A stretch of 64,000 bases of DNA from Chloroflexota bacterium (lineage in GTDB: Bacteria; Chloroflexota; UBA11872): assembly GCA_022821905.1 (NCBI GenBank), contig JAJECS010000025.1, forward strand, positions 41,468 to 105,467, given 5' to 3'. The translations under genes and the position numbers were made by a program. Of this stretch, positions 1-64,000 are shown piece after piece (position 1 is the stretch's first letter; each line of letters opens with the position of its first letter). A model generated the notes under the pieces. That model was not told the origin of the DNA and searched no databases. It worked only from the letters and a program-made list of their open reading frames with translations.

Positions 1-451
1 GGATGAGCCACAGGAGCGCCGCCACCGCCAGCCCCACCGAAATCGCCGCCGACACCGCGGCATGGGCCGGCGTTGACTGGGCGTCGAAGGCGTTCGCCAG
101 ACCTGCCAGGATTCCGAACGCCGCAAAGCCCGCCACGGCCGCCGGTCGAGACCGCAGGGCCGCCACGCCGAGCGTGGCGCTGAAGATGGCGGTGAGCACC
201 ACGAGGAAGATGACGAGGGCCAGCTTGTCGCTGGTGCCGAATACGCTGATCGCAAACTCTTCCATGGCCCGCGGACTCAGGTCGACGATCCGGCCGCTCA
301 TGGAGACGAGCAGCGACGGCAATCCACCGAAGACTCCCGCGTACAGCTCGCTCACGCCCACGGCCAGCAATCCGGACAAGATCCCCGACAGGCCGGCGCG
401 CGCCCAGGTGTTCAGCATGCGGGCCAGCCGCCCGCCGCTCCCGTCAGTCAT
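1..451 (-). CDS. Molybdopterin-dependent (sulfite-oxidase-like) oxidoreductase, N-terminal multi-pass membrane segment; partial, continues past left edge
   Basis: Absent from the ORF track because it runs off the window. Reverse-strand ATG at 451..449 lies 4 nt after GGAGGA. Translation is MTDGSGGRLARMLNTWARAGLSGILSGLLAVGVSELYAGVFGG...IVDLSPRAMEEFAISVFGTSDKLALVIFLVVL..., which matches the conserved membrane N-terminus I recall for this family. The catalytic domain is not visible. Confidence 0.5.
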   Translation of the reverse strand, partial: MTDGSGGRLARMLNTWARAGLSGILSGLLAVGVSELYAGVFGGLPSLLVSMSGRIVDLSPRAMEEFAISVFGTSDKLALVIFLVVLTAIFSATLGVAALRSRPAAVAGFAAFGILAGLANAFDAQSTPAHAAVSAAISVGLAVAALLWLI

Positions 452-809
452 TGGGTCCTCCTAAGCGCACAGCGCCCCCACACACCTATACGTGAATGTG
501 GCCGGATCGGATGCCAGACTCGCCGCATGTCGGGGGCAGGTTTTTCCCTGCGTTCCATTGCCAGGCCGATGCACGGCGCCGGCCTTCGAAGCCATGCGCA
601 ACAGCCGTCACCGACTTCTGAGAACCCGTGCGCGATTCTATGGTTTGATCGGTCGGTTCGAGCCAAATTAAGGAAGTTTCTCTACGGTCGGCGCGGCGTG
701 CCGACCCTTTCGCCCTTGAAGTTTGACGGGGAACCTCCCCCGTAGTAGAAGTCGGGCGTTTCTCACTCGCCCGCCACGTTGGCGAGTTGCTGCAGAAAGG
801 CACATTGAC

Positions 810-1406
810 GTGCTTCGTTCAAATTCCGTGCCCGTGCCATGGCGTGCGCTGATGCTCTTGGTCGTTGTCAGCGCCTTGGTCCTCGCCACCCTGTCGCCGG
901 CACTGGCGGATATGCACCCGGCCGCCAAAGATGGCCAGCGGCTCGAAGACCAGTCGGCTGATGTGCAGGCGACCTACCGCGCGATCTACGGCGATGACGC
1001 CGAGGGTCAGTGGATCCACGATCACAACGCCGAGCTCGACGCGATGATGATGATGCAGTCGCCGACCGACAACATGTACTACCACCGCATCGTCGCCGTG
1101 GCCAAAGCTCGAATCGCTGCCGGCATGGCCATGATGGGCGACGACATGTCGATGGGCGACGACATGTCGATGGGCGATGACATGTCGATGGATGACGACA
1201 TGAGCATGGACGACGACATGAGCATGGACGACGACATGGGCATGGACGACGACATGGGCATGGGCCTGCCGCACCGCATCGCGGTTGACGTGATCGGTCG
1301 AGGCACCGAGGCGGAATTCCTGGCCGGCACCGACCCCGACGTGCTCTACGGCATTGGGATCTCGGAAGACGAGATCAATTCCATGAACGACATGGACATG
1401 ATGTAG
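810..1406 (+). CDS. Secreted Met/Asp-rich repeat protein (possible periplasmic metal, e.g. copper, binding)
   Basis: ORF 723..1406. The in-frame GTG at 810 follows GAAAGG; an alternative ATG is at 852. Signal-peptide-like RALMLLVVVSALVLATLSPALA/DM. The C-terminal half is (M-G/D-D-D-M-S/G)n and ends NSMNDMDMM. Confidence 0.6.
   Translation: MLRSNSVPVPWRALMLLVVVSALVLATLSPALADMHPAAKDGQRLEDQSADVQATYRAIYGDDAEGQWIHDHNAELDAMMMMQSPTDNMYYHRIVAVAKARIAAGMAMMGDDMSMGDDMSMGDDMSMDDDMSMDDDMSMDDDMGMDDDMGMGLPHRIAVDVIGRGTEAEFLAGTDPDVLYGIGISEDEINSMNDMDMM
1134..1265 (+). repeat. 18-bp in-frame tandem repeat, about 7.3 units (atgggcgacgacatgtcg and variants)
   Basis: Read directly. Units start at 1134, 1152, 1170, 1188, 1206, 1224 and 1242, with a partial unit at 1260. 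They encode MGDDMS x3, MDDDMS x2 and MDDDMG x2. Confidence 0.95.
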
Positions 1407-1435
1407 CGCTTGCCAAGCGCGTTCCGTCCAATTCC

Positions 1436-1466
1436 GACCCCGGCCGCGCCGAGCGCGGCCGGGGTC
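1436..1466 (+). terminator. GC-rich hairpin downstream of the Met-rich gene (14-bp perfect stem, 3-nt loop)
   Basis: gaccccggccgcgc-cga-gcgcggccggggtc, 30 nt after the stop codon. There is no clear T-tract, so terminator function is uncertain. Confidence 0.4.
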
Positions 1467-1572
1467 GGGGGTCTATCGCGGCCCCGCCGGTTGGCACAGC
1501 CGGCCCCGGCCCTCCAGCGGCCCACCGCGTGGGCCTGACCGTCCGGCGGCTATATCGCATGATGTGTAGTTG

Positions 1573-3099
1573 ATGCGCGACTTCGACGACTACCTGATGG
1601 AGTCCTACGAGCTGCGGGAGAAGCTGGTCGCGGACAAGTTTCGGCCGAGGTATCACTTCGTCCCGCCGGAAGGCCGCTGGAACGACATCAACGGCGCCAT
1701 CTATTGGAAGGGCCGCTACCACCTCGGCTACCTGCAGAAGATCGCCAACGGTCCGGGCGAGATCTACTTCTCGAGCTGGCAGCACATCAGCAGCCGGGAC
1801 TTGCTCCACTGGCGCTACCACAAGGCCTCGCTGCGAGAGCCGCTGGAGGGCGCCAAGGGCGACTACTTCAACAGCGGAGACGTGATGGAGGGCGCGGACC
1901 CGCCCACCATCATCACCAACATGCCCACGCGGGGCATCTGCATCTACCAATGCCACGACGACAACCTGGACCACTGGGTTCCTCTGGCCGAGAACCCCGT
2001 CATACCCCTGGACCCGCCCCGGGAGGGCGCACCGCCCAAGTCCTCCAGCAGATTCCCTGAGTGCGTAATCTTCGATCCCAGCGGCTGGAAGGAGGGCGAC
2101 GTCTACTACGCGCTCGTCGGCAACAAGAGCCACCGCCCCGGCTACGAGGGAGATTGCACCAGCCTGTTCAAGTCCACGAACCTCAGGCAGTGGGAGTACG
2201 TCGGGCCGTTCTACAAGTCCGAGCGACGGTGGACGGCGGAAGTCGAGGACTGCGCCTGCTCCAACTTCTTTCCGTTCGGCGACAAGCACATGCTGCTCAT
2301 GCACACCCATTGGCCCTACAACAAGGCCCAGTACTACATCGGACGCTACGAGCAGGAGCAGTTCACCCCCGAGATCCACGGGCAGCTGAGCCATCTGGGC
2401 GGCCTGGTCGCCGGCCCCGAGACGCTGCTGGACGACCGGGGCCGGAGGATCTTCTGGGGGTGGATCAGGGACGCGCGGGAGCACGAATGGGAGAAGCACG
2501 GCTGGAATGGCGTCATGACCCTGCCCTGGCACTTCACTCCCGCCGGCGACCACGGCCTCCGCATCGACCCCGTCGAGGAACTGCGCGCCCTGCGCTATGA
2601 CGAGCGGCGACACGGCGACGTCACCCTTTCGGACGGCGAGGAGCGGACGGTGGCTGGCTTTGCGTCGGACTGCATGGAGATCAAGCTGACCATTGAGGCC
2701 AACGACGCCGCCCGGTTCGGAGTCAAGCTGCTGTGCTCGCCCGGCGGCCAGGAGGAGACGGTGGTGACCTACGACGCCGAGCGGCAGCAGTTCGTGGTCG
2801 ACTTCGAGCGGGCCAGCAATGACGAGAGCTTGACCTACGGCTACGACGCCGGGGTCTACAGCAGGGGCGTGCGCCAACAGGTGGTGCCATTCCCGCTGGC
2901 GAGCGGCGCGCGACTTGACATCGACCTCTTCGTCGATCGCTCCGTCATCGAGATGTTCGTCAACTCGCGCATCTGCATCGTCCAGCGGGTCTACCCCACG
3001 AGGGACGACAGCAAGCACTTCAAGCTCTTCACCGAAGACCGGCCCATCCGCGTTACGAACCTCGTCAAGTGGGAGATGGACGCGACGAACCCCTGGTGA
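1573..3099 (+). CDS. Glycoside hydrolase family 32 (beta-fructofuranosidase / levanase-like)
   Basis: N-terminal FRPRYHFVPPEGRWNDINGAIYWKGRYHLGYLQ matches the GH32 WMNDPNG block. FDPSGW (RDP-like) and EDCACSNFFP (EC motif) are also present. ATG at 1573 is preferred over TTG at 1570. Confidence 0.85.
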   Translation: MRDFDDYLMESYELREKLVADKFRPRYHFVPPEGRWNDINGAIYWKGRYHLGYLQKIANGPGEIYFSSWQHISSRDLLHWRYHKASLREPLEGAKGDYFNSGDVMEGADPPTIITNMPTRGICIYQCHDDNLDHWVPLAENPVIPLDPPREGAPPKSSSRFPECVIFDPSGWKEGDVYYALVGNKSHRPGYEGDCTSLFKSTNLRQWEYVGPFYKSERRWTAEVEDCACSNFFPFGDKHMLLMHTHWPYNKAQYYIGRYEQEQFTPEIHGQLSHLGGLVAGPETLLDDRGRRIFWGWIRDAREHEWEKHGWNGVMTLPWHFTPAGDHGLRIDPVEELRALRYDERRHGDVTLSDGEERTVAGFASDCMEIKLTIEANDAARFGVKLLCSPGGQEETVVTYDAERQQFVVDFERASNDESLTYGYDAGVYSRGVRQQVVPFPLASGARLDIDLFVDRSVIEMFVNSRICIVQRVYPTRDDSKHFKLFTEDRPIRVTNLVKWEMDATNPW

Positions 3100-3440
3100 T
3101 TTCCAGGAGCGTCAATTCGCCCAAACATCCGCACCGAAGCGCAATCTCGGCGCGCCGGTGAGGCAGGGAAGGTTGAATTCACGGCCCTTCGCCGGGAGCC
3201 TCCCCTTTGAGGAATCTGAATTGGGCTCTAATCAAGCCTCCAGCCGCCGCGTTTCAGAGGATGCGTTATGGATACGTTGGTGGGCACCGTCGCCCACCCG
3301 GTGAACGTCACGGCTGATGCAACTCGCAGGGGCGGCTCACGTCGCCATTGCCATACCACAACTTTTGCGTCGGAGGGTATGCTAGGAGGGAAGGGTCCCA
3401 ACGGACCCTTCTCGTAGCAGCACATAAAGGAGATCCAAAC

Positions 3441-4121
3441 ATGGGCACAATATCCGTGAACCGGCTAGCGGGGTTTTCCCTCATATTCGGCCCGGCAATC
3501 GCCTTCATCTTCTTTCTCCTAGAGCCGGGTGGCCTGCTGATAGACAGCGCCAACGTGACAGACGCCGTTGGCTCGGTGACGTCCAAAGGCGCTAACGCCG
3601 CGCTCACCAACGTAACCAACATCGGGATAATCCTCGGCATGACCCTCATCCTTTCGGGCCTATACGCGCTCATGCGGAACGTGACCTTGCAGGGCAACGG
3701 TAAGGCGCTGGTTCAGATGGGCTTTTTCATGATCTTCGTCGGATTGACCGGTTGGATTTTGTCCGGCGGCATGGACTTCATTCTGGCCGATGCCCAAACC
3801 AGCGACCAGATCAGCGGAAGCGTTCCCGTCTACTACGTGGGCTCCGCCTTCCTCTTCGCCGGTGGGATTGCGCTTGGATTTGGCAGCTTCATTTTCGCGT
3901 TGGGCCTCTCCACGAGAGACGATTACAACCGGATAATCTCCCTGGTGGCTGCCATTGTCAGCCTAGCCGTCATGGTCTTTTTCGTGATAGCCATACTCAA
4001 CAGCGACGGCCGCAGCACCTTCATCTCCCTGGCCCGGAGCTTCTACGTGCTCCTGGTGATCTGGTATGGATATCTGGGCTACGGACTGATGAGGCGACCC
4101 GATCCCCTCCTGTGGCAATAG
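3441..4121 (+). CDS. Multi-pass membrane protein, family not recognised
   Basis: ATG at 3441 lies 8 nt after AAAGGAG, inside track ORF 3348..4121. About six hydrophobic segments. GC is lower than in the neighbours. Confidence 0.6.
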   Translation: MGTISVNRLAGFSLIFGPAIAFIFFLLEPGGLLIDSANVTDAVGSVTSKGANAALTNVTNIGIILGMTLILSGLYALMRNVTLQGNGKALVQMGFFMIFVGLTGWILSGGMDFILADAQTSDQISGSVPVYYVGSAFLFAGGIALGFGSFIFALGLSTRDDYNRIISLVAAIVSLAVMVFFVIAILNSDGRSTFISLARSFYVLLVIWYGYLGYGLMRRPDPLLWQ

Positions 4122-4610
4122 ACTGAAGTTAGGATCCGCCGCCGGCCGTCCGTAGGTCAGCCAACGGTGGTTGCACACGAGGAGTTGCTAGAGCGAGTCT
4201 GGGGCGTGCCCGAGGGCAGAGCCTGAGCCGCGGGCTGGGCGACGACGCCGGCAGCTCGAATCACATCCTCGCGGGGTTGCGCCTCGGCTACCGCACGCCG
4301 GATGAGATGCATCCGCAGCCCAATCGTTGACGGCCGGTTGAGCTTGGATGGTCTCGATAAGGCAGCCCGTCCATCCTCGGACCGTGCCTGCTCACCGAAG
4401 AGAGCCCATTCCTCAGCGACGAGGTTCGGTAACACCTGCCGAACGCCATGACATCGGGGAATCTCATGTGGCGGACTAAGGCTGCGAACTGATCTGTGGG
4501 CGGTCGCGCTGTAACTCCTGCCCACCCGTGCCGCCAAGTTCAGCCCAACCCAACACGGGCATCCAGCCGAAGCCGGATGCCCGCGCGTTTGGGTTCGTTC
4601 CCTGAGAGCG

Positions 4611-5042
4611 TTATTCGGACTGACCTCTCCCCCCAACCCGCTCGAAGACCAGTGCCTGCCCACCTTCGCTGTGAAGTGTGAGTCGTTCCTCCGAGACCTC
4701 GAACCGCTCCACCGTCGCCAACGAGTCCTGCATCCGTTGTTCCTGTTGGAATAGCGTATCGGTAGGGCAGCCCGCTTCGGTCCACGTCAGCTCGTCGAGG
4801 CGCAGCTCCGACTCCCGCGCGCTATATCTCGCTGCGTAAGAATTGCAGCCCGTCCACCCCGTCATATCCTCAGCGGTGGTGAATTCGGCAGTGGGGTCGC
4901 CCGCTCCAACCTCGGAGGGAGCGTCGGCATTGCCCAGCGCGACCAGCCGCCACTCCGTATTGGCCAACGGATTCTCTTCGCCGCCGCAGGCCGCCAGGAG
5001 AAACACGAGAACCGCCGTCATCGCCAGGGCCATTCGCTTCAT
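4611..5042 (-). CDS. META-domain (HslJ-like) lipoprotein
   Basis: Lipobox MKRMALAMTAVLVFLLAAC. The body has the META pattern W.L......TA.F.....G..GCN.Y...Y......L.....T...C. Its start overlaps the upstream stop by ATGA. Confidence 0.8.
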   Translation of the reverse strand: MKRMALAMTAVLVFLLAACGGEENPLANTEWRLVALGNADAPSEVGAGDPTAEFTTAEDMTGWTGCNSYAARYSARESELRLDELTWTEAGCPTDTLFQQEQRMQDSLATVERFEVSEERLTLHSEGGQALVFERVGGRGQSE

Positions 5043-6412
5043 GGTGACGAGTCTACTGTCCGGGACTGTCCTCCAACTTTCAGCAGGCCCAGGGCCTCTT
5101 CAGCCGCGGCAATGCCGCTGGCCAGGGCTCCGTTGACCAGAGGAACTCGCGTGTAATCGCCCGCCAGAAAGAGGTTGGGGATTTCCTGCCCGAGCTCGCG
5201 GCGGCTGTTCGCCATCGCCTTGAACATCCCCGGCGGCCCCTTGCACACCGCGATCTTCCACCGGTAGACGCGCGTGAACAGCCCGTCGTCGTCGCCCGGA
5301 AGGTCCGAACCAGGCGGAGGGTTTCGGCGAATGTCCCGCAGCAACTCGCGCTTGACCTCCGCATCGTCCAGTTCCAGCAGTTGCTTTGCGCGCTCGCGCC
5401 CCGCGATCAGGTCCAGCGTGCTCTTGCCCGGTGGCACGCAGCCCGGCAGGTTGATGGACCGGTCCAGCACCAGGGGAGTCTCGTCCTCCGGGTAGATGGC
5501 GCCGTGCCAGCCGGGAGGCAGCGGCGGACGGTCCAGTCCCATCACCAACCGGCACGCGGAGGAGTAGGTGACGTTGCTCAGCGTCTCCCGGACCCTCTGT
5601 GGAAGGCCCGGGATGATCTCCAGCGCGACCGGAGCGGGAACCGCGCAGATAACCGCGTCGGCCTCGATGGTCTCGCCGTCGATCACCACGCCCGTCACGC
5701 CCCGCTCCCCGACGAGCACCTCCCTCACAGGCGTCGAAGCGCGGGTGACGTCTGCGCACGCATCGCGCAGGGCGCGGGCAAGTGCGCCCGCCCCTTTCTC
5801 TGGCTGCATCAGCTTGTGCGGTCGCAGAAACGTGTTGGCCAGGTACCCCCTGATGTACGCCTGGCTGGAGAGAGCGACATAGTCCAGCACGCCATTCTCG
5901 ACGAACCCGCTGAGCGTGACCCGGAGAGACTCGGACGCGCCCGTCTTCTCCAGGTACTCGCCGAAGGTCTCGTCTCCGTCGATCTCGGCCATGCGGCTGT
6001 TGCTGGCGAACGTCAGGTAGTCAGCTTGGCGAATGACCTTATAGATCAGCTTCATCGCCCCCCAGGACAGCAGTCCCATGTGCGCAAACGCGCTCAGGTT
6101 GCTGACCATGCCGGGAATGGACGGAGCAGCCGTGGTTACATGCCACCGTCCGTCTTTGTACCAGCCGAGCTTCTGGATCGAGCGGACCAGTGGCACGCCC
6201 AACTCCTCGCAGATGCGAAACACCGCGTCGTAGGAGTAGCAGAAGAAGTCCACCCCCGTATCGATGAGAAACCCGTCCACCTCGTCGGCCGCAAGCCGCC
6301 CACCGACATGATTCTCGGCCTCCAAGAGCAGAGCATCGACACCACGCTTCTTCAACGTGTATGCCGCGCCCAGCCCGGCTGCTCCCCCGCCGACGATGAT
6401 GACCCGTTTCAT
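5039..6412 (-). CDS. FAD-dependent oxidoreductase (protoporphyrinogen/phytoene-desaturase/amine-oxidase superfamily)
   Basis: MKRVIIVGGGAAGLGAAYTLKKRGVDALLLEAENHVGGR dinucleotide-binding motif. ATG at 6412 has GGAG 6 nt upstream and is preferred over 6433. The stop overlaps the META gene start (5039..5042). Confidence 0.8.
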   Translation of the reverse strand: MKRVIIVGGGAAGLGAAYTLKKRGVDALLLEAENHVGGRLAADEVDGFLIDTGVDFFCYSYDAVFRICEELGVPLVRSIQKLGWYKDGRWHVTTAAPSIPGMVSNLSAFAHMGLLSWGAMKLIYKVIRQADYLTFASNSRMAEIDGDETFGEYLEKTGASESLRVTLSGFVENGVLDYVALSSQAYIRGYLANTFLRPHKLMQPEKGAGALARALRDACADVTRASTPVREVLVGERGVTGVVIDGETIEADAVICAVPAPVALEIIPGLPQRVRETLSNVTYSSACRLVMGLDRPPLPPGWHGAIYPEDETPLVLDRSINLPGCVPPGKSTLDLIAGRERAKQLLELDDAEVKRELLRDIRRNPPPGSDLPGDDDGLFTRVYRWKIAVCKGPPGMFKAMANSRRELGQEIPNLFLAGDYTRVPLVNGALASGIAAAEEALGLLKVGGQSRTVDSSP

Positions 6413-6531
6413 GTCCGTCTCCGCTTCTGGCATTCCCTTCTCGTCGCGTGCCCTTACCCAACCCCGTTGCGTTTCCGGCTGGCCGCCTGTCGTATGTATG
6501 CGGCCCCTCTTTTGCGATTCAGGCCCCGCGG

Positions 6532-6904
6532 CTACGAGGCCGGCGCGACCGTCACCTCGAACTCGTCGCTGACCTCGTTGCCGTCGGGGTCGTTAAACAC
6601 GCCGGCCAGGCAGATCGCCCGCTGCTCCGGCCCCACCAGTCTCACGTCGGCCAGCGGCGCGGACACCGTGGGCGCCCCGGCTGGGGATTCCGGTTCCGGC
6701 TCCACCGACAGGTCTAAGGCGTCGCTGACCCGGTTGGCGTCGCTGTCCTGGGCCGTGATCGTCGCCGTGCCCCCGGCTCTGGGCCGTCAACGTCAACGTG
6801 GAGTAGTCGGCGGCGACGGACACCGTGTCCCTCAGATGCCGATTTCCATCGAGTCCAGCCCTCTCGGATTCGACCCCTGCCGTTCTTCTATCGGTATGCC
6901 CCAT
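6532..6904 (-). pseudogene. Frameshifted remnant of a cadherin-like / bacterial Ig-like repeat protein
   Basis: Frame a reads ...DTVSVAADYSTLTLTAQ. After a shift near 6780, frame b reads AGGTATITAQDSDANRVSDALDLSVEPEPESPAGAPTVSAPLADVRLVGPEQRAICLAGVFNDPDGNEVSDEFEVTVAPAS*. The pattern is typical of this repeat type but is truncated and out of frame. Confidence 0.3.
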
Positions 6905-7031
6905 TGCGCGCGGTCGGCTCGTCCCCCGCCAAGGGCAACGAAAACCGCCTAGAGTACCAGCGCGAACCTGATCTGAAAGATTCTTGAGTTCATCAAGTCT
7001 GCTCTGAAGAGTTCTTCATTTTATCAAGGCT

Positions 7032-7059
7032 GGTGGGCCGGGTGGGACTCGAACCCACG
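7032..7059 (-). repeat. 28-bp exact copy of the 3' end (T-arm + acceptor) of tRNA-Lys
   Basis: ggtgggccgggtgggactcgaacccacg is identical to 8541..8568 in the same orientation. This copy is followed by an encoded CCA. The upstream sequence does not fold into a tRNA. Confidence 0.85.
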
Positions 7060-7145
7060 GCTTACGGCAGCGTCCACCACACCGTGCTTGATGACTCTCC
7101 TGACCAATCCCGGCTCCAGGTCACTGGTGACGGGCATCCACCGGG

Positions 7146-8357
7146 TCAGGGGTTGTCGGGTTCGGTTCGACGGCTGTCGCTTGCGCTCTCCATCGCTGGC
7201 CGAGCCGCGATGGCCTGTTCCCACTCGTCCCGGAGCATGCGATAGAAGATCACATCGACCCGCGAACGGCCGGGCCGGGGGGCGATGTAGTGGTTCCGGG
7301 CCAGCCCTTCGCGTTGCATGCCCAGCTTTTCCATCACCCGCCGGGACTGCAAATGATCGGCGTCGGCGCGGGCCCAAATCTTGGCCAGGCGACGCCGCCG
7401 AAAGCCCCAGTCGAGTACGGCGCCGGCGGCCTCGGGCATCAGGCCCTTGCCCCAGTGCGGCTTCGCCAGGCCGTAGTGCAGCTCGCCCGTCTGGTGTCTG
7501 ACGTCAATGTCGAGGCTGATGACCCCGACGCAGGCGCCGCCTAGAACGATCGCCCAGGAGGGCCGGGCGTCCGGCGAAGCCAGCAGATGGCGCGCGACCG
7601 TCTCCTCGGCGTGTCGTCGCGTATAGGGCCGCGGAACCTCGTCGAGCAGATGTTCGGCCCACTCGGGGTCGCTGGTATAGGCAAACACGTCGTCCACGTC
7701 GCCGGGTTCCATTGGCCGCAGCACAAGCCGGCGGGTGGTCAGCTCGCGGAACTTGCCGCGATCCGTTGAGTCGTACTCGTCGACGGGTCCGGGAATCGGC
7801 GGCAGTGGCTCGCCGCGCCTGCTCCACTCGTCCCGCAGCACGGCGGAGTAGGCCGCGTTAACGCGCGTCCCGCCCATCGCTTCGCTCCGAAGCGTCCCCT
7901 CGCGGGTCATGCCCAGCTTGTCCAGCACCCGCAGGGAGCGCCCGTTTCGGGCGTCCGCCGCCGCGTAGATCTTGGCGAGCCCGTACGCGCGGAACCCCCA
8001 ATCGCAGACGGCCGCCGTCGCCTCAGTCGCGATGCCCCGCCCCCATTGGTCTCTCGCCACGTCGTAGCCCAGCTCGGCGGTTTGGTCCTCGGCATCGACA
8101 TCGAGGCTGACGACGCCAACGACGCGGTCGCCGAGGACGATGGCGAACCTGGCGCCTTTGTCCCATGACGCCAGCACGGCCTGCGCCGCCATGTGCTCGG
8201 CGGCGCCCCGGTCGTACGGACGCGCATAGAACTCGGCCCACTCGGGATCGCTGCCGTAGCTGAGGACGTCGTCGATGTCGGACAGCCGGAACGGCCGCAG
8301 CAGCAGCCGCTCGGTTCGCAGTTCGATGGGATTCGCCAGCGTCGGTCCCTTTGCCAC
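7146..8357 (-). CDS. Fused tandem GNAT N-acetyltransferase (two RimJ/RimL-like domains)
   Basis: Two successive blocks are present: TERLLLRPFRLSDIDDVLSYGSDPEWAEFY...GYDVARDQWGRGIATEA and TRRLVLRPMEPGDVDDVFAYTSDPEWAEHL...HYGLAKPHWGKGLMPEA. Start is uncertain (GTG at 8357 or 8387). The track ORF extends spuriously over the tRNA to 8600. Confidence 0.75.
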   Translation of the reverse strand: MAKGPTLANPIELRTERLLLRPFRLSDIDDVLSYGSDPEWAEFYARPYDRGAAEHMAAQAVLASWDKGARFAIVLGDRVVGVVSLDVDAEDQTAELGYDVARDQWGRGIATEATAAVCDWGFRAYGLAKIYAAADARNGRSLRVLDKLGMTREGTLRSEAMGGTRVNAAYSAVLRDEWSRRGEPLPPIPGPVDEYDSTDRGKFRELTTRRLVLRPMEPGDVDDVFAYTSDPEWAEHLLDEVPRPYTRRHAEETVARHLLASPDARPSWAIVLGGACVGVISLDIDVRHQTGELHYGLAKPHWGKGLMPEAAGAVLDWGFRRRRLAKIWARADADHLQSRRVMEKLGMQREGLARNHYIAPRPGRSRVDVIFYRMLRDEWEQAIAARPAMESASDSRRTEPDNP

Positions 8358-8540
8358 CGGATCGGCAATGTTGCCGGTCCACCCCACAACGCTACTACGC
8401 GTGTGGCAGACGTCCCGCCGCACCCGGGCATTCGCCTCACGGCCCCGAAACGCCGCAGATTCTTGCCCCGGCGAGCTCTCGCCGCCCGGGGGCGTCGGGC
8501 ACTTCTCACGAGCTGCCGCGTCGTCGAGTTGGACAACCAG

Positions 8541-8615
8541 GGTGGGCCGGGTGGGACTCGAACCCACGACCTTCGGATTAAAAGTCCGCTGCTCTACCAA
8601 CTGAGCTACCGACCC
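8541..8615 (-). tRNA. tRNA-Lys (anticodon UUU)
   Basis: Reverse complement is GGGTCGGTAGCTCAGTTGGTAGAGCAGCGGACTTTTAATCCGAAGGTCGTGGGTTCGAGTCCCACCCGGCCCA(CC). It folds as a cloverleaf with anticodon loop CTTTTAA. Confidence 0.9.
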
Positions 8616-8807
8616 GGCCCAAGCTTAATGGTCGGGTGGCCGGGGCGGCGCCTCGCCGCGTTGGTGTGCACGTAGCGGTTCGTCCGCGCACATGTCCATA
8701 GATCCGCGCTCCCACCTGTCACTCCGAGCGCAGCGAGGAATCTAGGACGTTCATGCTCGGCCGCACGGGTGGGCATCACCGACGCACAGCCCGCCTCTGC
8801 CCGCGCC

Positions 8808-9359
8808 TCAGCTCCCGTCCAGCGTGCCCTCGATCTCGAGAATCGCGTCCAGAATCGTGCTGATCGACGGCCGGTCGCCTATGCCCTCGCCCACCTGCCG
8901 CCAGTGCACCACGCGGTGCTCCCCGATCAGCAGCACCGCCGGCGCGGCGACGCCGTCTCCTAGCAGGTCGAACACGCCGAAGCTCTCTGCCACCGCGTGA
9001 TCAGGGTCCGCCAGGATCGGATACTCCGCTCGCGTGTACTGCGCCATATCCGCGGCCCCCTCGACTTCGTCCGTGCTGATGGCGACCGGTCGGTACCCCA
9101 CCTCGGCGAAGAGGGGGATGGCTCCTTGCAGCTCCACGAGCTGCGCGCGGCAGATCCCTCAGAAGAAGCCCCGGTAGAACACCAGGATGACGCCCTGCCC
9201 GTCCTCAACCAGGCCGGACAGCGTCACCGCGTTGCCGTGCGCGTCCTGCACGGTGAAGTCCGGCGCGATCTCCGCGCCCTCCGGCGGCCCCTCCTCGCCG
9301 CATGCCAGCAGCAAGCTGCCCACCAGCGCGAGCGCGGCCAGAACGACCAGTGATTTCAT
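8808..9359 (-). CDS. Peroxiredoxin/redoxin-like (AhpC/TSA fold) lipoprotein with in-frame TGA at the first CxxC cysteine; candidate selenoprotein (or recent nonsense pseudogene)
   Basis: Track ORFs 9159..9425 and 8808..9137 share one frame. Read-through gives MKSLVVLAALALVGSLLLAC...VILVFYRGFF-[TGA 9161..9159]-GICRAQLVELQGAIPLFAEVGYRPVAISTDE... This matches the FYRG.WC..C..QL redoxin signature with TGA at the first Cys. Confidence 0.6.
9128..9144 (-). promoter_or_regulatory. SECIS-like hairpin 14 nt downstream of the in-frame UGA
   Basis: The mRNA reads UGA-GGGAUCUGCCGCGC-GCAGCUC-GUG-GAGCUGC. This is a perfect 7-bp stem with a G/U-containing apical loop about 22-24 nt from the UGA. Confidence 0.4.
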
Positions 9360-9428
9360 GCGGCAAGGATACGGCAGCATCGCCGCACGCGCGGCGCCGG
9401 ACGGCCCGTCCTTCCGTCTTTCCATCCG

Positions 9429-9496
9429 TCATTCCGGCGAAAGCCGGAATCCAGATCCGGCTCCCTCTCCCGGGGGAGAGGGCCGGGGTGAGGGGA
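9429..9496. repeat. REP-like hairpin cluster (attccggc-gaaa-gccggaat; ccctctcc-cggg-ggagaggg)
   Basis: Hairpins at 9431..9450 and 9463..9482, intergenic. The first family recurs at 17045..17064 and, inverted, at 30076..30095. Confidence 0.7.
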
Positions 9497-9578
9497 TTCG
9501 CGTCGCACCCTTGTCGCCAGCCCGCCCCCTATAGACTGGACCCCACCCGCGGCCCCCCGGCCTCATCCGGACCCCGCC

Positions 9579-10790
9579 ATGCGCATCACCCGCGTGCGGC
9601 TCATCGAGCTTCACGGCGAGCTCGACCACGACGGCGAGCTGTGGGAAGAGCGCGTCGTCCGCCCCATCGACGTCTACCCCGAGCACAAGCACGAGCGCGG
9701 CTACCCCATCGCGAGCGGCGGAGTCGGCCAGGAGCGCAACGCGCGCGGCGCCTATCCGATCTCGTCAATCTTCGTCTCGGTCGAGACTGACGAGGGCGTC
9801 AGCGGCCTGGCGGGAACCATCGACCGCCAAACCGCGTTCGTCATCGACACCGACGTCGCGCCGCTCGTCATCGGGGAGGACCCACTCGCCATCGAGCGCA
9901 TCTGGGACAAGCTCTATCGGCAGCTCATCCACGCCCGCAAGGGCCAGCCCATGTTCGCGATCAGCGCGCTCGACGTGGCGCTGTGGGACCTGAAAGGCAA
10001 ATGGCTGAACCAGCCGGTCTACCGCCTGCTGGGCGGTCCCGTGCGCGAAACTATCCCGGCCTACGCCAGCATGCTGGGCTATTCACTCGAGCCCGACCGC
10101 GTCACCTCCCGCGCGCGCGAGGTCGTGGGCGCGGGCTTTACTGCCACCAAGTGGTTCATGCGCCACGGGCCCGACGACGGCGAGCCGGGCGCCCGCGCCA
10201 ACGTGGAGCTGGCGCGCACCGTGCGTAAGGCCGTGGGCGACGACGTTGAGGTGATGCTCGATGCCTGGAACAGTTGGAACGCGCGCTACGCCATCGACAT
10301 GGCCCACCGCATGGCGGAATACCGCCCGCGCTGGATCGAGGAGCCGGTCAAGCCCGACGACATTCCCGCCTACGCCCGCATCCGCTCCGCCTCACCGGTC
10401 CCCATCGCCGGGGGCGAGCACGAGTACACCCGTTGGGGAACCCGCGACTACATGCGCGCCGGCGCCGTCGACGTCTTCCAGCCCGACACCATGTGGGCCG
10501 GCGGCATCAGCGAGCTCATGAAGATGGCCACCATCTGCTCGGTCTACGACGTCCCGATCGTGTTCCACGGATCGAGCGTGCCGGTAAACGTCCACATCAG
10601 CGCCGCGCTGCCGCCCACCCTCTGTCCCTACGTCGAGTACCTCATCAAGTGGAACGACATCCGCCAGCTGCACCTCAAGCACAAGGTCCAACCCACCAAC
10701 GGCCGCATCGCCCCCAGCAACGCCCCCGGCCTCGGCCTCGACATCGACGAATCCACCATCGCGGATCGCCGGGAGCTTTCCTGGCGGTAG
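9579..10790 (+). CDS. Enolase-superfamily acid-sugar dehydratase (mandelate racemase/muconate lactonizing family, L-rhamnonate dehydratase-like)
   Basis: 403 aa. Contains ALDVALWDLKGKWLNQPVYRLLGG, MLDAWNSW, WIEEP, AGGEHE, FQPD and VFHGSSV blocks, arranged as in RhamD-type enzymes. Confidence 0.8.
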   Translation: MRITRVRLIELHGELDHDGELWEERVVRPIDVYPEHKHERGYPIASGGVGQERNARGAYPISSIFVSVETDEGVSGLAGTIDRQTAFVIDTDVAPLVIGEDPLAIERIWDKLYRQLIHARKGQPMFAISALDVALWDLKGKWLNQPVYRLLGGPVRETIPAYASMLGYSLEPDRVTSRAREVVGAGFTATKWFMRHGPDDGEPGARANVELARTVRKAVGDDVEVMLDAWNSWNARYAIDMAHRMAEYRPRWIEEPVKPDDIPAYARIRSASPVPIAGGEHEYTRWGTRDYMRAGAVDVFQPDTMWAGGISELMKMATICSVYDVPIVFHGSSVPVNVHISAALPPTLCPYVEYLIKWNDIRQLHLKHKVQPTNGRIAPSNAPGLGLDIDESTIADRRELSWR

Positions 10791-10828
10791 CGGGCCAAAC
10801 CGGATTCGCAGATCGTCGTCCAGCCGAT

Positions 10829-11134
10829 TTAGCGACCGCGTGCGTCCAGTGCGAGGGCGAACCGCTCGACATCCAACTGCTCCGTGCGCTCGCGGGCCTG
10901 CCACAAGTCATGGGCCGTCTGCATCCCCAGCCAAGTCTCGGGCGTCGAGCCGAACGCCTTGGACAGACGCACCGCCATCTCCACCGAGACGCCGGCCCGC
11001 TCGTTCACCAGCTCCGACAGCGCCTGCCGAGTCACGCCCAGGCCCTGCGCCGCCCGCGTCACCGACAACCCAAGCGGCTCCAGGCACTGCCGCTTTACAA
11101 TCCCGCCCGGATGCGGCGGCGCATGCATGGTCAT
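10829..11134 (-). CDS. higA: HigA-family antitoxin (XRE-type HTH)
   Basis: HPGGIVKRQCLEPLGLSVTRAAQGLGVTRQALSELVNERAGVSVEMAVRLSKAFGSTPETWLGMQ. Lies immediately downstream of higB. Confidence 0.85.
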   Translation of the reverse strand: MTMHAPPHPGGIVKRQCLEPLGLSVTRAAQGLGVTRQALSELVNERAGVSVEMAVRLSKAFGSTPETWLGMQTAHDLWQARERTEQLDVERFALALDARGR

Positions 11135-11145
11135 GCCGGCTCCTT

Positions 11146-11424
11146 TCAGTGATAGTCCGTGTAGTCCACGTCCGCTGCATGACCGTTCTCAAAGCGGAAG
11201 GTCACCCGCCAGTTTCCCGACACCGAGACGGCGTAGTGATTGCGTAGGGAACCCTTCAATCGGTGCAGCCGAAACCCAGGCAAATCTATATCCTGAGGCC
11301 CACGACTCTGGTCCAGTACAGCCAGAATGTCCCGTAGTTTGCGGACGTGAGCCGGTGCCACGCGCTGTGCGCCTCGGCCGCGGTAGAGCGCCCGCAGTCC
11401 CCGGTGCTTGAACGAAACGATCAC
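11146..11424 (-). CDS. higB: HigB-family toxin (RelE/ParE superfamily, plasmid-maintenance killer)
   Basis: MIVSFKHRGLRALY...LHRLKGSLRNHYAVSVSGNWRVTFRFENGHAADVDYTDYH, 92 aa, GTG start. The toxin-first order is typical of higBA. Confidence 0.85.
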   Translation of the reverse strand: MIVSFKHRGLRALYRGRGAQRVAPAHVRKLRDILAVLDQSRGPQDIDLPGFRLHRLKGSLRNHYAVSVSGNWRVTFRFENGHAADVDYTDYH

Positions 11425-11455
11425 GCCGTAGCATTGTGGGGTGTCGCCCGTCGCC

Positions 11456-11467
11456 TGTCAATTGACA
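11456..11467 (-). promoter_or_regulatory. Perfect palindrome TGTCAATTGACA upstream of higBA (candidate operator overlapping a TTGACA -35 box)
   Basis: 32 nt upstream of the higB start. On the minus strand, TTGACA is followed 17 nt later by CACAAT. Confidence 0.35.
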
Positions 11468-11565
11468 CCGATGCGATGTGGTTAGCTACCGTGACGCGGC
11501 GAGAGAATTCGGCTGGGGCTCGGGTATCGGGATTCCGAAGGGCCCTCCGAGGGCCGAGCCTACGT

Positions 11566-13365
11566 CTATCCCGGCGTCTCGTAGGCGAAGTCCCACCCGT
11601 CCCACTTGCGCAGGGGCTTGATGGTGCGGGGCAGGTCGGGCTCGCCGGCGGCTTGCCAGGCGGCGATCTCGTCCTGGTGGCCCAGGCGTTTCAGGCCGCT
11701 CCACATGGGTTGGTGGTTCGCCCGACCGCAGCCGCCCGCCGCGTCCCAGAAGAACATGTGGCCCGCGCCGGCCTCGTAGACCGTTGACGCCCGGCGGCGA
11801 AAGTCCTCCGGCGACTGGTGCCGCGGCATCAGGTTCGGGGCCAGCACGCAGTCGGTGCCGCGGACGAGGTCCACGAAGAACGCCAGCTGCGATGGATCCG
11901 TCCATGATGGATGGTGGCTGTCGTAGACCGGCTCCGAGCTGTAGGGAATCAGCGTGTCGATCAATCCCTCGTCGAGCCAGGCGCGCAGGTCGATGCCGTC
12001 CTGCAGGTTCTCCTGCTCGGTGGCCGCCACCACCGCGCCCACGTCGATCCGCGACCCCCGCGCCTCACCCGCCTCGTCCATCGCCGCGCGCACCTCGCGC
12101 ATGAAGCCCGTCAGCGTCCGCGCGCGGTAGGCCAGCCAGCGCGGGTCGTCCGCCGCAAGCTCGCGCGGGTCGAGTCCGAATTCCTGCTGAAAGCCCTGCA
12201 CCACCGGCGGCTCGTATTCCACCAGCGGCATGCGGCGGTTGAACAGCAGGCACACGCCGTCGACCGGCCGCTCCACGATCTCCCGCAGCAGCGAGATCAC
12301 GAACTCGCGCACGGCGGGATAGCTGTAGGCCATGCGCGGCGTGCGATTGCCCGCCCGGTCCTCGCCGCGGCACTCGGGATGCCGGTCGAAGAAGACTTCC
12401 CCCAGGCTCGCGCCGTCCAGCGGCGGCGGGTACTTGAACCCCGCCACGCGGTAGCAGGCGTGGAACTCCATGCCCAGCGCGTGCGTGTGCGCCACGGCCA
12501 CGTCGAACGGGTCCACGCCCTGCTGCTGAAACTCGCGCCAGCTCTCGGCGTGCATGCGGTCGCCGCGCCTCCCGAAGTCCTCTTGCCCCTCCATGATCTC
12601 GGCGCGGGCTACGCGGCTGAAGAACCGCGTGCGGTCGCCGCCGCCCGCCTCCCAGTAGATGCGGGAGACGTCAGTGTCGCGATAGGGCTCGATCTCGCGC
12701 CGCACCTCTTCCTCGGTGGTGAGGCGGAACAGGTAGTGCGGTCCGTGCGAGTCGTTGTGGGCGAACAGGCGACGCGTATCCGTCCGCGCCTGGTCCGACT
12801 GCCAGATTTCGAGTTCGTCGTAGGTCAGCGGCACCAGCTTCACGTAGGCGACGCGCGCCGCCGGACCGCTGAACGACCCCGGCGCGTCCCCCGGCGCCAC
12901 CCGCCGGACCAACTGGGCGATATCGAGGCTCTTGTCCGTGAGGTCGGCGATCTTCCAGAACATCTCCGCCACCGCCGGACCGTGCCAATCCGGCAGCAGC
13001 CGGCTTTGCAGCGATGACAGGTCGAGCGTCAGCAATGAGTGGGTGTCGTCGCCGCTGAGCTTGACCGCCACGGCAATCGTGGCGGTGTCGTCGGTGCACT
13101 TGAAATTCGGCACGATGCCCACCGATACCGCGTGCCAGCCACTGGCGCGCAGTGGAAAGCTCACCGCCGGCGCGGCGGTCTCCGGCCCCGCCGCAATCAT
13201 GGTTCCGGTCACGTCGTCGGTCTCGAACGACATGGTTCGCCAGTGCCCCCGCTTGCCGGTGGCGCTCAACGCCGAGGCCGGCTCGCAGCGGTCCAGGTCC
13301 GTGCGGTACTGCGGCGGGCTGCTGAGCCAGCCGTCGGCAAAGAGATCGGTCGCGGCTGCCGTCAT
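11566..13365 (-). CDS. Uncharacterised about 600-aa protein, paralog 1 (beta-sandwich N-terminus + TIM-barrel glycoside-hydrolase-like core, family not assignable)
   Basis: ATG at 13365 lies 8 nt after AGGAGG. About 60% aa identity by eye to 13503..15269. Shared blocks include RLFAH.D.HGPHYL.RL, YWEAG.GD, HAESWREF, YRVAGF.YPPP, DGVCLL.NRR.PLVEYEPPVV and FFWDAAGG. Confidence 0.7.
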   Translation of the reverse strand: MTAAATDLFADGWLSSPPQYRTDLDRCEPASALSATGKRGHWRTMSFETDDVTGTMIAAGPETAAPAVSFPLRASGWHAVSVGIVPNFKCTDDTATIAVAVKLSGDDTHSLLTLDLSSLQSRLLPDWHGPAVAEMFWKIADLTDKSLDIAQLVRRVAPGDAPGSFSGPAARVAYVKLVPLTYDELEIWQSDQARTDTRRLFAHNDSHGPHYLFRLTTEEEVRREIEPYRDTDVSRIYWEAGGGDRTRFFSRVARAEIMEGQEDFGRRGDRMHAESWREFQQQGVDPFDVAVAHTHALGMEFHACYRVAGFKYPPPLDGASLGEVFFDRHPECRGEDRAGNRTPRMAYSYPAVREFVISLLREIVERPVDGVCLLFNRRMPLVEYEPPVVQGFQQEFGLDPRELAADDPRWLAYRARTLTGFMREVRAAMDEAGEARGSRIDVGAVVAATEQENLQDGIDLRAWLDEGLIDTLIPYSSEPVYDSHHPSWTDPSQLAFFVDLVRGTDCVLAPNLMPRHQSPEDFRRRASTVYEAGAGHMFFWDAAGGCGRANHQPMWSGLKRLGHQDEIAAWQAAGEPDLPRTIKPLRKWDGWDFAYETPG

Positions 13366-13400
13366 ACCCACCGCCTCCTATCGACTAGATTGCTGGTCCG

Positions 13401-13460
13401 ACCCCCTCTCCCTCGACTTCTGCTCCCTCCACCTGGAAGGGGGAGGGTTGGGGAGGGGGT
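13401..13460. repeat. Imperfect palindromic CT/GA-rich intergenic element (accccctc...gagggggt)
   Basis: Intergenic, between the two paralogs. Similar in style to the ccctctcc/ggagaggg hairpin at 9463..9482. Confidence 0.5.
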
Positions 13461-13502
13461 CAACGTGAGGGTGAATTCCGCCAGCTCAGAGCCCATCCGT
13501 GG

Positions 13503-15269
13503 TCACCCCGGCGTCGTGTAGGACAGGTCCCAATCGTCCAGCACGTCTACGTCGTGGACGGTGGGTTGCAGGGAAGGCTCACCCGCCGTGCGCCATGCCT
13601 CGATCTCGTCGCCGTGTCCCAGCCGCCGCAGCGCGTTCCACATCGCGCCAAAGTGCGCCCGTCCGGAGCCGCCTGCGGCATCCCAGAAGAACAGGTGATC
13701 GGCGCTCGCGCCGTAGATTCCCGCGGCCTGGCGGCGCACGTCTTCGGGCGAGCGGTGGCGCGGCATCATCCCCGGCGCCAGCACGCAGTCCGTCCCGCGC
13801 ACCAGCTCCACGAAAGAGGCCAGATCCGCCGGGTTCTCCCACGACACCGCGTGCGAGTCGCCGCCGGGCGCCGAGGTGTAGGGGATCAGCGTGTCGACGA
13901 TTCCTTCCTCGACCCAGGCTCCCAGGTCGATCGCGTTCTGAAGGTTCTCCCGCTCGCTGCTCATCACTACGGCAGAGACGCCAAGGCGCTTGCCGTGCGC
14001 CGCGCCCATCTCGTCCATCGCCTGCCGCACCTCGCGCATGAACTGGGTCAACTCGCGCGCGCGGAACCGCAGCCAACGCTCGTCGTCCGCCGGCAGGGCG
14101 TGCGGATCGAGGCCGTATTCGTCCTTGAAGGCCGCGACCACCGGCGGCTCGTACTCCACCAGCGGCAGGCGCCGGTTGTAGAGCAGGCACACGCCGTCGA
14201 TGGGCCGCTCGGCCATCTCGCGCAGCAGCGACACCACGTAGGCCCGCACCTCGGGATAGGAATAGGCAATGCGCGGGGTCGTCTGGCCGTTGCGGTCCAC
14301 GCCGCGCCATTCCGGGTGCGCGGCGGCGAACGTGTCCCCGAGATTGAAGTGATCGATCGGCGGTGGGTACAGGAAGCCCGCCACGCGGTATGAAGCGTGA
14401 ATCTCCAACCCGGCGTCGTGGCAGTGCTCGATGGCGACATCGAGCGGGTCCACGCCCAACTCGCGAAACTCCCGCCAGCTCTCGGCGTGCAGCCGGTCGC
14501 CCACACGGGCGAAGTCCTCGGCCTCGTCAAAGGTGCACCAGCGCGCGATCTTGCTGAAGTAGTAGCTGATGTCGCCTTCGCCGGCCTCCCAATACATGCG
14601 GGAAAAGTCGCTGTGGCGATAGGGTTCGATCTCGCGCCGGATGCCCTCGGCATCGTTCAGCCGCCACAGGTAGTGCGGTCCGTGCGCGTCCTGGTGGGCG
14701 AAGAGCCGTCGGGTGTCGGTGCGCTGATGCTCGGCCTGCGCCTCGTCTACCTCGGCGTCGGTGAGCGGCACCAGCTTGACATAAGCAATGCGCACGATCT
14801 CCGACCGCCAGGCGCCAACCGCATCCACCGGCGCCGTCTGCCACTGCGGCTGCCCCAGCACCAACTGTTGGCCGGTCAAGTCCGCCGTGCGCCAATACAA
14901 CTCCACGATTTGCAGGTCGTGCCCGATCTCGGGATGCGCCGGCTGTGACGTCAACACCGTCGGCGTCGCGTCGCCGCTCAACCGTGCCAGCACTTTCAAT
15001 TGAGCGCTCTCATAGCCCGGCGGCGGCATGACGCCGAGCGAGACTGCGTGCCAGCCGCTCGCGTTCAGATCGAGCGTGACGTCCGGCGCCGCCGTCTCGG
15101 GACCGGCCAGCAGCATCCGGCCGCTCAGGTCGCCGGCGGTATAGGCCATCGCGCGCCAGCGGTGAAAAGCCGGCACCGGACCCACGGCGTCCGCCGGCTG
15201 CACGGCGCTCAGGTCGGTGATGTAGACCGGGTCGTTGACCAACCCGCGGTCGGCGATGCGATCCGTCAT
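13503..15269 (-). CDS. Uncharacterised about 590-aa protein, paralog 2 of 11566..13365
   Basis: ATG at 15269 follows AGGTGAGGTG (MTDRIADRGLVNDPVYITDL...). The track ORF extends to 15377. Confidence 0.7.
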   Translation of the reverse strand: MTDRIADRGLVNDPVYITDLSAVQPADAVGPVPAFHRWRAMAYTAGDLSGRMLLAGPETAAPDVTLDLNASGWHAVSLGVMPPPGYESAQLKVLARLSGDATPTVLTSQPAHPEIGHDLQIVELYWRTADLTGQQLVLGQPQWQTAPVDAVGAWRSEIVRIAYVKLVPLTDAEVDEAQAEHQRTDTRRLFAHQDAHGPHYLWRLNDAEGIRREIEPYRHSDFSRMYWEAGEGDISYYFSKIARWCTFDEAEDFARVGDRLHAESWREFRELGVDPLDVAIEHCHDAGLEIHASYRVAGFLYPPPIDHFNLGDTFAAAHPEWRGVDRNGQTTPRIAYSYPEVRAYVVSLLREMAERPIDGVCLLYNRRLPLVEYEPPVVAAFKDEYGLDPHALPADDERWLRFRARELTQFMREVRQAMDEMGAAHGKRLGVSAVVMSSERENLQNAIDLGAWVEEGIVDTLIPYTSAPGGDSHAVSWENPADLASFVELVRGTDCVLAPGMMPRHRSPEDVRRQAAGIYGASADHLFFWDAAGGSGRAHFGAMWNALRRLGHGDEIEAWRTAGEPSLQPTVHDVDVLDDWDLSYTTPG

Positions 15270-15586
15270 ACGCACCTCACCTTGATGTGGAGGCCGCGGC
15301 AGACATCTTGGTCCCGCAGCCACCTCCGGCGGCATGGAGGTTGCCGCACCATACGCTCCGATGCTCCGGCAGCACAACTCATTCTCCGTCCAAGCTTCTC
15401 AAGCCAACTCTGTCCATTGCGCCCTGGTTTTCTGCAAAGTCAGGGAGGTAGGTGGGAAGTCATCGCCGAAGCCCCATTTGCTCGTAAGCGTTTGATTGCT
15501 TCCAGCGGCGTTTGTTCCCCGTTCGCTTGGCATCGGTCCGGTACCCTGGATTCAAGTCCGGCGGATGTGCTTGTGATAGTATTTGA

Positions 15587-16165
15587 GTGACTAATAGCTT
15601 CTCTTGGAGCCTAATTATTCTGGCTGGCAGCGGCACAACCGCATTGGCACTTAGTAGGGCGAGGGATCTTCAGATAAACCCAGGAATGCTAATGCTATTG
15701 CTTGCCATTCTAATCATGGTCTCCGCTTTTGTTTGCAGTGAATCGGGGCGAACTTCTGAACTAATCCTCCATCGTAATATCTGGCGTAAATCTGGGATCA
15801 CAGACTACACTCTTGAATATCAGGAGATTCGCCCTTTCGGTGGAGAATACATTAGATCCCATGTAACGAATGGTGTTGTCTCAACCCTCGAACACGCGGG
15901 TTCTGGCATCGTCATCTATCCTAATTCACGTGAGAGGCCTGATGCGTACTCTGGCATGTCGGAAAGAAAAGTGAATTACTTGCTCAGTATCGCTACGATT
16001 GATGGATTGTTTGCGATGATCCAAGAGGAAAGACCTTGGAATCGAGATGATGCTTCCGTGAGCTATAACGCTGAGCTTGGATATCCCGAGATGTTTCTGA
16101 TATATCATCGCGAAGCGATAGATGGATTTTACGGAATAAGAATCCTATCTCTCTCACCTAGCTAG
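15587..16165 (+). CDS. Orphan protein in a low-GC island (possibly DUF6174-like lipoprotein)
   Basis: Sharp GC drop across about 15380..16373. GTG start at 15587. An alternative ATG at 15686 gives the signal-like MLMLLLAILIMVSAFVC. The C-terminal IDGLFAMI...VSYNAELGYPEMFLIY pattern is recalled only weakly from DUF6174. Confidence 0.5.
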   Translation: MTNSFSWSLIILAGSGTTALALSRARDLQINPGMLMLLLAILIMVSAFVCSESGRTSELILHRNIWRKSGITDYTLEYQEIRPFGGEYIRSHVTNGVVSTLEHAGSGIVIYPNSRERPDAYSGMSERKVNYLLSIATIDGLFAMIQEERPWNRDDASVSYNAELGYPEMFLIYHREAIDGFYGIRILSLSPS

Positions 16166-16373
16166 ATCGTCTGTCGGTCAACGCTATACTACAGCTCGAA
16201 TTGAGCAATGGAGTTTCATGTCGATGAAGGAAGCCGATGCTGGCCGTTCGAAAGCGCATGTCACATGAATGGTGCAATGAGCTTGCACTGAATTGATATG
16301 GACCGTTTCCTTCGCATGGGGCTTACGTCGCTTTGGACCGTCGTAGTCCTTGCAGTGTCAGATTTCGGATTGT

Positions 16374-16937
16374 TCACGGCTGGGACTCGTGGGAATTCTC
16401 GGCCATGCTGTGCAGCTTGCCGACTGTGCGCCAGTTGCGGATGGTGATGGTCGTTCCCAGCACGCGGTCGAAATAGTCGACCGTCAGCTTCGACCGCGCC
16501 GTGCCATTCGGGAAGTGCAGATAGACCTCGCGTCCCCGCACTTCGAAGGCATCGCGCGGCGAGCGGTCGGGCTCCAGCTCAGCGATCCGCGCCGCGCTGG
16601 GCGCCTCGACCAGGAATCCCACGTGAAGCTGCGCCGGGTCCGCCCCCACCGCCAGAAACGGATTGCCGCTCACGATCGCGCTCAACTCCGCCGCCGTCCG
16701 CGTCACGACGGGAACCTGGAATCCCTTGGCGGCGGCGATCTCCGCCTCGATGAGCTCCGGAATTCGCTCCGCCAGCGCCGGCTCCGCCCGGAACACGACG
16801 TTGCCGCTTTGGATATACGTGCGCACGTCCGTGCAGCCGGCCGCCTCGAACATCGCCCGCAACTCCGCCATCAGCAGCTTCTTCGTGCCGCCGACGTTGA
16901 TGGCGCGCAGAAGTGCGATGTAAGTGCCGCCGCTCAT
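16374..16937 (-). CDS. DUF1697 domain protein
   Basis: MSGGTYIALLRAINVGGTKKLLMAELRAMFEAAGCTDVRTYIQSGNVVF is the canonical DUF1697 N-terminus. ATG at 16937 lies inside track ORF 16374..16976. Confidence 0.8.
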   Translation of the reverse strand: MSGGTYIALLRAINVGGTKKLLMAELRAMFEAAGCTDVRTYIQSGNVVFRAEPALAERIPELIEAEIAAAKGFQVPVVTRTAAELSAIVSGNPFLAVGADPAQLHVGFLVEAPSAARIAELEPDRSPRDAFEVRGREVYLHFPNGTARSKLTVDYFDRVLGTTITIRNWRTVGKLHSMAENSHESQP

Positions 16938-17044
16938 GCGTCGCTCCTCTGCGTTCGTGGCCGATTGGCAAGGCACCGCTAAGTATCGGCCATCCGCTCC
17001 GGGCCAGCGTTCTCCCGTAGGAGACCCTTGGGTAACCCCTTGTC

Positions 17045-17272
17045 ATTCCCGCGAAGGCGGGAATCCACCCTTCATTGAACCTGGAGGCGGACAGGGTGGG
17101 CCCGGTCATATCCAAGCCCGGCTGGGTTTCGCAAGGGTCTTCGTAGGGGCGAGTTTCAAACTCGCCCGTTCACAGCCGGACCGTCACATGGTCGTGGTGA
17201 GATCTGAGAGATGCTCACGACAGGCTCGTCTGCCCGCTCGTGGTGAGCCCGTCGAACCACACCGGATGGCCG
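17045..17272. repeat. Cluster of REP-like elements (three hairpin families)
   Basis: attcccgc-gaag-gcgggaat at 17045..17064. gggcgag-tttcaaa-ctcgccc at 17147..17167. A 41-bp unit gcccgctcgtggtgagcccgtcgaaccacaccggatggccg at 17232..17272. Confidence 0.7.
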
Positions 17273-17311
17273 GCGCCTAGGCCGTCCTCGCAGGCGAGAC
17301 CCGTACCCCGA

Positions 17312-17824
17312 CTAGAGCCTCGCCTCCTTCATCACCTCGATCATTCGGCCCCGCAGAGGCCTCGGCGCCTGCAGCAGGTTGTAGAGCCGCTCCGCCACGC
17401 CAGCCTTGTCGGGCACCTTCCAGTCGGGATATCCCGCGATCCTTCTCTCGACGTATCGCCGCAACTCACCGGGCCCGCTGAACATCTCTTTCGCGGCCAA
17501 CAGCTCGGCCAGGTACGCGCGGTGATGGGCATAGCCGTGGGACCGCCCCGCCAGCTTGTGGGCAATCTCTACGTGTTCGTGCACCACCACCAGGTAGGCA
17601 AAGTCCGGGTCGGCATTCGCGAAGCTCTCCGGGAGGTAGATGTTGCCGTCCTCGTCGTACATCGCAAGGTCCGCGCCATCGGGCCACGGATCACAGATGA
17701 AATAGCGGACCTCGGTCCCATCCACCTCGCACGTACCCACGCGGGTCACGTTGGACTTGAGCTCTGCAATCAAGTCTGTGAGCTCCGGATGCGGCAGCTT
17801 CAGGCGCTTGGTTGGCTTGGCCAC
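17312..17824 (-). CDS. Hypothetical 170-aa protein
   Basis: GTG start preceded by GAAGGAGAAGCGAGGA. No family recognised. Flanked by 41-bp direct repeats. Confidence 0.6.
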   Translation of the reverse strand: MAKPTKRLKLPHPELTDLIAELKSNVTRVGTCEVDGTEVRYFICDPWPDGADLAMYDEDGNIYLPESFANADPDFAYLVVVHEHVEIAHKLAGRSHGYAHHRAYLAELLAAKEMFSGPGELRRYVERRIAGYPDWKVPDKAGVAERLYNLLQAPRPLRGRMIEVMKEARL

Positions 17825-17954
17825 TCCTCGCTTCTCCTTCGTTTGCTCCAGCGCGCCGGCGGCTTTACCCCCATGTAGAACGTGGCGCAGCGCCCGTGCG
17901 CCACGCGGTCACCATCAGCGCGTCGCGGTCGACCACAGCCATTGCGTTCCGCCA

Positions 17955-17995
17955 GCCCGTTCGTGGTGAGCCCGTCGAACCACAGCGGGTGGGCG
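17955..17995. repeat. Second copy of the 41-bp unit (37/41 identical to 17232..17272, same orientation)
   Basis: gcccgttcgtggtgagcccgtcgaaccacagcgggtgggcg, read directly. Confidence 0.8.
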
Positions 17996-18109
17996 TCGCT
18001 TCCCGCTCGCTGGCCGCTGCGCTTGCACCCTAAGCACTGGCAGCAAATCAGATCGAGCGGTCCCGACACTAATCCTGACGCGCCGGTGTATGTAAGGCAC
18101 GATGCCCCC

Positions 18110-20668
18110 ATGGCGAGCGGCGATCCGACCCTCAACCCCGCCTGGCCCGTGCTGCGGAGCTATCGCGGCGAGCACTTGCGGCGCGTGGCCATGCCCATCG
18201 GCGGCATCGGCACCGGCACCGTCTCGGTGGGCGGACGCGGCAATCTCCGCGATTGGGAGATCGTCAATCGCCCGGCCAAGGGCTTCGTCCCCAACGTGCC
18301 GATCACGCGCAACATGACCGAGCCCCGCGCCTTCTTCGCTGCCCGTGTGCAGGCCCAGGGCCGGCCCCCCGTCACGCGGCTGCTGGAAGGCGAGCTCGAC
18401 GCGTTGGACTACGAGGGCACGCTCGGCTCGCCCGCGCCGCATCACGGTCTGCCACGTTTCGCTGACGCCTCGTTCCACGCTGCCTATCCGCTGGCGCAGG
18501 TGTTCTTGCGCGATCCCGTCGTGCCGGTCGACATTCGGCTCGAAGCCTTCAATCCGCTCATCCCCGGCCGAGCGGACGACAGCGGACTTCCCGTGGCCGT
18601 GCTGCGCTGGGTGGCCGCCAATCCGTGCGACGTTCCGGTGCGCGTTTCCGTTTGCGGCGCCCTCGCCAACTTCATCGGCGCCGATGGGAAGCGCGGCCAG
18701 CCGAAGGGCAACGTCAACCGCTGGTGCGTGGGGAACGGTCTCCGAGGCCTGGACATGCGCACCGACGGCGTGCCCGACGACGCCGAGCAGTGGGGCACCC
18801 TGGCTCTCACGGTCCTCGACGCCCCCGAGCAATCCGTCACCGCGCGCACGGCCTGGTACGACGTTCCCTGGGGCGACGCCCTGCTCGACTTCTGGGACGA
18901 CTTCAGCGCCGACGGCGCGCTCGACGACCGCCCGCCCGGCGACGCCGACTCGCCCACGGCCTCGCTGGCCGCCACCGTGAAGCTGGAGCCGGGCGAGGAG
19001 CGCGTCGTCACATTTCTGCTCGCCTGGCACTTTCCCAATCGCCTCACCTGGGACGTCATGCGCACCGGCGACGCCCGCGCCGACTGGGTCGGCAATCACT
19101 ACGCCACCCGCGTGCCCGACGCGTGGGCCGCCGCCGAGGACGCGGCTACGCGCCTGCCCGACCTCGAGCGCGACACGGTCCGGTTCGTGCGCGCGTTCTG
19201 CGATGCCGACATCCCCGACGCCATCAAGGAAGCCGCGCTCTTCAACCTCAGCACGCTGCGGTCCCAAACCGCCTTTCGTAGCGCCGAGGGAGGCTTCTAC
19301 GGCTTCGAGGGCTGCTTCGACGACGCCGGCGCGGGATTCGGCACCTGCACCCACGTCTGGAACTACGAGCACGCCACCGGCTTTCTCTTTGGCGACCTGG
19401 CACGGGGCATGCGCGAGGTCGAGTTCAACGAGTCGACCGGCGCCGACGGCCACATGGAGTTCCGCGCGGAGCTCCCCCGTGGCCGCGTCTCCGATTGGGG
19501 CCTGGCCGCCGCCGACGGGCAGCTCGGGTGCCTGGTCAAGCTCTACCGCGACTGGCAGCTCAGCGGCGACGACGCCTTCCTGCGGCGCGTCTGGCCGGGC
19601 GCCCGCCGCGCGATCGAGTTCTGCTGGATCGAGGGCGGCTGGGACGCTGACCGCGACGGCGTCATGGAGGGCTGCCAGCACAACACCATGGACGTGGAGT
19701 ACTTCGGCCCCAACCCCGAAATCGGCGGCTGGTACCTGGCCGCCCTGCGCGCGGGCGAGGAGATGGCGCGCCACCTCGGCGAGGAGCAGTTCGCTGCCGA
19801 GTGCCGCCGCCTGTTCGAGCACGGCCGCGCCTGGATCGACGCCAATCTCTTCAACGGCGACTACTACGAGCATCAGATCCGGCCGCAGCCCGACCGCTCA
19901 CGCATCGCCCCGGGGCTGCGGCGACCCGAGAAGTACGCCGCCCAGAACCTGGAAGCCCCAGAGCACCAGGTCGGCAACGGCTGTCTGGTGGGGCAGCTCG
20001 TCGGCCAGGCCGCCGCCCGCCTGAGCGGACTCGGCCCGCTGCTCGATCCCGACCACGTGGCCGCCACGTTGCGGTCGATCATGCGCTACAACTTCCGCCC
20101 CTCCATGCGGGGCCACGTCAACCACTTCCGCAGCTACGCCCTTGCCGATGAGGCAGGCCTTGTCATCGCCGCCTATCCCCGCGGCGACCGCCCCGAGCGT
20201 CCCTTCCCATATGCCTATGAAGTCTGGTCCGGCCTCGAGTACACCGCCTCCGTCGGCATGCTCCAGGAACGCCAGCCGCAGGCCGCGCTGCAAGTGATCG
20301 AGGCCGTGCGCGCCCGCCACGACGGCGCGCGGCGCAATCCCTTCGATGAGCCCGAATACGGCCATCACTACGCCCGCGCCATGGCCGCCTGGGGCGCCGT
20401 GGTCACCGTCGCCGGATTCAGCTACTCCGCAGTCCGCGGCGAGATGCGCTTCGCCGCCGCCCCCGGCACGGTCTTCTGGTCCAACGGCTCCGCCTGGGGC
20501 ACCTGCACCCGCACCCCGAGCGACTCCGGCTGGCACGTGCGCCTCGACGTCCTTGGCGGCGAAATCCGTCTGCGCACCTTCGAGCTCACCGACATCGGCC
20601 GCGAGGAAATCGCTCCTCCGCGGTCAGTCAGCGCGGGCGATCACCTGGCGCTGCATGTCGTGGCCTAG
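18110..20668 (+). CDS. Glycoside hydrolase family 116 (GBA2-type beta-glucosidase/glucosylceramidase-like)
   Basis: N-terminal RRVAMPIGGIGTGTVSVGGRGNLRDWEIVNRP is the GH116 N-domain signature. About 850 aa. ATG at 18110 lies inside track ORF 17882..20668, whose first 76 codons cross the REP copy. Confidence 0.85.
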   Translation: MASGDPTLNPAWPVLRSYRGEHLRRVAMPIGGIGTGTVSVGGRGNLRDWEIVNRPAKGFVPNVPITRNMTEPRAFFAARVQAQGRPPVTRLLEGELDALDYEGTLGSPAPHHGLPRFADASFHAAYPLAQVFLRDPVVPVDIRLEAFNPLIPGRADDSGLPVAVLRWVAANPCDVPVRVSVCGALANFIGADGKRGQPKGNVNRWCVGNGLRGLDMRTDGVPDDAEQWGTLALTVLDAPEQSVTARTAWYDVPWGDALLDFWDDFSADGALDDRPPGDADSPTASLAATVKLEPGEERVVTFLLAWHFPNRLTWDVMRTGDARADWVGNHYATRVPDAWAAAEDAATRLPDLERDTVRFVRAFCDADIPDAIKEAALFNLSTLRSQTAFRSAEGGFYGFEGCFDDAGAGFGTCTHVWNYEHATGFLFGDLARGMREVEFNESTGADGHMEFRAELPRGRVSDWGLAAADGQLGCLVKLYRDWQLSGDDAFLRRVWPGARRAIEFCWIEGGWDADRDGVMEGCQHNTMDVEYFGPNPEIGGWYLAALRAGEEMARHLGEEQFAAECRRLFEHGRAWIDANLFNGDYYEHQIRPQPDRSRIAPGLRRPEKYAAQNLEAPEHQVGNGCLVGQLVGQAAARLSGLGPLLDPDHVAATLRSIMRYNFRPSMRGHVNHFRSYALADEAGLVIAAYPRGDRPERPFPYAYEVWSGLEYTASVGMLQERQPQAALQVIEAVRARHDGARRNPFDEPEYGHHYARAMAAWGAVVTVAGFSYSAVRGEMRFAAAPGTVFWSNGSAWGTCTRTPSDSGWHVRLDVLGGEIRLRTFELTDIGREEIAPPRSVSAGDHLALHVVA

Positions 20669-20699
20669 CGTCGAAGGGAAGATTGGTTGCTGGTAGCCA

Positions 20700-20939
20700 T
20701 TGCTGATCGCACCTATAGGTGCGATAATTCACTGGGCCAACCGTGATTTCGTCAGGCGGGCACGGAGGTATGCCCGCGCCTCGGGTCAGGAATCCCATTT
20801 CGATCCCGCTCACGGCAAGGGCAGCCACGGCCGTCTCTACATCGGTAACCGCTTCACCACGGTCAAGCAAGGGGAGCTGTCGAAGGGCCTGGTGGCCGCG
20901 ATGCTCCGGCAATTGAATATCGACCGAGAGGACTTCTGA
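20700..20939 (+). CDS. hicA: HicA-family toxin (mRNA interferase)
   Basis: ...HGKGSHGRLYIGNRFTTVKQGELSKGLVAAMLRQLNI, followed 3 nt later by hicB. The TTG start is uncertain. Confidence 0.7.
   Translation: MLIAPIGAIIHWANRDFVRRARRYARASGQESHFDPAHGKGSHGRLYIGNRFTTVKQGELSKGLVAAMLRQLNIDREDF
20706..20725. promoter_or_regulatory. 20-bp perfect palindrome atcgcacctataggtgcgat at the 5' end of hicA
   Basis: Read directly. Followed by GATAAT (20723..20728). Candidate HicB operator. Confidence 0.35.
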
Positions 20940-20942
20940 ACC

Positions 20943-21371
20943 ATGCTCTACGCCTATCCCTGTGACCTAGTGCCCGCTGAAGATGGCGGCCTCGTTGTCA
21001 CCTTTCCCGACGTCCCCGAAGCCATCTCGGGCGGTGCGGACCATTCCGAAGCGTTGGTGATGGCCGAAGACGCTCTGGCCATAGCCCTGGCGGGCTATGT
21101 CCACGAGAAACGGGACATCCCTGCTCCCAGTGACGCGGCAGCCGGTCAGGAGTTGATCCCAGTCTCACCGGTTGTCGCCGCCAAGCTCGCGCTGTATTCG
21201 GCGATGCGAACTCAGCGCATCACCAAGGTCGAACTCGCCCGCAGACTCGGCATCAGCGAGTCGGCGGCGCGCAAGCTCACCAATCCGGACCACCGCTCCC
21301 ACGTCAGCCAGGTTCACAAGGCTCTCCGGGCCGTGGGACGCAGCCTACGGGTTGAGGTCACCGCGGCCTGA
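20943..21371 (+). CDS. hicB: HicB-family antitoxin with C-terminal HTH
   Basis: MLYAYPCDLVPAEDGGLVVTFPDVPEAISGGADHSEALVMAEDALAIALAG... plus TKVELARRLGISESAARKLTNPD. Confidence 0.85.
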   Translation: MLYAYPCDLVPAEDGGLVVTFPDVPEAISGGADHSEALVMAEDALAIALAGYVHEKRDIPAPSDAAAGQELIPVSPVVAAKLALYSAMRTQRITKVELARRLGISESAARKLTNPDHRSHVSQVHKALRAVGRSLRVEVTAA

Positions 21372-21384
21372 ATCCCGTCGAGAC

Positions 21385-22116
21385 ATGGCGTCGATAAGTA
21401 TCGCGGAGAGCAGATTCCCCGCCACCTGTAGCGGCCCGGACGTCACGGGCATCTTGGTGGCGCCGGACGACGCTTTTGCGTTGATGGCCCTTGGCCACGG
21501 CGCGGCAACTCCGATCCGCGAGCCGCTCATGGTGGAGATGTGCGCAGCGCTTGCCGACCGCGGTGTCGCAACCTTTCGCTTCAACTATCCCTACAGCGAG
21601 CGGTCTGAGTCCGAGTACTCAGAGGACCTGATCGATCCGCTCGATGTCCTGCTTGCCACGGCAAGCTCCGCCAAGCGTGCGGCGCAGGCGCTTTCGCTCG
21701 AACTTCCGTTGTTTCTCGGAGGGCGCTCGATGAGCAGCCAGATCATGTCGCTGGCCCTCTCACGTGAGCATTGGCCCGACGTCGGCGGACTGGTGCTCTA
21801 CGTCTTCCCCATGCGCTGGCGCACCGTTCTGAAGGACACCGTCGCCCACCTGCGGCACGTACCGGCGCCGATGCTATTCGTCCAGGGCGGCCATGATGAG
21901 GAGTTCGCCGATCTTGGGGAGCTTCAACCGGTGCTTGATCAACTCGGAACCCGCGCAACCCTCCACGTCATTCAAGGCGCCGACCATTCCTTCAATCTGC
22001 CGGCCGAATCCGGCCGGACAAGGGACGATGCGATTGCGGAGGCCGCCGCGGCGACGACCGACTGGATGCGCAAGCGGCTGTCGCAATACAAGAATACCGA
22101 TCCGCCGCCCCCATAA
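21385..22116 (+). CDS. Alpha/beta hydrolase (KANL3/Tex30-like / dienelactone-hydrolase-like)
   Basis: LMALGHGAATP...FRFNYPY...LFLGGRSMSSQ...LFVQGGHDEF...GADHSF pattern. ATG at 21385 lies inside track ORF 21172..22116. Confidence 0.7.
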   Translation: MASISIAESRFPATCSGPDVTGILVAPDDAFALMALGHGAATPIREPLMVEMCAALADRGVATFRFNYPYSERSESEYSEDLIDPLDVLLATASSAKRAAQALSLELPLFLGGRSMSSQIMSLALSREHWPDVGGLVLYVFPMRWRTVLKDTVAHLRHVPAPMLFVQGGHDEEFADLGELQPVLDQLGTRATLHVIQGADHSFNLPAESGRTRDDAIAEAAAATTDWMRKRLSQYKNTDPPPP

Positions 22117-22117
22117 C

Positions 22118-22249
22118 TCACGCCGGCACCGGCATCTCCGCCAGCATTTCGTCGGTGATGTAGCGCCCCAGCCCGAAGACCTTGCGGTCGGAGTACCAGA
22201 AGATCCGCTCGCCGTTGAACTCCGTCAGGCTGGCGCCCATCGAGAGCCA
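22118..22249 (-). pseudogene. C-terminal 43-codon fragment of a BNR sialidase-like gene (copy of 23578..23709)
   Basis: Translates to WLSMGASLTEFNGERIFWYSDRKVFGLGRYITDEMLAEMPVPA*, preceded directly by TAA. 124/132 nt are identical to the 3' end of gene 23578..24879. Confidence 0.85.
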
Positions 22250-22265
22250 TTAGCCCCAACGCCGT

Positions 22266-23450
22266 CTAGGCCGCCATTGGGTCATGGTCGAATCGTTTCA
22301 ACAGGTCGGGCAGGTCAGCCAACGGCACGACCTCCCCATCGCGGCGGGACTGGCGATCGGCTCCGCCGGTGACGACGGCCTTGACCGAGACGGCCGGCAG
22401 CAGGTCGGCAACGCGGTTGAGCGCATTGAAGGCGTCGGAGGGCACGGTCAATCCGGACTTGATCTCGACTGCCCCAAGACTCTGGCCGGATTCGTACAAG
22501 AGATCGCACTCTAGGCCTCTGGCGTCGCGAAAGAACGACAGATTGGGCTGGCGGCCTCGATTGAGCCGGTGCTTGAGCGCCTCCGCTATGACCAGGTTCT
22601 CGAAGAGCGCGCCGCGCAGCGGGTGCGTGACGAGCTGCTTCGGTTCTTCGACCCCCATGAGATAGCTGGCCAGCCCAACATCGCAGAAATAGAGCTTGGG
22701 CGACTTGATCAGGCGCTTGCGGATGTTGGCGTGAAACGGCGGCAGTTGAAAGATGATGTAGCTCGCCTCAAGCACTGTCAGCCAGTGCCGCGCCGTGGTG
22801 TGGGACACGCCGGCATCCGAACCCAGTGAGCTCAGATTCACCAACTGGCCGACGCGGCCCGCGCACAGTCGGACGAAGCGTCGGAAGCTCGATAGATTGC
22901 GGACCTCCCCCATCCGGCGCACATCACGCTCCACGTAGGTTTCGAAGTAGTCGCCCAGCGCCTGCCGGGGCTCCAACCGTTGGTCGTGAATCCGGGGATA
23001 GAACCCTGAATACATCAGGTCGTCAATCGCCGCATTCGCGCCCGTGCGCATCTGTTCCGTCAGAGAAAACGGCAGCAGGCGCAGCAGCGCAGTCCGCCCG
23101 GCCAGCGACTGACCGATGCTCGAGGAAAGCCTGAATTGCTCGCTGCCCGTAAGCACGAACAGGCTGTTGCGGCCAATGTCGTCGGCCAGCACCTGCAGGT
23201 AAGACAGCAGCTCCGGCACGTGCTGGATTTCATCAATAATTGCGCCCTCGCCGAGCTGCGCCAGGAATCCGCGGGGATCGATTTCTGCAAACTCCCGCTG
23301 GTCGGGCGCTTCCAGGTTGGCGTAGGCCAGGTCGGGAAAGGTCGCCCGACATAGCGTGGTCTTGCCTGACTGCCGCGGCCCCGTCACCGTTACAAATGGG
23401 TACTGCGCAAATAGCCGTGTGAGATGGCCGGCAATCTCGCGTTCGATCAT
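22266..23450 (-). CDS. AAA+ ATPase with DUF4143 domain (COG1373-type)
   Basis: MIEREIAGHLTRLFAQYPFVTVTGPRQSGKTTLCR (Walker A). Architecture and length are typical of this family. ATG at 23450 lies inside track ORF ending at 23486. Confidence 0.85.
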   Translation of the reverse strand: MIEREIAGHLTRLFAQYPFVTVTGPRQSGKTTLCRATFPDLAYANLEAPDQREFAEIDPRGFLAQLGEGAIIDEIQHVPELLSYLQVLADDIGRNSLFVLTGSEQFRLSSSIGQSLAGRTALLRLLPFSLTEQMRTGANAAIDDLMYSGFYPRIHDQRLEPRQALGDYFETYVERDVRRMGEVRNLSSFRRFVRLCAGRVGQLVNLSSLGSDAGVSHTTARHWLTVLEASYIIFQLPPFHANIRKRLIKSPKLYFCDVGLASYLMGVEEPKQLVTHPLRGALFENLVIAEALKHRLNRGRQPNLSFFRDARGLECDLLYESGQSLGAVEIKSGLTVPSDAFNALNRVADLLPAVSVKAVVTGGADRQSRRDGEVVPLADLPDLLKRFDHDPMAA

Positions 23451-23470
23451 GCGCAGCACGCTATCAACGA

Positions 23471-23509
23471 TGCGTACAGATTGCAAGTAGTACTTTCAAT
23501 CTGTACGCA
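23471..23509. repeat. 13-bp perfect inverted repeat tgcgtacagattg / caatctgtacgca with 13-nt spacer
   Basis: Read directly. AT-richer than its surroundings. Sits between the stop of the BNR gene (23578) and the ATPase start (23450). It could be a terminator, an operator or an element end. Confidence 0.6.
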
Positions 23510-23577
23510 AGCCTCGCTGTAGGGTCTATACCCCGACGATTGCTGGCGCTACAGTCCCGGCGTCGCCGACCTCTACC

Positions 23578-24879
23578 TCACTCCGGCACCGGCATCTCCG
23601 CCAGCATCTCGTCGGTGATGTAGCGTCCCAGCCCGAACAACTTGCGGTCGGAGTACCAGAAGATCCGCTCGCCGTTCAACTCCGTCAGGCTGGCGTACAT
23701 CGAGAGCCACCATTTGTAGAACGGCGGCACGCCGACGCAGTTGGTGTCGAAGAGCAGCACCGGGTCGCTGAACCAGATCGGCTGGTGCGCGCCGGGGCGG
23801 TACTCGCCCAGCGAGATGAACTGCGGCCGGCGGCTGCTGTTCGAGTCGCCGATGCCCACCGCGCCGTAGCCCCACCCGTCGTGGTTCTGGAGCAGTTGGA
23901 GGTACCGGCCGTCGTTGAGGCGGTAGAGCGGCGTCGGCGACACCGGGTTCTCCATCGGCTCGCCGCCGTCCTTGTAGCGCAGCATCTCCGTGGGCCGCCA
24001 CGAGTGGCCGTGGTCGTCCGAAACCGTGTACCAGATCTGCCCGTTGCGCGTGCGCATCACCGTGAACAGCCGGTCGTCGGGCAGCAGCACCGGCGCCGGC
24101 TCCTGGCAGAACGACGAGCCTTCCGGGGCGTCCGGGTCGTTGGCGAGCGGCACGGTGATCAACTCTTCATCGTCCGGCAGCCAGGTGATCTGCACGTCCT
24201 TGGGATCGGGTCCCTCGTCGATGTTGTCGAAGCGCATGAACTGGCAGCGGCAGTCGCTGCGGTAGTACTGCACCTTGCCGTCGGGCCGGCGCACCCCGGT
24301 TACCTGCCGCGCAGCCGGTGAGGCCCACTCGGTGTAGCCCACCAGCACGCGATCCAGCGCGTCCCGGATCGGCTTCTGCCACGGGATGCTGTTCGTGCCG
24401 ATGCTCGGGTCAGGGTGGCTCAGGATCGTGCGCCGGTAGGAAATGTCCACGCCGCCCGGCGTCCAGGTTCGGCCGTCGTCGTCGGAGTAACTGCAGCGCA
24501 GAAAGCTCGTCTGATAGCTCAGTCCGACGCCCGTCCCCTTGTTGTAGAACGCATAGATGCGGCCCGTGCGGCTGATCACCGGAAACCCGAAGCAGCTCGC
24601 CTGACCGCTCTTGGGACCCGGCGGGTCGAACTCGCCCGGCTCGGACCAGCTGCGACCGCCGTCCTCGCTGCGCGCGTAGAGCACCGTGTGGTCAGAGGCG
24701 TCCGCCTTGGTGCCATAGGTCCAGATGGCCAGCAGATCGCCGCCCGGCGTCTCGGACACCAGCACGTGGTCCACCGCCTCCACCCACTCCGGCGGCTGCT
24801 TAGGCAGGAAGAAGACCAGGTCAGGATTCGTGCGGCGCCAATCGTCGCTGAAGCACTCGTAGTCGCCCTCGACCGGCAT
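23578..24879 (-). CDS. BNR-repeat sialidase-like beta-propeller glycosidase, paralog A
   Basis: BNR motifs SEDGGRSW, SDDDGRTW and SDDHGHSW. About 60% identical by eye to 28663..29961. Confidence 0.8.
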   Translation of the reverse strand: MPVEGDYECFSDDWRRTNPDLVFFLPKQPPEWVEAVDHVLVSETPGGDLLAIWTYGTKADASDHTVLYARSEDGGRSWSEPGEFDPPGPKSGQASCFGFPVISRTGRIYAFYNKGTGVGLSYQTSFLRCSYSDDDGRTWTPGGVDISYRRTILSHPDPSIGTNSIPWQKPIRDALDRVLVGYTEWASPAARQVTGVRRPDGKVQYYRSDCRCQFMRFDNIDEGPDPKDVQITWLPDDEELITVPLANDPDAPEGSSFCQEPAPVLLPDDRLFTVMRTRNGQIWYTVSDDHGHSWRPTEMLRYKDGGEPMENPVSPTPLYRLNDGRYLQLLQNHDGWGYGAVGIGDSNSSRRPQFISLGEYRPGAHQPIWFSDPVLLFDTNCVGVPPFYKWWLSMYASLTELNGERIFWYSDRKLFGLGRYITDEMLAEMPVPE

Positions 24880-24982
24880 GAGACACCCCGCTCGCCAAAA
24901 GCCCAGACACGCTCCGCCCAGGCAATCGCAGCCTAGTGTGTGACGCGTCCGTGCGCGAACTGATTGGAGCCGTGCCTTCGCA

Positions 24983-25768
24983 CTAGGACACAGCTACTCG
25001 CTGGGTGACCTTCCGGTTGAAGTCTTCACGCGATTCCAGCGAAGAAATCATGTCGCCGCCTACGTCCGAGAGTCTGGCGAGATCCATCCGCGGAATCTCG
25101 GCCTGATTCTCGAAGACCAGGATTGACTCGAACTGAAGATCGTGCCGATGAAAGTAGGACAGCATGATCGTCGTCAACCGCGCCTTGTCGCGATTGGGTA
25201 CGCCGTACAGGAAGAGCGGGCTGCCGTTCTTGCCCTCGATGCGATAGTCCACCGGATAGGCCTGGGCATTCGGAACCTCCGGCAGGAACTCGCGTTGGAT
25301 CTTCGCCTCATCCACCAGGCTGGTGACTAGGTCGGAAAGGTCGTCGTAGAACGTGGAGCCGACGTTTGAGCGGGACAGCAGAGTGAGGTCATAGACCCGG
25401 GTCAATGCCTGTCCGAAGTTGAACACCGCCTCCGGCAGCCGTGCGGGGCTGGTGTCTATACGGAACGCGCCGCCGTCCCATTCCAGCCCACTCTCGCCCA
25501 TGATGCGTTCAAGGAGCATTCCGCGCGTGCCGTCCAGGAACGCGTCCACATCGTGCTCGTAGCTGATGTGCATGAGAGTGTGACCGTGGTCGGAAAGCCG
25601 TAGCCCGCCGGCCGCTGCCTCGGACAGGTGAATCGGATAACGGTCGCCGTCGGGAAACGCAAAGTGAGTCCGCAGCATCAGCGCGCCGTCCGGGCGTTTC
25701 TCGACTCGCACCTCTTCGCAGAGACGTTCACACAAGAGCGTCTTGAGAGCGCCTATGTCGAGCGTCAT
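24983..25768 (-). CDS. DUF1828/DUF1829-type protein
   Basis: ATG at 25768 overlaps the upstream stop (ATGA). Length and pattern (FAFPDGDRYPIHL...GLRLSDHGHTLMHISYE... C-terminal half) match my recollection of DUF1828+DUF1829 proteins. This needs an HMM check. Confidence 0.6.
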   Translation of the reverse strand: MTLDIGALKTLLCERLCEEVRVEKRPDGALMLRTHFAFPDGDRYPIHLSEAAAGGLRLSDHGHTLMHISYEHDVDAFLDGTRGMLLERIMGESGLEWDGGAFRIDTSPARLPEAVFNFGQALTRVYDLTLLSRSNVGSTFYDDLSDLVTSLVDEAKIQREFLPEVPNAQAYPVDYRIEGKNGSPLFLYGVPNRDKARLTTIMLSYFHRHDLQFESILVFENQAEIPRMDLARLSDVGGDMISSLESREDFNRKVTQRVAVS

Positions 25769-26241
25769 AGCGGCAGCTTTGGCATGTCGGGTTTGGCGTT
25801 GAGTCCACGTAGGTTGAAGTCTTCGATCAAGCACGCCAGAGCGCCTTCGAGAGTCGTGAAGCGGTCAGTCACTTCCGCTTCGGACTCGGGTTTCTTGCCG
25901 GCTGCGATGGCCTGCTCGGTAGCGCGATGAACGTGCGGGAGGTAGGTGATGTTTCCATGCTCGTGGCTCGGTCCGTTGTAACGCGCCAAGGTAAGCAACC
26001 GGCCGCCGCGCGGGAGAAAGGCGATGCCGCAGGAGAAACTGCTGGCGTCGGCGAGGCTCTGACGCTGATAGATCGAGAAGCGGGGCTCGTCGTTGCCTTC
26101 TCCCACCGCTTGAAAGCTGCGTTGGCGATGTCCGGGGCGCAGCTTGGGCTTGTCGGACCAGCGGGCACCCGGATTTGTTACCCGCTTTGGCAACGACCGG
26201 ATTTCATCAAGCTCTGCGTCCGTGTAGCTCCTGAGGTTCAT
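25765..26241 (-). CDS. Hypothetical 158-aa protein, translationally coupled to the DUF1828/1829 gene
   Basis: ORF with lower GC. Contains RYNGPSHEHGNITYLPHVHRATEQ, a His-rich block. No family recognised. Confidence 0.6.
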   Translation of the reverse strand: MNLRSYTDAELDEIRSLPKRVTNPGARWSDKPKLRPGHRQRSFQAVGEGNDEPRFSIYQRQSLADASSFSCGIAFLPRGGRLLTLARYNGPSHEHGNITYLPHVHRATEQAIAAGKKPESEAEVTDRFTTLEGALACLIEDFNLRGLNAKPDMPKLPL

Positions 26242-26538
26242 GTGTACAGCTAGGCCTTGACGCTTTCGAATGTAAGGTGCGCCTTGCCAGATTAACGGGG
26301 TCTTAGCTCTGTTCTCCTTCTAGGACGTGCTCTTGACGAAGATGGGTGGGGCCTAAGCAGTCATCGCCGTTGCGCAAATGCGAGGGACTACCCGCCCATA
26401 TCAACGTCCACGGTCTTTCAAGCTGCTGCATGCCAGCCAGACCAAGAATCCGCGCTTGGCCCAGCGTACCCGACGCCCGCTCCCGCACACGGGTACCATG
26501 CGCGGCACGTGGGGACGGTGCGGCTTGGGGGAACGGTG

Positions 26539-28641
26539 ATGGCGCAGGACAACAGATTCGGCATCCCCGGCGTGCCGTTTCCCGTCGGGGTGGAGTACTA
26601 CCGCCCGCCCACGCCCAAGCCCGAGGTCTGGGACGAAGACTTCGCGCGGCTGAGCGCCGCCGGGCTGCGCATCGTGCGCTCGTTCCCTTACTGGCAGTGG
26701 TTCGAGCCGAGCCCGGGCGTCTATGAGATGGACGACATCGACCTGCTCTTCGACACCGCCGAGAAGCACGGGCTCTACGTCTGGCTCGACGTGCCCACGG
26801 CCACGCACGGCGCCGGTCCGGACTGGTTGCTGCGCCACTTTCCCGACATGCGGGTCGTCAACTACCTCAACGAGCCGGTCGTGCAGGACGCGCACCCGGC
26901 CTATGCCCAGGGCGCCCAGGTCCATTGCTTCGATCATCCCGAGTTTCGCCGCCTGGCCGGCGACTTCCTGCGGCACGCCATCAACCGCTACAAGGACCGG
27001 CCCAATCTTCTGATCTGGGGCATCTGGGACGGGCCGAACCTGTCATCGGCCTGGGCGGCCCAGGGCGGCGGCTTTCCCTGCTATTGCGTGCACACGCTGG
27101 CGCTGTACAAGGCGTGGCTGCGGGAGCAGTTCACCCTGGACGAGTTGAATGCGGTGTTCAGCCGCCGCTTCCGCCGCTGGGAGGACGTCGAGCCGCCGCG
27201 ATCCAACCGCAACGTCGTCGAGATGCGCTGGTACCGGCGCTTCCATCACGAAAACATCGCCGACTACCTGAAGTGGATGATGGACCTGGCGAACTCCATC
27301 GATCCGATGCACGAGAAGCGCGCCCACGGCGGCTGGCGGCCGCAGCCGAAGGATGAATACTGCGCGCCCCTGGTGGACAGCTGGGGCATGTCCATGTCGT
27401 CCAACCACCTGCTGACCGTGGACGATCCGAACCTGATCGCCGACCGGGCCCTTGGCTTCGACTGGTCGCGCCAGGTGGGCCGCAACGGGCGGTGGTGGAA
27501 CGAGGAGATCTACGCCGGCATGTCGCGCGGGGGCGTCACCTGGAAGAAGCAATCGCATCCATGCGAGCAGACCATGCTGCTCTGGATGACGCTCATCGGC
27601 GGCGCGGCGGGCGTCATGTTCTGGCAGTACCGGCCGGAGTACCTGAGCTTCGAGTCGCCGGGCTACAACATGGTGGCCCTGGACGGCGAGCCGACGCCTC
27701 GCTTCCGGGCGGTGGTCGAGGCCCTGGAGCAGATCGAGGGACTGAGCGACCACCTGCCGATGGAGGTTCCGCAGGCCGACGTGGCGATCGTCTATGACGC
27801 CCACTCGCACGAGCTGTTCCAGTTCAACGAGAAGGACGAGCGCTTCATGGCCGACTTCCGCGGCGTCTACCGCACGCTCTGGCTGCGGGGCATTCCGGCT
27901 GACCCGGTGACGCCCAAGATGGACTGGTCCGGCTACCGGCTGCTGGTGCTGCCGAACGTGGCGCTGATGGACGATGCCACGCGGGACCGTCTGGCGCGCA
28001 CGCTGGACGAGAACCCGGAGACGCAGGTACTGATCGAGGGCAGCTTCGGGACGTACCAGCACGACGGCCAGTCCAGCTACAACCCGCCGGAGGGCTTTGC
28101 CGACCGGATCGGCGTGCGGGTGGCGGACCTCTCGGCGGTGAGCGAAAGCGACATCGCGAACGGGCGGAACGTCCTCGAGACGCCGCACGGCCCGGTTCCC
28201 GTCACCACTTCGTGCGGCTACGCCCTCCTCGAGCCGCAGGGCTCGACCCAGGCCATCGCGCGCATCGGCGATGACACCGTGGCCGTGCGCACCGGCGACG
28301 GTCGCATCACGTGGTACGGCCTCACCCTGTCGGCGGGATTTGATGATGTCGCCATTCCCGCCGTCGTGCAGGCGGCGGCTGACGCTGCGGGCGTGAGCGC
28401 TCCGGTCGCGGTCGACGGCGACCCGATCGTGCCGGTCCTGCGGCGCTCGCGGCAGGGCGGCCGGCTCGTCTTCGTGCAGAACCTGTCGCGGCAGCCGGCC
28501 TCGGCCACGCTGCGACCGGCTTGGCCGGTGTCGGAGGTCACGGACCTCATCGCCCATGCCCCGGTCGCCGTCGAGGACAACGGATTCCAGGTCACCATGG
28601 AACCCTGGAGCGTCGGCGTCTTCCACTGCGACGAGGCATAG
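26539..28641 (+). CDS. Glycoside hydrolase family 42-like beta-galactosidase
   Basis: GVEYYRPPTPKPEVWDEDFARLSAAGLRIVRSFPYWQWFEPSPGVYEMDDIDLLFDTAEKHGLYVWL. About 700 aa with a three-domain length. ATG at 26539 follows GGGGGA. Confidence 0.8.
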   Translation: MAQDNRFGIPGVPFPVGVEYYRPPTPKPEVWDEDFARLSAAGLRIVRSFPYWQWFEPSPGVYEMDDIDLLFDTAEKHGLYVWLDVPTATHGAGPDWLLRHFPDMRVVNYLNEPVVQDAHPAYAQGAQVHCFDHPEFRRLAGDFLRHAINRYKDRPNLLIWGIWDGPNLSSAWAAQGGGFPCYCVHTLALYKAWLREQFTLDELNAVFSRRFRRWEDVEPPRSNRNVVEMRWYRRFHHENIADYLKWMMDLANSIDPMHEKRAHGGWRPQPKDEYCAPLVDSWGMSMSSNHLLTVDDPNLIADRALGFDWSRQVGRNGRWWNEEIYAGMSRGGVTWKKQSHPCEQTMLLWMTLIGGAAGVMFWQYRPEYLSFESPGYNMVALDGEPTPRFRAVVEALEQIEGLSDHLPMEVPQADVAIVYDAHSHELFQFNEKDERFMADFRGVYRTLWLRGIPADPVTPKMDWSGYRLLVLPNVALMDDATRDRLARTLDENPETQVLIEGSFGTYQHDGQSSYNPPEGFADRIGVRVADLSAVSESDIANGRNVLETPHGPVPVTTSCGYALLEPQGSTQAIARIGDDTVAVRTGDGRITWYGLTLSAGFDDVAIPAVVQAAADAAGVSAPVAVDGDPIVPVLRRSRQGGRLVFVQNLSRQPASATLRPAWPVSEVTDLIAHAPVAVEDNGFQVTMEPWSVGVFHCDEA

Positions 28642-28662
28642 CCCGAGGAAGGGATAGCGCCA

Positions 28663-29961
28663 ATGCCGGTTGAAGGCGACTACGCCTGCTACAGCAAGGA
28701 CTGGCGGCGCACGGACCCGGATCTGGTGCTGCAGCTGCCCACGCGGGTGCCGGAACACCCCGAGCACCAGGACCACGTGCTGGTGGACTTCACGCCGGGC
28801 GGTGACCTGCTCGCCATCTGGACCATCGCCTACGAGCATGACGCCCGCGACTACGGCGTCTACTTCGCCCGCAGCTCGGACCACGGCCACACCTGGACCG
28901 AGCCCGCGCAGATTCACGAGGCCGGGCCGGCCGGCCAGGTGAGCAGCTTCGGCTTTCCCGTCATTACTTCCAGCGGGCGGATCTACTGCTACTACAACCG
29001 CTCGGTGGGCTACGGCGAGAACGCGCTCAACGCCGTGCTCCGCTGCCGCTACTCGGATGACGACGGCCACACCTGGATCGACGGGGACGTCGACATCGAG
29101 TACCGCCGCACGCCCATCGACCACCCCGACCCGACCGTGCCGCCGATGGGGATCGTCTGGCAGAAGCCGATCCGCGATGCCAGGGGACGGCACGTCGTGG
29201 CGCTCACCCGCTGGGCCGCGCAGTACATCACGCCCAAGCCCTATGTGCCGCACATGGGCGACCGGCCCAACGGCATGTTCCGCGAGTTTCGCTGTGAATT
29301 CCTGCGCTTCGACAACATCGACGACGGCCCGCATCCCAAGGACGTGCAGATCACCTGGCTGCCAGAGGACGAGAACCTGATCCAGGTGCCGGTCAGCTTC
29401 GAGCCGCAGGCGTCCGACGGCTATACCTTCTGTGAGGAACCCGGGCTGGTGCTTCTGCCGGACGGACGCCTCTTCGCCGAGATGCGCACCGCCAACGGCG
29501 AGCTCTGGTACACGGTGTCCGACGACGCCGAAGCCCTCACCTGGCGACCCACCGAGGTGCTGCGCTTCAACGACGGCGGCGAGCCCATGCTCAACCCGAA
29601 TTCACCCTCGCCGATGTATCGGCTGGAGGACGGGCGCTATCTGCTGCTCTTCCAGAACCATGATGGGTGGGGCTACGGCGGCAAGGGCCCGCTGGCGCTG
29701 GAGAGCCGTCGCCCGCAATTCATGGCCGTCGGCGAGTACCGGCCGGACGCCCATCAGCCGGTGTGGTTCAGCGAGCCGCTGCTGCTGTTCGACACGCAAA
29801 AGGTCGGCGTGTTCCCGCTCTACATGTGGTGGCTGTCCATGTACTCCAGCCTCACCGAGCGCGACGGGCGCCGCATCCTCTGGTACACCGACCGCAAGCT
29901 GTTCGCACTGGGCAAGTACATCACCGACGAGATGCTGGCGCCTCTGACCGTCCCGGAGTGA
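28663..29961 (+). CDS. BNR-repeat sialidase-like beta-propeller glycosidase, paralog B
   Basis: SSDHGHTW and SDDDGHTW BNR motifs. 21 nt downstream of GH42, preceded by GAGGAAGGGA. Confidence 0.8.
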   Translation: MPVEGDYACYSKDWRRTDPDLVLQLPTRVPEHPEHQDHVLVDFTPGGDLLAIWTIAYEHDARDYGVYFARSSDHGHTWTEPAQIHEAGPAGQVSSFGFPVITSSGRIYCYYNRSVGYGENALNAVLRCRYSDDDGHTWIDGDVDIEYRRTPIDHPDPTVPPMGIVWQKPIRDARGRHVVALTRWAAQYITPKPYVPHMGDRPNGMFREFRCEFLRFDNIDDGPHPKDVQITWLPEDENLIQVPVSFEPQASDGYTFCEEPGLVLLPDGRLFAEMRTANGELWYTVSDDAEALTWRPTEVLRFNDGGEPMLNPNSPSPMYRLEDGRYLLLFQNHDGWGYGGKGPLALESRRPQFMAVGEYRPDAHQPVWFSEPLLLFDTQKVGVFPLYMWWLSMYSSLTERDGRRILWYTDRKLFALGKYITDEMLAPLTVPE

Positions 29962-30013
29962 CACCCGCGCGGCGCCTCCCCGCGGACGCCGCGAGGGGCC
30001 CGAAACATACAAG

Positions 30014-30095
30014 AGGCGGGTCTCAAACCTGCCCGACGCCAAGCATCCGGCGTGCCTCAAGACTGACCGAACTGGATTCCGGCCTCCGCCGGAAT
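30014..30095. repeat. REP-like hairpins (gcgggtctcaaacctgc; attccggc-ctcc-gccggaat, inverted relative to 9431..9450)
   Basis: Read directly, in the intergenic region downstream of BNR paralog B. Confidence 0.6.
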
Positions 30096-30245
30096 GACGG
30101 ATGGTTTACGCATAGGACCCTGCGCGGGGACCCGCTTTGCGGTAGTGACGGTAGGGGGTAACCGCCAACGCGGACGCTCGCGGCATTGACAGAGAGCCGT
30201 GCGGGCGGTACGCCGTAGACGCACCAATGCAGAGATCAGCGCCCG

Positions 30246-31085
30246 ATGTATAGCCGGATCAAGCGCCGCGCCTACGAGATCGTCGAGCCGACGCCGGAAG
30301 GCGACCGCCCGAGCCACATCTTCGACATGGCCCTCATCGCGCTCCTATCGCTCAACTTGCTGGCGATTGCGCTCGAGACGATCGCGCCCTTGGAAGAACG
30401 GGCCGGCGGCGCTTTCCTCGTATTCGAGATCGTCTCCGTCGCGATCTTCACCGCGGAATACCTGGTGCGCGTGTGGGCCTGCACGGAGGACCCGGCCTAC
30501 GCCCACCCGGTGAAGGGACGGCTCCGGTTTGCGGTCCAGCCGTTGGTGCTGATGGACTTGATCGCCATCCTGCCGTTCTACATTCCGCTGCTCGTGACCA
30601 CCGACCTGCGATTCGTGCGCTCGCTGCGGCTCCTCCGGGTGTTCCGACTGGTCAAGATCACGCGCTACTCCGAGTCGGTGGAGATCATCGGCGCAGTCCT
30701 TCGCAGCCGCAAGAACGCCCTGCTTTCCACGCTGTTCGTCACCTTCATTCTCCTGTTCATGGCGTCTGTGCTGATGTACCTGGCCGAGCGCGAGGCGCAG
30801 CCCGAGGGCTTTTCGAGCATCCCCGCCGCCATGTGGTGGGGCATGGTGACGCTGACCACGGTGGGCTACGGCGACCTGGCGCCGGCGACGCCGCTCGGTC
30901 GCATCCTGGGCGCCGTGGTTGCGCTCTTTGGCATCGGGCTTTTTGCCTTGCCCGCCGGCATTCTGGGGTCGGCGTTCGTCGACGAACTCGAGGCCCGGCG
31001 GGAGGCACGGCGCAGCGAAGCGCAAGCCCAAACGTGCCCCCACTGCGGCAAACCGATCGGCGACCACGCCGTGTCGGAGACGTGA
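30246..31085 (+). CDS. Voltage-gated (6-TM, Kv-type) potassium channel
   Basis: S4-like RFVRSLRLLRVFRLVKITR and selectivity filter TLTTVGYGD. Confidence 0.9.
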   Translation: MYSRIKRRAYEIVEPTPEGDRPSHIFDMALIALLSLNLLAIALETIAPLEERAGGAFLVFEIVSVAIFTAEYLVRVWACTEDPAYAHPVKGRLRFAVQPLVLMDLIAILPFYIPLLVTTDLRFVRSLRLLRVFRLVKITRYSESVEIIGAVLRSRKNALLSTLFVTFILLFMASVLMYLAEREAQPEGFSSIPAAMWWGMVTLTTVGYGDLAPATPLGRILGAVVALFGIGLFALPAGILGSAFVDELEARREARRSEAQAQTCPHCGKPIGDHAVSET

Positions 31086-31136
31086 CCGTGAGTGCGTTGG
31101 TACCCTCGGGCGTTCCGCGCGCGCGAGAGTTCCGCC

Positions 31137-31985
31137 ATGACGCCTGACGCGCCCATCGTCGTCGACGCCCACAACCACTACTGGGTGATTGGGCAGTCCC
31201 ATCTGCCCTGGATGGACGACACGATGCCCGACACCCTGCGCCAGACCTACACCCCGTCCACCCTCAAACCGCACATGGACGCGGTGGGGGTGCATCGCTC
31301 GGTGATCGTCGAGGCGAGCACGGCGTGGGCCGAGCAGCCCTGGTACCTGGACCTCTGCGACGAATACGACTTCGTCGTCGGCGTGATCGCCAACCTGGAT
31401 CTCACCGCCTCGGACCTCGAAGCGAAGCTGGATCAGCTGGCGACCAGCCCATGGTTCAAGGGCCTGCGCGCCGGCGCCGAGAACATGCCCGACACCGCCT
31501 GGCTGGCCCGCGACGACGTGCGCCGGGGTATCCGCACGGTGGTCTCGCGGGGGTACATCGTGGAGCTGCTGGTGAAAACGCCGCACCTGCCCCACGTCCC
31601 GGCGATCGCGCGGGAAAACGACGGCGGGAAGCTGATTGTGGATCACATGGCCAAGCCGCCGTTCGAATCGGGCGACCTATCCGCATGGCGCGAGGGCATG
31701 ATCGCGCTGGCGCCCTACGAGCACCTGCGGGTCAAGGTCTCGGGGCTGCTCACCGAATGCCCCTCGGCGCCAACCACGGCAACCATCCAGCCGGCGGTCG
31801 ACACCGTGCTCGACGCGTTTGACATCGACCGGCTGATCTGGGGCAGCGACTGGCCGGTGGCCCTGATGGCCGCCCCCTACGAGGACACGTTCCAGCGAGT
31901 CACCGCCGCGCTGGGCGCGTTGAGCCCCAACGAAAGAGCGGCCGTGTTGGGCGGAAATGCGGTGGACTTCTACCAACTGTCGTGA
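31137..31985 (+). CDS. Amidohydrolase-2 family protein (lactonase/decarboxylase-type, e.g. L-fuconolactonase-like)
   Basis: IVVDAHNHYW...; IVDHMAKPP; WGSDWPV motifs. ATG at 31137 lies inside track ORF 31092..31985. Confidence 0.75.
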   Translation: MTPDAPIVVDAHNHYWVIGQSHLPWMDDTMPDTLRQTYTPSTLKPHMDAVGVHRSVIVEASTAWAEQPWYLDLCDEYDFVVGVIANLDLTASDLEAKLDQLATSPWFKGLRAGAENMPDTAWLARDDVRRGIRTVVSRGYIVELLVKTPHLPHVPAIARENDGGKLIVDHMAKPPFESGDLSAWREGMIALAPYEHLRVKVSGLLTECPSAPTTATIQPAVDTVLDAFDIDRLIWGSDWPVALMAAPYEDTFQRVTAALGALSPNERAAVLGGNAVDFYQLS

Positions 31986-32007
31986 GCGCGCCGGAAGCGG
32001 CCGCCGC

Positions 32008-33078
32008 GTGCACGCGACCGTGCGTGCAACCGTAGCGTCGCGATCCGCCGCTCTCGTTCGGGCGGTCGCGCTTGGCGTTGCCCTGCTCGCCCTGCTTGGC
32101 GTGGCCGCGTGCGGGCAAGACGCGCCTCCCGTCGAGACGTGCACGGATGACGATCGCACGCTGACCGTTGGGTTCTACGCCTTCTTTGCCCCGGTGAGCT
32201 ACAGCGCCGATGAAGACCCAGCTTCTGCCGCATTCGACACGCACCGCGGCTATGAAGCCGATCTGCTGACGGCGCTCGAAGCCATGGACGGCGTGGGGCT
32301 GTCGTTTGCCCGCCGCGGCATCGCGGTCTGGGACGGCATCTGGCTGCGATCCGCCGGCCCGGACTACGATCTAATCGGCGGCGGGATCACGATCCTCGAC
32401 TCGCGCACCCGAGACGCCGCCGGCCGGCCAGCGGTCGTCTTTACGTCCGGCCACATCACGTTTCGCCAGTCGCTGCTGGTGCGCGCCGCCGACGCCGAGC
32501 GCCTGGCCGGCTACGACGACTTACGGCAGGACGTTCGCGTCGGGGCGCTGGCCGGGACCACGGGAGAGGCTCGCTTGCTGGAGATCGCGGGCTTCGTAGA
32601 CGCCCAGGGCGCGCTGGCCGCCGGGACGCGCGTCGAAACCCCGCGCGGCACGATCGTCGCCGATGGCAGTGCGGATTACGCTATCACCGCCGCCGGCGCG
32701 TCACCGAACCTCGACGGCCGCCGACGGCTTGATCCACCGTCAGCCAACCTGCCCCAGGTCATCTACCTCGGGGACGAATCCGGCGATATTGAGTTGTTCG
32801 AGGCCCTGGGCGACGGCCGGATCGACGCCGTGGCCGGAGGGGACATCGGCAATCGCGACGCCGCCCACGCTTCCGACGGCGCCTTCGCCGTCACGGCGCT
32901 CGACGCAGAGGTCGAGCACGGCGGCTTTACGCTGGCTGTCGAAGACGCGGCGCTGGCCGCCTGCCTCGACGAGCGAATCGGCTGGCTGACGGACAACCGA
33001 CGCATCGGCTATGCCGAGTGGCTCGACGACCGTACGGTCTTCATGCGCCGTGGCGAGCTTTGGAGTGCTGGAGCGTGA
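32008..33078 (+). CDS. Lipoprotein, family-3 solute-binding-protein-like
   Basis: Signal/lipobox AVALGVALLALLGVAAC. LTVGFYAFFAPVSY...GYEADLL and the periplasmic-binding pattern are present. Start is uncertain (GTG at 32008 vs 31957). Confidence 0.6.
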   Translation: MHATVRATVASRSAALVRAVALGVALLALLGVAACGQDAPPVETCTDDDRTLTVGFYAFFAPVSYSADEDPASAAFDTHRGYEADLLTALEAMDGVGLSFARRGIAVWDGIWLRSAGPDYDLIGGGITILDSRTRDAAGRPAVVFTSGHITFRQSLLVRAADAERLAGYDDLRQDVRVGALAGTTGEARLLEIAGFVDAQGALAAGTRVETPRGTIVADGSADYAITAAGASPNLDGRRRLDPPSANLPQVIYLGDESGDIELFEALGDGRIDAVAGGDIGNRDAAHASDGAFAVTALDAEVEHGGFTLAVEDAALAACLDERIGWLTDNRRIGYAEWLDDRTVFMRRGELWSAGA

Positions 33079-33190
33079 CGATTCAACCTGCGGCCAGCAC
33101 ACGCCGTGGTGGATGCCAACGCCATGACCTTCTACGATCTGGGCTGAGCAGCAGCGGCGTAACGACCAGCGCGAAGAAGGCAGTTTGATC

Positions 33191-34762
33191 ATGACGCGCC
33201 TGACAAAGCGGCAGTTCCTGCGCCTGGTCGGCTCGGCCGCCGGCGTGGCCGCGACCTACCACACCATGAACACGCTGGGCCTGCTGGGTCCGGAGAGCGC
33301 CAAGGCGGCCATGCCGGAATTGCCGGACGGCTCGGGCTTCGGCAAGCGCGTGGTGATCCTCGGCGCCGGCATCTCGGGCATGACGGCAGCCTATGAGCTA
33401 TCCAAGGCGGGCTATCACTGCACCATCCTCGAAGCCACCAACCGCGCCGGCGGCCGCAACCTGACGGCGCGCGCGGGCGACGTGATCCACGAGGTCGACA
33501 GCCGGCAGTGGGTGGACTTCGACCACGAAGACCATCTCTACGCCAACCTCGGCCCGGCGCGCATTCCCTATCACCACCGGATCATCCTTGGCTACTGCAA
33601 GGAGTTCGGCGTCGAGCTCGAGATGTTCACCAACGACAACCGCGCCGCCTTCTTCCACAACGCCGAAGGGTTTGGCGGGCAGCCCGTGGTGGGCCGCCGG
33701 GTGATGACCGATCAGCGCGGCTACATCGCCGAGTTGCTGGCCAAGGCCGTCAACCGCAATGCGCTGGACGACGAGTTGACCGCCGACGACAAAGAGCGGT
33801 TGCTCCCCATGCTCGTCGAGTTCGGCGGCCTGGACCCCGACTATCTCTACGCCGGCTCGAGCCGCGGCGGCTTTCAAGGTGAGCAGGTCCACGCCGGTTT
33901 GAGGGGCGACGGCGAGGCGAACGATCCCCTGGACTTCAGCGAGTTGCTGCGCTCGGAGTTCTGGGAATACAAGCTCCACTTCAGCCAGTTTCTCAACCAG
34001 AATCCGACCCTCTTCCAGCCCGTCGGCGGCATGGACGCCATCGCCAAGGCGTTCGAAACGCGGGTCCGGCGGATCATCCGCTACAACAGCGCTGTCGAGG
34101 AAATTCGCCAGACGGCCACCGGTGCGAGAGTCGTCTACCGGAACCAGCGTGCAGACGTGAGCCAAGCCCTCGACGCCGATTACGTGATCTGCACCATCCC
34201 CGCGACGGTCCTGAGGGACATCCCCAACGACTTCACGCCCGAGACCCAGGCCGCCATTGAGTCCGTGGCCTTCGTGCCCGCGGTCAAGATTGGATTCCAG
34301 GCTCGCCGCCGGTTCTGGGAAGACGACCACGCCATCTATGGCGGCATCTCCTGGACCGACCAGGACATCACCCAAATCTGGTATCCGGCGAACGGATACC
34401 ACCGCGAGAAGGGCGTTGTCATGGGCGCCTACATCTGGGACGACTTTCCGGGCCAGGGCGAGCGGTGGGCCAACATGACCCCGCCGGAGCGCCTGCGGAC
34501 CGCCATCGCCGAGGGCGAGCACCTCCATCCAGGCTACGCGCAGGAAATCGAGTCGGGCGTGAGCCGCGCCTGGCTCAAGGCGCCCTATCAACTGGGCGCC
34601 TGGCCCGAAAGCTACACGCCTCCCGCCGAGCTGTTGGCCCCCGACGGCGCCATCTACTTCGCCGGCGACCAGGTCACCGCGCTCCCCGGCTGGCAGGAAG
34701 GCGCCGCCCTGGCGGCGCACGCGGTGGTGAACGCCATCCACGCGCGCGCCATGGCGGGCTGA
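33191..34762 (+). CDS. Tat-exported flavin-dependent amine oxidase (L-amino-acid/monoamine oxidase family)
   Basis: Twin-arginine-like TKRQFLRLVGSAAGVAA. FAD motif VVILGAGISGMTAAYELSKAGYHCTILEATNRAGGR. C-terminal IYFAGDQ. Confidence 0.85.
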   Translation: MTRLTKRQFLRLVGSAAGVAATYHTMNTLGLLGPESAKAAMPELPDGSGFGKRVVILGAGISGMTAAYELSKAGYHCTILEATNRAGGRNLTARAGDVIHEVDSRQWVDFDHEDHLYANLGPARIPYHHRIILGYCKEFGVELEMFTNDNRAAFFHNAEGFGGQPVVGRRVMTDQRGYIAELLAKAVNRNALDDELTADDKERLLPMLVEFGGLDPDYLYAGSSRGGFQGEQVHAGLRGDGEANDPLDFSELLRSEFWEYKLHFSQFLNQNPTLFQPVGGMDAIAKAFETRVRRIIRYNSAVEEIRQTATGARVVYRNQRADVSQALDADYVICTIPATVLRDIPNDFTPETQAAIESVAFVPAVKIGFQARRRFWEDDHAIYGGISWTDQDITQIWYPANGYHREKGVVMGAYIWDDFPGQGERWANMTPPERLRTAIAEGEHLHPGYAQEIESGVSRAWLKAPYQLGAWPESYTPPAELLAPDGAIYFAGDQVTALPGWQEGAALAAHAVVNAIHARAMAG

Positions 34763-34781
34763 GGGCACGCACCCCTCGCCG

Positions 34782-35393
34782 ATGGACCGCCCGCCAGTCT
34801 GGATCGGAGCCGATCCGGGTGGAACAGGGAATTTTGGCATCGCGGAGCTGTTCGCGGACGGCACCACCAGGACCGACTGTGTGTCATCCGCGCACGAAGC
34901 TGCCAAGTGGATTGAGGGCACGCCGCGGGGCGCGGGCATCGACGCTCCCATGTGGCTGTCGTCGGCCAAACGAGGCGACCGCAAGGCTGATGTGTGCCTG
35001 CGTCGGAAGTACGGAAACACGTCGCCGGGCAAGGTCTTGGCGATCAACTCCCTGTATGGAGCCGTTCTGGCTCAAGGCGCCATGTTCGCCGTCGAGCTGC
35101 GCCGCAGGTTTCCGGAGCTACCTATCACGGAAGCTCATCCCGGCCTGTTCCTGAGAGCGCGGTTCCCAAGCGTCGACGAGCGACAGCGATTCGACGAGCT
35201 GAAACGGCACTACGGAATCCAAGCCGCCTCGGAAATCAGCGATCACGAGCGGGACGCCGTGATCGCGGCTCTCGCCGCCCGGGAGGGATTCTCCGGCAAG
35301 TGGCCGCGTGACCTGGCGTCCAAGCGCTTCCCCGAGGAGCAAGACTCGGCGACTTACTGGCTCGCGCCGATGCACTACTGGTGGTTCGAGTAG
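34782..35393 (+). CDS. DUF429 domain protein (predicted RNase-H-like nuclease)
   Basis: VWIGADPGGTGNFGIA...GIDAPMWLS...R.ADVCLR pattern, as recalled for DUF429. Confidence 0.65.
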   Translation: MDRPPVWIGADPGGTGNFGIAELFADGTTRTDCVSSAHEAAKWIEGTPRGAGIDAPMWLSSAKRGDRKADVCLRRKYGNTSPGKVLAINSLYGAVLAQGAMFAVELRRRFPELPITEAHPGLFLRARFPSVDERQRFDELKRHYGIQAASEISDHERDAVIAALAAREGFSGKWPRDLASKRFPEEQDSATYWLAPMHYWWFE

Positions 35394-35489
35394 CCGCGGA
35401 CCGCCCAGGCGTTCCGGTCCGACCCAGGCCCGAAAGCGCTGCCTTAAGATGCACCTGCCCACGCTCGCACCCATCCCCGGAGACGCCTG

Positions 35490-36389
35490 ATGGAGTTATG
35501 GAACACCGTGTGGGACGCCTTCAACGCGCCCATGTTCAGCCTGGGGGAAGAGCCCATCACGCCCCTCAGCATCGTCGTGCTGCTGGTCATCCTGGCGGTC
35601 ACCTGGATCGTTGCCGGTCGCGTGCGCTGGCTGCTCGAACGCCGCATCGGCCAGGTCGCCGGCATGCAGGAGGGCACGCTGCACGTCATCGGCGCCCTCG
35701 GCCGCTACCTGATCATCTTCGTCGGCTTCTTCGTCGGCCTCCAATCCGTCGGCCTTCAACTCGATTCTGTCCTGATCTTGTTCGGCGCCCTCGGCGTCGG
35801 CATCGGCTTCGGCTTGCAGAACATCGCCAACAACTTCGTCTCCGGCGTCATCCTCCTGTTTGAGCGCCCCGTCGAAGTCGGCGATGTCATCGAGGTGGGC
35901 GGTGAGCTTGGGACTGTCGAGCGCATCAGCATCCGCGCCACCACCCTGCGCAAGTTCGACCAGACCCAGGCCATCGTCCCCAACGGCGATCTCATCTCCG
36001 GCGTCGTCACCAACTGGACCCATGACGATCGCCGCGTGCGCGTGGACTTCATGGTCGGCGTCGCCTACGGCTCGGACACCGCCCTGGTCGAGCGCATCTT
36101 GAAGGAGCTCGTGGATGGCCATGAGAAGGTGTTGGACGACCCGGCGCCGCGCGTTCTCTTCATGGAGTTCGGCGACTCGTCGCTGAACTTCCGCATCCTG
36201 GCCTATGTGCCCGACCTCATGGATCGCCTGACCACGCAGAGCGACCTGCACTACGCCATCGACGAAGCCTTCCGGACTCACGACGTCGAAATTCCCTTCC
36301 CGCAGCGCGACCTGCACGTGCGCTCGATCGACTCCGACGCGGTGCTGCAGCACGCGCCCACCGCCACGAACGGCTCGCCGAGGGCGTAG
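35490..36389 (+). CDS. Small-conductance mechanosensitive channel (MscS family)
   Basis: NFVSGVILLFERPVEVGDVIEVGGELGTVERISIRATTLRKFDQTQAIVPNGDLI is the canonical MscS core. Confidence 0.9.
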   Translation: MELWNTVWDAFNAPMFSLGEEPITPLSIVVLLVILAVTWIVAGRVRWLLERRIGQVAGMQEGTLHVIGALGRYLIIFVGFFVGLQSVGLQLDSVLILFGALGVGIGFGLQNIANNFVSGVILLFERPVEVGDVIEVGGELGTVERISIRATTLRKFDQTQAIVPNGDLISGVVTNWTHDDRRVRVDFMVGVAYGSDTALVERILKELVDGHEKVLDDPAPRVLFMEFGDSSLNFRILAYVPDLMDRLTTQSDLHYAIDEAFRTHDVEIPFPQRDLHVRSIDSDAVLQHAPTATNGSPRA

Positions 36390-36451
36390 AGTCCCGGAGG
36401 GCGACCACCAGGGTCGCCCCTACTCGGACCTGATTGCGGCGGTGGGGACGA

Positions 36452-36573
36452 CCGCATCCGGTGGCCCGCGCTGCGTGCAGCGTGGGACCGGCCGCGGGTG
36501 GGTCTCCCAGGCTGCGCGCAGCCTGGGCCACCGGACCTCGCTCGGTGTAGGGACGGCCCTTGTGGCCGCCCGA
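36452..36573 (+). repeat. Structured 122-bp repeat, copy A (77-nt palindromic core 36458..36534 + gtaggg-hairpin module)
   Basis: 119/122 identical to 37364..37485. The core is bounded by ccggtggcc ... ggccaccgg and contains cgctgcgtgcagcg and cccaggctgcgcgcagcctggg palindromes. Confidence 0.9.
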
Positions 36574-36655
36574 ATGACCATGCTCCATCGCTGTCGGCAC
36601 CCGGCATACCGCGCTATGATATGTCCGGTTATTTTGACCGGTTGGTATCGAGCTT

Positions 36656-36907
36656 ATGCGCGTCGTGACAGCAACTGAAGCCAAGGCCCGCCTGGCCGAG
36701 TTGCTGCGCGCGGTGGAAGGCGGCGAGACCGTCGCCATCACCCGTCACAACAAGGCGATCGTGCACCTGGTGCCGGCGCAGGCGCGGAATCAAGCTGAGC
36801 GGGCCGCGGCCGTGGAGCGATTTCGGCAACAGCGCAACGGGTGGAAGCCCATCGACATGTCCACCGAGGAAATCCTCGCAGCGCGCCACGAGGGCCACCG
36901 CTGGTAG
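36656..36907 (+). CDS. Phd/YefM-type antitoxin
   Basis: MRVVTATEAKARLAELLRAVEGGETVAITRHNKAIVHLVP. Upstream of the PIN toxin. Confidence 0.85.
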   Translation: MRVVTATEAKARLAELLRAVEGGETVAITRHNKAIVHLVPAQARNQAERAAAVERFRQQRNGWKPIDMSTEEILAARHEGHRW

Positions 36908-37305
36908 CCGCGTTCGTCCTCGATGCGTCCATAGCCGCCGCCTGGCTGTTCGACGACGAAACCGAATCGCGGGCCGAGGCGGCGCTGGCGCATCTGGAAG
37001 ACTCCGAGGCGCTGGTCCCGCGGCACTGGCAGCTGGAGGTGCGCAACGCCTTGGTCGTCGCCGAGCGGCGTGACCGGCTTTCCGCCGACGAGGTCGACCG
37101 GCGTCTGCATGCGCTGGCGGCACTCCCGGTCCATATCGACGACGATCCCAATCTGGATGTCGCGCTCTCACTGGCCAGGTCCCACGGACTCTCTATCTAC
37201 GACGCGCTCTATCTCGAGCTCGCGCAACGCCACGCGTCGGCGCTGGCCACGCTGGACACAGCCCTGGCCCACGCTGCCGAAGCCGAAGGCCTGGCGCTGA
37301 TCTAG
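36841..37305 (+). CDS. vapC: PIN-domain toxin (VapC family)
   Basis: FVLDASIAAAWLFDDE...LSIYDALYLELA...LATLD PIN acidic pattern. Start is uncertain: ATG at 36841 overlaps the antitoxin by 67 nt, and the only closer in-frame candidate is CTG at 36901. Confidence 0.75.
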   Translation: MEAHRHVHRGNPRSAPRGPPLVAAFVLDASIAAAWLFDDETESRAEAALAHLEDSEALVPRHWQLEVRNALVVAERRDRLSADEVDRRLHALAALPVHIDDDPNLDVALSLARSHGLSIYDALYLELAQRHASALATLDTALAHAAEAEGLALI

Positions 37306-37363
37306 CCCAACGGGCGCCCACCAGGGGCGCCTTACGCGAACCCGGATACGGCGTGGCGCCAGT

Positions 37364-37485
37364 CCGCATCCGGTGGCCCGCGCTGCGTGCAGCGTGGGAC
37401 CGGCCGCGGGTGGGTCTCCCAGGCTGCGCGCAGCCTGGGCCACCGGACCTCACTCGGCGTAGGGGCGGCCCTTGTGGCCGCCCGA
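37364..37485 (+). repeat. Structured 122-bp repeat, copy B
   Basis: See copy A. Same orientation, 912 bp downstream of copy A. Confidence 0.9.
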
Positions 37486-37490
37486 TCGGC

Positions 37491-40001
37491 CTAGTGCGGG
37501 ATGCCGAGTTGGTGCATCCGCCGGTGGATGGCCTCGCGGGCCTCGTGGAACGGCCGCTCGAGAAACGCCTGATGGTCGGCCTCGCCGTGGTGGTGGCTGG
37601 CGTGTCCGTGCGGGTATTGCGTGCTGCGGTGGCGGATGTAATCCAGGCTGCCGTCGATCAGGGTCAGCATGTATTGCGCCGTGGCGTCGCTCCACATGGA
37701 CCACTCGGCGTCACCGTCCGCCACGTATATCGGCGACGTATGCGCGAACCGCTGCCGGTGCCAGACATCGTGATGCTCGGGGGCGTCGAAGTAGGACGGC
37801 CCTCCGCAGCGCGCCGCGAGCCAGGTGGGCGCCGATATCTCCAGCGTCTCGGACAGCCGCAGTTGCCGCGCGCCGCCTGACGCCTGCGCTTCGGCCACCA
37901 CCTGCCCTTCCCGCACGATCTGGAGGCTGTGGACCGGCAGGATCGACTCGACCGATGCCTCCACCGTCACGCTGCCGCCGTTCTCGTCCATGTGCAACGT
38001 GTCGCCCGGCTCGTGGCCATCGACGTGAAGCGTGATCAGCGGACCGCCGCTGAGGAAGGTGCGCCCCGCCGCCATGCTGGCGCACCACGACTCGTAGCTG
38101 AACGGCTCGTCCGACGGCAGCCGCACGTACGTGCGATAGAGCCCGACCGGCACCTCGGACGACATCTTGTCCGTGCCCCCGACCAGCGGCAGGCGGTAGC
38201 CGCCGTTCAGATAGCGGTAGTACTCGGTGTGGGCGAAGGGTCCCTGGGTCAGCATCTCCACCGCGTCCGCGCGACCGGTTGCGATAAGGGCGGCGGGCTC
38301 GCCGTTGGGAAACGGCAGATGCGGGATCACCACCTTGCCGCCCTGCGCATGGCAGGCGTCGGCCCAGTGGGAGAGCGTGGTCTCCATCGATCCGCCCGGC
38401 TCCGCCTCGGTCGGCCCGTCGGAGCACCAGGGCATCACCAGGTCCTTGAGCCCCAGCAACGTCAGGTGCCCCAGGAAGTGCTGCCGGTTCTCCTGCGAAA
38501 CGTAGACGATGGTGCGGCCGTCGTCGGAAACGCGCGGTCGGCCGATGAAGTCCTCGGAATTCGTGAAGAGCGAGCCCCACTGCGACTGCAAGACGTTGAC
38601 CACGTTCAGGTCTTCCCCGGCGGCCTCGACGTTGGCGCCGTCGCCCGAAAGGAAGTGCACGTGGGTGTCGCCGCTGTACCAGCCCTGGGCATTCATGTCG
38701 GTCCAGCGATCGAGCGTTAGCTCGAGCTCGCGCTGCCCGGGCTTGACCTCGATCTCGGCGCGCAGCGGCTCGTACTCGAACCCGCGGGCCACGTCCACCA
38801 GCACCCGACCGGTGGGCAGCCATCCCTGGCAGCGGCCGTCGATGTACGCGTAGGTGGCCTGGTCCAGCCGCAGGTCGCCGCCCACGTCGACGTGCCAGGT
38901 GTCTTGCTCGGCGTTCAGGTGGGCGTGATGCCCGTGCGGTTGGTAGGGCACGCCCTCCGGCGAGCGGAAGTGGATGCGGCAGGGCACCGGGCGCCCGCTG
39001 GCCGCGTCGACCACGCGCGTGTGCACCCAGGCACGTCCGGTCTCCGACGCACGCACCGTGAGCCGCTCGGATGGCTTCAGCTCACCCTTGGCCGTCAGCT
39101 CGCCGAAGCGCACCTGTCCCAGCTCCTCGCCCTCCAGCTCCACGCGCACGGTGGCCGACGGCGTGGCCGCGATTTCGCTGTAGGCCGGACTGCTGCCCGG
39201 GTTCTTGGGTTCGCCCCAGCCGGCGGCGTCCGAAGTCAGGAACGCCTCGGGGTCACGCGGCAGGGGGTGGGCGTGCGTGGCGGTGCCGCGGTCCACGGAC
39301 ACCTCCACCGCGAATGGCCGCTCGGCGTCCTCGGGCTGCGGCAGCTCGACCACGACCGCCCGGCGCGCGTCGGCGCGCAGCGGATCCTCGTCGACCGTGC
39401 CCACGCAAAGGCCGCAAAGGACGACGGCGCGATCGGTGGGACGCACTTCGACCGCCGCGATCTCAACGTCGGGCCGCGGGTTGCGCCAGGGAAAGAGCGA
39501 GAACGCGGGCAGCGGCGGCGTGCCCACATCCGTCAGCGCGCGACCCATGCCGTCGCGCTCGACCACGTCGCGCGGGGCTGCGGGTGGGTCGGCTTGGGGA
39601 AGCGCCAAGAATGGCGCGCCGACGCGGAACATATCGGTGGTGTGCGCGGTCACCCCGATCTCGAAGCGCTCGCGAATCGGGATTTCCTGCGTCTCGCCGT
39701 CCGCGAAGTGCACCCGGTAGACGGCAACCGTGTCGCCGGGCAGATCCCCGTCGGGCAGCCGTGACGTCGCCAGCGAGTGCGCGAAAGTGACCGTGAGGGC
39801 CGTGCGCCCAATCTCTACGCGCTGTGGTTCCGTGTGGCCCTCGGAGCCGAAAAGTGCGACTTGCGAGGCTTCCGCGTCGCCGATGTCGAACGGCAAGCCG
39901 CGCACGTCACGCCGCCCGAGCCAGGCAGAGCCTTCAGGGCCGAGCAGACCGGCATCGGCATTGCACAGGGGAGCAATCGTCAGCGCCTCGTAGTCGGACA
40001 T
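37491..40001 (-). CDS. CehA/McbA-like metallo-dependent (PHP-type) hydrolase, large multidomain
   Basis: GWYSGDTHVHFLSGDG...NVLQSQWG...QENRQHFLGHLTLLG...VIPHLPFPNGEP pattern. ATG at 40001 follows GAGAGG; the track ORF runs to 40073. Confidence 0.65.
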   Translation of the reverse strand: MSDYEALTIAPLCNADAGLLGPEGSAWLGRRDVRGLPFDIGDAEASQVALFGSEGHTEPQRVEIGRTALTVTFAHSLATSRLPDGDLPGDTVAVYRVHFADGETQEIPIRERFEIGVTAHTTDMFRVGAPFLALPQADPPAAPRDVVERDGMGRALTDVGTPPLPAFSLFPWRNPRPDVEIAAVEVRPTDRAVVLCGLCVGTVDEDPLRADARRAVVVELPQPEDAERPFAVEVSVDRGTATHAHPLPRDPEAFLTSDAAGWGEPKNPGSSPAYSEIAATPSATVRVELEGEELGQVRFGELTAKGELKPSERLTVRASETGRAWVHTRVVDAASGRPVPCRIHFRSPEGVPYQPHGHHAHLNAEQDTWHVDVGGDLRLDQATYAYIDGRCQGWLPTGRVLVDVARGFEYEPLRAEIEVKPGQRELELTLDRWTDMNAQGWYSGDTHVHFLSGDGANVEAAGEDLNVVNVLQSQWGSLFTNSEDFIGRPRVSDDGRTIVYVSQENRQHFLGHLTLLGLKDLVMPWCSDGPTEAEPGGSMETTLSHWADACHAQGGKVVIPHLPFPNGEPAALIATGRADAVEMLTQGPFAHTEYYRYLNGGYRLPLVGGTDKMSSEVPVGLYRTYVRLPSDEPFSYESWCASMAAGRTFLSGGPLITLHVDGHEPGDTLHMDENGGSVTVEASVESILPVHSLQIVREGQVVAEAQASGGARQLRLSETLEISAPTWLAARCGGPSYFDAPEHHDVWHRQRFAHTSPIYVADGDAEWSMWSDATAQYMLTLIDGSLDYIRHRSTQYPHGHASHHHGEADHQAFLERPFHEAREAIHRRMHQLGIPH

Positions 40002-40133
40002 GGGGAACCTCTCGCGACCGGCCGGCGTGCCGCGATGGTGGCGGCCCGGTGCTCCGGCGTCAACGCGCCCCAACAGGCTGCCGCACTGTCAGGACGCCCA
40101 CCAGAGGGGGGCCAACACGAACGGCTCGTCGGC

Positions 40134-40238
40134 GTAGGGGCAGCCCTCGTGGCTGCCCGGCCCGGTGGCCCAGGCTGCGCGCAGCCTGGGAGATGCACCC
40201 GCGGCCGGCCCCACGCTGCACGCAGCGCGGGCCACCGG
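40134..40238 (-). repeat. Structured repeat, copy C (core 40162..40238 inverted; 74/77 identical to the reverse complement of copy A core)
   Basis: Read directly. The adjacent hairpin module gtaggggcagccctcgtggctgcccg (40134..40159) keeps the plus orientation. Confidence 0.85.
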
Positions 40239-40252
40239 ATGACGCCGGCCCG

Positions 40253-40993
40253 TCAGCGCTTCAGCGGGTGGTCGTCGCCCAGCCTGGCCTGAATGGGCTC
40301 CTCGTACAGGTGACTGGCGTCCGTGCGGATGTAGTGGCAGGCGTAGGCCCGCCGCCAGGCGTCGCTGGTGTTTGGCGCGGACATGTGAAAGGTCTGAAGG
40401 TGATGGAAGATCACGCCGCCCGCGCGCACCGGCGCGTGCACGGGCGCGGGCAGATCCAGCCGCTCCGGTATCAGGTGCGTCGTGCCGCCCTCCCATACGT
40501 GCGGTACGGCGCCCTGTAAGTGTGAGCCGGCGAAATACTGCATGCAGCCGTTGGCCTCGGTGGCGTCGTCCAGCGCGCACCACACCGTGATGCCCCAGTC
40601 GGCCGGGTCCACGCCGAAGTGGGCATTGTCCTGGTGCGGGGGTTTGGCGCTGCCCTGGCGCGGCGGTTTGAGGAACGCCTGATCGGTATACAGGCGCAGC
40701 GGTTCGCCGATGAGCTGGCCGACCATCTCCAGCAGCTCCGGCGCCTCCGCGTGCCGGCGGAACGCGGCGTCATGGGGCGCCAACTCGTTCAGCTTGCGGG
40801 GCAAGGCGCCGTCGGTGGGAGCATCCGGCTCGAGCTGCACGCCCATGCGCTGCGCCACGTCGCCACCGGTGTCGGAGGCAATGGCGTCAATCTTGCGGCG
40901 CATTTCCGCCACCCGCTCCGCGGGCACCACGTCCTCCACGACCAGGTAGCCATCGGCGCGGAATTGAGCGACTTGGGCGTCAGTTAGCGGCAT
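40253..40993 (-). CDS. Phytanoyl-CoA dioxygenase (PhyH) family Fe(II)/2-oxoglutarate oxygenase
   Basis: [23 protein letters not shown]... HQDNAHF ... C-terminal His pattern. Confidence 0.8.
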
Positions 40994-41024
40994 TGGCGCA
41001 TCGTCCGAGGAGGACGGTTCGTCC

Positions 41025-41522
41025 TTACTCTAGCGTTTCCTCCAGGATCTCCGCCGCCTGCGCCTCGCGCCGCCGGCGGAGGGTCTCACGCAGCGCCGGA
41101 TCGGCCGTGGCGAGAATCTGCGTTGCCAGGATCCCGGCGTTCACCGCCCCGGCCTTGCCAATGGCGACCGTGGCGACGGGGATGCCGCGCGGCATCTGCA
41201 CCGTCGAAAGCAGCGAGTCGAGGCCGTCCAGCGACCACGCCTGCATCGGCACGCCGATCACGGGCAGCATGGTGTGCGCGGCCACGACGCCGGCCAGGTG
41301 CGCCGCGCCGCCGGCGGCGGCGATGATCACGCCCAGACCGCGCGCCTCTGCCGTGCTGGCGTATTCCGCCGTTTCGGCAGGCGTGCGATGGGCCGAGAGC
41401 ACCCGCGCCTCGTGCGCGATGCCCAGCTCTTCCAGGGTGTCGGCAGCAGATTTCATCGTGCCCCAGTCGGAGGCGCTGCCCATCAGGATGCCGACTTTCG
41501 GATCGGAAGATTGGTTGCTCAT
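41025..41522 (-). CDS. purE: 5-(carboxyamino)imidazole ribonucleotide mutase
   Basis: [39 protein letters not shown]...[27 protein letters not shown]. Confidence 0.9.
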
Positions 41523-41529
41523 AGGTCAG

Positions 41530-42981
41530 TTACTCGCCTTGGGCCAGGGAATACGCGCGTGCGCCGTCAAACGTACACAAGTGCTCGGTTTTGGTGAAGT
41601 CCAGATTCGTTGCGGCGATGCGCCCCAGAAGCGCGACGATCTGCCCGTGGTCGACGGCCGCGCCGTCGTCGCCCATGAACCGGGCGCGCCACTGGTCCAC
41701 CAAGAGCCCGTCGGCCACGTTCTCGGGCCAGACCTGGGCGCCCCGGTTGCTGATCATCCGCAGGGTCAAGCCGGCCCCGTTCGTCGTCTGAAGCTGCTGC
41801 GCCAGGTCCGCGGGCTCTCCGCCGCTCCAGTCCAGGAACACATCCACGCCCACCGTCTGCTTGGCAGGTTGAGCGCTCGGTACCGACGCCGGGTGCACCG
41901 GGGTTCGGCCGCCGACTCCGTAAACGGCGACGGGCAGCGTCTGGGGCAATTCACCGATGCGGTCTGCCACGGCCTGGCCGAACTCACGCGTGCCGACCTT
42001 GGCCTTGCTGTACTCCGGCGTGTGGATGTCGTAGGTGTGGATGCCGTCTTCCAGGGTCCGCAGCCAGGCGTTTTGCACGCGACCGGCCACGTCGGCCTGG
42101 CCGATGTGATCCAGCATCAGCACGGCGGCGTTGAGCAAGCCCGACGGATTGGCCAGATTCTGGCCCGCGCGGCGCGGCGCGGACCCGTGGATGGCCTCGA
42201 ACATCGCCGCGCTCTCGCCGATATTCGCGGCTCCGGCGAGACCCACAGATCCCGCGATCTGCGCCGCCACGTCGGACAGGATGTCGCCGTAGAGGTTTGG
42301 CAGCACCACCACGTCGAACATCTCCGGCGTGTCGGCCAGCTTGGCCGCGCCGATGTCGACGATCCAGTACTCGGCTTCGATGTCCGGATACTCCGCCGCG
42401 ATCTCGTCGAAGACCTCGTGAAAGAGGCCGTCCGACAGCTTCATGATGTTGTCTTTGGCGAAGGCGGTGACCTTGGATCGACCGTGATGCCGGGCGTATT
42501 CGAACGCATAGCGGATGATGCGTTCGCTGCCGGGGCGGGAGATGAGCTTGAGGGACTGCATCACGTCGGCGGACTGCTGGTATTCGATGCCGGCGTAGAG
42601 GTCTTCCTCGTTCTCGCGGATCAGCACCACGTTCATGTCGGGGTGGTGCTTGGTCTGGATGTACGGATGGAACGTGGCGGCGGGTCGCACGTTGGCGAAG
42701 AGGCCGAGCGCGACGCGCGTGGTGACGTTAAGGCTCTTGAAGCCGCCGCCCTGCGGCGTGGTGATGGGCGCCTTGAGGAAGACCCGCGTGCGCCGGATGG
42801 ACTCCCACGCGGCGTCGTCGATGCCGGTGGTGATGCCGCGGTGGTAGACCTTCTCACCGATTTCGATGACTTCGGGCTCGATGCGCGCTCCGGCAGTCTC
42901 GAGCACGTGCATGACTGCCGGCATGATTTCGGGGCCGATGCCATCCCCATAGGCCACGGTGATCGGGGTCTTCTCGGTCAT
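41530..42981 (-). CDS. icd: NADP-dependent isocitrate dehydrogenase, Thermus-type with C-terminal extra domain
   Basis: [14 protein letters not shown]..., [24 protein letters not shown] and FEAIHGSAP motifs. The C-terminal VGVDVF...[13 protein letters not shown]... block resembles the T. thermophilus ICDH tail. Confidence 0.85.
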
Positions 42982-43050
42982 TCAGGACTCCTGCGCCAGG
43001 CAACGGCGCCTAGCATATCGCCGCCGGCACCGGGCGTCGCTGCGTCACGC

Positions 43051-43626
43051 TCACGCCCAGCGCAGCGTGGGGTCGCCGGGCGCGTAGCGGACGAATTCGC
43101 CAAAGGCCGCCATGAGCTGGCGCACCCGCTCGCGCAGGCGTTCGTCGGCCAGCCGGCCCTGGTCGTCGAATGCGCCCCAGGCCCCGGCCACGAACACCTC
43201 GGGGTCGATCATCACGCGCATGCTGTTGTGCAGCGCGATCTCGCGCAGGTGCATCTGCGCCCGCACCGTGCCGAAGCGCCCGCCCGCGCCCATGATGGCC
43301 ATGGGCTTCCCATCCAGCGGCGAGTCGGGCGGACGCGACGCCCAGTCGATGGCGTTCTTGAGCACGCCGGGGATGGAGTAGTTGTACTCGGGCGTCGCGA
43401 TCACCAGGCCGTCGGCCGCGGCCAGGGCCTGCCGGAACTCCTCGACGGACGCGGGCGTGCCGTCGTCCTCGAGATCCCGGTTGTAAAGCGGAAGCGGCGC
43501 CAGGTCCACGATTTCGATGCGCGTATCGGCGGGCGCCAGGGCCTGCGCTTCCCGCAGCAGCGCCGCGTTGAACGAGCCGCGGCGCAAGCTCCCCGCAATT
43601 CCCGCCAGCACTACCTCATCGGCCAT
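43051..43626 (-). CDS. NADPH-dependent FMN reductase
   Basis: [18 protein letters not shown]...[29 protein letters not shown]. Confidence 0.85.
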
Positions 43627-43764
43627 CGTGCAACCCGTCTATGCGCGCCACGGATCCGGCGATTGGTGTCCCTTCACCATGATCAGCGGATGACGCCGCG
43701 CGGCCAAGAGGATTCCTGGGATTGTGCCGATCAAGCAGCGGCCCGAGTCCGGTTGGCACTTGGG

Positions 43765-44655
43765 CTACACCGGCATGTCGCGCCTGGTATAGCTCCGTCC
43801 GAAGGCGGCGTGAGCCTCGCCGCCGCCGATGATCAGGGCGCCGATCTCGTCGATCAGGTGCCGCACCTGCTCCTCCATCGTCATGGACGGATCGGCCCAG
43901 CTGCACAGAAACGGGAGACCCGCCGCCGCGCAGGCGGCGCGAACGGCCGTGCGAGCGGCGTCCATCTCGGGCGGATAGGGCGGGTCGTGCCGCGAGGCAT
44001 GGCCGAACGACATGCCCATGTCGCCCGGACCCCACTCGGCGAAACCGATCCCAGGCACGGCGGTCGTCTCCCGGGCGCGTTGCACGGCGTGGCGGTCCTC
44101 GATCTTGAGACCCAGCATCAGTTCGCCGTGGGGGTTGAGCGGCCAGGGATCGGCGACGCGCAGATACTCCTCCGGATCGAGTCCCCAAATCGCGGCCGCG
44201 GCCGCCTGCCCGCCCGCGCCGCGCGTCCCCTCGCCCAGGCCCGAACCCACGCCGGTGGTCTGAAACGGAAAGCGGCAGGCCTCCACGAAGGCGCGCACGG
44301 CCGCCGGATCCCGCGCGTGGCACAGCAGCAGACCATGAACGCCGGCGGTGAGGATGTGCCGGATCTGCCACGCGTTGGCGAGAATCTCGGCCGGAGACAC
44401 GCCGTGGGCCGGGAGCGTGCAAATGACCGTGGGCGTGGGATGGCCGCTCCGCGTCGGCCCCGCATCGCGAAGGCCGCGCATGAAGGCGGTCAGCCCGACC
44501 ACGTCGAGCGGAAAGTGCTCGAACTCAACGGTGAAGTAGTCCGCCCAGGTGCCGGCCCCCTCGCGGCCGGCGTCGTAGCTCAACTCATGGACGCCGTCCA
44601 TGTAGATGGGCTGGCCGGATTCGAGCAGCTCAATGCAGCGGTTGACGCGAGACAT
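43765..44655 (-). CDS. HpcH/HpaI-family aldolase-like protein
   Basis: N-terminal [25 protein letters not shown] and TIM-barrel length. Assignment made from pattern memory only. Confidence 0.55.
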
Positions 44656-44695
44656 GCACTCTCCTGGAATCTAGGCGATCTTCGACGCCGCCATC

Positions 44696-45490
44696 CTACG
44701 CGCCGGCGGCAATGAGCTTGCGGGCGGCTGCCAGCATGACCTGCGCGAGATCCGCGCAATTGGCGTCGAACTCGGGGGTGCCGAAGATATTTCCCCACGC
44801 AGGATCGAATACCTGGTCGGTGACGGTGAGGATGAGCCCGATGTCGACCCCGCGCACGGCGGCCAGCGTCATCACCGCGGAGGACTCCATCTCGACGCCC
44901 AGGTCGCAGTCCGCGGCATAGCGCGCGACCTTGCCCCGGACCTCACGGTAGGGCGCATCGGTGCTCCAGACACGGCCCTCGTGAACCGGCCGCGAGCCGT
45001 TGCGTGCTGCTTCCAGCAGTGCCTGCGTGGCGGGTCCGGACGCGGTGGCCGCATGCTCCGGCCCGGCGTAGTGGTAGGAGGTGCCCTCCTCGCGCCTCGC
45101 GCCGGTGGGCACGACGTTGTCACCGATGCGGATGCGCGGCTGCAAGCTGCCCACCGCGCCGCCGATGAGGATTGTGCGCGCTCCGCGTGCGATCAACTCT
45201 TCGAGCGCCATCACCGAAGCCGGAGCCCCGACCGCCAGCCTGCTTATTGAAGCCGGTGATCCGTCGAGCTCGCCGACGCGCACGCCACCCCACGTAGGCT
45301 GTGCCCCAAGTGCGTCCGCAACGGCCTCAACGGTCGATGGCATGAACGAGGCGAGGACCAGCGAAGGGACGGCGGTTCGCTCGCTCGCCCCCCTTCGCTC
45401 GGCCACCTCGCGGACGTGACGAACCGGGTCGATGACTGGCTCGTCGTCGCCGTGCGCGTCGAGCCAGTCGAACGGCGAGGTTTGTGGCAT
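44696..45490 (-). CDS. Nucleoside phosphorylase (PNP/UDP-1 family)
   Basis: [10 protein letters not shown]...[19 protein letters not shown]...[12 protein letters not shown]...[10 protein letters not shown] motifs. ATG at 45490 (MPQTSPF). Confidence 0.7.
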
Positions 45491-45591
45491 GCGAATGTAT
45501 CTGGCGCGCGGCGGGGGAAGGGCAAGCCTAGCAGTCCATTCCGGGCTCCCCGGCGTCACGCGACCGCCGGTTGCCGCCGTTAGAATTCCGT

Positions 45592-46617
45592 ATGTCAGAC
45601 GCTCCGACCCTTGTCATTGCCGGCGGCGCCGGGTTCATCGGCGCGAACTTCGCGCGCTATGTCGCCGCCGCCCGCCCGGAATGGCGGCTGCGCGTCCTGG
45701 ACAAGCTCACCTACGCCGGCGACCGGGCGCGCCTGGCGGACGTGGACGCCGAGTTCATCGAGGGCGACATTGCCGACCCGGAGGCTGCGGCATCGGTCCT
45801 GACCGGGGCGCGCTGGCTGGTGAACTTCGCGGCCGAGACGCACGTGGACCGGTCGTTGCAGGACGCGCAGGCCTTTCTGCGCACCAACGTCACCGGAACG
45901 TTCGTCCTCATGAGCGCGGCCGGCGACGCCGGCGTCGAGCGGATCGTGCACGTCAGCACCGACGAGGTGTATGGCGAGAGCCACGGCCAGGCGTTTCGCG
46001 AGGACGACCTGCTGCGGCCGCGGAGTCCCTATTCCGCCAGCAAGGCCGGCGGCGATTTGCAGGTGCTGGCGCTGCACGCCACCTACGGCCTGCCGGTGTG
46101 CATCACGCGCGGCGCGAACACCATCGGCGGCTGGCAGCACCCCGAGAAAGCCGTGCCGCTGTTCACCATCAATGCCCTGCTCAACAAGCCGCTGCCGATC
46201 TACGGCCGGGGCGAGCAGCGCCGGGACCGGCTCCACGTGGATGACCACTCCCGTGCCCTTCTCGCCGTCCTGGAACGAGGCGAGCTCGGCGCCGTGTACA
46301 ACGTGGCCGCCGGCAACAATCGGGACAACCTCACCGTCGCCAAATCGATCCTGGAGCGGCTGGACCGGCCCGAAACGCTGATCCGGTTCGTCGATGATCG
46401 GCCCGGCCACGACTGGGACTACATCATGGACGCCTCGCGGCTGCGCGACCTTGGCTGGAAGCCCGAGCACGACTTCCAATCCGCGCTCGACTGCACGATC
46501 GACTGGTACGTCGCGCACCGCGACTGGTGGGAGCCGATCGTCTCCGGCGAGTTTCAGCAGTACTACGACCGCCTCTACGGCCAGCGACTGGCCACATCCG
46601 ACGCGTATCGGCCCTAG
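45592..46617 (+). CDS. rfbB: dTDP-glucose 4,6-dehydratase
   Basis: LVIAGGAGFIGANF, DKLTYAG, FAAETHVDRS, STDEVYG and YSASKAGGD motifs. Confidence 0.85.
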   Translation: MSDAPTLVIAGGAGFIGANFARYVAAARPEWRLRVLDKLTYAGDRARLADVDAEFIEGDIADPEAAASVLTGARWLVNFAAETHVDRSLQDAQAFLRTNVTGTFVLMSAAGDAGVERIVHVSTDEVYGESHGQAFREDDLLRPRSPYSASKAGGDLQVLALHATYGLPVCITRGANTIGGWQHPEKAVPLFTINALLNKPLPIYGRGEQRRDRLHVDDHSRALLAVLERGELGAVYNVAAGNNRDNLTVAKSILERLDRPETLIRFVDDRPGHDWDYIMDASRLRDLGWKPEHDFQSALDCTIDWYVAHRDWWEPIVSGEFQQYYDRLYGQRLATSDAYRP

Positions 46618-46724
46618 GGGTCCTGCGTCCAGTTCCGGCGCGGATCACGGCGCCCATGACGCGTGCCGCTGGCAAGATGTAGCGGTCAGACCAGAAGAAT
46701 GGACTCGATGGAGTTGAACGGCCA

Positions 46725-47387
46725 ATGACGGCTGCAACCGGCGGAGCACTCATCGCGCGGCGCGGTTGGCGCGATGCCTGGGCCTGGATGCGCTGGGACG
46801 TGCCGACGCGCATTGTGCTGCTGATCGCCGCACCGCTGATCTGGATCGCCGTGGCGGACATCGATCCGTGGGCGATCGGGTTGCGATTCGACTTCCACTT
46901 GCGTGATTGGCTGCTCATTGCCCTGATGGCCGTCGGCGCCGCACTCGTGTCGCTGGCCTACCGCCGCTGGCTGTGGCGGCCTCGCGCCGCCCCCGACCGG
47001 TCTGCGCTCGCGCTCGAGCTGCCCTTTTTCGTGGTGCTGAATCCCGTTGCCGAGGAGCTATTCTTCCGCGGCGCCGCGATGTTCGGCCTGGCCAATCTGG
47101 TGGGCATGCCCTGGGCCATCGCCATCACATCGGTCGTGTTTGGCGTGCATCACGCGTTGGCGCGGTTTCCAGTCTCGTTTCTGGTCCTTGGGACTCTCGG
47201 TGGGGCGCTCTTCGGCATTGTGACGGCGCACTTCTGGTCGATCGTCCCGGCGATCATCATGCACGCGGCCGCTGACGTGGCCATTTTCGTGGCCGCGGGG
47301 CACATGGCTGCTCGCGGCTGGGCCAACGATAAATCGCCGAGGGTCGAGCCACCCTCGGTTGATAGACTTGCCGCGCCGACCCCGTAG
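46725..47387 (+). CDS. CPBP-family intramembrane glutamic endopeptidase (CAAX protease-like)
   Basis: NPVAEELFFRG, FGVHH and HAAAD motifs. The last 10 nt overlap tRNA-Arg. Confidence 0.85.
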   Translation: MTAATGGALIARRGWRDAWAWMRWDVPTRIVLLIAAPLIWIAVADIDPWAIGLRFDFHLRDWLLIALMAVGAALVSLAYRRWLWRPRAAPDRSALALELPFFVVLNPVAEELFFRGAAMFGLANLVGMPWAIAITSVVFGVHHALARFPVSFLVLGTLGGALFGIVTAHFWSIVPAIIMHAAADVAIFVAAGHMAARGWANDKSPRVEPPSVDRLAAPTP

Positions 47388-47454
47388 CTCAGTTGGATAG
47401 AGCGTGTGGTTGCGGACCACAAGGTCGGAGGTTCGAGTCCTCTCGGGGTCGCCA
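47378..47454 (+). tRNA. tRNA-Arg (anticodon GCG), CCA encoded
   Basis: GACCCCG-TA-GCTC-AGTTGGATA-GAGC-G-TGTGG-TTGCGGA-CCACA-AGGTC-GGAGG-TTCGAGT-CCTCT-CGGGGTC-G-CCA. Clean cloverleaf, 77 nt. Confidence 0.9.
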
Positions 47455-47488
47455 ACATGCCTGATACACCATCACGCCCGGGTTCCGC

Positions 47489-48460
47489 GTGAGCGAAACG
47501 TGCCGCCTCGGAGCCACGGGCATCACCGTGAGTCGTGTAGGCGTGGGCACCTGGCAGTGGGGCGACACGAAGTACTGGAAGTATGGCCGGGTGCACGGGC
47601 GCAAGGACGTCGAAGCCGCCTTTAGCGCCGCCCGCGACGCCGGGTGCACGCTGTTTGACACTGCGGAGCTCTACGGACGCGGCGAGTCGGAGCGGATCCT
47701 TGGCCCGTTGGCCCGTGCGTCGCGGGGAACGGTGGTGGCCACCAAGTATTGGCCGTCACCGCGGCGGTTGCGGGCCACTTCGGTCGATGACGCCATCGAT
47801 CGCAGCCTGGCGCGCCTCGGCGTCGACACAATCGATCTCTACCAGATCCACTGGCCGATGAGCCTGATTCCACACGGACGCCTGGCCGAGGCGCTGGCGC
47901 GCGCCGTCCGCGACCGGCGCGTTCGGGCGGTAGGCGTGAGCAACTTCACCGCCCGCGCCATGCGGCGGATGCACGCGCGCCTGGCCGATCTCGGCGTGCC
48001 GCTGGCGTCGAACCAAGTCGAGTTCAGCCTGCTCCGGCGCGCACCCGAATCCAACGGCGTGCTCAGAGCCTGCCAGGAGTTGAACGTGACGCTGCTGGCC
48101 TACAGCCCGCTGGCCCAGGGCATGCTCGCGGGCAACTACCACTTCGGCAGTCGTCCGGGCGACGGCCGGCGCTGGTCGCCGCGGTTTCGCGACAAGGGCT
48201 ACGAATCCGCGGGCCCCGTCGTCGACACGCTGATCAAGATGGCCGAACGGCACGACTGCGAACCGGCGCAGGTGGCGCTGGCCTGGCTGCTGCGGCACCC
48301 CGGCGTCGTGGTCATTCCCGGCGCCAAGTACGCGGAGCAGGCTCGCACCAACGCCGCTGCCGTGGAAGTCACGCTCACGCCCGACGACGAGCGCGAGCTC
48401 CACATCAAGACCGAGAAGTTCCGCTACGGGTCGCTGCTGGCGCGCCCGTTCATGGGCTAG
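47489..48460 (+). CDS. Aldo/keto reductase
   Basis: LGATGITVSRVGVGTWQWG...FDTAELYG...IDLYQIHWP...AYSPLAQG. Confidence 0.9.
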   Translation: MSETCRLGATGITVSRVGVGTWQWGDTKYWKYGRVHGRKDVEAAFSAARDAGCTLFDTAELYGRGESERILGPLARASRGTVVATKYWPSPRRLRATSVDDAIDRSLARLGVDTIDLYQIHWPMSLIPHGRLAEALARAVRDRRVRAVGVSNFTARAMRRMHARLADLGVPLASNQVEFSLLRRAPESNGVLRACQELNVTLLAYSPLAQGMLAGNYHFGSRPGDGRRWSPRFRDKGYESAGPVVDTLIKMAERHDCEPAQVALAWLLRHPGVVVIPGAKYAEQARTNAAAVEVTLTPDDERELHIKTEKFRYGSLLARPFMG

Positions 48461-48484
48461 CCGGAGTCTCGACCGCGGCGGCGG

Positions 48485-49252
48485 TTACTCCTCCGCCACG
48501 ACCGGATTGGACAGCACGCCGCATCCGTCCACGTGCACCTCGACCACGTCGCCCGGCTTGAGCGCGGTGGTGCTCTGAGGGGTGCCGGAGAAGATCACAT
48601 CGCCCGGCTCGAGCGTCATGTGCTGCGAGATGAAGCTCAGGGTCGTGTCGATGTCGTGGACCATGTCGTCCTTGGTGTTGGTTTCCTGCACCACCTCGCC
48701 GTTGACCAGGGTCTTGAGGCCGATGTCGCGATAGTTCAGCCCGGTGGTGATCCACGGTCCGAAGGGTGAGAAGGTGTCTCCGCCCTTGGCGCGCCACCAC
48801 TGCACGTCCTTGTCGTCGCCGTTTTGCCAGTCGCGCTCGCTGACGTCGTTGGCGGGGCAAATGCCCAGGATGTAGTTCGGGGCGTCATCGACCGACACCT
48901 TGCGCGCCTGCTTGCCGATGATGACGGCGATTTCGCCCTCGTAGTCGACGTTCACGCTTCCCGCCGGGATCACGATGTTGGCGCCCGGATCGATCACCGA
49001 CGACGGCGGGGCCAGGAAGGGCTGAGGCCGGGTGAAGGGCGGCGAGTCGCCCAGGTGGCTGTAGAAGTTCCCGGCAATGTTCAGGATCTTGCTCGGCATC
49101 GTCGGTGACTTGAGCTTGACGTCGCTGAGCGCCGCGACCGCGCCGGTGCGCTGCAGGTCGCCAAAGAAGTCGCCCGCGATCTCGGCGACGTTGTCGCCCT
49201 CGCGGATGCCGTGGCGGATTTCACCCTGATATTCGTAGCGAACGAGGTCCAT
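48485..49252 (-). CDS. Fumarylacetoacetate hydrolase (FAH) family protein
   Basis: YEGEIAVIIGK...NDVSERDWQ...GDTFSPFGP...LEPGDVIFSGTP. ATG at 49252 lies 9 nt after GAAAGG. Confidence 0.85.
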   Translation of the reverse strand: MDLVRYEYQGEIRHGIREGDNVAEIAGDFFGDLQRTGAVAALSDVKLKSPTMPSKILNIAGNFYSHLGDSPPFTRPQPFLAPPSSVIDPGANIVIPAGSVNVDYEGEIAVIIGKQARKVSVDDAPNYILGICPANDVSERDWQNGDDKDVQWWRAKGGDTFSPFGPWITTGLNYRDIGLKTLVNGEVVQETNTKDDMVHDIDTTLSFISQHMTLEPGDVIFSGTPQSTTALKPGDVVEVHVDGCGVLSNPVVAEE

Positions 49253-49324
49253 GAGCCGTGCCTTTCGCACATTGCGCTGCGTCCCGGGCAGGATACGCGC
49301 TTGCCGCCCGGCTTTGTCGTCGGG

Positions 49325-50278
49325 TCAGTCGCGCGGCAGGGCGTCCGCGCGTCGCAACGCGCCGAAGACTTCGAGCTGCTGGCGTTCCAGCTTCGTCCAA
49401 TAGGCCGCGAAATCAACGTCCGACCAGTCGCAGAAGCCGCGCCCGGTCTTGAGCCCCAGGTGCCCGTCAGCCGCCAGGTCGCGGAGCGAAGCGTGCGGCT
49501 CGGACGCGTTCGAAAGGTCGGGCCAGACGCGCTCGGCGCCCCGGGTCGTGATGTCAAGTCCGACGAGATCGCGGTCGCGAATCACGCCCATGAGCGGCAT
49601 GCGCGGCCCGAAGGAGAAGCCGGCGAGCTCGTCGATGTCCTCGGCGGAGATCACTCCGCGTTCCACCAGATCGAGCGCCTCGCGAAAGAGCGCCTGGCGC
49701 AGGCGGTTGGCCACCTGCCCCGGCAGGTCCACGTTGATGCGCACGGGGCGCAGGCCGGCGCCGCGAAGCAGGGCGAGCACCCGCGTGACCGTGGCCTCGG
49801 AAGTCTGCTCGCCCTTGGTGACCTCGACCATGGGGATTATGTAGGCGGGGCGGAAAAAGTGCGTGGTGGTGAAACGGTCGGGGCGGTCGGTGGCGTCGGC
49901 GAGGACGCGGATCGGAATGCTGGAGGTGTTGGTCGCCAGGATCGTCTCGGGCCGCAGGTGCGGCGCCAGATTGCCGTAGACCTCGCGCTTGATCTCGGCG
50001 TCTTCGGCCACCGCTTCGATGATGAGGTCGGCGGGCGCCAGGGCGGCGAGATCGGTTGAGACGCTGATGCGCGGGAGCACGGCGTCGGCCGCGGCGCCGT
50101 CCAGCCACTCGTACTCGACGAGCAGATCGAGGTTCTGACGAATCTTGGCGCGGGCGCGGTCGAAGGCCGTCGGGTCTTGATCGACCATGACCACCGGGTG
50201 CCCGGCAGCGGCGAACACCTGGGCAATGCCGTGGCCCATGAGGCCGGCGCCCAGGACGCCAATCGTTTCCGCACTCAT
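49325..50278 (-). CDS. 3-hydroxyacyl-CoA dehydrogenase family protein
   Basis: IGVLGAGLMGHGIAQVFAAAGHPVVMVD...NTSSIPI...HFFRPAYIIPMVEV. Confidence 0.85.
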   Translation of the reverse strand: MSAETIGVLGAGLMGHGIAQVFAAAGHPVVMVDQDPTAFDRARAKIRQNLDLLVEYEWLDGAAADAVLPRISVSTDLAALAPADLIIEAVAEDAEIKREVYGNLAPHLRPETILATNTSSIPIRVLADATDRPDRFTTTHFFRPAYIIPMVEVTKGEQTSEATVTRVLALLRGAGLRPVRINVDLPGQVANRLRQALFREALDLVERGVISAEDIDELAGFSFGPRMPLMGVIRDRDLVGLDITTRGAERVWPDLSNASEPHASLRDLAADGHLGLKTGRGFCDWSDVDFAAYWTKLERQQLEVFGALRRADALPRD

Positions 50279-50340
50279 TCGGCAAGTCCGCTCGCTGCGA
50301 TTGCGCGCGCCATGCTACTAGAGCGACAGCCGCTCGTGGC

Positions 50341-51189
50341 TCACCTCGTCGCCCCGGCGGGCGTCGAATACTCGGCGATGAACTGCCGCAGCATGGGGAT
50401 GGCGGCGGCGATGTCGGCCTGCTCGTCGCCCTGGCCCTCGTACACCAGGCTCACCCAGCCGTTGTAGGCCACGCCTTGCAGCGCGCGGAAGATGCGTTCG
50501 TAGTCGAGGCTCGTCTCACGGCCGTCGCGCATCTCGTAGATCTTGGCGCGCACGTGGGTGGCGAGCGGGGCGGTCTGCTCGATGCTGGCGAGATAGTCGT
50601 AGGCAGCGCGGTCGGGGTCGTCGGCATAGCCGCTGGCGCCGGGCGACCCGGCGTATTGTCCGCAGTCCAGCACGTGTCCGATATTCCGATGGCCCACGTC
50701 CCGCAGCATGCGCTCGACATCCTCGCCCGTGCGCGCGATCTGCCGGTGATTGTGGTTTTGCAGGCTCACCCGCACGCCCAGCTCAGCGCCGAATGCCGCC
50801 GACTGCCGCAATGCCGCGACGCAGCGTGACCACCCGGCCGACTCGTCGCCAGGCTCGGCCGTTCCGGCGAATACCCGCACCTGCGGCGCCTTCAGCCGCG
50901 CCGCCGCGCGGATCCAGCGATGGGTCATGGCGATCTGCGCGTGCAAGTCGCCTGCCGGACCGGCGTAGGTGTTGCCAATCGAGACGCAGGGGATTGAGAG
51001 CCCGCGGTCGAGACACGCGCGAGCGACGTCGTCGAGCACGCGGTGGTCGTCCGACGGAAGCCCAAGCGCGTGCAGGTCCACGCCGTCGAAGCCGAGGTCT
51101 CGCGCCACGTCGAGGAACGACCAGACGTCCATCGCACCCGCCGCGAAGGCGCGCTTGAACGAAAGCGAGAGCAGACAGAGTTTCATCAT
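50341..51189 (-). CDS. Sugar phosphate isomerase/epimerase (xylose-isomerase-like TIM barrel)
   Basis: 282 aa. GFDGVDLH, VSLQNHN and VSLVYEGQGDE patterns. Confidence 0.75.
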   Translation of the reverse strand: MMKLCLLSLSFKRAFAAGAMDVWSFLDVARDLGFDGVDLHALGLPSDDHRVLDDVARACLDRGLSIPCVSIGNTYAGPAGDLHAQIAMTHRWIRAAARLKAPQVRVFAGTAEPGDESAGWSRCVAALRQSAAFGAELGVRVSLQNHNHRQIARTGEDVERMLRDVGHRNIGHVLDCGQYAGSPGASGYADDPDRAAYDYLASIEQTAPLATHVRAKIYEMRDGRETSLDYERIFRALQGVAYNGWVSLVYEGQGDEQADIAAAIPMLRQFIAEYSTPAGATR

Positions 51190-51258
51190 CGCGTTATCGC
51201 CTCTCTTGGTGGAGTGCCTCCCGCGTCGCGAAGTCCGGCGGAGATTGGGGCGGTTCGC

Positions 51259-53256
51259 TCATCCGGGAAGCGGCACGCCGACGATCCGCACGTTCGAAAA
51301 CACCACGTAGTCGCGACCCGGATCGACCAATCCCGTGCAACCGAGCGAGAGCCCTGGGTACGCGTAGGCCAGGCCGTCTTCGACGTATCGTTCCTCGTCG
51401 TCGACCAATAGCTGAACCGTTCTGGCGTCATATACGAGAACCACCGTATACGGTGCTGAGCCCGCCGGAATTGCCACGTTCTCGTCCGAGGCGACGACCT
51501 CGAGGTGGCCGTCGGTCACTCGGACCCAGGTGAACAGCGACCGTTCGCCGTTCCAGGTATGGGGCCCGAGGTACAGCGTGTCGCGGCTCTGAAATCCCTC
51601 GTCGAAGAAGTCGTTGAAGGTGATCACCGCCGCGGCGTCCCCAAACGTCTCGATCGTGGTGCGTACGGCGAAGTTGAGGCTCGCGGTCTGCAGGTTGGAT
51701 CCGCCGAAACCGTCGCAGCGGACCCGTTCGCCCCTGAACAGCAGCTCGGGTTCACCTGGAGGCGGGATTTCCGGCGGCGCTTCGCCCACGCGAATCTCTT
51801 CGAGCCATGCCGCGACCATTGCGCGCACTTCGGAACCGGGAATGACGAAGTTCGTGTTCTGGAGGTCGGTAAATCCGGCCACGGTTACGCCGATGACTCT
51901 CGCCTCGGGTGTCGCGACTGGACCGCCGCTGCTCCCAGGGTTCAGCGCGGCGTCGGTTTGGAGATAGCCGATCCCTTCGTTGACCACGCGGTTGGACAGG
52001 ACGCCGGTCGTCACCGTCGGCAAGGGCGGACAGTTGGAGCCGCGCTGGACCAGCGTCACGCTGTAGCCGAGCGCCACCAGCTCGTCACCGACCTGCAGGC
52101 TGTCGGAGTCGCCCCAGATCACTGGGACGTGACCGTCGTCCGGGACCTTCAGCAGGGCAATATCGCGACCGGCGTCACCCGCAACAATCTCCGCCTCCGC
52201 GATGTAGCCCCCCGGGCTCGACACGACGACGCCCACGGCGTCTTGAACCACGTGCCAGTTCGTGACGGCATAGCCGTCGGCGGTGACGAAGAATGCCGAC
52301 CCGCAGCCCTTGTCGGTCTGCACGCGCAGCAGGGACAGCCGAAGGAACTCCGCCGCGTCGGCCACCGTTGGTCCGCGGGGTCCGCGGCGACTCTCGAATC
52401 CGATTTCAAGAGGATCGCCGGACCTCAGCGGTGGTTCGGGGGCAAAGGCCAGATACTGCCGCCAGACGCCGTAGGGATATCTGCTATCGCGCACGGTGTC
52501 CCCGAGCAAGCGCAGCTTGACGGGCGATCCCGGCGACTCCGGGTGATATTCGAGCACCGCCGCCTGGAAGTACTGGCGAATGCGGTCGTCGCGCGGCCGG
52601 GTGGGGTCGTGCAGCACGGCCTGCGGGTGATCGTCGCGCCGAGCGTCGGTCTTGGGGAAGCCAAATGACTCGACGCCGCCGAGCCGGTTGAAGAAGTCGG
52701 CGAAGCCGGTCTCAACCGCTTCGACGGACAGGTCCGAGACCTTGTGGCCCCACGGTCCGATCACCTCGCCAGGGTGGGGATTGGTGAAATCCGGCTCGAC
52801 GCCCTGATCCTCCGAACCGCCCAGCCCGCCGCCCAGGTAGTCCCACGCGAGGCGGCGGAGGAACGTGTGGGCGCCGCCGCCCGGCGGCGGCCGCCAGTCC
52901 ACCACGCCGCGTTGGTAAAACTGCGTCAGCGTGCCGGGCGTCTCTTCGAAGATCGCCGAGGTTGGGAACCCCCAGCGCTCCACACCGCCGGTTCGCTCGA
53001 AGTGCTGGAGGAAGTTGGCCGCAAATTCGGCACCGTCTGCAAATGTGCCAACGACATCGGCGACGTTGTGTTCGAGTTGCGGAAAGTACGCGGTGGCGAC
53101 AACCTCCGCGGTCGCGAACCCAGGTTCGGTGGCGCGGGCGAGCGACGGCACGGCAACTGACGCCGCTACCAGCGCCAGTGCGACCAAGCGCGCGAGGGGC
53201 TTTGCTACACGAACCAATGATGAGACCACCGGATGCTCAGTCACGCCGCCACCCAT
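51259..53256 (-). CDS. Secreted multidomain trypsin-like serine protease (S1C/HtrA-like catalytic domain, no PDZ seen)
   Basis: GSAFFVTADGYAVTNWHVV...RDIALLKV...TDAALNPGSSGGPV catalytic triad context. Signal-like AKPLARLVALALVAASVAVPSLARA. Start is uncertain (53217..53319). Confidence 0.75.
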   Translation of the reverse strand: MGGGVTEHPVVSSLVRVAKPLARLVALALVAASVAVPSLARATEPGFATAEVVATAYFPQLEHNVADVVGTFADGAEFAANFLQHFERTGGVERWGFPTSAIFEETPGTLTQFYQRGVVDWRPPPGGGAHTFLRRLAWDYLGGGLGGSEDQGVEPDFTNPHPGEVIGPWGHKVSDLSVEAVETGFADFFNRLGGVESFGFPKTDARRDDHPQAVLHDPTRPRDDRIRQYFQAAVLEYHPESPGSPVKLRLLGDTVRDSRYPYGVWRQYLAFAPEPPLRSGDPLEIGFESRRGPRGPTVADAAEFLRLSLLRVQTDKGCGSAFFVTADGYAVTNWHVVQDAVGVVVSSPGGYIAEAEIVAGDAGRDIALLKVPDDGHVPVIWGDSDSLQVGDELVALGYSVTLVQRGSNCPPLPTVTTGVLSNRVVNEGIGYLQTDAALNPGSSGGPVATPEARVIGVTVAGFTDLQNTNFVIPGSEVRAMVAAWLEEIRVGEAPPEIPPPGEPELLFRGERVRCDGFGGSNLQTASLNFAVRTTIETFGDAAAVITFNDFFDEGFQSRDTLYLGPHTWNGERSLFTWVRVTDGHLEVVASDENVAIPAGSAPYTVVLVYDARTVQLLVDDEERYVEDGLAYAYPGLSLGCTGLVDPGRDYVVFSNVRIVGVPLPG

Positions 53257-53368
53257 GCCGCATGAGCGCTTCGACAAGCATGGCCCTGGCCAATGGAGCT
53301 GTCCACCGCCAACGCCCATGTCGAAGTCGGGGCGCCGGCGTGTCGGCCGGTGGCGCCGCCGGTGCGGC

Positions 53369-53640
53369 TCAGTCTGCCGCCGCCGCGGGCGTTGAGAATT
53401 CGGCGATGGACCGGCGGAGCATGGGGATGGCGGCGGCGATGTCGGCCTGCTCGTCGCCCTGGCCTTCGTACACCAGGCTCACCCAGCCGTTGTAGGCCAC
53501 CGCCCGCAGCGCGCGGAAGATGCGCTCGTAGTCCAGGCTGGTTTCGCGACCGTCGCGCATCTCGTAGATCTTGGCGCGCACGTGGGTGGCCAGGGCAGCG
53601 GTGTGCTCGATGCTGGCCAGATAGTCGTAGTCGCCGCGGT
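53369..53640 (-). pseudogene. C-terminal fragment of a second xylose-isomerase-like TIM-barrel gene (paralog of 50341..51189)
   Basis: DYDYLASIEHTAALATHVRAKIYEMRDGRETSLDYERIFRALRAVAYNGWVSLVYEGQGDEQADIAAAIPML aligns with the C-terminus of 50341..51189. No N-terminal part is present. Confidence 0.75.
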
Positions 53641-53705
53641 TGACCAGGGGCACCGCCAAGCGAACCTCAACAGATCAGCGCACCGTTAATAGCTGGAGGA
53701 TTTGA

Positions 53706-54254
53706 CTATGCACGCCTCCATTCATGCTCCGCCCCACGCCATTGAATAGTCCCATTGTTGCAGTGGGAGATGCCACGACTGTATCTATATTCAGTGACCC
53801 GTTCACCGTTTACCATAACTTCTCTTTGTGAATTCGGTCCCCACCAATCATCGTACCACTCCTGATCGTGCGCGTATGTTTTCCCATCCCGCGTGCAAGA
53901 ATTGCTAGATTCCGTCTCGGGTTCACCTTGGTTACCCGCTGGCGGAGTTTCACCGTCGTTTCCCTGTTCTGACCCGTCTGGTGAGTCTTCACTCCCTGCT
54001 GGTTGTTGCTGCTGAAGACTCAAATGCGCTTCTAGTTGCGCAACCCGTTTTTCTAAAGCACTGATCTTTGCTGCGTTGTCTCCGGTCCAATCCCAGTTTT
54101 CTATAAGGGTCTCACGTACTTCAACTGAAAAGGTCTGCGCCCACTTTTCGATATCGCCATCCTTGAATTCAGTTACTTCACCTTTGCCTGCGATTGTTGC
54201 AGCAGATACTGCAATAACAAGAAGTGCAATCAGGGCTATAGGAATCGCACGCAT
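53706..54254 (-). CDS. Orphan membrane-anchored protein in a low-GC insert
   Basis: GC drops over about 53660..54420. N-terminal TM segment MRAIPIALIALLVIAVSAATIA, a coiled-coil-like segment, a Q/E/G/P-rich linker and a Cys/Trp-containing C-domain. No family recognised. Confidence 0.55.
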   Translation of the reverse strand: MRAIPIALIALLVIAVSAATIAGKGEVTEFKDGDIEKWAQTFSVEVRETLIENWDWTGDNAAKISALEKRVAQLEAHLSLQQQQPAGSEDSPDGSEQGNDGETPPAGNQGEPETESSNSCTRDGKTYAHDQEWYDDWWGPNSQREVMVNGERVTEYRYSRGISHCNNGTIQWRGAEHEWRRA

Positions 54255-54421
54255 CCGTCAGCCTTTCTTTGCGTGGGAAATGCGCCACCATCGGCTTCGT
54301 CTGCAAACCGACGGAATCACGTCGTCGCCACAGGGGTTTCCCGACGATCACATAGAACCGCCAGGACGTGAACGGTGCACGGACACCGCCCCCACCAGGG
54401 CGCTACAAGGTTAACAGTCCG

Positions 54422-54949
54422 CTAGGAGCGCGCAACACCTGTAAACAAGCTGGGTGCAGACAGGGGGTTAGTCCCCGGGACCTTGTGGCCCCAGGGACCG
54501 ATAGTCTCGCCCGGGTTGGGATTGGTGAGATCCGGCTCGACGCCCTGGTCCTCCGCACCGCCCAATCCGCCGCCGACGTAGTCCCGCGCGAGACGACGGA
54601 GAAAAATGTGAGCGCCGCCTTCGGGCGGAGACCGCCAGTCCACCACGCCGCGCTGGTAGTACGGCGTGAGCGTGCCGGAAGTGTCCTCGAAGACGGACGA
54701 GGTCGGAAAGCCCCAGCGCTCCAGGCCTCCGGTTCGCTCGAAATGCCGCAGGAAGGGCGCCCGATAGGGTGCGCCGTCGGCGAACGCGCTTGTGACATCG
54801 GCCACGTTGTGCTCGAACTCCGGGAAGAATGCGGCGGCGGAGATCTGCGCGGTCGCAAATCCAGATTCAGCCGCGAACACCGGCGACGGCGCGGCCCAGG
54901 CGGCGGCGGGGACGGGCAACACGAGGATCCGCGCCAGGGGCTTCACCAC
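54422..54949 (-). pseudogene. N-terminal about 175-aa fragment of a paralog of protease 51259..53256
   Basis: MVKPLARILV...FFPEFEHNVADV...FERTGGLERWGFPTS...YYQRGVVDWRSPPEGGAHIFLRRLARDYVGGGLGGAEDQGVEPDLTNPNPGETIGPWGHKV parallels the protease N-terminus and then diverges and stops. No catalytic domain. Confidence 0.65.
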
Positions 54950-55158
54950 GACCGCCCGCGAGACATCGACCGGACCCGGGATAGCGCAGCTTCTCGGGGG
55001 CAGCGAGGTCGCCGTCTAACATGGCGCGGCGGGTCCACGCTGTCGAGGAGCGCCGCGCCGCGTGGGAAAACGCGCCCTGGCGAGAATTCGGTGAGAATGC
55101 GTCGCCACCGCAGTTGCCGGAACCGCCCGGCAAGGGCACTCACTATGCGCGACCGAGC

Positions 55159-56904
55159 ATGACCAACAAAGACGCGGCCGACCTGCTGGAAGCGTTCGCG
55201 GACGTGCTGGAGCTTCGCGGCGCCAATCAGTTTCGCGTGCGGGCGTTTCGCACCGCCTCGCGGCGGGTGGACGGGCTGACCGTCGACCTGGGCGAGCTGG
55301 TGGCGAGCGACTCGCTGGAGTCGGTGCCGGGTATTGGCAAGGGCATCGCGGGTTTCCTGCGCGAGTTGGTGACCACGGGAGGTGTCGCGGAATACGAGGA
55401 GTTGCGAGCCGAGATTCCGCCCGGCGTCTTCGAGATGTTGCGAGTGCCGGGCCTGGGTCCGAAGACCGCGGCCACGCTCTACTCCAAACTGCAGATCACG
55501 AGCATCGACGATCTGGAGGCGGCGGCTCAGGCGAACGAGCTAGCAAAGGTGCGCAGCATCGGCGCCAAGCGGCAGGAACGTCTCCTGCGCGAACTGCAAC
55601 GGTTTCGTGAACGCACGGCGCGGCACCTGCTGGGCGACGTGCTGCCTCTGGCGGAGCATCTGGCGGCCCATGTGCGGCAGGCGCCCGGCGTTGCCGAGGC
55701 GACCTACGCCGGCAGCCTGCGGCGAATGCGCGAGACCATCGGCGACCTGGACATCCTGGCCGCCGCGGACGACCCGGATCCGGTGATGCGCCACTTCCTC
55801 GACCACGAGGCCGTTGACGAAGTGCTGGCATCGGGCTCGACCAAGTCAAGTGTGCTGGTGGCCAACAATCTCCAGGTCGATCTGCTGGTGGTGCCTACCG
55901 CCAGCTACGGAGCGGCGCTGGTGTATTTCACCGGGTCCAAGGAGCACAACATCGAGTTGCGGCACCGGGCGCTCGCCCTGGGCCTGTCGCTCAACGAGTG
56001 GGGCCTGGATGAGACCGAGGCGCAGGTGCGCCGGCCCGCGCCCAGCGAGGCCGACGTCTATGCGGCGCTGGGGCTGCCGGTGATTCCTCCCGAGTTGCGG
56101 GAGAGCCGCGGCGAGATCGCCGCCGCCGCCGATGGCGCGCTCCCCGACCTGATCGAGCTGTCCGACATTCGCGGCGAGATTCACGGTCATTCGCTCTGGA
56201 GCGACGGCGCGGCCTCGGTCGCCGGCATGGCCGAGGCGGCGCAGGCCGCAGGCTACGAGTACGTCGGCATCACCGATCATTCGGGCACCTTGCAGGTCGC
56301 CAACGGCCTGTCGCCGGAGCGGATCAGCGCGCAGCGGGACGAAATCGAGCAGGCGAGGGCCGAATTTCCCCAGATCCGGGTGCTGCACGGCAGCGAGGTT
56401 GAGATTCTGAGCGACGGCGCCCTCGACTACGACGACGCCCTGCTCGCCGACCTTGATGTCGTGGTGGCCTCGATCCACAGCAACTTCAACCAGCCGCGCG
56501 AAACCATGACCGCGCGGTTGATCGCGGCCATCCGCAATCCGCACGTGGACGTGATCGGGCATCCCACCGGGCGCATGCTCGGCTACCGCGACGGCTACGA
56601 GTTCGACGTGGACGCCGTGTTTACGGCCGCCGCCGAAACCGGGACGGCCATGGAGATCAACGCCTCGCCGGAGCGCCTGGACCTTGACGACGTGGTGGCC
56701 CGCCGCGCCAAGGAGCTGGGAGTGCCCCTCGCCATCAACTCCGACGCGCACCGCCCCGAGAGCATGGCCTACATGCGCTACGGCGTTGCCACTGCTCGCC
56801 GCGCGTGGCTCACCGCCGGCGACGTGCTCAACACCATGACGCCGAAGGCATTAGCGGCGTGGCTGGCCCAACCGAAGCCGCGGCGCTGGTCGCCGCATCG
56901 CTAG
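55159..56904 (+). CDS. polX: Family X DNA polymerase with C-terminal PHP domain
   Basis: MTNKDAADLLEAFADVLELRGANQFRVRAFRTASRRV..., HhH GIGKGIA and GLGPKTA motifs, and the PHP HGHSLWSDG...ITDH... motif. Confidence 0.9.
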   Translation: MTNKDAADLLEAFADVLELRGANQFRVRAFRTASRRVDGLTVDLGELVASDSLESVPGIGKGIAGFLRELVTTGGVAEYEELRAEIPPGVFEMLRVPGLGPKTAATLYSKLQITSIDDLEAAAQANELAKVRSIGAKRQERLLRELQRFRERTARHLLGDVLPLAEHLAAHVRQAPGVAEATYAGSLRRMRETIGDLDILAAADDPDPVMRHFLDHEAVDEVLASGSTKSSVLVANNLQVDLLVVPTASYGAALVYFTGSKEHNIELRHRALALGLSLNEWGLDETEAQVRRPAPSEADVYAALGLPVIPPELRESRGEIAAAADGALPDLIELSDIRGEIHGHSLWSDGAASVAGMAEAAQAAGYEYVGITDHSGTLQVANGLSPERISAQRDEIEQARAEFPQIRVLHGSEVEILSDGALDYDDALLADLDVVVASIHSNFNQPRETMTARLIAAIRNPHVDVIGHPTGRMLGYRDGYEFDVDAVFTAAAETGTAMEINASPERLDLDDVVARRAKELGVPLAINSDAHRPESMAYMRYGVATARRAWLTAGDVLNTMTPKALAAWLAQPKPRRWSPHR

Positions 56905-56919
56905 GACGGACCGCGTCGG

Positions 56920-58023
56920 CTATGCGTCGCCCAACCGATCGGGGCTGAACGGCTCGATCGGATAGTCAGGGTCCTGGCCCGTCAGCAGCCGAGCCACAAT
57001 TTGGCCCGTCAGCCAGCTCATGGTGACGCCGTGGGTGTGATGACCAGTCGCGAGCATCACCCCGCTGCGAGAGTCGCGCCCGATCAAGGGCAGCCCGTCC
57101 TCCGAGTCTGGACGAAATCCCGTCAGGATTCCCGTGAGCGTTCCGTCCGCCAACCCGGGGATCCCCGCCGCGGCGGCGCGGAGCAACGACTCGATGGCGC
57201 CGGCCCGCACCCGCCGGTCGAAGCCCACGCGCTCCTTGGTGGCACCGAAGATGAGGCGCCCATCGGATCGTTGGCTCAGCGTGCCGGCGGGCCTGTGGAT
57301 GACGTGGCGCGTGCGGAGATTGGGCGCTTCGAAGGTGACGATGTGGCCTTTGGACGGGACGACCGGAACCCAGGGGAGCAACTCGCGCGCCCACGGACCC
57401 GTGGCCAGCACGACATGGTCCGCGCTCAGGGCGCCGCGCACCGTCTGCACCGCCGCGTCGGCGCCGCCCGAAATTGCGACGACCTCCGCGCCCAGGTGCA
57501 CGTCCACCCCGGCGGCCAGCACGGCGCGATGCACGATCGGCGCCCAACGGTGCGTATCGACCTGCCCGTCCGGGTAGATGGCGGCGCCGGTGACATCAGG
57601 CGCAAGCACAGGCTCGCGACGGCGAGCTTCGTCCGGCTCGAGGAACTCGACGTCGAAGCCAGCTTCCCGCTGCGCGGCGACGCGCGCCAAGAGTCGTTCG
57701 CGCTCGTCGTCCGTGAGGGCAACGCCCATCGTGGGACCCGGGAGATAGCCGACCGGAGCGCCGCCGAGCGATTCCAAGAGCTCCGCGAATTCGGGGAATC
57801 CGTCGCGTCCCGCCAAACGCAGCCGGACCAGCGGTGAGCCATCGTCGGCGTCGTATTGCCCGCAGATCAGCCCCGCGGCCACGGACGACGCCTCGCCGCA
57901 GATGCGTCCTCGCTCCAGGACGGCCACCGTGAGCCCGGCCTGGCGCGCGGCCAACGCCACGGCGCAGCCCACGATCCCGCCGCCCACGATGGCGACATCC
58001 ACGTTCCGCAACTCGTTGCTCAT
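56920..58023 (-). CDS. FAD-dependent oxidoreductase (glycine oxidase / D-amino-acid oxidase family)
   Basis: VDVAIVGGGIVGCAVALAARQAGLTVAVLERG; DAO-type length and C-terminal GHHTHG. Confidence 0.8.
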   Translation of the reverse strand: MSNELRNVDVAIVGGGIVGCAVALAARQAGLTVAVLERGRICGEASSVAAGLICGQYDADDGSPLVRLRLAGRDGFPEFAELLESLGGAPVGYLPGPTMGVALTDDERERLLARVAAQREAGFDVEFLEPDEARRREPVLAPDVTGAAIYPDGQVDTHRWAPIVHRAVLAAGVDVHLGAEVVAISGGADAAVQTVRGALSADHVVLATGPWARELLPWVPVVPSKGHIVTFEAPNLRTRHVIHRPAGTLSQRSDGRLIFGATKERVGFDRRVRAGAIESLLRAAAAGIPGLADGTLTGILTGFRPDSEDGLPLIGRDSRSGVMLATGHHTHGVTMSWLTGQIVARLLTGQDPDYPIEPFSPDRLGDA

Positions 58024-58091
58024 TCCCTGCGAAGACCTCGTCGCGTCAATCGACCCGGACTCAACGATTCGATCGCCTGCACAGAAGGTAG

Positions 58092-58112
58092 GGCCTTTGC
58101 CTCACAAAGGCC
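58092..58112 (-). terminator. Hairpin ggcctttg-cctca-caaaggcc downstream of gene 58130..59305
   Basis: 8-bp perfect stem in a 106-bp intergenic gap. Weak T-run on the minus strand. Confidence 0.4.
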
Positions 58113-58129
58113 AACCGCTGGCGCCTCGA

Positions 58130-59305
58130 TCAAAGACCGTGAAGCGCGGCAAAGGTGAACCCAAACAGGCTCAACATGCCGGGCGCGAATGTGCCCAGGA
58201 GGAAGTCGGGCGAAAGCTGTACCTCATCCAGGAGCGCGTGCTCCAGCACGTCGGTTTGCGTGAGCTCCGCCTGCCGTGGGCCCAGCCGACGCAGCAGGCG
58301 CTCGGATTCACTGCTCGGAATGTAGGTGTCGCCCAGGTCGTGGAGCATGCGGACGTTCGTTTGGATCCCCTCGGCCACACCAACCGGCGACAGCGCGTCG
58401 AGGCTCAGCGGCAGGTGGGCCTCCATGCGCCGGATCCGATAGGAGGCCTGCCTCGGATCGCGATTGGTGAATAGATCGAAGACGGTCCGACCGGCCGCCG
58501 TGAAGTCATCGAGGTCCGTGCGCGCCAGGGCGTCGGGGTCCGGTTCAGGTGAACGGCCGGGGAAGAGGTCGTAGAGCATCCGCTGATCGTTGCGATCCGG
58601 CAAATGGCTCACCAACGTATTTCGCGCGACGCCCCACACGTAGCGGTGCGGGCTGAACGGTCGCAGGCTGCCGTCCTCGAGGATGGTTCCGGTCGTGGCG
58701 GCCTGGAGCAGCGTCGCCAGGCTGTAGTACGAGCCGATGGTGGCGACGAATGCAACGTCGGCGGCGATGCGCGGATCGGCCGCGGCAACGAGCGACAGCG
58801 ATCCGCCGGTGGACACGCCCACGAAGGCGATGCGCTGGGGATCGACCGCCGGTTGACGCGCCAGAAACTCGAATCCCGCCACGAGGGCGTCCGGGTCGCG
58901 ATCGACCAGGCGGTAGGCCGCGTTGCCAAGTTGCTCGGGCGCGAGCACGACGAATCCGGCGCGCGCCAGCGACTCCGCAAACGCCACCAGGATCGGATGC
59001 CGCCGTCCGGTGACCTCGACGCCATTGACCAGGATCAGCGCCGGGCCGGAGCCGTCAGCCGACGGCACGTAGAGATCGGCGGGAATCTCATCGCCCGCGC
59101 TGCTGACGTAGCTGACGCCGCGCGCGTCGGGCTCGGCGGTCTCCGCTTGGTCCTCGCTGGGAATCAGCGATGCCAGCGCGTCGCCCACGTCCACCGCCAG
59201 CCGCAGCTCATGGCGCAACCCAACCACCAGACCGATCAGCGCAAGCGCGATGCCAAGCGCCACGAACCCGCCGACGGGAATCACCGTCCGTGCCGCCGCC
59301 GGCAC
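58130..59305 (-). CDS. Membrane-anchored alpha/beta hydrolase
   Basis: N-terminal TM segment VIPVGGFVALGIALALIGLVVGL. Nucleophile elbow FVGVSTGGS. Confidence 0.6.
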   Translation of the reverse strand: MPAAARTVIPVGGFVALGIALALIGLVVGLRHELRLAVDVGDALASLIPSEDQAETAEPDARGVSYVSSAGDEIPADLYVPSADGSGPALILVNGVEVTGRRHPILVAFAESLARAGFVVLAPEQLGNAAYRLVDRDPDALVAGFEFLARQPAVDPQRIAFVGVSTGGSLSLVAAADPRIAADVAFVATIGSYYSLATLLQAATTGTILEDGSLRPFSPHRYVWGVARNTLVSHLPDRNDQRMLYDLFPGRSPEPDPDALARTDLDDFTAAGRTVFDLFTNRDPRQASYRIRRMEAHLPLSLDALSPVGVAEGIQTNVRMLHDLGDTYIPSSESERLLRRLGPRQAELTQTDVLEHALLDEVQLSPDFLLGTFAPGMLSLFGFTFAALHGL

Positions 59306-59310
59306 CGGGC

Positions 59311-60006
59311 TCAGTCGGACGGCTCCGACTCGTCCGCGACGAGCGGCAGGTTCGTGTCGCGAATCGATTGCAGCTCTCGGCGGTCGAGGGTCTGGCGAAT
59401 GACCGTCAGCATCTCTTCAACCCCGCCGGGCTCGACGTAGCTCGAGGCGTAGCGCACCGACGCCACCTCGTCGAGTGGTTGGAGCCGCTCGAGAACCATC
59501 TCGGCCAGCAGAGCCGAGCGCACCTCGGTCTGACCCGTATCCCGCAACTCGGTCTCAATGCCGTCGGCCAGCATCAGCAGTTCCTCGGTCTCCACGGGCC
59601 GCTTGGAGCACGCCGCGCGCACCGCGCCAAAGAGCTTGCCGCCGCTGAACGGCTCGTGCCGCCCGTCGGCCTTGATCACGAAGATGTCGGGGCGAACCAA
59701 GCCTTCAATCGTGCCGAAGATCAGGCCGCAGCGACCGCAGCGGCGTGTGCGCGCCACGCCGCGCGCGCCGACGTCGGTGTCCTCGACGCGCGTTTCGGTG
59801 GCGGAGCAGCGGGGGCAACCGAAGACCTCGCACCGCTCGTAGGTCGTGAACCGATGGCCTTCGCTGCACTCACGACGCCGGCGCACGGCATCCGGCGCTT
59901 CGCGCGAGTCGACCACCTGCAGGCGGTCCGTTCCGCATTCCGGGCAGCGCAGCGTCAGTCTCCCAGCGCCCCAACGGCGCCCGAACCTAGCAGAGTTGCC
60001 GATCAC
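59311..60006 (-). CDS. nrdR: NrdR-like transcriptional repressor with duplicated zinc-ribbon and ATP-cone
   Basis: Ribbon 1 is CPECG...VVDSRE...RRRRECSEGHRFTTYE. Ribbon 2 is CPRC...RVEDT...RTRRCGRCGLIFGTIE. The ATP-cone is FVIKADGRHEPFSGGKL...VRYASSY. GTG at 60006 follows GGAGAG; the track start is ATG at 60051. Confidence 0.7.
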   Translation of the reverse strand: MIGNSARFGRRWGAGRLTLRCPECGTDRLQVVDSREAPDAVRRRRECSEGHRFTTYERCEVFGCPRCSATETRVEDTDVGARGVARTRRCGRCGLIFGTIEGLVRPDIFVIKADGRHEPFSGGKLFGAVRAACSKRPVETEELLMLADGIETELRDTGQTEVRSALLAEMVLERLQPLDEVASVRYASSYVEPGGVEEMLTVIRQTLDRRELQSIRDTNLPLVADESEPSD

Positions 60007-60060
60007 GCGGCTCTCCGGCGGCCTAGAATGCGCGGGGTGACGATCCGACATTCGCCGTAG

Positions 60061-60081
60061 GGGCAGCCCTTGTGGCTGCCC
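60061..60081. repeat. REP-like hairpin gggcagcc-cttgt-ggctgccc (same family as 36551..36571, 37463..37483, 40137..40157)
   Basis: Read directly, intergenic. Confidence 0.7.
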
Positions 60082-60171
60082 GGATCACCGGCGGAACGGG
60101 CGTCCAAAAAGCGACGTCCCTGCGGATGTCCGTAGAGGTCCGGCCAAGGGATCGGGGAGCAAGAGCCAGTC

Positions 60172-60879
60172 ATGTACGCGGTGCTGATTGCCGGCGGCAA
60201 GGGCGAGCGGCTGCGGCCGCTCACGGCGGATCGCCCAAAGCCCATGGTGGAGGTCGCGGGACGCCCCATCATGGCGCGCCAGATCGACTGGTTGATCGGC
60301 CAAGGGGTCGATCGGTTTGTCGTTTCCTGCGGCGTCATGCACGAGATCATCCAGGACTACTTCGGCGACGGAGGTTCCCTGGGGGTCGAGATCACCTACG
60401 AGGTGGAAGACACACCCATGGGACGCGGCGGCGGCTTGCGGCTCGGCTGTGCCCGAATACCCGCGACCGAGGATCTGTTTATCGCCACGAACGCCGACAT
60501 CCTCTCGGCGCAGTCGCTGGCGCCGATGATTGCGCAGCACCGTGAGGACGGAAACACGGCCACCATTCTGCTCACGCCATACGTGAGTCAGTTCGGCATC
60601 GTGGAAATCGAGGGCCGGCGCGTACGGAATTTCGCCACCAACCCGGTGCTGCCGCACTGGATCAACGGCGGCGTCTATGTGATGAGCCGCGGGATCGAGC
60701 GACACTTGCCGGTCGTCGGCGACCACGAGGACTCGACGTTTCCGGAGCTTGCCGCCCAAGGGAAGCTCGGCGCGTTCACCTCCCGCGCCTGGTGGCGCTC
60801 CATGGAGAGCGTCAAGGACCACGCGCGTCTCGAGCAGGAGGTTGGCGAGCAGCCGTCGGGGTCCACCGGCACGGACTAG
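60172..60879 (+). CDS. Sugar-phosphate nucleotidyltransferase (mannose-1-P guanylyl / glucose-1-P thymidylyl transferase family)
   Basis: MYAVLIAGGKGERLRPLTADRPKPMVEVAGRPI... Confidence 0.85.
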   Translation: MYAVLIAGGKGERLRPLTADRPKPMVEVAGRPIMARQIDWLIGQGVDRFVVSCGVMHEIIQDYFGDGGSLGVEITYEVEDTPMGRGGGLRLGCARIPATEDLFIATNADILSAQSLAPMIAQHREDGNTATILLTPYVSQFGIVEIEGRRVRNFATNPVLPHWINGGVYVMSRGIERHLPVVGDHEDSTFPELAAQGKLGAFTSRAWWRSMESVKDHARLEQEVGEQPSGSTGTD

Positions 60880-61549
60880 GCAGACGCTGACGCTTCCGGA
60901 TCTCTCCTGGCCGTCGGACGCCGCCGGCGCCCGCGCGTTGCAGGCGCAGCTGGCAACCCGCGTCGTGGCGGCGGGATCGGCGAAGCACGCCAGCCTCGTG
61001 GCCGGCGTGGACGTGCACGTGCGCCACGAGACGGCCATTGCGGTGGCGGCGCTGGTCCATGTTCCGACCCTCGAGTTGCGCGAAACCGCCACGGCGGAGG
61101 AACCGGTGCGTTTTCCCTACCTCACCGGCCTGCTGGCGTTTCGCGAGTTGCCGGCGGCGCTGGCCGCCCTGGAGCGTCTGCGCACGACCCCGCACGCGGT
61201 GCTGGTGGACGGACACGGGCTGGCGCACCCGCGGCGCTTCGGCCTGGCCTGTCACCTGGGCCTGTCGCTCGATCTGCCCACCGCCGGCTGCGCCAAGACA
61301 CGTCTCGTGGGCGACTACCCGATGCCCGACGGATCGCGCGGATCGCATGCCGCGCTGACGCTGCGAGGCGCGGTCGTGGGCACGGTGCTGCGCACGCGCG
61401 CCGACGTGTCGCCGGTGTTCGTGTCGGTGGGCCACCGGCTCTCGCTGCCGGCGGCGACGGCCCTGGTGCTGCGCTGCACGGGACGCTTTCGCCAGCCCGA
61501 GCCGCTGCGACAGGCGCACCTGGCCGCACGCGCCCTCTCTCGCGCATGA
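60842..61549 (+). CDS. nfi: Endonuclease V
   Basis: VAGVDV..., FPYLTGLLAFRELP, LVDGHGLAHPRRFGLACHLG, TAGCAKT and VFVSVGH motifs. Start is uncertain: TTG at 60842 is chosen, while the track ATG at 60749 would overlap the upstream gene by 131 nt. Confidence 0.8.
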   Translation: MASSRRGPPARTRQTLTLPDLSWPSDAAGARALQAQLATRVVAAGSAKHASLVAGVDVHVRHETAIAVAALVHVPTLELRETATAEEPVRFPYLTGLLAFRELPAALAALERLRTTPHAVLVDGHGLAHPRRFGLACHLGLSLDLPTAGCAKTRLVGDYPMPDGSRGSHAALTLRGAVVGTVLRTRADVSPVFVSVGHRLSLPAATALVLRCTGRFRQPEPLRQAHLAARALSRA

Positions 61550-62343
61550 CCACCGAGCCGCCGTTCGCCGAAACCGGCTATGACCAGGCTGCGCGCGTCT
61601 ATGACCTCGAATACCCCGACTGCACCGGCGATGAGCTGGAGTTTCTGACGGTCAGCGCCGGACCGGCGCCCGCGCGCATCCTCGAGCTGGCCACGGGTAC
61701 GGGACGGGTGGCGCTGGCGCTGGCGCGACTGGGTCATCACGTCACCGGACTCGACATCTCGGAGGGCATGCTGGCCCGGGCTCGCGCCAATCGGGCGATG
61801 CTGGACCCTGAGACCGCCGTCCGCGTGACCTTCACGCACGGCGACATGACGCGGTTTCACCTCGGCACGCGGTTCGACGTGGTCGTCGCCGCGTTCAACG
61901 CCCTCCTGCTATTGCCCGACGCCGGGGCGCGAGCGTCGTGTCTGGCCGCATCGTTTGAGCACCTGCGGCCTGGTGGGCGCCTGGTGGTGGACGTGTTCGC
62001 GGCGAATCCCATCGACCGTACGCCGGACCACGAGACGGTGCAGTTTCTCGAGCGCGACCCGGCGTCGAATCGGCTCATTACGCGCGAGCGGTTCTACACG
62101 TACGACCCGGAGACGGATCGGGGCCAGAGCCTGCTCATCTACCGTCTCCAGGCGAACGCCGGCGAACCGCCCGAGGAGCTGCGGCTGGGATACAGCCTGG
62201 CCCTGATGAGCCGCGACCAATTGGTCGATGAGGTGCGCGCCGCGGGATTCGCAGACCTGGAGACCCATGGCGACTACCGGCGCGGGTCGTGGTCCCCGGA
62301 ATCTCCGAACCTGATCCTATGCGCGCGACGGCGCGCTCGTTGA
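61546..62343 (+). CDS. Class I SAM-dependent methyltransferase
   Basis: ILELATGTGRVALALARLGHHVTGLDISEGML. ATGA overlap with nfi. Confidence 0.85.
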   Translation: MTTEPPFAETGYDQAARVYDLEYPDCTGDELEFLTVSAGPAPARILELATGTGRVALALARLGHHVTGLDISEGMLARARANRAMLDPETAVRVTFTHGDMTRFHLGTRFDVVVAAFNALLLLPDAGARASCLAASFEHLRPGGRLVVDVFAANPIDRTPDHETVQFLERDPASNRLITRERFYTYDPETDRGQSLLIYRLQANAGEPPEELRLGYSLALMSRDQLVDEVRAAGFADLETHGDYRRGSWSPESPNLILCARRRAR

Positions 62344-62408
62344 CAGACGCGCGCGCGGGTCACCAGAATTGCCCCTGGCCGCACGGGTCCCCGCGAGCAC
62401 CACCGCCC

Positions 62409-62711
62409 ATGTCTGACTCTGCCCGCCACCACATTCGTGTCTCCGAGTTGCGACTGCGCGTGCCGCGGCGCGAGAGCGACGGGTACTTCGAGTTCCCCAA
62501 GCACATGCTGCATTGGTCGCACGAGCTGCGCGACCCGTCCACCGGCGAGCTGTTCGATCGCGCCTACGTGCTGGCCGAGCTGGAAAAGCAGGGCTGGGAT
62601 CCGCACGAGCTGACGAAGGGCGAAGGCACCTTCCGGCAGCGAGTGCAGCGCCTGCCATTGCCCGAGGGCGGCCAGTTCGCGCCGGGCGGCCCCCTGCACC
62701 GGGAGGCGTAG
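62409..62711 (+). CDS. Hypothetical 100-aa protein
   Basis: ATG at 62409 (MSDSARHHIRVSELRLRVPRRESDGYFEFPKHML...) lies inside track ORF 62289..62711. No family recognised. Confidence 0.45.
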   Translation: MSDSARHHIRVSELRLRVPRRESDGYFEFPKHMLHWSHELRDPSTGELFDRAYVLAELEKQGWDPHELTKGEGTFRQRVQRLPLPEGGQFAPGGPLHREA

Positions 62712-62747
62712 GCCGGCGGCGGATTCGAGATCGCCGACCGTCCGACT

Positions 62748-64000
62748 TTAGGGCCTGAAGTCCTTGAACACCGAGGTTGCGCCGTCAGGCGCGACGGCGA
62801 TGAACGCCCAATGGCGCTCATTCGCGGGAGGGCTCACCGCACCGATGCGCGTCTGGAAGAGGCCGTAGGGATGCCCATCCACCTCGTGCAGGGGCACCGC
62901 TTGCCCGCTGCCTCGGTGGACTGCCCATACCCGGAGTTCTTCGCCGGCCGACGCCACGCCCACCGTCCAGACGCCTGCGGGGACCTCCGGGCCTGTGTGG
63001 GGCACGACGTGGGCGTTGGCAAGCAGTGGGCGTCCGTCCTCTGACGCGTTGGCGGTCAATTCGAAGACGACATCCGTCTGGCTCAGGGACGTAGCCGTTC
63101 GCGTCGTCGGCTGGCCAACCGCGAGGAAGTCTGGATGAATGGCGACGAGCTGTGGCGTGACGTCAAACGGCCCGGCGTCTCCTCGGGCCGCCGACAGGTG
63201 AAAGCGCCCATTCGCATCGGTGAACGTCACCTGCCCATGGGCGCCGAAGTCCGCCAGGACCATCGCGTCCGCGATCGGCACTCCGTCCTCGTCGATCACC
63301 TCACCGGCAAACGCATGGGTGGCATCGGCAAGTCCAGCGAGAAACGGGGCAACCGGCCCGGCGCTTTGCTCAGCGGCTGCGTGGGATGCAGCAAAGGTCA
63401 CGCGACCGACGCCGCGAATGGCGGGCGCGGGTCCACCGTCGCCGTCTGCTCCGTGACACGCGGCGCAACCGGGCTCCCGGGCCGTCCCCGCATAGGCCGC
63501 TGCTCCGGCGGCCACCGGCGGCAGGGTAGCGAGCGTGGAGTCGGCGGGCCTGACGACGGCGACGGCATGCGGCTCGAGCGTGAGCGAGTCGCCGTCAAAC
63601 CATGCCGTGCGCCACTGCGCCACCTCGTCGACGTGTATCGACGGTCCGGCGGAAAGACCGGAAACCCGGACCTGGCGCTGCTGGTCGGACAGATTCACCA
63701 GGATGAGCGCGGCGTCCTCACCGCGTACCAGCGCCATGGCATCGAGATCAGCCGGCCGCACCTCGATCTGCGCCAGCGAGGCGCCGTCCACCATCACGCG
63801 TCGCAGGAGTTGCAGCGCACGGTAGGCCGGCGTCGTCGGAACCTCCGGGTCAATCTCCCAGAGCCCGAAGTCTGGCTCGCCGCGCGGCGTGAGGCCGCCG
63901 GGTCCGCGCGTTCCCTTGTAGACCATGATCCCGCTCGCGCCCTGCCGCACGGCCCGCAGGGTCGCCGAGGCGAGGAAGGCGGCGTTGACCTGGCTGTCGA
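62748..64000 (-). CDS. Partial multidomain protein: GH-like C-terminal beta-sandwich + class I cytochrome c motif + carboxypeptidase-regulatory-like domain; N-terminus beyond right edge
   Basis: The frame stays open upstream of the track start (63950) to the window edge (...DSQVNAAFLASATLRAV-RQGASG...). CAACH is at 63467..63453. Further downstream are ...GEVIDEDGVPIADAMVL...TDANGRFHL. Confidence 0.6.
   Translation of the reverse strand, partial: DSQVNAAFLASATLRAVRQGASGIMVYKGTRGPGGLTPRGEPDFGLWEIDPEVPTTPAYRALQLLRRVMVDGASLAQIEVRPADLDAMALVRGEDAALILVNLSDQQRQVRVSGLSAGPSIHVDEVAQWRTAWFDGDSLTLEPHAVAVVRPADSTLATLPPVAAGAAAYAGTAREPGCAACHGADGDGGPAPAIRGVGRVTFAASHAAAEQSAGPVAPFLAGLADATHAFAGEVIDEDGVPIADAMVLADFGAHGQVTFTDANGRFHLSAARGDAGPFDVTPQLVAIHPDFLAVGQPTTRTATSLSQTDVVFELTANASEDGRPLLANAHVVPHTGPEVPAGVWTVGVASAGEELRVWAVHRGSGQAVPLHEVDGHPYGLFQTRIGAVSPPANERHWAFIAVAPDGATSVFKDFRP

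Follow-up and report, generated by a model that had tools for sequence, protein, structure and literature searches.

Selenoproteins of the peroxiredoxin (Prx)-like family, in which a UXXC motif stands in place of TXXU, have been described from several data sets (PMC1088965, PMC2398784, PMC9312934). The Sargasso Sea study named the family 'Prx-like protein', and the GOS study counted 225 selenoprotein sequences under the entry "Prx-like 1, pfam00578, UxxC" (PMC2398784). A Prx-like thiol:disulfide oxidoreductase selenoprotein is defined as a pfam00578 protein with UxxC or UxxU, with WP_010940744.1 as the reference sequence (PMC9312934). The known members have an AhpC-TSA domain, selenocysteine (Sec) as the first residue of UxxC, widespread Cys homologues and, closely following the Sec codon, a small SECIS hairpin with a G in its loop, and all of these properties recur in the protein described here. 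Two other kinds of protein are close to it. The closest solved structure is that of AhpE of M. tuberculosis (Rv2238c), a 1-Cys peroxiredoxin that has the same fold as our protein and shares F-x-G-I-C-x-x-x-L with it (E = 1.8e-10); however, AhpE is cytoplasmic, lacks Sec, and carries the peroxidase Pro, Thr and Cys (PxxxTxxC) together with the Arg. ResA, TlpA and CcmG are, like our protein, membrane-anchored or exported proteins of the thioredoxin fold with an AhpC-TSA/Redoxin domain and with Pro facing the active site, but they carry CxxC, as WCxxC with Cys, where our protein has Sec. The combination of CxxC for TxxC and Pro for the Arg opposite the active site is that of the TlpA/ResA/CcmG-type thiol-disulfide oxidoreductases, not of peroxidases.

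The gene lies on the minus strand of a 64,000-nt stretch of a Chloroflexota contig (hereafter, the window), and we consider it very probable that it encodes, through SECIS-directed insertion of Sec, an exported UxxC oxidoreductase of peroxiredoxin fold. The remaining doubt arises because the Sec machinery is assumed and the reading is based on sequence. The predicted selenoprotein coding sequence (8808..9359, minus strand) has 183 codons plus a stop and runs in one frame from the ATG at 9359..9357 to the terminator TGA (8808..8810, minus strand), the sole interruption being a TGA at 9161..9159, which is codon 67 and the putative Sec codon. The 66 codons before it are followed, after the TGA, by 116 sense codons and the stop. 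The minus-strand letters around it are GTG TTC TAC CGG GGC TTC TTC TGA GGG ATC TGC CGC GCG CAG CTC GTG GAG CTG CAA, and the one-frame translation reads MKSLVVLAALALVGSLLLACGEEG...VILVFYRGFF up to the TGA and GICRAQLVELQGAIPLF...TLDGS from there to the terminator, so that read-through gives a product of 183 residues, ...VILVFYRGFF-U-GIC-RAQLVELQ.... The two program-made open reading frames at 9159..9425 and 8808..9137 have a common frame, and only the TGA and the codons leading to a GTG lie between them. The coordinates and the single frame split only by a TGA, as given by an earlier sequence-only reading of this DNA, are thus borne out by the letters, the ORF list and the translation, and the 117 intact codons that it counted after the TGA are these 116 sense codons and the stop.

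A second ATG, at 9425, lies upstream in the same open reading frame. We favored the ATG at 9359 as the start, since the leader directly 5' of it (GCCGTATCCTTGCCGC, 9360..9377, minus strand) is conserved: seven relatives show almost no variation over the ~20 nt that precede the ATG, with sequences diverging further upstream, and the lengths of the upstream open reading frames in the homologues are not conserved. Public gene calls on the source scaffold cut the gene into products of 88 aa and 109 aa, and the fragments called in the source scaffold and in related genomes have 84-111 aa and 109-112 aa; one fragment of 102 aa carries the NCBI name "peroxiredoxin family protein". The same splitting appears in a search of 5.8 billion proteins, in which ~45 clusters of 100-112 aa cover the C-terminal 48-60% of the query and start just past the TGA column, and one N-terminal fragment of 100 aa stops at ...VFYRGFF. 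These fragment clusters are the signature of a gene that is split everywhere by gene callers, as the sequence-only reading had expected. The gene is therefore mis-annotated wherever it is found, and inventories of redox and metabolic functions in the abundant Chloroflexota of soils, sponges and the sea miss it.

What the callers annotate could in principle be the real arrangement, namely, an N-terminal lipopeptide of 66 residues and a fragment of 109 residues that restarts at the GTG at 9137, 21 nt past the TGA, and assembles with it. However, this GTG is the Val codon that forms the hairpin loop described below, and most homologues have GGC or GGU (Gly) in its place; the callers start the downstream fragment at differing TTG or ATG codons, so there is no conserved restart codon. 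Moreover, such a split would sever the fold right at the active site, with loss of the catalytic residue, and the C-terminal piece would have no export signal. We therefore regard two assembling pieces as highly unlikely.

To see how the TGA has been maintained, we scanned one genome per species and took the 80 best-matching species genomes with one locus each, at 36-97% protein identity. These 80 loci span three phyla, namely, Chloroflexota (unclassified, Dehalococcoidia, SAR202 and Anaerolineae), Gemmatimonadota and Latescibacterota. All 80 have TGA at the column of codon 67 (9159..9161, minus strand), TAA or TAG is never found there, and none of the 80 contains an additional stop or a frameshift. 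A locus on a 3.4-Mb chromosome (83% identity) has its TGA at the same place and in the same frame, as does L003, a locus on a 3.2-Mb contig that was fetched separately (47% identity). When the window gene was compared with five relatives, dN/dS was 0-0.33 over 47 codons before the TGA and 0.10-0.32 over the 116 codons that follow it; the part after the TGA, with values in the same range as the part upstream, is thus translated in frame and under purifying selection.

These data bear directly on the possibility that the gene is a pseudogene, in which an ordinary CxxC peroxiredoxin-like gene acquired its TGA from TGC or TGT by a recent nonsense mutation or a sequencing error. Only one substitution separates these codons, two variants on short contigs have TGT (Cys) or TCA (Ser) at the Sec column with the hairpin kept, and one relative (P0016) is frameshifted. 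However, the codon is TGA in 80 of 80 independent species genomes, as well as in many metagenome assemblies, and always TGA; an error common to all of these assemblies is implausible given their independent long-read and short-read sources. Together with the intact frames and the low dN/dS downstream, this refutes the recent TGC-to-TGA mutation that the sequence-only reading had kept as its alternative, and leaves next to no probability for a pseudogene of either origin. The TGT and TCA variants may themselves be very recent conversions or sequencing errors.

We then asked what kind of protein the read-through product is. With Cys written at codon 67, it matches the Pfam family AhpC-TSA (PF00578) at 9e-25 with 87.5 bits against a cut-off of 26, over residues 31-153 and hence across the UGA, and Redoxin at 1.7e-19. 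In the alignment to AhpE, FYRGFF-U-GIC-RAQLVEL stands against FFPLAF-T-GIC-QGELDQL, which places Sec67 at the catalytic Thr and C70 at the peroxidatic Cys; the catalytic Pro is replaced by Arg33 and the Arg by Pro140, so that of the canonical set only the Cys (C70) is retained. Pro140 is nearly invariant among the homologues. A close Cys homologue, P0015 (55% identity), has CGIC at the Sec column, and its AlphaFold model (pLDDT 96.8) places C37, which corresponds to U67, just before a helix (38-49) and C40 in the first turn of that helix; the best PDB matches of this model are Bcp4 and AhpE, at a TM score of 0.89. ResA structures were matched at E ~4e-6, and the model NF002854 at 6e-9, with 36 bits against 170, far below its cut-off. 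The redox motif U67-G-I-C70 (9150..9161, minus strand), as delineated by the translation, by the alignment to T-G-I-C of AhpE and by the P0015 model, is a putative thioredoxin-like UxxC set on a peroxiredoxin scaffold, and not an exchange of the peroxidatic Cys for Sec. Accordingly, the protein looks like a thioredoxin-style UxxC oxidoreductase, as far as its residues tell, rather than a canonical peroxidase.

When 1.84 billion cluster representatives were searched with HMMER, 3,321 relatives were returned, and among the top 150 of these nearly all that are full-length have FYRGxWCPxCxxQL, with Cys at the TGA column. The sequence-only reading had quoted just this motif in placing the TGA on the first Cys of the redox-active pair, and both P0015, with its CGIC, and these more distant relatives agree with it. 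C-terminal fragments again make up about 30 of the top 150, indicating that the Sec clade is itself diverse.

The mRNA downstream of the UGA can form the hairpin GCAGCUC-GUG-GAGCUGC (9128..9144, minus strand), in which 7 bp are formed between 9144..9138 and 9134..9128 around the loop GUG at 9137..9135; it begins 14 nt past the TGA, with the G of its loop at a distance of 24 nt from the U of UGA. The same hairpin, with the same coordinates and distance, had been pointed out in the sequence-only reading. The hairpin alone proves nothing and comparison is needed, since in this DNA of 67% G+C the fold energy is unremarkable: when a 71-nt region was folded as a single sequence, its z-score was -0.08 relative to shuffles. 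We therefore aligned the region from 73 distinct Sec-form sequences, which required no gaps. RNAalifold found one helix in this alignment, exactly the 7-bp stem, and extending the region to -21/+72 added nothing. Paired bases occupy 93.9% of the cells in the 73 sequences, compared with 14-43% in controls in which the 3' side of the stem was shifted by 1-3 columns, and no shuffle out of 500 scored as high in pairing or in covariation. Covariation is seen in four of the seven pairs: the basal pair is C-G in 29 and G-C in 28 sequences, a second, pair 27-37, is G-C in 52 and A-U in 18 with three exceptions, a third is C-G in 50 and G-C in 11, and a fourth is C-G in 70 and A-U in 2. No such hairpin stands in the SECIS register behind the terminator TGA at the end of the gene. 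For the window sequence alone, a lower stem around the UGA is also predicted; it was rejected, as it is not conserved among the relatives.

The stem lies wholly inside the codons of a peptide, QLxEL, that is conserved in the protein, and the Cys and Ser variants on the short contigs retain it, the hairpin thus not being strictly confined to TGA forms; one may therefore ask whether it is a by-product of self-complementary codons for Q-L-V/G-E-L with no function in the RNA. Pair 27-37 is the most informative on this point, as it joins base 3 of the Gln codon to base 1 of the second of the two Leu codons. Both changes in its switch between G-C and A-U are synonymous, and RNA-level selection is therefore the only explanation for their linkage. 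Amino-acid replacements within the stem are likewise compensatory, e.g., QLVQL is encoded with CAGCUG..CAGCUG, and QIVDL with CAGAUC..GAUCUG. As a control, we collected 80 WCPxC genes from metagenomes (79 distinct sequences). In the same register, these Cys forms have on average 3.5 of the 7 pairs (n = 79) and none has all 7, whereas the Sec forms have on average 6.6 (n = 73) and 45 of them have all 7; even where a Cys form encodes QLxEL, no more than 4-6 of the 7 pairs are present. A mere echo of the peptide is thus very improbable, and the hairpin is conserved with compensatory changes. As the covariation is separable from the protein constraint, the 80-species alignment offers a clean example of a SECIS inside a coding region, which should be useful for training selenoprotein finders.

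According to a 2026 review, the model of a bacterial SECIS requires a loop of 3-9 nt, a stem of 4-16 bp and a minimum free energy of at most -7.5 kcal/mol (PMC13188914). Its loop has a G within the first two positions, usually followed by G or U, and lies 16-37 nt from the UGA (PMC13188914). The element in the window, with its 3-nt GUG loop, stem of 7 bp, spacing of 21 nt and -10.1 kcal/mol, falls within all four limits, as do 47 of the 73 homologues when the bare 17-nt hairpin is considered, and many of the others miss the -7.5 kcal/mol by only 0.1-0.4. At least 90% of the 73 sequences have G as the first base of the loop. Like the E. coli fdhF SECIS and the bSECIS consensus, the element is a hairpin within the coding sequence right 3' of the UGA, with a small loop having G and then U or G. 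However, it is much shorter than the fdhF SECIS (17 nt and 7 bp, with loops of 3-5 nt in the family), and the family has neither a conserved lower stem nor the bulged U. Taken together, the conservation of the TGA, the Cys at its column in relatives, the covarying hairpin and the purifying selection downstream support the recoded selenoprotein that the sequence-only reading had proposed.

Another alternative is that the UGA is decoded as Trp, Cys or Gly, whether through near-cognate or suppressor reading or through a variant code, with a hairpin that merely slows the ribosome. In its favor, the Sec machinery was not found around the gene: ARAGORN detected no tRNA-Sec in the 64-kb window and all fetched loci, and tblastn with E. 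coli SelA, SelB and SelD detected no selA, selB or selD in the window and ~1 Mb of flanks. The search of Rfam at the gathering threshold returned two tRNAs only, with no SECIS or tRNA-Sec match. To our knowledge, Rfam is not expected to hold a general model of the bacterial SECIS. Furthermore, two relatives, P0124 and P0125, show W at the Sec column, most simply because of the depositor's translation with table 4. On the other hand, TGA terminates 13 of the 28 long coding-like open reading frames in the window, this gene included, which makes UGA an ordinary stop in this genome and its code standard. The position is the nucleophilic one of a CxxC, where Trp or Gly would be inactive, and the hairpin matches bacterial SECIS elements in its loop G, its spacing and its size. 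In addition, the Dehalococcoidia are documented as Sec-rich: in BSepDB, which covers only species with a Sec pathway, two Dehalococcoidia MAGs are among the top ten, with 49 and 46 selenoprotein genes (PMC13326102). Insertion of a standard amino acid is accordingly improbable, although less so than the alternatives treated above. The window and flanks are uninformative on whole genomes, and we assume that this genome has the Sec machinery. When the whole window was scanned for in-frame TGA codons with coding-like composition on both sides, only the TGA of this gene and one ordinary gene boundary were returned, and no convincing further selenoprotein gene was found in the window or flanks.

The predicted N-terminus has the pattern of a lipoprotein signal peptide (9300..9359, minus strand; MKSLVVLAALALVGSLLLA followed by Cys20 at 9302..9300), with K2, a hydrophobic core and L-L-A-C20, in accordance with the lipobox [LVI][ASTVIL][GAS]C. 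Most of the 80 homologues likewise have a hydrophobic segment, a small residue and a Cys, ~45-60 or ~100 residues before the Sec, with LLAC, ALSC, LAGC, LVGC and LSAC as lipobox equivalents. Judging from this pattern, the protein is most likely tethered outside the cytoplasmic membrane as a predicted lipoprotein, and through the conserved export signal it joins the few bacterial selenoproteins that are predicted to be extracytoplasmic.

From these features we propose the following mechanism. The UGA at 9161..9159 would be decoded as Sec, with the mRNA hairpin 14 nt downstream serving as a bacterial SECIS; by analogy with the established bacterial mechanism, the hairpin would recruit SelB with Sec-tRNA(Sec) to the ribosome. 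The signal peptide and lipobox would anchor the 183-residue protein on the outer face of the cytoplasmic membrane, where U67-G-I-C70, at the start of a helix, would form the active site in the manner of thioredoxin. The selenolate of U67 may attack a disulfide, a sulfenate or a peroxide of the substrate, and C70 would resolve the resulting intermediate by forming a selenenylsulfide, to be recycled by a reductant system of the membrane. The neighboring genes do not point to a redox partner, as none of them is conserved across the family; CcdA/DsbD, Msr and sel genes were not found near the loci, and no cytochrome-maturation neighbor is conserved. Synteny is clade-specific, with a threonine-synthase-like gene in 23 loci, and its analysis is made noisy by spurious open reading frames in the G+C-rich DNA.

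The predicted protein has a PF00578 domain, a UxxC aligned to the Cys of CxxC and a SECIS-type hairpin, and by the definition of a Prx-like thiol:disulfide oxidoreductase selenoprotein these features assign it to a known kind, the Prx-like UxxC selenoproteins, catalogued since 2004-2005. As such, the gene in the window leaves the understanding of Sec decoding and of Prx-like selenoproteins unchanged. No NCBIfam selenoprotein model reaches its cut-off on this protein. The best match, the SelL-related redox protein NF040769, attains 56.4 bits against 120 and covers profile positions 3-99 of 173. PrxU (TxxU, NF040737), at 22.8 bits against 270, was also set aside, the Sec here lying three residues before the peroxidatic position, and so was the ResA-like WAxxUGC protein (NF041054), at 26.4 bits against 300, the motif here being FFUGIC. 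A canonical peroxiredoxin (PxxxT/SxxC plus Arg) was likewise rejected, as the protein has the fold and lacks the catalytic Pro, Thr/Ser and Arg.

Compared with the known Prx-like selenoproteins, the clade of the window gene has as its own the motif FYRGFF-U-G-I-C, the lipoprotein or membrane anchor, and the occurrence of Sec forms only among the 80 best-matching genomes. We tentatively suggest, with low confidence, that the FYRG-x-F-U-G-x-C clade might be a distinct subfamily of lipid-anchored extracytoplasmic proteins of Prx fold, not separately catalogued, in which Sec is essentially fixed and the SECIS is reduced to a minimal 17 nt, and which might take part in a selenium-dependent redox relay at the outer side of the membrane rather than in cytoplasmic antioxidant defence. 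Two derived forms of the family are found, namely, a locus with two tandem Sec domains (L089) and a protein with a fused c-type cytochrome (P0050). Within this tentative suggestion, the lipid anchor of the clade, the tandem Sec domains and the cytochrome fusion would point to such a relay.

We found two short contigs carrying homologues of the selenoprotein gene (L086, 452-898, and L087, 266-937) in which the Sec codon is replaced by TGT (Cys) or TCA (Ser), both a single substitution away from TGA, and the SECIS hairpin is retained in both of these non-TGA variants. A further feature of the Ser (TCA) variant is an Arg where peroxiredoxins have theirs (LATRSTF). Two database proteins of 173 and 182 aa (P0124 and P0125) show Trp in the Sec column, in the context F[FY]RGHFWGICRAQL; this Trp most likely reflects translation of TGA by the depositor under genetic code 4. 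A close relative of 146 aa from a 12-kb ENA contig (P0016) is read out of frame for some 45 residues surrounding the Sec site before rejoining the family sequence; the cause is either an indel in the assembly or a genuine pseudogene.

Several homologues have extended or multi-domain structures. A Logan contig from SRR28208100 (L089, 1-1255) encodes two Prx-like domains in a single frame with two in-frame TGAs, at FYRGFF-TGA-GTCQNQLVEL and FYRGFW-TGA-IQCKKQLVE, with CAGCTCGTGGAGC following the second TGA too; such an arrangement would make it a two-Sec protein with tandem domains. In the Anaerolineae loci L061, L068 and L079, 426-468 codons of open frame lie upstream of the Sec domain, suggesting that this domain is fused to a larger N-terminal protein. 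The homologous locus L047 has a long C-terminal extension, with 421 codons in frame beyond the TGA. In P0050 (189 aa, from a 12-kb JGI/ENA contig), a c-type cytochrome domain (CLGCH; Pfam PF13442/PF00034) is joined to the C-terminal portion of a family member, and this fusion hints at an extracytoplasmic electron-transfer role.

Immediately 5' of the selenoprotein ATG at 9359 lies the leader GCCGTATCCTTGCCGC (9360-9377, minus strand), which is almost invariant across seven relatives, with divergent sequence farther upstream. It contains TATCCT (9371..9366, minus strand), six bases 5' of the ATG, a hexamer that could serve as a -10 box, in which case the mRNA would be leaderless, or act as an atypical ribosome-binding region. 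The gene lies between two copies of a small palindrome, GATTCC-N8-14-GGARTGAC (8718-8742 and 9428-9451, both minus strand), of which the window holds four copies (the others at 17042-17065, minus strand, and 30075-30098, plus strand) where none would be expected by chance. The inner stems vary by copy (CGGC..GCCG, CCGC..GCGG), and similar units occur upstream of the selenoprotein gene in relatives L004-L009; the repeat looks like a REP-like intergenic element.

A tRNA-Lys(UUU) gene (8541-8615, minus strand) follows the selenoprotein gene at a distance of about 190 nt, and the long mechanical ORF 7146..8600 overruns into it; at this ORF the source scaffold has a gene call for a protein of 413 aa containing two acetyltransferase domains. 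Two adjacent ORFs at 10829-11424 (minus strand), encoding a HigA-like HTH protein of 101 aa and a HigB/RelE-like protein of 92 aa, probably form a toxin-antitoxin pair, and the same pair is present in the relative with the 3.4-Mb chromosome (L001), where its members bear the Pfam annotations HigB-like_toxin and HTH_3. The sole other in-frame TGA in the window with coding-like flanks on both sides, at 49325-49327 (minus strand), was rejected as a recoding site: it is the ordinary stop of a 317-aa gene, beyond which a 261-aa gene follows in the same frame.
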